A stretch of DNA of 62,801 nt, filler included, from Octopus bimaculoides (Eukaryota), in NCBI RefSeq assembly GCF_001194135.2. It is 3 parts of 3 records of this genome, joined end to end, with 100 filler letters (N's around TTAATTAATTAA, not from the genome) between each part and the next. Parts side by side here need not be neighbours in the genome. Positions count along the whole stretch, not along the records: positions 30,619 to 60,362 come from NC_068985.1; 2 more parts are not named here. One strand, given 5' to 3'. Both the position numbers and the translations under genes were made by a program. Of the stretch, positions 1 through 62,801 are shown one piece after another (within the stretch, counting starts at the first letter, position 1; each line of letters starts with the position of its first letter). Under the pieces are notes generated by a model. The model was not told the origin of the DNA. It did no database searches and saw nothing but the letters and a program-made list of their open reading frames with translations.

Positions 1-13162: not shown

Positions 13163-13269
13163 TCTAGCAATGAGATGACAAGGATATAAAAGTGGTGACA
13201 AGATATTCCAAATTTGTGTTGGACGTTAAAATTTTATTTTTGGTATGAAATCAAAGAAAAAATCATTAA

Positions 13270-15610
13270 CATAGAAGATTTATTGGCTTGCATGGTGCAG
13301 TTGCAACAATAACAGCAACTACAACAATAGCAACAGTTACTGGAAGTAATGATAAAGTCTGAAAATACTTCAGGTTCATTCTCGTCAGACGGTGTAGCAC
13401 ACTCAGTGGAAGAATTTATTTATAAATCAGAAGAACGTACTACTTTGCCTGCATATTTTAGAAAATACAAAGAAATCATCAAAGAAGAATGTAAAAATTG
13501 AAATGATGAAAAGGTGCAACTACTTTTAAGAAAGTTATCCCCTGCCGAACACAAAAAATGCTGTAATTATGTTCTGCCAAAGAAACCAGTTGAGATTTGT
13601 TTCGATGAAACAATTAAGTTGTTATTTAGAATTTTCAATGAAAGCAGTTCCCTGTTCAATACTTGTTGGCAGTGTTTAAATTTGGTTAAAAAAGATGATG
13701 AAGATTTTGTCACCTATGAGGGGGATAAGAAAAATATAGGAAAAAGGAAAAACAAATGTCAAGATCAAATGCATGCTATGGGTATGGAGGTTTACAATTT
13801 AGAAGTAATTCTCCTTTAAAAAATCGTAAATGTTTTGAGTGCGGAAAAATTGGACACAAAAGCTCACATTGTATAGCAAAACATAAAAAAAGTTCAAACA
13901 AAAAAATTGTAGAAAGAATGCACAGTTAACAAAAATTCTAAACGAGGCTCAGAAAAGAAAATTTGTGTCCATAAAAATAAATAATGTGAATATCAAATTA
14001 CAGTTAGATACAAGCAGTGATATGATAATTAATACAGATGCATGGAGAAAAATAGGGAAACCTAGATTAAAGGAAACTTTGAAAATGGCACAATGTGCCA
14101 TATAATTACCCATTACTAAGTCCAGAGGAAATTTTCACAAAGTTCAATGGAGGAAACTTTTTTTCAAAGTTAGACCTATCTGAAGCATATTTGCAGTTAA
14201 AAGTCGATGAGGAATGTTCAAAATTATGGACAATAAATACCCATAAAGGGTTATATGAATTTAATCGTCTTCCCTTTGGTATAAAGGTAACACTTGGCAT
14301 TTTCCAAGTTATGGACATTATGCTTGCAGGTTCAGATTTTTCTGTAGCTTACCTTGATGATATTCTCATAAAAAGAGAATTTCAGGGTCAGCATGCTGAG
14401 CATGTTAAAAAGGTCTTTGAAAGAATAAAAGATTATGGGTTTAAGCTCAACGAGGAAAAGTGTGAATTTTTTATGCCAAGAATAAAATATCTAGGGTAGA
14501 TTATGGATGAAAATGGATTCAGACAAGACCTGTCTAGGATGAGTGCAATAAAAAATATGTCTCCCCCAACAAACATTACAACATTACAAGCATTTTTGGG
14601 GCTCACAGATTACTACCAGGTATACATACCGAATATGTATGATTTAAGAGCACCATTGAATAACTTGTTAAAAAGAGACATTAACTGGAACTGGCCGGAC
14701 AAATGCCAAAAAGCTTTTGAAGAAATTAAAAACGTCTTAACATCGAAATTGTTGTTACCATATTTTGACCCGAATTTAGAAATAGTAGTGGCAGCAGACG
14801 CTAGTGAAAGAGGTATTGGAGCTGTGATCTTACACAAATACGAAGATGGTAGCCTGAAAGCAGTAGCTCATGCTCCACATTCATTATTGTCAGCTGAGAA
14901 AAGTTACAGTCAAATATGATAGCCATCATATTTGTGGTAAAAAAATTCCATAAATTTATACATTGATGAAGGTTCTGTCTGCAGACAGACCACCACACAT
15001 TATTGTCAATCTATGGATCAAAAAAGGGTATCCCCACACATTCAGCCCACAGATTGCAGCACTGGGGGACAATCCTACTGAACTACAACTTCAAAATGGA
15101 GTATTTGCCATCAAAAATATTGGGATGCACAGATGGTTTGTCAAGGTTAATACCAAAATACAATGAACCATTAGAAGACAAAGTGATAGCAGCGTTTAAA
15201 GCCGAAAATGAAATAAAAAATATATTGTGCAATTTTGTGCGTGAATTGCCAGTGACATTGGAGGAAACAAAAATTAAGGCAGAGACAGACGAGTTTATCA
15301 TAAAAATGAAAAAAATAGTGAAATCAGAAGAAACAGATAAAAAAAAAATACTTGTGGCAAATTTGTATTTGATATGTGATAATGTGCTTGTATATGCACA
15401 GAGGGTCATAATGCCTACAAGATTGAATGTTAAAGGAATTCCACACTGGACATCCAGGAATTTCTAGGATGAAGTCACTTATGAGGAGTTATGTTTATTG
15501 ACCAAAAATGGATTTAGTTATTGAGAAATTGGTAAAATCCTGCAGAGGTCGTGCTCTTGCAGTGAAATCACCACCTATAAAATTTCAACCTTGGCCCAAA
15601 ACCGATATTA
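13270..15610 (+). pseudogene. Ty3/Gypsy gag-pol relic (K02A2.6-like), many stops, frameshifts and deletions; truncated in integrase
   Basis: Gag LLLRKLSPAEH...; zinc knuckle CFECGKIGHKSSHC; protease LDTSSD; RT FSKLDLSEAYLQ...RLPFG...YLDDILI; RNase H VAADASERGIGAV...YSQI; start of integrase MKSLMRSYVY*P. Confidence 0.92.
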
Positions 15611-16029
15611 TATGCAAAAACCAACTTAACGAATTTTTCATTTAAAATACAATTTGAACGAAGTTTAAGGTTAAAATAATAAAGATAGGATTAGCACATA
15701 TCTAAATGATGCAATAGTTTAAGCTAGAATATTTTAGACTAAAAACGTTTATTTAAAAGAAGTCCAATGAAAATATTGCGTAAAGAATAGGAATGGAAAT
15801 AAAAATATGAATGAAAATATTATTATGAATGAAAGATTAAATTTTATATAACTTGAGTCATAATAAAACAATTAACGATATTGTATAATCAAAGAAATTA
15901 AATAAAAATACAAGCTATTTATCGCATAAAATAGAAAGAAATATTAAACAGTATTAATGGAAAATATTTCAACCCTAATCAAATCGAAGTCTTAGTTTAG
16001 GCTAAAATGATACTCTTACTTCTAAATAA

Positions 16030-16125
16030 TTTAGTGTTAAATAAGACACTTGCCTAAGGTGCCACTCAATGGGACTGAAACTGGAATGATGTGATCGGGA
16101 AGCAAACTTCTTACCACACAGCTAT
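16030..16125 (-). mobile_element. SINE B head fragment
   Basis: aagacacttgcctaaggtgccac...gggactgaaac...aagcaaacttcttaccacacagc. Confidence 0.65.
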
Positions 16126-16178
16126 GTTTACTATGGACTTCCCATAATGTACAGCAACTGGCCAGAGTTAGCTTAAGT

Positions 16179-16697
16179 GCACATACACACATGTGCCCCG
16201 ACGAATTTCTTTCCTCAAAATTTTCAGAAACATGGATATCTTTTAATGTAATTTTCTCTGAAAATGCTTCAGATGGTGTAGATATGGTATAGATTTTAAT
16301 TATATTGGAATTTGTTGTGATTATAAATTTTTCAAAGACAAAATAGTGTGATGAGTGTCAGTATGTAAGTGTGCCCTCGCACTCATTTTTAGTTGCATGT
16401 TAAATCCTGGATATAATGGTAATCTACACACTTTGAAAGGTATTTGTCGAAATCTTCATTCAAAAATACCTATTTCTCTAAAAGTTATGAGGAAACAGAG
16501 CTGGCCTATATAAAATTTCTGAATCACCTCTCACCATGCTGAATACATTTTTGTTTTTACAATAAATTCAGATATAATCAGAATTACCACCATCTGAAGC
16601 ATATTTATTTAAAATTTCATTAAAAAATATACATTTTTATGGAAGTTATGATGAAAGAAAGTTGGAAAGTTGATGGGGCATATTTGTGTATATATGC
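16179..16697. mobile_element. Fold-back MITE with ~100-bp imperfect inverted arms
   Basis: 16179-16282 (tgcccc...tttctttcctca...ttttaatg...atgcttcagatggtg) is inverted at about 16585-16697 (caccatctgaagcat...cattaaaa...gaaagaaag...ggggca). A related fragment flanks the CR1 at 51065-51550. Confidence 0.6.
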
Positions 16698-17169
16698 CTA
16701 TTGCTTTAACAGAAATAATACTAACATTACATTGCCATTATATACCTACTCGCTTCATTTTCATTTTGCATGTAACAATATTTAATTATATAACTTCATG
16801 TTATATATAAACAAAAAATATACTTCTTTCATTTAGTTTGCATCAAAAGAGTGTTGAGAATGTGAATGACTCGGGTTCAATTTTTGATGATACATAGACA
16901 TAGATAGGATAACTGTATTTATGATGAAGTTGTGTTTAGTAACAAATACTAACTGTATTAATAAGCACTGTAATGTGTGTGTGTGTGTACGTTTATATTA
17001 ACATTTATCAGCAGTATTAAGGTAGTAGCTTTTCATTGCTTTATAAATGCATGTTCTTTTAGCATAATTGCATTTCATCTTATAGTTCTACTTTACATTT
17101 TCCTTTATTGATGTTAGAATTATTGCATGTTGCATGTTTTGCCAGCAGCCTTCCCACATGCATACCATA

Positions 17170-17340
17170 TATATATATATGATTGACTTCTAGTTTCCTT
17201 CAACCAAATCCACTCACAAAACTTTGACTGGCCCTGAAGCCATAACCTTAGATGACACAAGGTGCAGCACAGTGGGAATGAACCTAAGACTGCAAAGCAA
17301 TTGTTGAGAAGCAATCATAATAATAACACAGCCACAAAGT
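17170..17340 (-). mobile_element. SINE B head fragment
   Basis: ccaaatccactcacaaaactttg...caaggtgcagcacagtgggaatgaacc. Confidence 0.55.
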
Positions 17341-17482
17341 ATTTTAAACACAAAGAAGAAAATAGAAAACCAAAACACTGCAAGTACCAAAACTGTACAG
17401 AGCTACACTCATTAGGGCAACGAGAGCATGCAATAAATACAAGATCACTTTACAGTAATGATGACATTGTTGCAAGTTATAT

Positions 17483-18140
17483 TTGGCAGAATCATTAGCA
17501 TGCCTGGCAAAATGCTTAGTAGCATTTTGTCCATGTTTACATTTTGAGTTCAAATTCCTCAGAGGATGATTTTAACTTTCATCCTTCTGGGGTCAATGAA
17601 ATAAGTAGCAACTGAATTGTTTTAATTGGCTTACCCCTCCTCTGAAATTGCTGGCCTTGTGCCAAAATTCGACACATTTATTATTATTATTATTATTTTA
17701 TTAGGCAAGCTGGCAGAATTCTTTGCATGTTGGGTTAAACGCTTAGCAGTATTTTGTCCATCTTTACGTTCTGAGTTCAAATTCCGTTGAGGTCGACTAT
17801 GCCTTTCATCCTTTCAGAAGCAACAAGAAAAGTACCAGTCAAGCACTGGGGTTGATGTAATCAGCTATCTGCCTCCCCCAACAGTTTCAGGCTTTTTGCC
17901 TTAAGTAAAAAAGATTATTAAAGCTGTGAGCTTGTAGAACCATTAGCATGCCAGACAAAATGCTTAGCAGCATTTCTTCTGTCTTTATGTTTTGAGTTCA
18001 AATTCTGTAAAGGTCAACTTTATCTCTCATCCTTTTGGGATTGATAAAATGAGCACCAGTTGAGCACTGGGGTCAATTTAAGCAACTAGCTCCCTCCTCC
18101 AAAATTTCAAGCGTTGTGCCTGTAGTTTAAAGGTTATTAC
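17483..18140 (+). mobile_element. Three head-to-tail SINE A copies
   Basis: Heads at about 17483, 17704 and 17921, each starting directly after the previous (ATT)n tail. Confidence 0.85.
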
Positions 18141-18605
18141 AAGTTACATCCCTTTGTTTCTGATGGCATTCATTAATCAGGTAGGTTTAGGAAGAGGAGG
18201 TCATCTGATTATCTTTCTCAGTACAAGAGAACTGACAGAGAACTAGTGAGTTGGTGTTGGAAGAGAGGAAGTGATACTTTGTATGTATGTGTGTTTGTGT
18301 GTCACTGTGTGTGTGTATATCTCTGAAGGTATGTAGCTACAGTTTCTGCATACGTCAGTATGTAATGTATTTGTTAGTGTATGTGTGTATGCTTGCGTAT
18401 ATGTCACAATATTTGCATATGTCAGTATCCATGTATGTGTTTATGTCATAGCATCTGTATATAACAATATGCATATGCGTTTGTCATTGAGTGTGTGTGT
18501 GTGTGTGTGTGTTCAGGCATGCTCACGTGGATATGTTTAAATGTACTTGTATGTGTGTATGTGTCCAATTGTCAAATGTCAAATAAAAATGTGTGTGTGT
18601 ATATT

Positions 18606-18640
<35 letters not shown>

Positions 18641-19279
18641 ATATATATATATATAGATAGACAGACAGACAGATAGTGTCATGTATTTGTAAGTAAATGT
18701 ATGTGTTTTGTGAATATCAGCATGTATTTGTGTGTGTGTTTGTTTGTTTGTTTGTTTGTGTGTGTGTGTGTGTGCTCGCATTCACACACGTGTGTGTTTG
18801 TATATGTGCGACATTAACAAACCATAGCGAGGCAGTTGGACAGCCCTGACAACTAAGTGCTATGGGATGCTGTGAAACTATGCATATCCTATTTTCAGTT
18901 AATAGTAATGGCACTTAATCTGATGACATACAGCTAAATATACAATCACTACCATCACTAAAATTACCATCACAGCTAACCCCACCGCCACTACCATCAC
19001 CATTATCACACCATCAACACCACCACCATCAACAACACCACCATCACCACTATCACCTACTACCACCACAAACTTGTATACAACTCCACCCACCAACCTA
19101 GCATAAAACAAATAAGCCACTGCTTGTGAAAAGGCAACAAATAAAAACCAAATATGTAATCACCATCTAATTATAATTAACTATAAATAGCAGCACAGAA
19201 AACAGCAACCTGAAATTTGGGCAAATGAATATTTTATAAACTGTGAGTGTGTGACATTTCACTTTTCTAGTTTTGATTC

Positions 19280-19640
19280 CAACAGCCAGCTTGTTGCTAT
19301 CACAACTAATAATATACCGACCACCCACTACCACTACCACACAATTAATATACCACCCAACCACCCATTACCACTTTGTTGCTATTGCAATTAATATATC
19401 AGCTACCAGTCTGTTGCTATTGTAACATTAACCACCAGAATGCTGCTATTGCTGCCACAATTCCAACCATCAGCCACCAACTACCAGCTAGTTGCTAACT
19501 AACATACCACCCACCAACCACCAATCTGTTGCTACCACAACTAATATATTAATCACCAGCTTGTTGCTAATGCAATTAATATGCCAACCATCCGCCACTA
19601 ACCACCAACAGCCTGCTTGGTGCTATCACAAATGTACAAA
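19280..19640. repeat. Degenerate minisatellite, core ccagcttgttgcta(t)(c/t)(a/g)caa
   Basis: About 8 imperfect copies at 30-90 bp spacing in an ACC-rich background. Confidence 0.6.
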
Positions 19641-19683
19641 CATACAAACATTCATACATATATACATGCATACATACATACAT

Positions 19684-20084
19684 GATAGCCGTCCACTCGT
19701 GACCGAGGAAGACCATTGCTGACCTTCAGGAACATTGTGTGCTCTAGGACTAACTTATATTTTGCATTTGCGGCTCCGTTGGTGGCTAATGAGCCCTGCT
19801 CTTGACAAGCATACATGACTGCAAACATTGCAGACCAAGCTTTCCCCATTCACTATATGAGCCGTGCACTTTCACGCAGCTCACTTAAGTTCTTCACACT
19901 GGATACATGCTCTCTCAAATGTGTCGATCCCCTCCTTAACCTGCTTCCTCCATCTGTGGCGATGACAGGCATTGTTCTCCCAGTCAGTGTCCCGCATATC
20001 ACAGGCCTTTAATGAGGACTTGACACAGTCCTTAAATCGCAGCCTTGGTTTCTGCCGGAGTCTCCTTCCATTCACAAGTTCTCA
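19684..20084 (-). mobile_element. RTE/BovB-type LINE 3' fragment
   Basis: ELVNGRRLRQKPRLRFKDCVKSSLKACDMRDTDWENNACHRHRWRKQVKEG...CNVCSHVCLSRAGLISHQRS, the typical BovB-like C-terminus with a zinc-finger-like motif. Confidence 0.85.
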
Positions 20085-20279
20085 CAGAGTGATTCAGCAT
20101 GACACAGAATGTGATAAAGCTGGCTATTTGAATTACAAGTATAACTTACTTTTGCCAGCTGAATAGATTGGAGCAATGGGAAATAAAGTGTCTTGCTCAA
20201 GAACACAAAACACCACCTGGAATCAAACTCACGACCTTATGATCAGAAGCCAAATACCCTAACGACAGAGCCTGCACCT
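20078..20279 (-). mobile_element. SINE C 5' half fused to the RTE fragment
   Basis: tRNA head + CORE-like + start of tail 1 up to gagaact, then RTE sequence. Confidence 0.8.
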
Positions 20280-21119
20280 TCTTGCAAAACCAAGTAGAAA
20301 AATTAAATATTCTATGTTTGTCTCTTATTGCCCAGAAATCAAAAGTGACAATGACACCGGGTGTGGGTCAGTGTTTCAGTTTGGATGGGACAGGTCAGAC
20401 TGACACAAGAGAAGAGACTGTTTTGTTATTTCCTACATATTCTTCAAAGATGAAGACAGTTAACTGAAGATGTGGGTGTTGTTATCATTTAATCATTTAT
20501 TTATTTTATTTTCATCTTTTAAATCATGAAAAAGTCTATTGTTTCTACATAATAATTCTTTTCATTTTTTTCTTTTTTTTATAGATTTAACCTTGTTCTG
20601 GTCTAATTTAGTTTAAGAAACAGTTTGGTTTTGACAATTTCTAATTGTAATATCTTACAATCTTCACTTTAGGGCTTCTTTTATTTCTTCCTTTTTTTTT
20701 TACTTTTATTCTGAGGTTTTTTTGTCTGAGTTTTTTTTTTGCATCTTTTTGGTTAATTTTCTTATCTTTAGATTCCTTCCCCATTCTCAGTCTCTGTTTT
20801 GTTTTGCTCATCTATAGAAAATAAATGTCTTTCTTCTTCGGTGTATTACATACAATCCATTTTATTCTCACTGATCACTGCAGCAAAAACACAAAGAAGT
20901 GATATGCAAAATTTACCTGATTCAATATTATTCAAAGAATAGAATTCAAACTGCTGCTGCTGCTACTGCCATTACCATTGCTGCTGCTGCTACTACTGCT
21001 ATTGCTCCTAGTGGTAGTAGCAGCAGTGGTGGTGATAGTAGTGGTGGATGGTATATATGCTTTCATTTCATTGCTTCTGTTGCTGTCTCTCCAGCATCTT
21101 TCATGTTAATGAATTGCCT

Positions 21120-21285
21120 TGCATTTCTTCCAACTCTTTATGTTCTGAGTTCAAACCTAGCCAGGGTCAACTTTGCCTTTCATCCTTTTCAGTGTCAATA
21201 AAAAAAGAAATCATCAAGAACTAGGCTGGTGTCAATGGTATCAACTGATCCCATTTCTTCAAGATTTCTGGTCTTGTGCCTAAAC
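21120..21285 (+). mobile_element. SINE A partial
   Basis: tttatgttctgagttcaaacc...gtcaactttgcctttcatcctttt. Confidence 0.65.
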
Positions 21286-21529
21286 TGGAAGCCATTATTA
21301 TGCCTCACAAAATATCATTTTTAGACACTGCGTATGATGATATGACTTCCTTTTATTATGACCTCAAATTATTGGAGCTCTCTCTCTCTCTCTCATCCTC
21401 TTTCTCTTTCACTCTCTCACTCACTGGCTTGCTTCTGGCCATCTGTAACTTTTTTAAACTGATACATTCTAACAACCAAGCATCCACTGTTCTGGGATTT
21501 AAACTCTTTCAGTTCTGAATAGAATGTAT

Positions 21530-21790
21530 TCATCATCATCATTGTCGTCATTGTCATCGTCATCTTCATCATCATCATCATTTTTTAACGTCCATCTTCC
21601 ATGTTGGTATGGCTTGGATAGTTTAACATGATCCAACACATCCAGTGACTGTATTGTACTCCAGCTGGATGCCCTTCCAAACATAACTGCTTTGCATTGT
21701 GTACAGGGTGCTTTTTCTTTCATGGCACCAGCACTAGTGAGGTAGCCATGTACCTTACAAGACTAAGATTCCCTTTGACTGAGTGAGACA
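21530..21790 (-). mobile_element. RTE 3' UTR with (GAT)n tail
   Basis: tttaacgtccatcttccatgttggtatgg...ccagctggatgcccttcc. Confidence 0.65.
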
Positions 21791-22789
21791 ACAATAGAGA
21801 AGAAAGTGGCTCAGTACTAGAAGATGAGGGGTTAAAGTATGAAAGAATAAATAATACATTATCTATTTTCTTCTCAAAATGACTATTTTATTTTATTTGT
21901 TCAACATATAATAAACTCTTTTCTGACCCCAGTTTACAATATAATTTCTAATTTTGCTATTCATATTTTGTAGTTCATCACACTTTTCAGAAAACATTAG
22001 GACATTACTTTAATTTTCTTTATTTTTGTTGTTTTGTCTTTCATCAGTTTTTATTCTATACAGACGACACTCACTCTCAATGGCATGTTCCACATCATTA
22101 AATAAAATACAAGCATATTGAAAAATAAATAATTAAGGTAAAAAAAAAACATTGATTGTATTATTATTATTTTTCGTTTCTGTAGAAAAATAATTTCCTA
22201 TTCAGGAAGAAAATGTTGAATTTTTTTGAAAGAGTATTATTTGTCTTGCAATCAACAAGGAAGATATCAACACTATCTGATAAATAAATAAATAAATAAA
22301 TAAATAGAGAGAGAGAGAAAGAACGGGAAAGAAAGACAGAAAGGAAGGAAGAAAGAAAGAGATGAAAGAGAAAGACAGATAGTGAGAGTCACTAAAGGAT
22401 TTTACAGTTCTATGGAGTTAGTTTACATTTAACATGGAATTCCAGTCTTTGGAATTGTACAATTCAATTATAGTCAAATATAATGAGAGAGAGAGAGAGG
22501 GTGGGGGGAGAAGAAGAAGAAGAAGAAGAGGAGGAGGAGGAGGAGGAAGAAAGATAAAATATTTTGTTTTGTCTTACAAATTTTTAATCATATAACTCGT
22601 AAATTTGATTTTATTGAACAGATGAAATTGTAATCTGGTTTGAAATTCAAGAAAGAAAGTCTGTGGAATAATTTTGGAAAACATTTTGACCTTAAAATAA
22701 AATATAAAATGAGACAGCATGTGTTGATGTATAAATAATATTATTAGCCTTGTGGCAAGCAAACATTGCTGATTTGGCTCCTTACACAG

Positions 22790-22798
22790 TCGTCGTCG

Positions 22799-22837
<39 letters not shown>

Positions 22838-22856
22838 CCATCACCATTACCACCAC

Positions 22857-22894
<38 letters not shown>

Positions 22895-22899
22895 CCACC

Positions 22900-22933
<34 letters not shown>

Positions 22934-22938
22934 TCATC

Positions 22939-22995
<57 letters not shown>
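22790..22995. repeat. Compound microsatellite (CGT)(CAT)(CAC)(ATT)
   Basis: Direct reading. Confidence 0.9.
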
Positions 22996-23852
<857 letters not shown>

Positions 23853-24857
23853 AACATATACACTCAACAGATTAGACTGTTGGAAAAGAAAACATCCTAA
23901 CATCGGGCTACAAGTAACCTTAGATGTCAAGAACCCTCTAAAGTATCCTAGCTGTCCCTAATAACCCTAGTTTCTGGAGCTGTACTAAACTGGGTTTTAT
24001 GCCTAATCCTCTATCCATCTGCTCAGATCTTTAGGGATAGTTCCCAATGTACCTATAACTACTGGGATACATTTTACTGGCACTTTCCATAGTCTCTGTA
24101 ATTCAATAGCTAGGTCCTGATACTTTGTTATTTTTTCTATACTTCTCATAATAAGGTTTTCATCATTTGGGACTGTAAAGTCAATTATCTGGCACTTTCT
24201 ATTCTCTTTACTACTACTACTACTACTAAATCAGGTCTTCTAGCTTCTATTATTCTGTCAGTCTGAATGATAAAGTCCCGCAACGTCTTGTATTTCTTAC
24301 TTTCTAGTACTTTACTAGGTTCATATTTATACCATTTATCAGTATGTTCAAATCCTTGCTTTCTACATAGCTCCCAGTGGATTACTCTCTCTAGGTTGTT
24401 ATTTCTTTTCTTGTATTCTTTTTATGCCAATATGCTGCATTCACTTACTATATGAGTAACACTTCTCTCTTTTGATTTGCATAATTTACATTGGGAATCT
24501 AGCTACTAACAAACTTTTTGTCTTGCTCTTCAGCTTTCCTTTCTGCAACCATAACCATGTCTCACCACTACTATTTGCTGCAACTATCTTTGGGAATCTA
24601 CCATGCAAAGGCTTCTCCTGCCAGTCAGATAATTTCTGTTCTTTTTTCTGGTTTTCAACTTTGTTTGGGTTTTTGGTTTCCCTATGTCTTGCTGTGATTC
24701 TAACAGCTTTTAATAAACTTTCTTCACTATTACCTACATAGGAGTTTATATCTATTCTGGCTAACTCCACACAGTCTTCTTTTGATATTAACTCTCTTCC
24801 ACCTTCCTTTCTAGATAAGTATAATCTTGCCCTCTGTTGAAGGGTCTTTATACATGA
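23853..24857 (-). mobile_element. R4/Dong-clade non-LTR retrotransposon, 5'-truncated, restriction-like endonuclease region
   Basis: RLYLSRKEGGRELIS...LHGRF...WLQKGKLK; CCHC CKLCKSKERSVTHIVSEC; RLE RRPDLVVV...IIDFTVP...KITKYQDLAIELQRLWKV...IPVVIGTLGTIP. Stop at 23920-23922, ~70-nt 3' UTR, (AAT)n end. Confidence 0.88.
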
Positions 24858-25050
24858 TGACCTTGCTGGTGCCCTGTGAAAAGTAACCAGTATATTCTGT
24901 AAAGTGCTTAGTGTTAGGAAGGGCATCCAGCTGCAGAAACCATGTCAAAGTAGATAAAAGAGCTTGGCATAGTCTTCTGGTCTGCTGGCTCCTGTCAAAC
25001 CATACAACCCAGGCCAGCATGGAAAATGGACACTAAATGATGAAGATGTT
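24858..25050 (+). mobile_element. RTE 3' UTR
   Basis: gttaggaagggcatccagctg...ccagcatggaaaatggacactaaatgatgaagatg. Confidence 0.65.
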
Positions 25051-26002
25051 TTATTTTATTATGGTGGAACTTAAAGCAGATAAAGCTATACAAAATAGCA
25101 TGTGGAATATTGGGTTAAAAAAACCTCTTGGACAGGAAATTTTTCTTTGCTTAAAACATATGTACTATCATTATACCAAAGCAAGTCTTCTGAATTTTCT
25201 CTATATTTTAGAAACTTTGTTTTTACGTGTGAGAACAGTAGTTCACTTACAATATAAGAGCTTTAAATTTTATTTCAGAAACCTTGATATGAAGTGTATC
25301 ACCTTACAGTTGGAACTTGAAGTAGATAAAGCTTTGGACAACAAAATGGAAAATATTGGGTTAAAAAATACCCTATGACAGAAAAAAGCTGTTATTGAAG
25401 AAGACAACATTGCATAACCTCATTGAAGGATTGTTTTTGTGCTCATGAATTTGGTACAGTTTTTGTGTAACACACTTTCTTCCTTGTCCTCCATGCAGCC
25501 ACCTCATCAAGCTGAGTGCAGTTATATCCACACTAATCATTGTTTTAACCATTCACAGAAGTTACTGACCAATACACTCTAACCTAAACGCCAGACCACA
25601 AATATTTTGCCTCCCCATATTCTCTAATATGACTACAGTAGTTTCTCAGATGCTGATCTAGTGACCTCAACTAAAGTACTCTTGACTCACTCCTCACTGA
25701 TATTGTCTACCCTCACTTGTTAATATGCACTTGTCCAACCTACTAGAAATAAATTCCATCAAACCACATCCTACTGTCCTAAGAAAAGGAATGAAACACT
25801 CGCTGATTTTGATTACAGTTCTGCTCAACCAGAGCTGTTCTGGGACTAAAAACAATCACAATGTCCACTCAATATCTGCCATCTCTAAATCCCTTCCTGC
25901 AGCCTTCAACATGCAACTATTTATAAGGAACATTAACTGTATTGATCTCACTAACCTCAGAGGACCTGCAAATGTCATGGTACAGCCCCTATGTGTAACC
26001 TG

Positions 26003-26674
26003 AACCCATTGGTACCAAATTTCTTTTGAGACACACTGCCTTACCTTCAATTAATTTGAAAATAATAAAGAATTTAGTAAAATAACTTTTGTTATCATTA
26101 GGGTAGTGTTTGGAGCAGAAATTGACATGAAATTTTGATGGAAGATTTCAATTTAGATCATTTTAAAACAGGAGCTTTGTATCCCAGAACCAGTTGCAAT
26201 CTCAGATGAAGTAGAGAACATATATGCTGATAGTATCATACAATATTTAACCCTTTGTTACAGACTTTGAAGAATTTAGTAAAATTGTTTTGACATTATT
26301 AAAGTGGTGTTTGAAACACAAAATGACATGAAATTTTAAAGGAAGATTTTGATTAAGATCATTTCAAAACAGGCTATAAATATCACAGTACCAGGGGCAA
26401 TCTTAGTTTGATTTTTAAAAAATTCTAAAAAATTTTCTCAGGTAAATAAATTTCCAATGACTTCAGCATTTAATACCATATTTCTGTTGGAATAAATTGT
26501 CTTTGTTTCAATTAATTTTGAAAATAATCAAGAATTTAATAAAATACTTTTGTTATCATTAAGTTGATGCTTGGAACATAAATTAACACGAAATTTTGAT
26601 GGAAGGTTTAAATTTAGTTTCTATCATAGAACCAGGAGTGGTGGTCTGAGATGGGTTGGCACCAAAAGGATAAA
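26003..26674 (+). mobile_element. Three tandem copies of a TTAA-CCC-type MITE
   Basis: Repeated gaatttagtaaaata...tgacatgaaattttgatggaag...tagatcattt...agaaccagg. Copy 2 starts ttaaccctttg. Confidence 0.65.
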
Positions 26675-26864
26675 TGAAACTCTTCAGCTGAATCAGAATT
26701 AAAGTACAATCTGTATGATAGGCTGCTAAACAGTTTCATGGGTTGGGGCTGTCATAAAGATACCTGCCCAAGATGTCACAAAGTAGGATTGAAACTAAAA
26801 AAAGTTACTGAGACTGTTAGGGTTGTAACTGTTATTATAGTTTAAGAAATGCTATCCAGATACT

Positions 26865-27000
26865 TAGTTAAGTTGGTTAGTGTTTGGATCATGTTCAGAA
26901 TGTCAGGAGTTCATTTTTTGGACTGAACAGCATGTTGTTTCCTTGAGCAAGGTACTTCATTTCACACTGACCAAGCTGACTCAACTGAGTGTTGGTGCAG
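26865..27000 (+). mobile_element. SINE C-type head/CORE fragment, decayed
   Basis: ttgtttccttgagcaaggtacttcatttcacactg...actcaactg. Confidence 0.45.
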
Positions 27001-27199
27001 CTCTCTCTCTCTCTCTCTCTCTCGATCGTAGTCACATTGTGGTGTGCCACTAGGTCAAAGAGCAGCATAGTCTATTTTTACTCATAATTTGTTAGTGGAT
27101 TGATAATTTCTCATTATTGACTGCTTGATGAGAAATCTGGCTTCACTCTGTACATATTTTAAGCCTGGTTCCTATTCCAGTTTTGGCAGAATCACTACG

Positions 27200-27885
27200 A
27201 TACAGGTATATAAACAAACCAAAATCAGTTGCCAGGCAACGAGAGATAAATACACACACACACATATATATACACATACATAATATGCGCACACACGAAG
27301 GGTGTGCAGTTACTGTCGACCAATTTTAGTCACAAGACATTCGCTGGCCAGAGGCTACAGTAGAAAACACCAGGACAATACTAAAGGCAACCATGCAGTG
27401 GTTGCTTTTGGGATTGGTTATAAAGAGACCTTATTAAGCCAAACAGTCTGCGCCTAGAAGCACTACTTCCATGGCTGAAATACCAGTAAACATACACACG
27501 TAACGTGCACATATGTATATAATAGAAATGCTAGAAATAGTAACAGTAATAATGATATTGCAAACATGCATATGTTTCTGCGTATCTATCTATATATGTT
27601 TAGATAATAAATTACAAGGCCAATATATTTTACTGCTGAACACGCTAGCAGTAAAATTTACTATATACATATATACGTGTGCGTTTGTTTGTTTCAACCA
27701 CCGTTTGACAACTGGTAGTACGTTGTTTACGTCCCAGTAACGTAGCGATTCGGCAAAACAAACCAATAGAATTAGCACCAGGCTTTCAAAAATAAGTACT
27801 GCAGGCGATTTGTTCAACTAAACTCTTCGAGGTGATGATGCCCTATGACGGCCGCAGTCTAATGAGTGAAACAAAAGCTAAAGAG
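27200..27885. mobile_element. SINE B fragments (27200-27480 minus; 27680-27885 plus, body and tail)
   Basis: ccaattttagtcacaagac...ggctacagtagaaaacac; cgtttgacaactggtag...acgtcccagtaacgtagcgattcggcaaaac...ggccgcagtctaatgagtgaaac. Confidence 0.55.
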
Positions 27886-28289
27886 ATACGCAAGACACAA
27901 AGTTATTGCAGAGTTACCGTTTCCTGAGTGCGAATCTCAATTAGCGTCAAACTTTTAAATAGAGGACTACGATAACGCTTAATTATAGTCATCTCTTTCC
28001 GCGATATTTTGCCTTTAATACACCAACTGGGAAAGTAAGGAAACAATATTCAACTCAAAAATATTAGAAAAAGTCACCAAAATACGATGGAAGCAAATAA
28101 AGCAACATATGACTACAAAATAATCAAAAAATATTTTTATGTCTGTATACACACATGTATGTATATACAGTAATATTTATCTCACGGACATCTTTTTGGT
28201 AAAAACAATTAACCTGTTACATCATAGGAGACAAATATGTGTTCAATCTAGTTAGCAATATATATTGAATATGAGAAGTTTAGTTCAAA

Positions 28290-28324
<35 letters not shown>

Positions 28325-28334
28325 NNNNNNNNNN

Positions 28335-28370
<36 letters not shown>

Positions 28371-28377
28371 GCAGAGG

Positions 28378-29289
28378 CTACCAATATCCTACAACAGTTT
28401 TCTTTTCTTTTTCAGTCTTGTAAAGTTGAAATAACAATTTCTCTTCAATTTTTTCTACAGCTGCCAGAGTCAACACAAGAGTTTCATGCTTCAACATACT
28501 GTAAACATTAAGTCCATAAACAGGCATTAGGTTGAAGTGATTTAATTTGTTCAAAGCCAGAGAAATATTCCGCGGCATAAAATCTGTATCGTCGATAAAA
28601 AGACCAGAAAATCCCCAAAACCTAGAAGCAAACAAACTTTCAATATAGTCAGGTTCATCTGTAGGAATTTCTAGGGAATCGACAATGTGTAAATCATTTT
28701 GAGCCAACTTAACACTCAAAGCAGATCTCAAGCCTAAAACTCGTTCATGGGTTGGTAGCATATAAAAAAAGCTTTCAGGTCCGCGTGGCCCATGAGCTCG
28801 TCCACCTCTCAGCCAAATTGGAGATCTGTTGCTACCATGTCTAGCTTTACCTAAACCTTTCTGTGGCCACGGCTTTCTGCCTCCTCCTCGCATCTCCGCA
28901 CGAGTTGGTTCCCAATCATACCGAATAAGTTTGTATTTATTCTGCCAGTTAATATTCGAGTGAATAACATCCAAACGAGGAAATGTAGCGAATATATCAG
29001 GATGGAGATCAACCATTCCGAGTTTCTCATTATCAATGGTATTTAGAGTTTCAAGCCATGTTTGTACACCTTCTTTGGATTTGCTGGGATAATTCAGTTG
29101 ACGACTCGTCATCAAGGGTAAAGGTCCGCGAGTCTGGACGTGGGGCGATTGGTCTGTAGATTCTTCTGTAGTTGGAAGTGTGTTGCTGAAATGCTTTCTC
29201 GAAGAGGAAAAAGAACAGGACTGTGTTAAAATAAAACCAAATCTATCAACGTTACGTATAGTTCCAATAAAAATCCTTAAAGAAAACAT
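28378..29289 (-). CDS. MRPL4: 39S mitochondrial ribosomal protein L4 (uL4m), single-exon, 303 aa
   Basis: Uninterrupted ORF with uL4 signature TRAEMRGGGRKPWPQKGLGKARHGSNRSPIWLRGGRAHGPRGP, followed by MRPL4-typical LGLRSALSVKLAQNDLHIVDSL and NLMPVYGLNVYSMLKHETLVLT. N-terminus is Arg/Ser-rich, like a transit peptide. Confidence 0.96.
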   Translation of the reverse strand: MFSLRIFIGTIRNVDRFGFILTQSCSFSSSRKHFSNTLPTTEESTDQSPHVQTRGPLPLMTSRQLNYPSKSKEGVQTWLETLNTIDNEKLGMVDLHPDIFATFPRLDVIHSNINWQNKYKLIRYDWEPTRAEMRGGGRKPWPQKGLGKARHGSNRSPIWLRGGRAHGPRGPESFFYMLPTHERVLGLRSALSVKLAQNDLHIVDSLEIPTDEPDYIESLFASRFWGFSGLFIDDTDFMPRNISLALNKLNHFNLMPVYGLNVYSMLKHETLVLTLAAVEKIEEKLLFQLYKTEKEKKTVVGYW

Positions 29290-29908
29290 GCTTAAATCTC
29301 GCGATCTTCAAAACCAGTAAGAAATGTCCTTCAATTGTTTCCCCTGGATAACAATTCATAAATTATCTCCCTTCCAAAAACCGGTGCTGGAAGTATATAA
29401 GTCTCTTTATAAATTATTACTACTTAAAAAATAAAACAGTAAAGATTTATTTATAATATAAATAAAGAATTTTAAATCTTGATATAGATTCTATATCAAA
29501 AACGAATCAGAGTTATTTGAGAGCAAAAGGATAACGGAAAAGTTGCTGGATCTGTAAGTAAACAAAAGCTACATTGCATAACGGAGTAACCACATAGATA
29601 CGACTTGCTATATTTATCCAACTTACAAATAAATCATCATTTTTTTCCTTAACTACTTATATTTGATAAACAGAATTATCGTTTTATGTAAATGATTACT
29701 AGGGTTAATTAAACTGAGTTAATTACTGTTTAATAGTATATTTTAAAGCTTAATGGTCTATTTATAAATCAGCACACCTCAAAATTTTTATACACATTCA
29801 GGGATTCCAAACGTCTAGTGTAAATAATACTCTGAGACTTGTAATGGAGACTTGTAATTACTAAGATTCACTCATTTTAACATAATTATCCTTTTGTGGT
29901 ATATTTTA

Positions 29909-30518
29909 TCTTAATATATAAAGCTGAAGTTGTGTGTCTGTGTGAAGCCTTTTTATTTTCTGTTCTGGTTCATTTTTTTTCTCTTTTTTTAGTCAGAAGC
30001 AATAAAGCATTCATTCCTCTTGGTAAGAGATGTCTGCATTTAAAATTTATATATATTTAATAAATATATAAAGTTATATATTTATTAAAAGTTATATTAA
30101 AAGTTTATAGAAATCCACATTTTCCACTTTTTCGTTAACATTTTTACATCAATGGAATTTTCTCGATCTGAACTTTCCAGTGCAGTATTTAGATTTTTAA
30201 AATTCCGTTTACTTTGTGTGATTTAAGGGAGATTTGGCTGTTGTTTCTAGCAACTTTCATATTTCTTCCCTTCTACCTGGGACAGCGTTCTTACACACGC
30301 GCTCAACAGAGAGAGAAAGTGATACATACAACGTCATAGATTAAACTTTCTTCTCAGTATTCTTTACCTATTTTTCATAACATTGATACGTAAAAACACA
30401 CACGACCACACATACGTAATCTGTGACAACAACATACACATTGCTCCCGTTCTCTATCTCCCCCTCTTCCTCTCTCGCTCTCGCAAACGTATACACGTGC
30501 AAGTAAACACAATCATTA
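29909..30518 (+). mobile_element. Possible Helitron 5' portion (runs into a gap)
   Basis: A|TCTTAATATATAAAGCTGAAGTTGTGTGTCTGTG closely resembles the 5' end of the 5677-7061 Helitron. Confidence 0.35.
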
Positions 30519-30618
30519 NNNNNNNNNNNNNNNNNNNNNNNNNNNNNNNNNNNNNNNNNNNNTTAATTAATTAANNNNNNNNNNNNNNNNNNNNNNNNNN
30601 NNNNNNNNNNNNNNNNNN

Positions 30619-30988
30619 GACTGTGGCCATGCTGGAGCACCGCCTTTAGTCGAGCAAATCGACCCCAGGACTTATTCTTTGGAAGCCTAGTACTTATTCT
30701 ATCGGTATCTTTTGCCGAACCGCTAGGTTACGGGGACATAAACACACCAGCATCGGTTGTCAAGCGATGTTAGGGGGACAAACACAGACATAGAAACACA
30801 TACACACATACATATATATATACATATATACGGCTGGCTTCTTTCAGTTTCCGTCTACCAAATCCACTCACAAGGCATTGGTCGGCCCGAGGCTATAGTA
30901 GAAGACACTTGCCCAAGATGCCACGCAGCTGGACTGAACCCGGGACCATGTGGTTGGTAAGCAAGCTACTTACCACACAACCACTCCT
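30619..30988 (-). mobile_element. SINE family B, near full length
   Basis: High similarity to 33281-33676 in reverse. Confidence 0.9.
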
Positions 30989-31527
30989 AGGGTCCGCCAT
31001 AAGTAACTATATATTTTCTTTTGCTTGTAAGTTTGTTGATACTTATTCAATTTTTCTATTTCATAAGTCATTTGAAAGCTGAAATCTTATATTTTTATTT
31101 TTATTTCTTCCCCCCACCCCACCTATTTCAGATATACTATTATATCGATTGTATCTACCCGATTAACAAAAGAGCAAAAAATTGCGGTTTTGAAATGGTT
31201 CTGCATAAAGTTATCTGGCTATGCTACAGAAACTGCTTTTGCCGTTGTTACAACAGCAGGATGGAGCAGAGGGTCTGTACTTTCAGCAGGACGGGGCACC
31301 GGCCCATTATGCTACGCTTGTGCGAAACTGGCTGGACGCCAACCTACCCTGTCGATGGATTGGCAGAAGAAGACTGCTTGAGTGGCCGTCTCGTTCGCCG
31401 GATTTGACCCCACCCGACTTTTTCCTGTGGAGTGTTCTCAAAGAGAAAGTCTACTCAACAAAGCCCCGCAACATTGCTGAACTTAAGGAACAAATTCGAG
31501 CTGCCAGATAACTTTGTGCAGAACCAT

Positions 31528-31528
<1 letters not shown>
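30989..31528 (+). mobile_element. Tc1/mariner-superfamily transposase relic (C-terminal DDD region) with 26-bp inverted repeats
   Basis: LYFQQDGAPAHYATLVRNWLDANLPCRWIGR...WPSRSPDLTPPDFFLWSVLKEKVY. Inverted repeats at 31194-31219 and 31503-31528. TIR-like TA|GGGTCCGCCATAAGTAACT at about 30989. Confidence 0.85.
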
Positions 31529-31618
<90 letters not shown>

Positions 31619-31966
31619 ATGTACATCAGCATTCATAAGCACACACACATATACGAGCGCACAGACGAACGTTGAAGTGTGTGGAACGAATAAGAGAGGA
31701 ATGGTAATTACATATTATAAAGTGCTTTATTGAAACTGAATTTTTATCTCACCACTCAAGTTTCATGTCACTACGATTTTCAGGCGAGAATTTTTACAAT
31801 TCGGTTTTGGAGACATTTTCATATTCGTTGGTGTGATTGTGGTCTCACACTTGTGTTTATAAACTAATTTGCGTTTCACATTTGGTTGACTGGTTATTTT
31901 TTGCAGCATGACGTTTATTTTCTTGTGTTTTGTACGAGATCGTAGTGTTTCTAATTCGTTCATTTG

Positions 31967-32007
<41 letters not shown>

Positions 32008-33146
32008 TTAGTCTAGTTATAGTAGTTCCTTTGTTAAACTTGTTTTCTTATGTTTGTGGGTTATGTTTTATTGTCGTTATAGTGTTTGAAAATGTTGTTC
32101 CCACCCAAATTACTCAGACATGAAATATCATATATAATAGATATAGTCGTTATTAGTTTTACAGTAAAAGTCGCTCGCGAACAAACGTAGCGTTAAAAGC
32201 TCCCGCTTATAACCATACATCAACATTTATAAACATTATACAATGAAAAACTTGACAAAAACCACTCCAAAATAAACTTGAGAAAAGAACAACCTTAACT
32301 AGATTAACGGATAGGTCTTAATCAATATGTAAAAAATATGCTCGCCTAATATAAAAAAAAACAGCATAAAATAAACTAGACAACACAAAAACAATCAATA
32401 AACAGACTACAAAATAAGATCTAACAAGCAAGCGCAAAATACAAACCAATGAACAAACACAAACGTGACATTCAACCATGCCATCGAATATAAATGTACA
32501 CCGAAAACCGAGTTGTAACAGTTCTTGCCTGAAAATTGCAAGAGCGCGAAATTGGAGTCGCGAAATAAACAATACAGTTATGCATATTCGTACGTATATT
32601 CACATTAAAGAAAAGTATGGTTCCATATTAGCGCTATAATACAGAATCTGTAGTTTCATGCTACCATTAAAAGGTTTATTTCTATATTAGCTCTGTAGCA
32701 AATAATGCATAGTTCTATTAAACAAAAAAATATATATGAAAAAACAATATCGGACATGCCATAGCAATGAAAACAGGACATTTACAGTCTAACAGTCCAT
32801 AGTCCTCTTGCTAAAACCAGTTTTCCACGTAGGTTGTCAGTTGAATCTCATTTGTAGCCGATGAATGCAGCAGCGGGTCATGCGGGATTAGTACGTAATC
32901 GACTGAGATTAACAAAGGAACAAATACGAGCGATTATGTATCAACATGGCAATAAATACGACAATACGAGGCCGTGAAAGTGTAAAGTGCCTAATATGGA
33001 AAATATATTAATAGAAGATGGATTTATCCATGGGCAATAACAACTATGTGTACTCAAGTGAGTACATCTGAACCTAGTATAAATCCAGAAACATGCGTAT
33101 AACTATACGTGTATACGCATGTATATGCCAACATGCGTGCGCATGT

Positions 33147-33212
<66 letters not shown>

Positions 33213-33280
33213 TATGTCATAAGATTGTAAATAAAACGTGAAAATCAGACAATGTTGGAATTTCTTTGAGTAATATATGT

Positions 33281-33676
33281 AGACGCAGGAGTGGCTGTGT
33301 GGTAAGTAACTTGCTTACCAACCACATGGCTCCTGGTTGAGTCCCATTGCGTGACACCTTGGGCAAGTGTCTTCTACTTTAGCCTCGAGCCGACCAAAGC
33401 CTTGTGAGTGGATTTAGTAGACGGAAACTGGAAGAAGCCCGTCGTATATATGTATGTGTGTGTGTTCGTGTGTTTGTGTTTGTCTCCCACCAACATCGCT
33501 TGACAACAGATGCTGGTGTATTTATGTCCCCGTAACTTAGCGGTTCGGCAAAAGAGACCGATAGAATAAGTACTAGGCTTACAAACAATAAGTCCTGGGG
33601 TCGATTTCTTCGACTAAAGGCGGTGCTCCAGCATGGCCGCAGTCAAATGACTGAAACAAGTAAAAAAGTAAAAAAG
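33281..33676 (+). mobile_element. SINE family B, full-length reference copy
   Basis: tRNA-like head (gtggctgtgtggt...ggttgagtccc), CORE-like ccttgggcaag, internal (TG)n, tail ggcggtgctccagcatggccgcagtcaaatgactgaaacaag(taaaaaag)n. Confidence 0.9.
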
Positions 33677-33709
33677 TATGCATGTATGTATGTATGTATG
33701 TATGCATGC

Positions 33710-33744
<35 letters not shown>

Positions 33745-34640
33745 TAGGATCTATGAAAACAACAATTCTGAATGACTCAATATAGGAGGCGGAGCAATAG
33801 GAATTAATTTTTAATTAATTTGAAAACAAAGTACAAATTAGTGATTTACTACAAATTCATTTGGCGAATTATCAAAATCATAATCGATTTTGTTATATCG
33901 TCACATGAGTTTCTTTCTTTCTTTCTCTCTCTCTCTCTCTTTTTCTCTTTCTCCATCTCTCTCGCTTTCTTTGTTACGCACACACATACACTCGCAAGCA
34001 TATACACATACACACACACATTTATGACATACATATCTGTTAGCTCTAACGAATCTCCTAATTCCTTTAACTCGAAGCATACTATCACAAAAGAAATCGG
34101 CAAATTGTGAACAGTAAGCGAGAAATTTCACAGCTGCGACATTATTGTATACGATAAGAAAGAAACGGAGCTAAAACACGTGAGATAATGACTTACAATA
34201 ATGCATGTTTAACTTCCTCTACGATACAGTAACAGACGGGACTGTATCATTCGATAAGTCTTGCAACGCACTTCTCGTATATTCATTTCGAAGGAAAAGA
34301 GAAACTTTCTAATGTACTGGAGAAAACTCTAATCCATTCTATAATTCATTTCTGTTCTCTTACATAATCGTTACAGGAGTGGACTTCTGTCTTGGAATTT
34401 TTTGAACGGTTACTCGAACATGGCCATGTTTCTGCAAGTCGTTAAAGCTAGCTTATGAACTAAGCCACAAGTCTGTATCATCCTTGCTGCTTTCTTTGTG
34501 GTCAAGGTTAAAGAGACAGCAGTGTAGGCTGTTAACTTCCTCCACAGAATATACGAAATCGCTGTTGGCCAGTGCTTTGAACTGTTACCGTTTTGAACCG
34601 GACTAGGTGAGAGTTTCAGATGAATCGAATGAAAAGCGCG

Positions 34641-34757
<117 letters not shown>

Positions 34758-35166
34758 TACCCTAGAAAATTTTAACGTAACAGAGATTATATAAAACCAA
34801 GATAAGCTCAAATGTTAGAGAATAATAACAACAAACGAGGACAAATATCCGTCAAATGTAAATAATGTAAATAATAAATTTGTACTCTACCAAAGGTTTT
34901 GAGTAATCCTTTAGTTTAGTATGAGATATTTTTTATTATTATTATAACACAATCTAACGATTTGCTGTCAATAATAACGGTTAATTGTAGTATTTTATAT
35001 ATAAATATGGGACAAAAGAAGGTACATAATAATTACACATACACACATTCACATATTTCCCTTGTACACGCACATACATACATACATACATACATGTACA
35101 CATACATATATACATACATACATGCATACATACATACATACATACATACATACATGCATACATACA

Positions 35167-35198
<32 letters not shown>

Positions 35199-35384
35199 CT
35201 CACACAGAGTTGAAACGCTGATTGTTTTTCACCCCTTCCTTCCTTATTCATCTATCATCCCTTCCTCTCTCTCACTGCTATTACTTTCTCTCACTCCCTC
35301 TCAGTCAGGGCTATTACCCTCACTACTTCTCGTTCACTGAATTACTATTTTCTCTCTTCCTCCGCGTCCGGCGTGATTCTGGAC

Positions 35385-35420
<36 letters not shown>

Positions 35421-35610
35421 ATATATNNNNNNNNNNNNNNNNNNNNNNNNNNNNNNNNNNNNNNNNNNNNNNNNNNNNNNNNNNNNNNNNNNNNNNNNNN
35501 NNNNNNNNNNGTTCACTGAATTACTATTTTCTCTCTTCCTCCGCGTCCGGCGTGATTCTGGACAAATATATATAAACACTATGCTCATTATTATATTAGG
35601 AGATAAAAAC

Positions 35611-35765
35611 AAGACTGCGAGCTGGCAGAATCGTAAGGACGCCGGGCGTAATGCTTAGCGGTATTTCGTCCGTCTTCACGTTCTGAGTTCAAATTCCGCC
35701 GAGGTCGACTTTGCCTTTCATCCTTTCCGGATCGATAAAACATTTACCAATTGAGTACTGGTATC
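35611..35765 (+). mobile_element. SINE A, CpG-rich, 3'-truncated
   Basis: gagctggcagaatcg...gagttcaaattccgccgaggtcgactttgcctttcatcc. Confidence 0.85.
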
Positions 35766-36634
35766 CTATATATATATATATAGATAGATAGCTAGACAGA
35801 TAGGCAGATGTGTGTGTGTGTATGGTGACTGACCTGCATATCTATTCGTTGACTTAGAATTAACAGTAGTATTATATCAGTATGGCGGCGATGGTGACAT
35901 TTGTGTAAGCTGTTATCTTATTTTTATTGAACATTGTTTGCCAACAGACTTTTGTCACTACACGAATTCGAACCGTTTACGTTCTGTATTGAATATTCCT
36001 CTCTACTGCAGCAATGCCAGTGAAAATTACGCTGGAAATGATAGAAACGAACAAAGCCAAACAATGGACTATTATAGCGAAACGATACTATGCAAGAAAG
36101 AGTCGATTTGCTCTTTAGTTTTTCTCTATATCCACTTTACAAACACTCACTTAGCCATAGACCGAAGCCGTTCGTGTGTTACAAAGCCGTTAACCAGAAG
36201 AGAATTGTTTCGCTTCGCTCTCCTTCCCTTTTCTTCCAGTTACGACAGGAACCAAAGTGTAACAGAGGAATCAGCAAAACCTTTTATTTCTCACCATGGA
36301 ACTCTCTTTCCAGCTTGTCTAAACCATTAAAAGCGTTTTAATCTGAATAAACTCGTAAAAAAAAAAAAAAGAGCGAATGTTTATTCTCCGCCATGTTTTT
36401 AACTCAGTGAATTTTTCAGCTCTGAACATTAAACGTATTATAAAAAAACAAAAAACAAAAAACGGTTATTCATTCCCATATGTAAGACTTTGCACTTACT
36501 AATATTGTTATTTTTAAAGCCTGTTATGTATTTACTGACAAAGTTATATCTGCATTGACAAGTTTCCGCACAAACAAGAGCAGCTGTGATTTTTTTTTCT
36601 AAATAACATATAAACCGCTGTTTCTTTTTTTAAG

Positions 36635-37045
36635 TATGAGCGCAAGCATAGCTGTGTTGTTCAAAAGTTCTTATCACAGCCAAATGATTTTGGGACCAGT
36701 CCCACTGCGCAGCATCTTGGGAAAAGTGCCTGTCAATGCCTTTTGAGCGAGTATGGTAAGCAGAAACTTTGTGGCAGCCTGTCGCGTATACAACTGCCTT
36801 CTTAGTCAATGATAGTCATGGGTTCTACTTCAGGCACAAAGCCAGCAATTTTGAAATAAGGTGGGTTTGGTTGATATCATCGACCCTAGTATTTCACTGG
36901 TACTTTATTTTTTCTACTACGGGTGGGTGGAATGAAAGGTAGGGTTGACTTCGGCAAGGTAAGAACTCAGAATGTGAAGAGCCAGAACGAATACTATAAA
37001 CCTTTTTGTTTCGATGCTCGAACAGTTCTGCCAGCTCACCAACTT
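36635..37045. mobile_element. SINE B head (+, 36635-36800) and SINE A (-, 36823-37045)
   Basis: Family motifs present. Confidence 0.7.
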
Positions 37046-37603
37046 TGTTTAGCCGCGGATAATCTTTGATTGTTCAGACCAATTACCAAAGGCGCTCCAA
37101 ACCTGGACATCCCATCTTTTTCTTTATTTCACTTGGTATACTACATCATTCATTACGTCCTTTACTTTAAAATGTCAAAGTACGATTCAGGAGAAATCTA
37201 GTTGCTATTTCTAACATGTCGATTGAATGTTTACATGGTGCCTCGTTGGTTCCTAGGTCGGTACCCTGTGCGAAGAGGTTGCTTATACAAAGCATTCTAT
37301 CGCATTAGTTCTGATCAAAATATACGTAGGACAGAATCTTAAAATCGCAAGGAAAATTCCTCCAACAGAAATTTTAGCACCTGTCTTACAGTGATTACAT
37401 CAAATAATCTCATCAGTGAAAGCATTAGGATTTTAGCATTAAAATATGGCGTCTTAAATAGTCTTCCGTGACTATTAGCTGGCTGAGTTGATGATACTCT
37501 GATTAATGTAGTAAAACTGCCTGAAAAGAAAAATAGGATATGTTCATAGGTGGAACATATTTGAACACAATAGAGATTACATTTTTTTTGCTTTCATCTA
37601 TAG

Positions 37604-37960
37604 CAGGAGTTCTCAACCATTTTTTTTTTATCTCTGGACTTCTATTTATTACTAATTTATTTTGGTGGACTCCCATAGCCATTCAATGCCTAAAAATTAG
37701 TTTTATGGAAACTTCTTTCAAAAATTCCTTATTTTGTTTTTCGTATATTAACTTGTACAGGTTGAGCTATGTAAGATGTTAGAGAAAGAAACCCGCCCGT
37801 TTCTTGCAATACATACCAATACATACATCCTGAAGCAAAATTTGTTCAGGAGCCCTTAAAGTACTATTTGTATCCCCAATTTACTATTTTGCTGTTTGGA
37901 CCCCACCAAAATCTTATATCGACTGTCAGGGTCCAATCGGACCCCAGTTGAGAACCACTG
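37604..37960. mobile_element. hAT (Charlie-type) MITE
   Basis: TIRs CAGGAGTTCTCAAC / GTTGAGAACCACTG; 8-bp TSD atctatag / ttctatag (7/8). Inserted in the tail of the SINE A at 37961-38175. Confidence 0.85.
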
Positions 37961-38175
37961 TTCTATAGGCACAAAACCTGAAATTTTGATCGAGGAGGCT
38001 AGTCGATTACATCGACACTAGTACTTGACTGGTACTTTATTTTATCGACTCCAAAACGAAGAAAGCCAAAGCTGACATGAACGGCATTTGAACCTAGAAC
38101 GTAAACAACCGGAAGAAATGTCGCTAAACATTTTGTCCGGCGTGCTAACGATTCTGTCAGCTCACCGCCTTGATC
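37961..38175 (-). mobile_element. SINE A
   Basis: Family motifs present. Confidence 0.85.
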
Positions 38176-38852
38176 ACAGCAGAGATTACTACGGACTAAA
38201 CAAAGGCGGGGCGTTGTCAGAGTTGTTAACAAGCCGGAAAAAAATGTTTAGCGGCTTTATAGCATTTGTTCCGGTTGCTTGTTTTATAGCGTTAGTTTCG
38301 GTTGATTGCTTTGTGTTCAAATACTGCTGTGATCAAACTAATCTTTCATGCTTTCAGGGTCGACAGAAGTGTACCAATCCAGAGTGTTAGAATGGCAGAA
38401 TTATAAAAATTTCGAGTCGGGTGTTTTGTGCTAATTGTTCTGTCTCTTTGCGTTTCTAGTTAAAATCCCACCATAGCCTACCTTGGTTTCAAATCTAACT
38501 CTTCACTCGGTTTAGCACCATTTGGTACACAAGGATACCTTTAGCGCAGCCTAAGTATTCAGGTCATGGCTCTCTAATTGGAGGATACCTCACTCTCACT
38601 CTCCCTTCCACTTATTTGAGAGCCCTGTAGTTAGTCATGTTGTTGCTGTTATTTTTTTTTAGCTCCAACTTACTCAGATCTATCCTAAATGTGATTAGTG
38701 GTACTCATGTCAAGAATACTCCATTTTTGTTTTCTTGAGAAACACGGCACTCTCGACTACTTTATCCAATGTGTAGGAATTTCTAAGACGATAGGGTATG
38801 GCTTGAGCGAGTTTTGGTTATTAACTCTCGAAGGTCAATCGATCACGTAGAT

Positions 38853-39467
38853 CAGCGGTTCGCAAACCCTTGTTTATCTATTGACCCCTTCAATTACTAT
38901 TTTATTCTGGTAGACCCCATACTCATTTGATGTTTAAAAACTAATTTTACATATAAAATAAATAATAAATGCGCCTTTTTAAAGCCTAGCCAGGCTCATG
39001 GGCCCGGTTTCCCGGTTTCAATGGCGTATGTGTTCCCCAGCTGGACGGGACGCCAGTCCATCGCAGCGTTACTCACTTTTGCCAGCTGAGTGGACTGGAG
39101 CAACGTGAAATGAAGTGTTTTTCTCAAGAACACAACGCGTCGCCCGGTCCAGGAATCGAAACCTCAATCTTACGATCATGATGCTGACACCCTAACAACT
39201 AAGCCACGCGCCTCCACAATTTTACATATACTTCTTTCAAAATTACTATTGTCCCTCACATATTAACTTGTGTGGGTTGAACTTTGTAAAACGTTAGATT
39301 AAGAAACCTACACCGTTTCTTGCAATAAATACATCTAAAGATAAAATTTTATCATGGGCCCTTGGAATAATACTGAGGACTCAGTTTACTATTTTGCTTA
39401 GGCGGACTCCGAAAAATCTTATATGTACCACGCCAGGAGTTACATGGACCTTGGTAGAGAACCATTG
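38853..39467. mobile_element. Second copy of the hAT MITE, interrupted by SINE E
   Basis: CAGCGGTTCGCAAAC / GTAGAGAACCATTG ends; internal similarity to 37604-37960; TSD acgtagat / aggtaaat (6/8). Confidence 0.75.
38956..39217 (-). mobile_element. SINE family E (tRNA + CORE-like + tail 3), intact insertion
   Basis: Perfect 13-bp TSD aattttacatata (38943-38955 and 39218-39230). Tail region gcgatggactggcgtcccgtccag...gaaaccgggccc. Confidence 0.9.
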
Positions 39468-39897
39468 AGGTAAATCGTTTCTCATCGACACACGAGGTTA
39501 GTAATCTAGAACTGGAATGATTAGGACAACAACAGCAACAACAACAACAACAACAGTAGCAACGAAATATTGAATGTCACGACCTAAAAGTGATTATTCA
39601 TAGTAACAGCTGCATAAGGTCAACCGCAGCAACAGATGTTTCATGTCGCAACAGAGACGTGTGACATCAAACGACCACACCCAAACAAACACTCACACGT
39701 ACGTTTGCATATATGGACACTAAGCATATTCATGTATCTCGAGATAAAGGAACAGACCTGGAGATTTACACAGGGAACAAAAAGAAAAGAAGATAAAAAT
39801 ATAGAAAATAAACATTCAAGAAAGATTGCAGCCAAATCAAGAAGTCAAGTGCACAATTCAAGATACGTGCAATACGTACACTCACATCTATCTATCC

Positions 39898-39959
<62 letters not shown>

Positions 39960-40080
39960 GTCTATCGATCTATGTCTGTCTATCTGTCTTCTGCGTCTTT
40001 TGCCTCTCTCTGTCTTCTCTCTTTCTCTCTATTTATCTATCTGTGTTTATCTATCTGTCTGTCTGTCTGTCTGTTTGTCA

Positions 40081-40157
<77 letters not shown>

Positions 40158-40169
40158 ACCAGCACTGCT

Positions 40170-40534
40170 ATCCACACCGCCATATGCACAACCAATTAAA
40201 CAGCTCTACAAACAAACGAAGGAACATCAGCAACCAACAAGCCAGCCCAACCAAACAACACCACCACCAACGCCACCAATTCAGAAACAACACCATCACC
40301 ACAACCACCAACAACAACTGCGAAGAAAGAAGAGAAAACCAAAAAGACTCATACCCCACCCCCAAAATCCCATACAACACATCCCAAATGTGACCAACCA
40401 GCACCAACACCAAGAACAAGATCAACACACCCAGAAATAGACCCCAATACCCTTCCCCTCCCACCTTCTGATTCCTTCGACATATCGTTAGAGGATTGGT
40501 AAGTGGCCACAAGGGGAAGGAGAAAAAAGTGTGG
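40170..40534 (+). mobile_element. Possible LINE ORF1 C-terminal remnant
   Basis: Pro/Thr-rich frame ending SLEDW*VATRGRRKK just before an N-gap. The resemblance to L1/Tx1 ORF1 tails is inference only. Confidence 0.3.
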
Positions 40535-41931
40535 NNNNNNNNNNNNNNNNNNNNNNNNNNNNNNNNNNNNNNNNNNNNNNNNNNNNNNNNNNNNNNNNNN
40601 NNNNNNNNNNNNNNNNNNNNNNNNNNNNNNNNNNNNNNNNNNNNNNNNNNNNNNNNNNNNNNNNNNNNNNNNNNNNNNNNNNNNNNNNNNNNNNNNNNNN
40701 NNNNNNNNNNNNNNNNNNNNNNNNNNNNNNNNNNNNNNNNNNNNNNNNNNNNNNNNNNNNNNNNNNNNNNNNNNNNNNNNNNNNNNNNNNNNNNNNNNNN
40801 NNNNNNNNNNNNNNNNNNNNNNNNNNNNNNNNNNNNNNNNNNNNNNNNNNNNNNNNNNNNNNNNNNNNNNNNNNNNNNNNNNNNNNNNNNNNNNNNNNNN
40901 NNNNNNNNNNNNNNNNNNNNNNNNNNNNNNNNNNNNNNNNNNNNNNNNNNNNNNNNNNNNNNNNNNNNNNNNNNNNNNNNNNNNNNNNNNNNNNNNNNNN
41001 NNNNNNNNNNNNNNNNNNNNNNNNNNNNNNNNNNNNNNNNNNNNNNNNNNNNNNNNNNNNNNNNNNNNNNNNNNNNNNNNNNNNNNNNNNNNNNNNNNNN
41101 NNNNNNNNNNNNNNNNNNNNNNNNNNNNNNNNNNNNNNNNNNNNNNNNNNNNNNNNNNNNNNNNNNNNNNNNNNNNNNNNNNNNNNNNNNNNNNNNNNNN
41201 NNNNNNNNNNNNNNNNNNNNNNNNNNNNNNNNNNNNNNNNNNNNNNNNNNNNNNNNNNNNNNNNNNNNNNNNNNNNNNNNNNNNNNNNNNNNNNNNNNNN
41301 NNNNNNNNNNNNNNNNNNNNNNNNNNNNNNNNNNNNNNNNNNNNNNNNNNNNNNNNNNNNNNNNNNNNNNNNNNNNNNNNNNNNNNNNNNNNNNNNNNNN
41401 NNNNNNNNNNNNNNNNNNNNNNNNNNNTCTCCCACTTGGATTTGAAATGTTGCCACAATTATAATATGTCTATTCTACTGTAATTTTCTGCATTTTCGTG
41501 CAGCTGAAGATTGCTCTTCATATTGCATTTAATGTAATACTCGCATTACTTAAATAAATGGAGTAGCATGAAACGTGCGTACTGCAATCATCTTTGAAAT
41601 CCGTGTTGCTTATTTTGATTTATATATATATATAATGTAATCTAGATTCAGTTGAATTAGGTACTTAAATTGAGGCACCTTGTTAGGACGAACTTATTTG
41701 CACACTCAGACAATATTAGGTGAGTATCAAACTCTACATAGAATTTTTTCCACTCGATATTCATGAAGTGTATGCAGATGGCACGATCCAACTTAGTGAA
41801 TAAATCCGCTCTTGTTTGTTCTGACATGTACTTTATATAAAGATACTTTCCAAATACTTGCGAGGTGCAGATTCCAAGGTAGGTGAATATCTTTGTTACT
41901 CATTTATACACCCCACCCGCCACACAAGCAC

Positions 41932-41978
<47 letters not shown>

Positions 41979-42084
41979 TACCCCTCCACCGCTCGACAAC
42001 CGGTGCTGGTGTGTATGGACCGCCGTAATATAGCGGTCAGGAAAAATACTCCGGTAGATTAAACACTAGGCTTTTAAAGAAAAG

Positions 42085-42150
<66 letters not shown>

Positions 42151-42989
42151 GAATCTAGTAGAGAAACACAAACCGACTTTACTTCTGCTTCAAGTTTTGG
42201 ATCTAACCTAGTATTCATATAAATAATTATGACAGGTATATGGACAGAATATTGAATTAAATGACTTCAAGTCTGTCAGAAGTAAATTTCTTTCTATTCC
42301 TTAGAATTCCGACTACTTTTTGATTTCCTTTGGGAAGCCATAGTGATGGGAATAATTTTTGATATGACCACCATTAATGTATGTGTATCTGTGAGTGACA
42401 GAAGTGCGTTTGCATGCGTTTGTATGTGTGTGTGTGTGTGTTTGTGGGAGTGGGAGTTATGTGTGCTGGTATGTGTGTTTGTGTAAGGTGATTGGCAGCC
42501 TATAATGCCGTAACATTTATAAACCGCTGGCTTACATCTGACTTCTGCTAGCAAGTATCAGTCTGTGTAGGAACTGAGATGCTGACAAGTGTTTGACATT
42601 TTACTGTCAGCACACAGCCTTTTCCTTCAGCAAGGCTTTCTAGCGGGCCTTCCCACAGTAACACACAACAACTGGATGCTTTGCGGCTCCACTTTGGAAT
42701 CTTGGGAATGCAGTAGGCTACAGAATTACAACGTATATGCCACTTCTGATGGACGTGCTCTCGTACTTCGCAAACGCTGCTCTCAAGGTTTGTTGGCGAA
42801 TCTAAACAGGGAACATCCGCAGAGAAAAACAAGCAGCGACGATGAGCCTCAGGCTGGTTTCCGACATATTGGGATTTACATCAGATTCCTGCAGCTGAGA
42901 GGTATCACCAATCGTACTGATTTTCTCTCTCCCTCACCCCACTCACACTCATGCATACACATTTCTCCCACCTTCTCTCTTTCTCAGGC

Positions 42990-43140
42990 ACACTCACTTG
43001 CTTCCAAACCATATGGTTCTGGTTTCAGTCTTACACCGTGGAACCCTGAGCAAGTGACTCCTGAGCAAGTGTCTCCATAGCCTCGAGGCGACCAAAGCTT
43101 TGGTAGTGAATTTGGCAGACGAAACAAAAAGATGACTGTC
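42990..43140 (+). mobile_element. SINE B head fragment
   Basis: ggtttcagtcttacaccgtggaaccctgagcaagtg...gcctcgaggcgaccaaagc. Confidence 0.6.
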
Positions 43141-43300
43141 GTTAACTCTTCGAAACGCCGGTGTTTTAATGGTGGCAGCTGATGAAGGATATGTTCTCTA
43201 TGTGGCCTGCTTGTTTGTTGTACCTTGTTTATCATTTTGTCCATGTTCTTTTGCAACGGCATGTACCCAGATATGTATCTATATGTACATGTAGATGAAG
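43141..43300. repeat. ~155-bp dispersed element (see 6800-6955)
   Basis: ttaactcttcgaaacgccggtgttttaatggtggcagctgatgaagg... Confidence 0.7.
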
Positions 43301-43336
43301 GTATGTACATACATGTACATATATATNNNNNNNNNN

Positions 43337-43370
<34 letters not shown>

Positions 43371-44509
43371 TGCGCCTAGCTGTCTATATTAATCTTTTGT
43401 ATACGCATTAGCCGTCCACTAAATCATCCAAAGATTTTTATATTTTTGTGGTAAATACATATATGCTGACAGACGGAATTCCTCGATATCTGCCGAAAGA
43501 GCGGTCCTTACTGACGATGCATACGGAAATAGGCGAAACTAAACGTTTAGTCTAAGGAATTTTCGTGTCAGTGGTTGGTCGATTACATCCCCTGTCGGCA
43601 TGTATGTATACATTTGCGCTTTTTCTACAGCACTAACAGCATTTTAACGCTTATTTCAGGCAATGTAAATGTCTTGACACCCTTAGTCACATTTAGAGAA
43701 GTTTGAATTTTTCTTTTACGTTATCACATTGTGCTTAGTTGATTATATTAATTTTATATATGTACACACACACACACACANNNNNNNNNNNNNNNNNNNN
43801 NNNNNNNNNNNNNNNNNNNNNNNNNNNNNNNNNNNNNNNNNNNNNNNNNNNNNNNNNNNNNNNNNNNNNNNNNNNNNNNNNNNNNNNNNNNNNNNNNNNN
43901 NNNNNNNNNNNNNNNNNNNNNNNNNNNNNNNNNNNNNNNNNNNNNNNNNNNNNNNNNNNNNNNNNNNNNNNNNNNNNNNNNNNNNNNNNNNNNNNNNNNN
44001 NNNNNNNNNNNNNNNNNNNNNNNNNNNNNNNNNNNNNNNNNNNNNNNNNNNNNNNNNNNNNNNNNNNNNNNNNNNNNNNNNNNNNNNNNNNNNNNNNNNN
44101 NNNNNNNNNNNNNNNNNNNNNNNNNNNNNNNNNNNNNNNNNNNNNNNNNNNNNNNNNNNNNNNNNNNNNNNNNNNNNNNNNNNNNNNNNNNNNNNNNNNN
44201 NNNNNNNNNNNNNNNNNNNNNNNNNNNNNNNNNNNNNNNNNNNNNNNNNNNNNNNNNNNNNNNNNNNNNNNNNNNNNNNNNNNNNNNNNNNNNNNNNNNN
44301 NNNNNNNNNNNNNNNNNNNNNNNNNNNNNNNNNNNNNNNNNNNNNNNNNNNNNNNNNNNNNNNNNNNNNNNNNNNNNNNNNNNNNNNNNNNNNNNNNNNN
44401 NNNNNNNNNNNNNNNNNNNNNNNNNNNNNNNNNNNNNNNNNNNNNNNNNNNNNNNNNNNNNNNNNNNNNNNNNNNNNNNNNNNNNNNATATATATATATA
44501 TATATATAC

Positions 44510-44845
44510 AGAGACCCCCTTCGGTCATGAATAACCATGGGATTACACCTAGAAAATTCCTTTCCGAGGTACAAGTCCGGGCAGGGTTGTTTATGGAAGA
44601 ACAGCAGTGGCCCATGCATACGAGCCTCTCCTCTCTCCACACCACCGATGTTATCCAAGGGAAAGGCAAAGGGGCCGATACAGCTTGGCACCAGTGACGT
44701 CGCAACTCATTTCTACAGCTGAGTGAACTGGAGCAACGTGAAACAATGTTTTTTGCTCAAGAACACAACACACTACCCGATCTGAGGAATCGACCTCACT
44801 ACCTCACGACTGTGAGCCCGACGCTCTAACCACTGAGTCATGGAC
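44510..44845 (-). mobile_element. SINE family D (tRNA + CORE-like + tail 2)
   Basis: Head/core shared with C and E. Tail tgcgacgtcactggtgccaagctgtatcggcccctttgcctttcccttggataac. Second copy at 62470-62785. Confidence 0.85.
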
Positions 44846-45404
44846 ATTCACGTGTTAATCTTGGTTTTCCTGCTGATGTTAGCTGGCCTTGCAAAATATT
44901 ATTTTGCTAAAAATAGCTTGAAACCATGGTTTAGGAAATAGATGGTAAATGTTTTTTATTTTTCATTCCCTTTCGAAATTATCCCTAATTATGGTTTGGA
45001 GTTTGACTGCTCCTTCTAGAGGATTAGATGTCCTATTATGGACATCTCTCTTATGTGTTTAAATGTACACTGTATGTATTTATATGAATAATATATAGTC
45101 TATTGACTAGTTTTTTTCTTCTCGCTAGACCACTGGTAGCAAATAGAATTTCTAAATTTTTTGCTNNNNNNNNNNNNNNNNNNNNNNNNNNNNNNNNNNN
45201 NNNNNNNNNNNNNNNNNNNNNNNNNNNNNNNNNNNNNNNNNNNNNNNNNNNNNNNNNNNNNNNNNNNNNNNNNNNNNNNNNNNNNNNNNNNNNNNNNNNN
45301 NNNNNNNNNNNNNNNNNNNNNNNNNNNNNNNNNNNNNNNNNNNNNNNNNNNNNNNNNNNNNNNNNNNNNNNNNNNNNNNNNNNNNNNNNNNNNNNNNNNN
45401 NNNN

Positions 45405-45444
<40 letters not shown>

Positions 45445-45519
45445 CACATGTGCACTCACATCCTCTCTCTCTCCCTCCCTCTATAAATCTGTCTCTTTTA
45501 CACCAAAAACCCTGCTCAA

Positions 45520-45880
45520 TATTTGCAACTCGACAGGCCAAATTCAGCGTCGTGATGACGTACTATAATGTAAATATTGATGTTCTCAGGCTGCATGGAG
45601 AGGATCTTTATAACGAGCTTAGTGATGGCCACCTTTTTTTTTAAGTGTTCCCATCATGGTGGATATCAGCAACATGGCATCGGTTTTGTTGTGACAAACA
45701 GTGTGCTATCTAAACTGACTGAGACACCAGTTAATATTAGAGAGCGTTGCATGTCAATTCGTACTCCCTATGCAAATAGAAACTATATTACGTCAATAAG
45801 TACCTATGTCACAATTCTTCCATCTGAGAAACAGGACAGATACTCTTTGTATTATCAAGACAACACATTATGTCGCTGAA
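45520..45880 (+). mobile_element. RTE/BovB-type APE endonuclease fragment
   Basis: YNVNIDVLRLHGED...GHLFF*...QQHGIGFVVTNSVLSKL...IRERCMSIRTP...YITSISTYV matches the BovB-like APE pattern (GVGF...KL...RLMTLR...IISAYAPT). Confidence 0.7.
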
Positions 45881-45936
45881 CTCGTTAGTTCTTGTGACTT
45901 CTAATCATTTCGCATGGTAATATTATATGTGAAGTT

Positions 45937-46155
45937 AAGGTGGTGAGCTGGCAGAATCATTAGCACGCCGGACAAAATGGTTAGCGGCATTTCGTCTGTC
46001 TTTTACGTTCTGAGTTCAAATGCCGCCGAGGCAGACTTTGCCTTTCATCCTTTCGGGGTTGAGAAAATAAGTACCAGGTGAGCACTAAGGTCGAATTAAT
46101 CCACTTAGCTCCTCCCACGAAATTGCGGGCCTTGTTTCAAAATTTGAAACCAATG
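45937..46155 (+). mobile_element. SINE A, full length
   Basis: Family motifs present, CpGs retained. Confidence 0.9.
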
Positions 46156-46256
46156 TTATATGTGAAATTTCCCTTTGATCTCTTCGTGAGAAGCGATAAA
46201 ATAAAGCAAACATACTAATGGGTGATTTTCTTTCACGAGAAGGGAGGAATAAAATA

Positions 46257-46387
46257 CAATAATACTTCACTTTACGAGGACCTGTTTTACGAGACCCCAG
46301 GTTTACAAGTTTTATTTTCTGCTCACGACTTTTCGCTTTACGAGCGGTCCTCAGGAACACATTAACTTGTATATCGAGGCATTACTG
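46257..46387. mobile_element. pogo/Tigger-type MITE
   Basis: TA|CAATAATACTTCACTTTACGAG ... CTTGTATATCGAGGCATTACTG|TA. Confidence 0.75.
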
Positions 46388-47100
46388 TATCTAGGATTGA
46401 AAGACTGGGTGCTATGATGTTGACAAAATTATAGCAATGCAATGACACTTCTTTCTATTCATGAGTAGAAAATGTTATTGTCAACACCATATTGCAGCAG
46501 AAGAATCAGAGGAACCGACACAAGTCCTTGTGGATGCATCCCAAATAAAAGCATTGGCACCTTACAGATTACATCAGGTTCAGACGACAAAATAATCGTC
46601 AAAGATATTCTGGTCATTCACACAATAAGAGGAGACGAGCCAAAACAGTGTCACGTGATGACAAACTATCATATGACAGTAAAAAAGGTCTGTTTAACAT
46701 GAGTGTCCTTTGCTCCACGAAAGAGCTCAAACATAAAGGTGCTCGACAATCCCGCTCTCTTTATGGATTTTTGTCATAAACCAGATGTCACCAAGGAAGC
46801 CGAACTGAACAAGAAATACTGGATTCTCTGGCTTAGGCAGAAGTGTTTTCCTTTGCACTCCACTATTATTGACCAGTGTTTCAGTAAAAATATACCTGAA
46901 ATTCTCAAATTCCACCCTCTGAATGCTGACAATTTCTTCTTGTCCGAAGACCACGCAGAAGAGTGTCAGGCCCTCAAGTGCCTATGTAAACCGATCCTTG
47001 AGCCTGTAAGGCTTTTCTTCCTACCTGCACTTAGTAGTTTTAAAGTGAGGGTCAGTCCGCGCAATTCGATCCCACTCTTTAGTATTGAGCTAAGACGGCT

Positions 47101-47272
47101 GCGGTGACCAGCAAGCTGTACCATTGTCATCAGAATAGTTGTTTCCTAGGTGAATTGCCTTGCAGGACTGGAGAGTTCCACCCAATGCGGTGATCAGCAA
47201 GCTGTACCATTTTCATCAGAATAGTTGTTTCCTAGGTGAATTGCCTTGCAGGACTGGAGAGTTTCACCCAAT
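47101..47272. repeat. 86-bp tandem duplication (2 copies, 3 mismatches)
   Basis: 47101-47186 versus 47187-47272. Confidence 0.9.
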
Positions 47273-47613
47273 CTGCAGCTGCCAGAAGAGTATCAAAAGA
47301 GACACTGGACCATTTGAGGGACTAAACTCTTTGATTTGCTGTCGAGGTTTACTCTCTTAGCCTTTTTCCTTTCCCAAGGCACTCACACAGCAGTAAAGGT
47401 TTGTGTTTGTAGTTTCCTCCATACCGTGCTAATTGACCCATAGCTGGGACCCTGACAAGTGCTACTACTCTGGATTATTATAAATCTAGAAACAACTGTG
47501 GCTAGGAGGATGGTCCTCACTTCCTCATCCCTCAAAATTCTCTAAACCTCCTGAACCAGAGCGTCACTATGGGATACAGTTTAATGTCACGCCCAGGATA
47601 TACACTCTATATT

Positions 47614-48001
47614 GTTGTTGTTGACACTCCGTCGCTTACGACGTCGAGGGTTCCAGTTGATCCGATCAATGGAACAGCCTGCTCGTGAAATTAACGTGCA
47701 AGTGGCTGAGCACTCCACAGACACGTGTACCCTTAACGTAGTTCTCGGGGATATTCAGCGTGACACAGTGTGACAAGGCTGACCCTTTGAATTACAGGCA
47801 CAACACAAACAGGAAGTAAGAGTGAGAGAATGTTGTGGTGAAAGAGTACAGCAGGGTTCGCCACCATCCCCTGCCGGAGCCTCGTGGAGCTTTTAGGTGT
47901 TTTCGCTCAATAAACACTCACAACGCCCGGTCTGGGAATCGAAACTGCGATCCTATGACCGCGAGTCCGCTGCTCTAACCACTGGGCCATTGCGCCTCCA
48001 C
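47614..48001 (-). mobile_element. SINE C' (tRNA head, different middle, tail 1, (CAA)n end), intact insertion
   Basis: Perfect 12-bp TSD acactctatatt (47602-47613 and 48002-48013). Head tggaggcgcaatggcccagtggttagagc...gtttcgattcc. Confidence 0.9.
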
Positions 48002-48059
48002 ACACTCTATATTACTGTTATGGAAACCTAAAAGATTCAAGACTAAACAATCATATCAA

Positions 48060-48260
48060 TTTTGGTATGATAATAAGATTGTGGTTTCGATTCCTGAAGG
48101 GGCAATATGTTGTGTTCTTCAGCAGAATAATTCATTTCACATTGTCCCAGTCGCCTCAGCTGGCAAAAATGAGTAATTCTGAGACGGGCCGGCATCCAGT
48201 CCAGGTGGGGTGGAATATATAAGCAACAGAATCCGGGAAACCGGCCCTAGGAGCCCACGG
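48060..48260 (+). mobile_element. SINE E, decayed
   Basis: gtttcgattcctg...tcagctggcaaaaatgagt...ccggcatccagtccagg...gggaaaccggccc. Confidence 0.7.
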
Positions 48261-48399
48261 CCTGTAATCAAGCGGTTCGACAAAGAGTCCGATAAAACAA
48301 ATAACCGACTAAGTATTGGGGTCGATTTGTTCGACTAAACCTATCCAAGGTGGTAGCCATAGCTGTTATTGCATGGTTATGAGAACGTTTGTGTGCGCG

Positions 48400-48519
48400 T
48401 GAATGTGTATGTGTGCAGTTCCAAGTGTGTGTGTGTGTGCGCTACGAAGGGCGTAATATGCGATGTTTCATGATCTGGCAGCCATAGATGTATGTATGCC
48501 TTTGAATAGGAGTTTGCGC

Positions 48520-48554
<35 letters not shown>

Positions 48555-49015
48555 CGAGTTTTAAGTGTGTGTGTGTGTGTGTGGCTTTAAGTATGTGTGT
48601 GCGCTTGTGTGTATATGAGTGCTCCTAAGTGTGTTCTTGTTTGCGTGGGCTGTCTTTGTATGTGTGTGTGTATATGTGTGTATGTGTGTGTGCATATACG
48701 AGTTTTTTAGTGTGTGTGTGTATTTGTGTGCGTGTTTCTGTGTGTGTGTGCATATACGAGTTTTAAGTGTGTGTATGTGCGTATGGTTTTAAGTATGTTT
48801 GCGTGTGAATGCTCCTAAGTGTGTTCTTGCTTACGTGGGCTGTCTTCGTGTGTTTACATATACGAGCTTTTAAGTGTGTGTGGTTTTAAGTATGTGTGTG
48901 TGTTTGCGTGTGTGTGTGTGTGCATACGAGTTATAAGTGTATGTATGTGTGTGTGTGTGTTTGTTTGTATGTGAGTGTTCCTAAGGGTTTTCTTGTTTGT
49001 GTGGGCTGTCTTTGT

Positions 49016-49049
<34 letters not shown>

Positions 49050-49350
49050 CTGTGTGTGCGCGCACATATACGAGTTTTTAAGTGTGTGTGGTTTTAAGTA
49101 TGTGTTTGTGTGTGTGTGTGTGTGTATACAAGTTTTAAGTGTGTGTATGTGTTTTTAAGTATGTGTGTGTGTGTGAGTGCTCCTAAGTGTGTTCTTGTTT
49201 GCGTTGCTGTCTTTGTGTGTGTGTGTGTGTAGTTTTATGTATGTGTGTGTGTGTGAGTGCGTGTGTGGTTTGAAGTATGTGTGTGTGTGTGTGTGAGTGT
49301 GTGTATATGAGTGCTCCTAAGTGTGTTCTTGTTTGCGTGGGCTGTCTGTG
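48400..49350. repeat. Higher-order minisatellite built from fixed motifs separated by variable (TG)n
   Basis: gctcctaagtgtgttcttgtttgcgtgggctgtctt at 48621, 48811, 48977, 49179 and 49313, with interleaved tacgagttttaag and ggttttaagta. Confidence 0.85.
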
Positions 49351-50384
49351 ACTTCTGGATTTGTTTGCCATTGATGTTTGTATGTTTGTGTGGTCCCCGA
49401 GTGAGTGTATATATATGTGTATATATGTGTATAATGTTTGATGAGCGTACATATATTTCTATGCATGCATGCATATACGTACGTAGGTATGGATGTATGT
49501 GTGCACGAATGTATGCATTTGTATGTGTGTATACATGTACTATGTTTCTGTATATTTATTCATGTGTATGTGCATGTATTTGCAATTATGTATGCATGTA
49601 TGCATGTGCGTATGTGTGTCTGTATGTATGCATGCATGTATGTGTGTATGTATGTGCGTATATATTTATATATGTTTACAAAGGTGTGTCTGAATCCCTT
49701 CGGCAAACTGATCTGACCGATATTGATGTGTGTATATATCTATGTGAGTGTGCGAGTGCATATATGAGCATACTTCGGTTCTATATAAGTGAGTGTGCGT
49801 GCGTGTGTGTGTGTACGTGTGTATGTGTGTGAGAGTGTGCGTGTGAATGTACATGTATGTGTGTGTATGTATGTGTCTGAGCGTATGTGCCTGTAACTAT
49901 TCCTGCGGCTAGTTCACTTCGCACACATCAACCTATCTACGTACTTGTGTGGGTGTTTTTATTTTACACATGTGTGTGTGTGTATGTGTGTATGTGTGTG
50001 TGTCCGTATGTGAGTGTATTTGCGTGTATGTGTTTGTTTGTGTACCGCTGCGGTTTCTTGATTTGACAACTATTATTTATATATCATAAATGTATGTTTG
50101 TGAGGGTGTATGTTTAGGTATATGAATATATATGTGTGTATATATGTTTGTGTGTGGGAATGTGTGTACATATGTGTGTATATGTGCGTGTATGTGTGTG
50201 TGTGTGCTATTTGGACAGCAACGATGTGTTGTTATTTTTTAGTGTGTATACATGCTTATTTAAACACACACACACACACACACACACGCATATATATATA
50301 TGTATGCCTGTATATGTGTGTGTATCTTTGCATGTTTAGAGTTAAGACTTAAAGTGAAGATGTTGAGAAAACTACGTGTAATGG

Positions 50385-50411
<27 letters not shown>

Positions 50412-50416
<5 letters not shown>

Positions 50417-50637
50417 TACTCATTTACTCTTTTACTTGTTTCAGTCATTTGACTGTGGCCATGCTGGAGCACCGCCTTTACTCGAGCAAATCGACCCCAG
50501 GACTTATTCTTTGTAAGCCTAGTAATTATTCTATTGGTCTCTCTTTTGCCGAACCGCTAAGTGACGGAGACATAAGCATACCACCATCGGTTGTCAAGCA
50601 ATGCTAGGGGGACAAACACAGACACACAAACACAGAC

Positions 50638-50681
<44 letters not shown>

Positions 50682-50756
50682 ACACCCACACACACATATA
50701 TATACATATACACGACGGGCTTCTTTCAGTTTCCGTCTACCAAATCCACTCACAAG
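50412..50756 (-). mobile_element. SINE B (head lost in gap)
   Basis: High similarity to 33281-33676. Confidence 0.9.
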
Positions 50757-51097
50757 NNNNNNNNNNNNNNNNNNNNNNNNNNNNNNNNNNNNNNNNNNNN
50801 NNNNNNNNNNNNNNNNNNNNNNNNNNNNNNNNNNNNNNNNNNNNNNNNNNNNNNNNNNNNNNNNNNNNNNNNNNNNNNNNNNNNNNNNNNNNNNNNNNNN
50901 NNNNNNNNNNNNNNNNNNNNNNNNNNNNNNNNNNNNNNNNNNNNNNNNNNNNNNNNNNNNNNNNNNNNNNNNNNNNNNNNNNNNNNNNNNNNNNNNNNNN
51001 NNNNNNNNNNTGACTGTACGTACATGTGCATGACGATTAGTTTTAGTTTTTCACTTAAAATCCCTTTATAATCGTAATTTTCACCATCTGAAAAATA

Positions 51098-51478
51098 TTT
51101 CATTTTCATTTTCATTTTATCTTGTTTCAGCTCATGAGCTGTGGCCATGCTGGACGCACCACCATTTGGTGTTGCTACACAATTTTACTTCACGAATTTT
51201 ACTTCAGGAATTGACATTTGGTGCATGAGAGAGTTTGATGCAGCTGCCCTCATCTGCACCTCCTGCCGTGAAGTTGGTTCATCTGGGACACTTGACAGGA
51301 AGAGGTCCAGCCTCGTCTTGAAGACACCTACATCCACCCCATGCAAGTCTTTCAGGTCCTTCGGGATGATATTGAAGAGCTGTGGACCTCTGAACCCCAG
51401 GCTATTGCAGTATCTTGTCCTACATCTTGATGGCAAGTTTGGAGTCCTTGGCGCTATGCAATGGCGTCCAGTTTTTTT
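51098..51478 (-). mobile_element. CR1-clade LINE 3' end
   Basis: TGRHCIAP...NSLGFRGPQLFNIIPKDLKDLHGVDVGVFKTRLDLFLSSVPDEP...RAAASNSLMHQ..., stop 51185-51187, short 3' UTR and (ATGAAA)n tail. Confidence 0.85.

Positions 51479-62801: not shown

Follow-up and report, generated by a model that had tools for sequence, protein, structure and literature searches.

The most probable reading of the sequences described here, to which we assign a probability of about 80%, is that an octopod LINE with APE and RT domains and a CR1-like organisation shares its 3' module with a Pol III-type SINE, and that the SINE is copied in trans. The analysis concerns a window of 62,801 nucleotides of Octopus bimaculoides DNA (by the window we mean the whole stretch analysed) and, within it, the piece at positions 30,619 to 60,362 (NC_068985.1), which carries one truncated copy of the LINE and five copies of the SINE, here called SINE B. 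The module consists of two adjacent hairpins followed by a short A-rich tandem repeat.

The LINE and SINE copies in the window

The coordinates of the LINE insertion and of the SINE B copies are collected in Table 1. The LINE copy in the window (414 bp) is a dead, 5'-truncated copy of a sister subfamily. Its ORF2 remnant, in a frame open from about position 51512 to the TAA stop, encodes the peptide …TGRHCIAPR…YCNSLGFRGPQLFNIIP…FKTRLDLFLSSVPDEPTSRQE…SNSLMHQ…, which is 63–65% identical to the proteins P0001 and P0002 found by protein search, and no Pfam family matches the ORF2 C-terminal region. A tblastn search with the C-terminal part of the Argonauta ORF2 as query yielded one region only, at 51514–51215 (62% identity, E = 3e-37), the match spanning amino acids 366–465 of the 482 in the query. 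The perfect 8-bp direct repeat ATATTTTT surrounding positions 51099–51512 indicates that everything from the ORF2 remnant to the terminal repeat, spacer and tail included, arrived in a single 5'-truncated retrotransposition event, and the LINE borders of 51098–51478 given in a first-pass annotation of this DNA are corrected here to 51099–51512. The same annotation had located the tail about 20 nt past the CR1 stop codon, in good agreement with the 21 nt that separate it from the TAA on the minus strand; this spacer differs in both length and sequence among the LINE copies. The minus strand from 51163 to 51099 reads GGTGGTGCGTCCAGCATGGCC - A - CAGCTCATGAGCTG (CAGCT-CATG-AGCTG) - AAACAAGATAAA(ATGAAA)n, and the 3' terminus is without poly(A).

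Table 1. Positions of the LINE insertion, its parts and the SINE B copies, counted along the window.
Feature	Position	Strand	Basis or details
CR1-like LINE insertion, 5'-truncated	51099..51512	-	Borders from target-site duplication; tblastn; holds the C-terminal end of ORF2, the 3' UTR, both hairpins of the tail and the short repeat at the terminus
Last ~108 codons of ORF2	51185..51512	-	TAA stop at 51187-51185
3' UTR spacer, 21 nt, stop codon to tail	51164..51184	-	
Hairpin 1, GGTGGTGC-GTCCA-GCATGGCC	51143..51163	-	RNAalifold, single-sequence folds, pair counts
Hairpin 2, CAGCT-CATG-AGCTG, 5-bp stem	51128..51141	-	Pair counts and folds
AAAC linker and terminal short tandem repeat AAGATAAA(ATGAAA)n	51099..51127	-	
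Target-site duplication ATATTTTT (minus-strand reading), LINE 5' side	51513..51520	.	
Target-site duplication ATATTTTT (minus-strand reading), LINE 3' side	51091..51098	.	
SINE B, full copy	33288..33677	+	Covariance-model score 67.6 bits; tail with hairpin 1 at 33619-33638, hairpin 2 at 33640-33653 and (AAAAAGT)n end; body with A-/B-box-like head, central CCTTGGGCAAGT motif and internal (TG)n run
SINE B	30619..30987	-	3' end cut inside hairpin 2 by piece edge
SINE B	50426..50756	-	Tail 50442-50476; 68.1 bits; 5' part lost in N gap 50757-51010
SINE B	54854..55199	-	Tail 54869-54903; 63.7 bits; 5' part lost in N gap starting 55200
SINE B-family copy, older, divergent	59475..59900	-	Decayed tail; 43.8 bits

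SINE B is the commonest short repeat in the piece. Judged by its box-like and central motifs, it is probably a Pol III-type SINE with a CORE-like centre: an A-box-like TGGCTGTGTGG (1 mismatch) and a B-box-like GTTCAGTCC are spaced by about 40 nt, and the central ACCTTGGGCAAGT is a candidate CORE domain by its motif. The CORE domain is a conserved stretch of about 25 nt that includes CCTTGGG. This motif of the domain has been described previously (PMC5786205). Neither ARAGORN nor an Rfam scan at E ≤ 1 reported a tRNA in the piece. Dozens of Rfam matches to mir-297, mir-466 and mir-3149, and others to snoRNAs, were below the gathering score and located on TG/TA microsatellites, and were rejected as low-complexity artefacts. 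At the 3' end of the full copy, positions 33619–33677 (plus strand) read GGCGGTGCTCCAGCATGGCC - G - CAGTCAAATGACTG (CAGTC-AAAT-GACTG) - AAACAAGTAAAAAAGTAAAAAAGT, and in the divergent copy at 59475..59900 hairpin 2 has become TAATC/AACTG, with 3 of 5 pairs kept.

A (TG)n/(TA)n microsatellite also lies inside every SINE B copy, past the central domain and ahead of the 3' region (33440–33490, 30790–30830, 50600–50700, 55040–55110 and 59640–59760). Its length differs greatly among the copies, the shortest being about 40 nt and the longest over 100 nt. Many TG/TA microsatellites of the piece thus appear to have been seeded by SINE B.

The tail of the window LINE is approximately 79% identical to the 3' end of the five SINE copies, and the differences are not evenly spread. 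Between the LINE and the SINE tail at 33619, 7 of 14 hairpin positions differ compared with 4 of about 35 flanking positions (p = 0.007 by Fisher's exact test), as expected from the earlier observation of nearly identical flanks with differences clustered in the hairpin. The compensated stem reported together with that observation is also borne out: the stems are CAGCT/AGCTG in the LINE and CAGTC/GACTG in the SINE, with pairs 4 and 5 being C-G and U-A in the window LINE and U-A and C-G in the SINE, so that two pairs are swapped and both sides have changed in each. The core 12-mer TCCAGCATGGCC (allowing at most 1 mismatch) occurs 6 times in the window compared with 0.06 expected, always at the 3' end of an element (SINEs at 30619, 33619, 50457, 54884 and 59499, LINE at 51143).

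Comparisons beyond the window gave a similar picture. The SINE tail is 64–83% identical to ten LINE tails over about 58 nt. A covariance model of the two-hairpin tail gave each of the 19 full-length LINE and SINE tails a score of 40–68 bits and reached 40 bits nowhere but at LINE and SINE 3' ends, compared with at most 27 bits in 85 control contigs, each of which contains the 17-nt core of hairpin 1. In a pattern scan of a metagenome collection, the 17-mer GGTGCNCCAGCATGRCC was found in 120 contigs, 0 of which had the hairpin-2 and AAAC context. These 120 contigs look like chance 17-mer matches and were rejected as relatives, and the 85 control contigs were drawn from among them.

The tail in related LINE copies

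A tail of this kind next to an ORF2 remnant could be a fragment of a SINE that inserted independently beside the LINE. The window copy alone is insufficient to argue against such an origin, and SINE B is common enough to occur five times within 29.7 kb. The position of the tail in other copies of the LINE is therefore of particular relevance. Protein searches, started from the C-terminal remnant and continued with alignments of the initial matches, identified relatives in Octopus vulgaris (P0005, P0007), Argonauta hians (P0121), the NCBI assembly GCA_024449705.1, Logan assemblies of sequencing runs and ENA metagenome contigs, several of the ten tails being from read or metagenome assemblies. 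A search of the JGI metagenomes with the protein alignment produced no confirmed relative of the LINE. DNA of thirteen relatives was obtained, of which L133 (distant), L009 (which repeats L008) and L007 were set aside; with the window copy included, this left eleven informative copies. L007 was rejected as tail evidence because its sequence is cut or chimeric right after a ...DEPT motif, before the end of the ORF.

The tail directly follows ORF2 in 10 of the 11 informative copies (L001, L002, L003, L004, L005, L006, L010, L131, L132 and the window copy), with a spacer between the ORF2 stop and the tail that varies from roughly 5 to 80 nt. The other, L008, has at most a decayed tail and is an old copy, as is L009. 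Two of the tail-bearing copies are from Octopus vulgaris. The copy from Argonauta hians, L131, has a near-complete ORF2 (8308–11278, with two frame breaks) in which Exo_endo_phos_2 (PF14529, E = 3.8e-12) and RVT_1 (PF00078, E = 4.8e-32) domains were detected, and it ends in the shared tail. The first-pass annotation had proposed that full-length CR1 copies would end in this tail, with a different 3' UTR in other copies as the opposite outcome; the former is what we find, in 10 of 11 copies including the near-complete one, and in the window the target-site duplication encloses ORF2 and tail together.

These data leave little room for an independently inserted SINE fragment. The tail occupies the same position after ORF2 in ten LINE copies from at least three assemblies, the LINE tails are consistently unlike every SINE tail (CAGCY compared with CAGTC), there is no SINE body sequence upstream of the window LINE tail, and the 8-bp target-site duplication marks ORF2 and tail as a single insertion. 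We consider an origin from a SINE fragment extremely improbable and treat the tail as native to the LINE.

L133 is a more distant element, with 50% identity and a complete ORF2 containing EN and RT, and it terminates in a different tail, (GATTCAGTAA)n. The unrelated tail of L133 implies that the shared tail marks this particular LINE lineage. The 'CR1' label that we use for the lineage is putative and is based on architecture, the CR1-like features being an ORF2 with EN and RT (L131), a 3' hairpin with a short repeat of approximately octamer length, and the absence of poly(A). The C-terminal pattern LDYCSQLWSP…LxLYSLERRRERY…ILEG…FN.LP…FK..LD is one that we take to resemble elements of the CR1/L2 group.

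Three further observations were made in the course of this survey. L133 itself (3463–7296 of the 4.5-Mb ENA contig ctg11558_31x_l) is an apparently intact CR1-like element with a (GATTCAGTAA)n-type tail, an ORF1 of 262 aa, an EN part of 557 aa and an RT part of 431 aa, and may serve as an outgroup for tail evolution. In the Argonauta hians locus, positions 5207–7540 of L131, directly upstream of the LINE, contain a different retroelement with long ORFs that are RT-like by eye (motif …FVDDLKLY…) and a last ORF that looks cysteine-rich. The protein P0011 (94 aa, from a 563-nt contig) carries …LRLYSLERRRERYAVIYVWKILEGLVPNFGI…YCNSLGFKGPQLFN… and is clearly part of the ORF2 of this octopod LINE, although NCBI and UniRef list it as 'hypothetical protein, partial [Escherichia coli]'; it probably reflects eukaryotic contamination of a bacterial assembly.

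Structure and covariation of the tail

Structural analysis was performed on 18 aligned tails, 10 from LINE and 8 from SINE copies, with the long loop of L002 trimmed for the alignment. RNAalifold predicted two adjacent hairpins, and four single-sequence folds gave the identical two. Hairpin 1 has the form GGY.GGUGC-(N)NCCA-GCAU.GRCC, and hairpin 2 lies immediately downstream with one linker base between them. The single stem-loop described in the first-pass annotation corresponds to hairpin 2, which is confirmed, whereas the upstream hairpin 1 had been missed. A different second helix, pairing GTGG with CCAC across the base of hairpin 2, was considered and dropped in favour of the RNAalifold hairpin 1, since the latter is compatible with hairpin 2 and shows covariation at column 3/19.

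Standard pairs occupy 95.8% of cells over the 18 tails, compared with 22–46% when the pairing partners are slid by 1–3 columns. Changes on both sides were found in 6 of 12 pairs compared with 2.3 ± 1.0 in shuffled alignments (0 of 500 reach six), and the covariation score is 0.276 compared with 0.174, although such counts overstate the number of independent events, as the tails are related by descent and the SINE copies share one ancestral stem change. We estimate the independent compensatory events at about 3–5, which amounts to modest support that is consistent across both hairpins. The stem noted in the first-pass annotation covaries across the 18 tails.

The two hairpins differ in what is conserved. 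At pair 4 of hairpin 2, 8 tails have C-G, 8 have U-A and 1 has U·G, and at pair 5 the corresponding counts are 13, 2 and 2. Of the cells of this hairpin, 94% remain paired, around a loop of 3–10 nt with no conserved sequence. In hairpin 1, 10 tails have C-G at column 3/19, 3 have U·G and 3 have U-A. All 18 tails share one G·U pair in this hairpin, and its loop and the majority of its stem bases hardly vary. The G·U pairing, both the invariant pair and the U·G intermediates, points to sense-strand RNA rather than DNA as the form in which the structure is maintained. The earlier suggestion that structure rather than sequence is under selection therefore agrees with hairpin 2 and fails for hairpin 1, which is conserved in sequence across the 18 tails. 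From this conservation in 18 sequences, the data suggest that hairpin 1 may be read by sequence and hairpin 2 by shape.

The probable LINE partner of the SINE

Hairpin 2 and the terminal repeat vary among the LINE copies in ways that bear on the identity of the partner. The LINE stems of hairpin 2 are CAGCC/GGCTG (five copies), CAGCCC/GGGCTG, CAGCT/AGCTG (the window copy), CAGTT/GGCTG, CAGAT/AGCTG and CAGCC/GGGTG. The terminal repeat is (ATGAAA)n in the window LINE, (AAAAGAGT)n in the SINE and AAAAGAAT or AAAACATT in other LINE copies, and that of the copy L132, (AGTAAAAG)n, is exactly the SINE's unit. As the stem and the terminal repeat of the window copy are both unlike those of the SINE, the window copy is not the driver, and the partnership has to be placed at the level of the LINE lineage. 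The proposed pairing of the CR1 element with SINE B in the first-pass annotation is retained in this modified form: the tail is shared and native and its stem covaries, while the partner would be the lineage and not the copy in the window. The SINE stem CAGTC/GACTG occurs in none of the ten sampled LINE tails, and the best identity to the SINE tail is 83%, which places the donor or driver subfamily outside those sampled. LINE and SINE are both present in the window and in the Octopus vulgaris locus L004, and a joint expansion of SINEs and LINEs has been described in O. vulgaris (PMC13282606).

The same absence of the SINE stem, together with the 83% maximum in identity, would also be expected if the tail were common by descent while the SINE was moved by a LINE of another family or clade, in which case the hairpin-2 differences would represent drift; octopus genomes are also rich in RTE, Dong-R4 and L1-Tx1 elements. 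However, drift does not readily account for pairing in 94% of hairpin-2 cells despite a loop that varies in both length (3–10 nt) and sequence, nor for the presence of U·G intermediates. Moreover, L132 has the terminal repeat of the SINE, and the unrelated tail of the more distant CR1-like element makes the shared tail diagnostic of this lineage. We find mobilisation by another LINE unlikely and favour the CR1-like lineage as the partner.

The direction in which the tail was transferred is a separate question. The LINE lineage could have taken the tail from a pre-existing SINE by template switching, a process discussed for SINE and LINE RNAs in PMC4824008, and the alignment by itself does not reveal the direction. 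Against this order of events, the tail is found in LINE copies with just 45–75% identity in protein from two octopod genera. In the 21 kb examined from Argonauta, no SINE B copy was detected. The presence of the tail in such diverged LINEs and the absence of SINE B from those 21 kb fit with the tail being old in the LINE, and we judge a transfer from SINE to LINE still less probable than mobilisation by another LINE. The functional partnership between the LINE lineage and the SINE would stand whichever the direction of transfer.

Proposed mechanism and significance

These results lead us to propose the following scheme. The RNA of the LINE ends in a 3' module of about 45 nt, consisting of hairpin 1 (GGYGGUGC-NCCA-GCAUGRCC), a linker base, hairpin 2 (CAGYY-loop-RRCUG, in which pairing alone is conserved), AAAC and an A-rich tandem repeat with a unit of 6–8 nt, and the SINE has this module at its own 3' end. 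By analogy with UnaL2 and ZfL2, the ORF2 protein of the LINE lineage may bind the two-hairpin module and, at a nicked target, use the A-rich terminal repeat to prime reverse transcription; any RNA with the module, the SINE's Pol III transcript among them, could then be copied in trans. We infer both the ORF2 binding and the trans-mobilisation of the SINE from that analogy. In stringent-type LINEs, the ORF2 protein recognises the cognate 3' stem-loop through the segment lying between EN and RT, and retrotransposition depends on this binding (PMC4176376, PMC1636434).

It is tempting to go further and speculate that an octopod-restricted CR1-like lineage drives the SINE expansion, about a tenth of octopus genomes, via a bipartite tail whose hairpin 1 is recognised by sequence and hairpin 2 by shape. 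We offer this extended version tentatively, with rather less than even confidence. If true, the bipartite recognition logic would differ from the loop-specific recognition of a single stem-loop in UnaL2 and ZfL2.

SINEs represent 11.6% of the O. vulgaris genome (PMC13282606) and about 40% of the TE content in Octopus (PMC8967140), where they are the largest repeat class, and their expansion has been repeatedly discussed in relation to cephalopod genome evolution. A partner pinned to a CR1-like lineage with a 45-nt tail provides a handle for dating and explaining the SINE burst, the covariance model can be used to annotate the 3' ends of both the SINE and the LINE, and the tail can guide the design of retrotransposition assays. 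Nothing is added conceptually to the 'common tail' model of LINEs and SINEs; the value lies in cephalopod repeat annotation and in accounting for the octopus SINE burst.

Relation to known LINE–SINE pairs

In amniotes, the CR1 3' UTR consists of a hairpin and an 8-nt microsatellite. A tortoise Pol III/SINE–CR1 pair is said to have been reported by Ohshima and coworkers in 1996, with a hairpin and an octamer-type repeat but no poly(A) borrowed by the SINEs. The amniote and tortoise CR1 tail sequences are presumably unrelated to the octopus tail. The octopus repeat units also differ from the amniote octamer, being A-rich (AAAAGAGT, AAAAGAAT, AAAACATT and ATGAAA).

The closest likeness by description is found in bivalves. 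Two reports (Nishihara 2016, PMC4824008; Matetovici 2016, PMC4758252) describe the SINEs BivaV-SINE2, BivaCORE-SINE1 and Vhc_1 as sharing tails with CR1-14_CGi and CR1-1_CGi, and report conserved stem-loops with compensatory SINE–LINE mutations in these tails. The parallel is that the hosts are molluscs, that some of the SINEs have a CORE domain and that their tails correspond to the tail of a CR1 LINE; the octopus pair differs in its cephalopod host and in a LINE lineage that appears to be octopod-restricted. The mechanism is thus already known, both as the common-tail model and from mollusc CR1 examples with compensatory stem mutations, and the octopus pair is an added instance.

In the L2 clade, the eel pair UnaL2/UnaSINE1 and the zebrafish elements ZfL2-1 and ZfL2-2 are stringent-type LINEs in which the ORF2 protein recognises a 3' stem-loop that precedes a short tandem repeat (PMC1636434, PMC4176376), and UnaSINE1 resembles the octopus SINE in bearing the tail of its LINE. 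UnaL2 and ZfL2 have one stem-loop whose loop is read specifically, whereas the octopus tail has two hairpins, of which hairpin 2 has a free loop and hairpin 1 contains the conserved sequence. The octopus side of this comparison is known from sequence alone.

Among octopus SINEs, OK, OR1 and OR2 were described earlier (Ohshima & Okada 1994), and OR1 and OR2 appear as CORE-SINEs in PMC4824008 and PMC4758252; the dominant octopus SINEs are classed as tRNA-Core or tRNA-Deu in repeat annotations (PMC8967140, PMC13282606). SINE B resembles OK, OR1, OR2 and the tRNA-Core and tRNA-Deu SINEs in being an abundant octopus SINE and in its CORE-like motif CCTTGGGCAAGT, again a likeness by description. The octopus genome literature examined (including PMC13282606 and PMC8967140) gives SINE and CR1 abundances and names no partner LINE. 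A full-text literature search for the tail sequence returned no match; Repbase and Dfam were outside its scope, and the pair may be catalogued there.

Other features of the piece

Two fragments of mariner/Tc1-type elements were found on the plus strand. The one at 31209–31508 retains a C-terminal DDE_3 region (FQQDGAPAH…SPDLTPPDFFLW) with an E-value of 1.6e-4, below the Pfam cut-off, and the one at 54090–54650 an N-terminal Mos1-type HTH_48 (E = 1.1e-5). Positions 48449–49400 are occupied by GT-rich imperfect tandem repeats with units of about 85–360 nt (families D7, D10, D17, D18 and D20), a block with the look of a minisatellite array and apparently unrelated to the SINE or the LINE.
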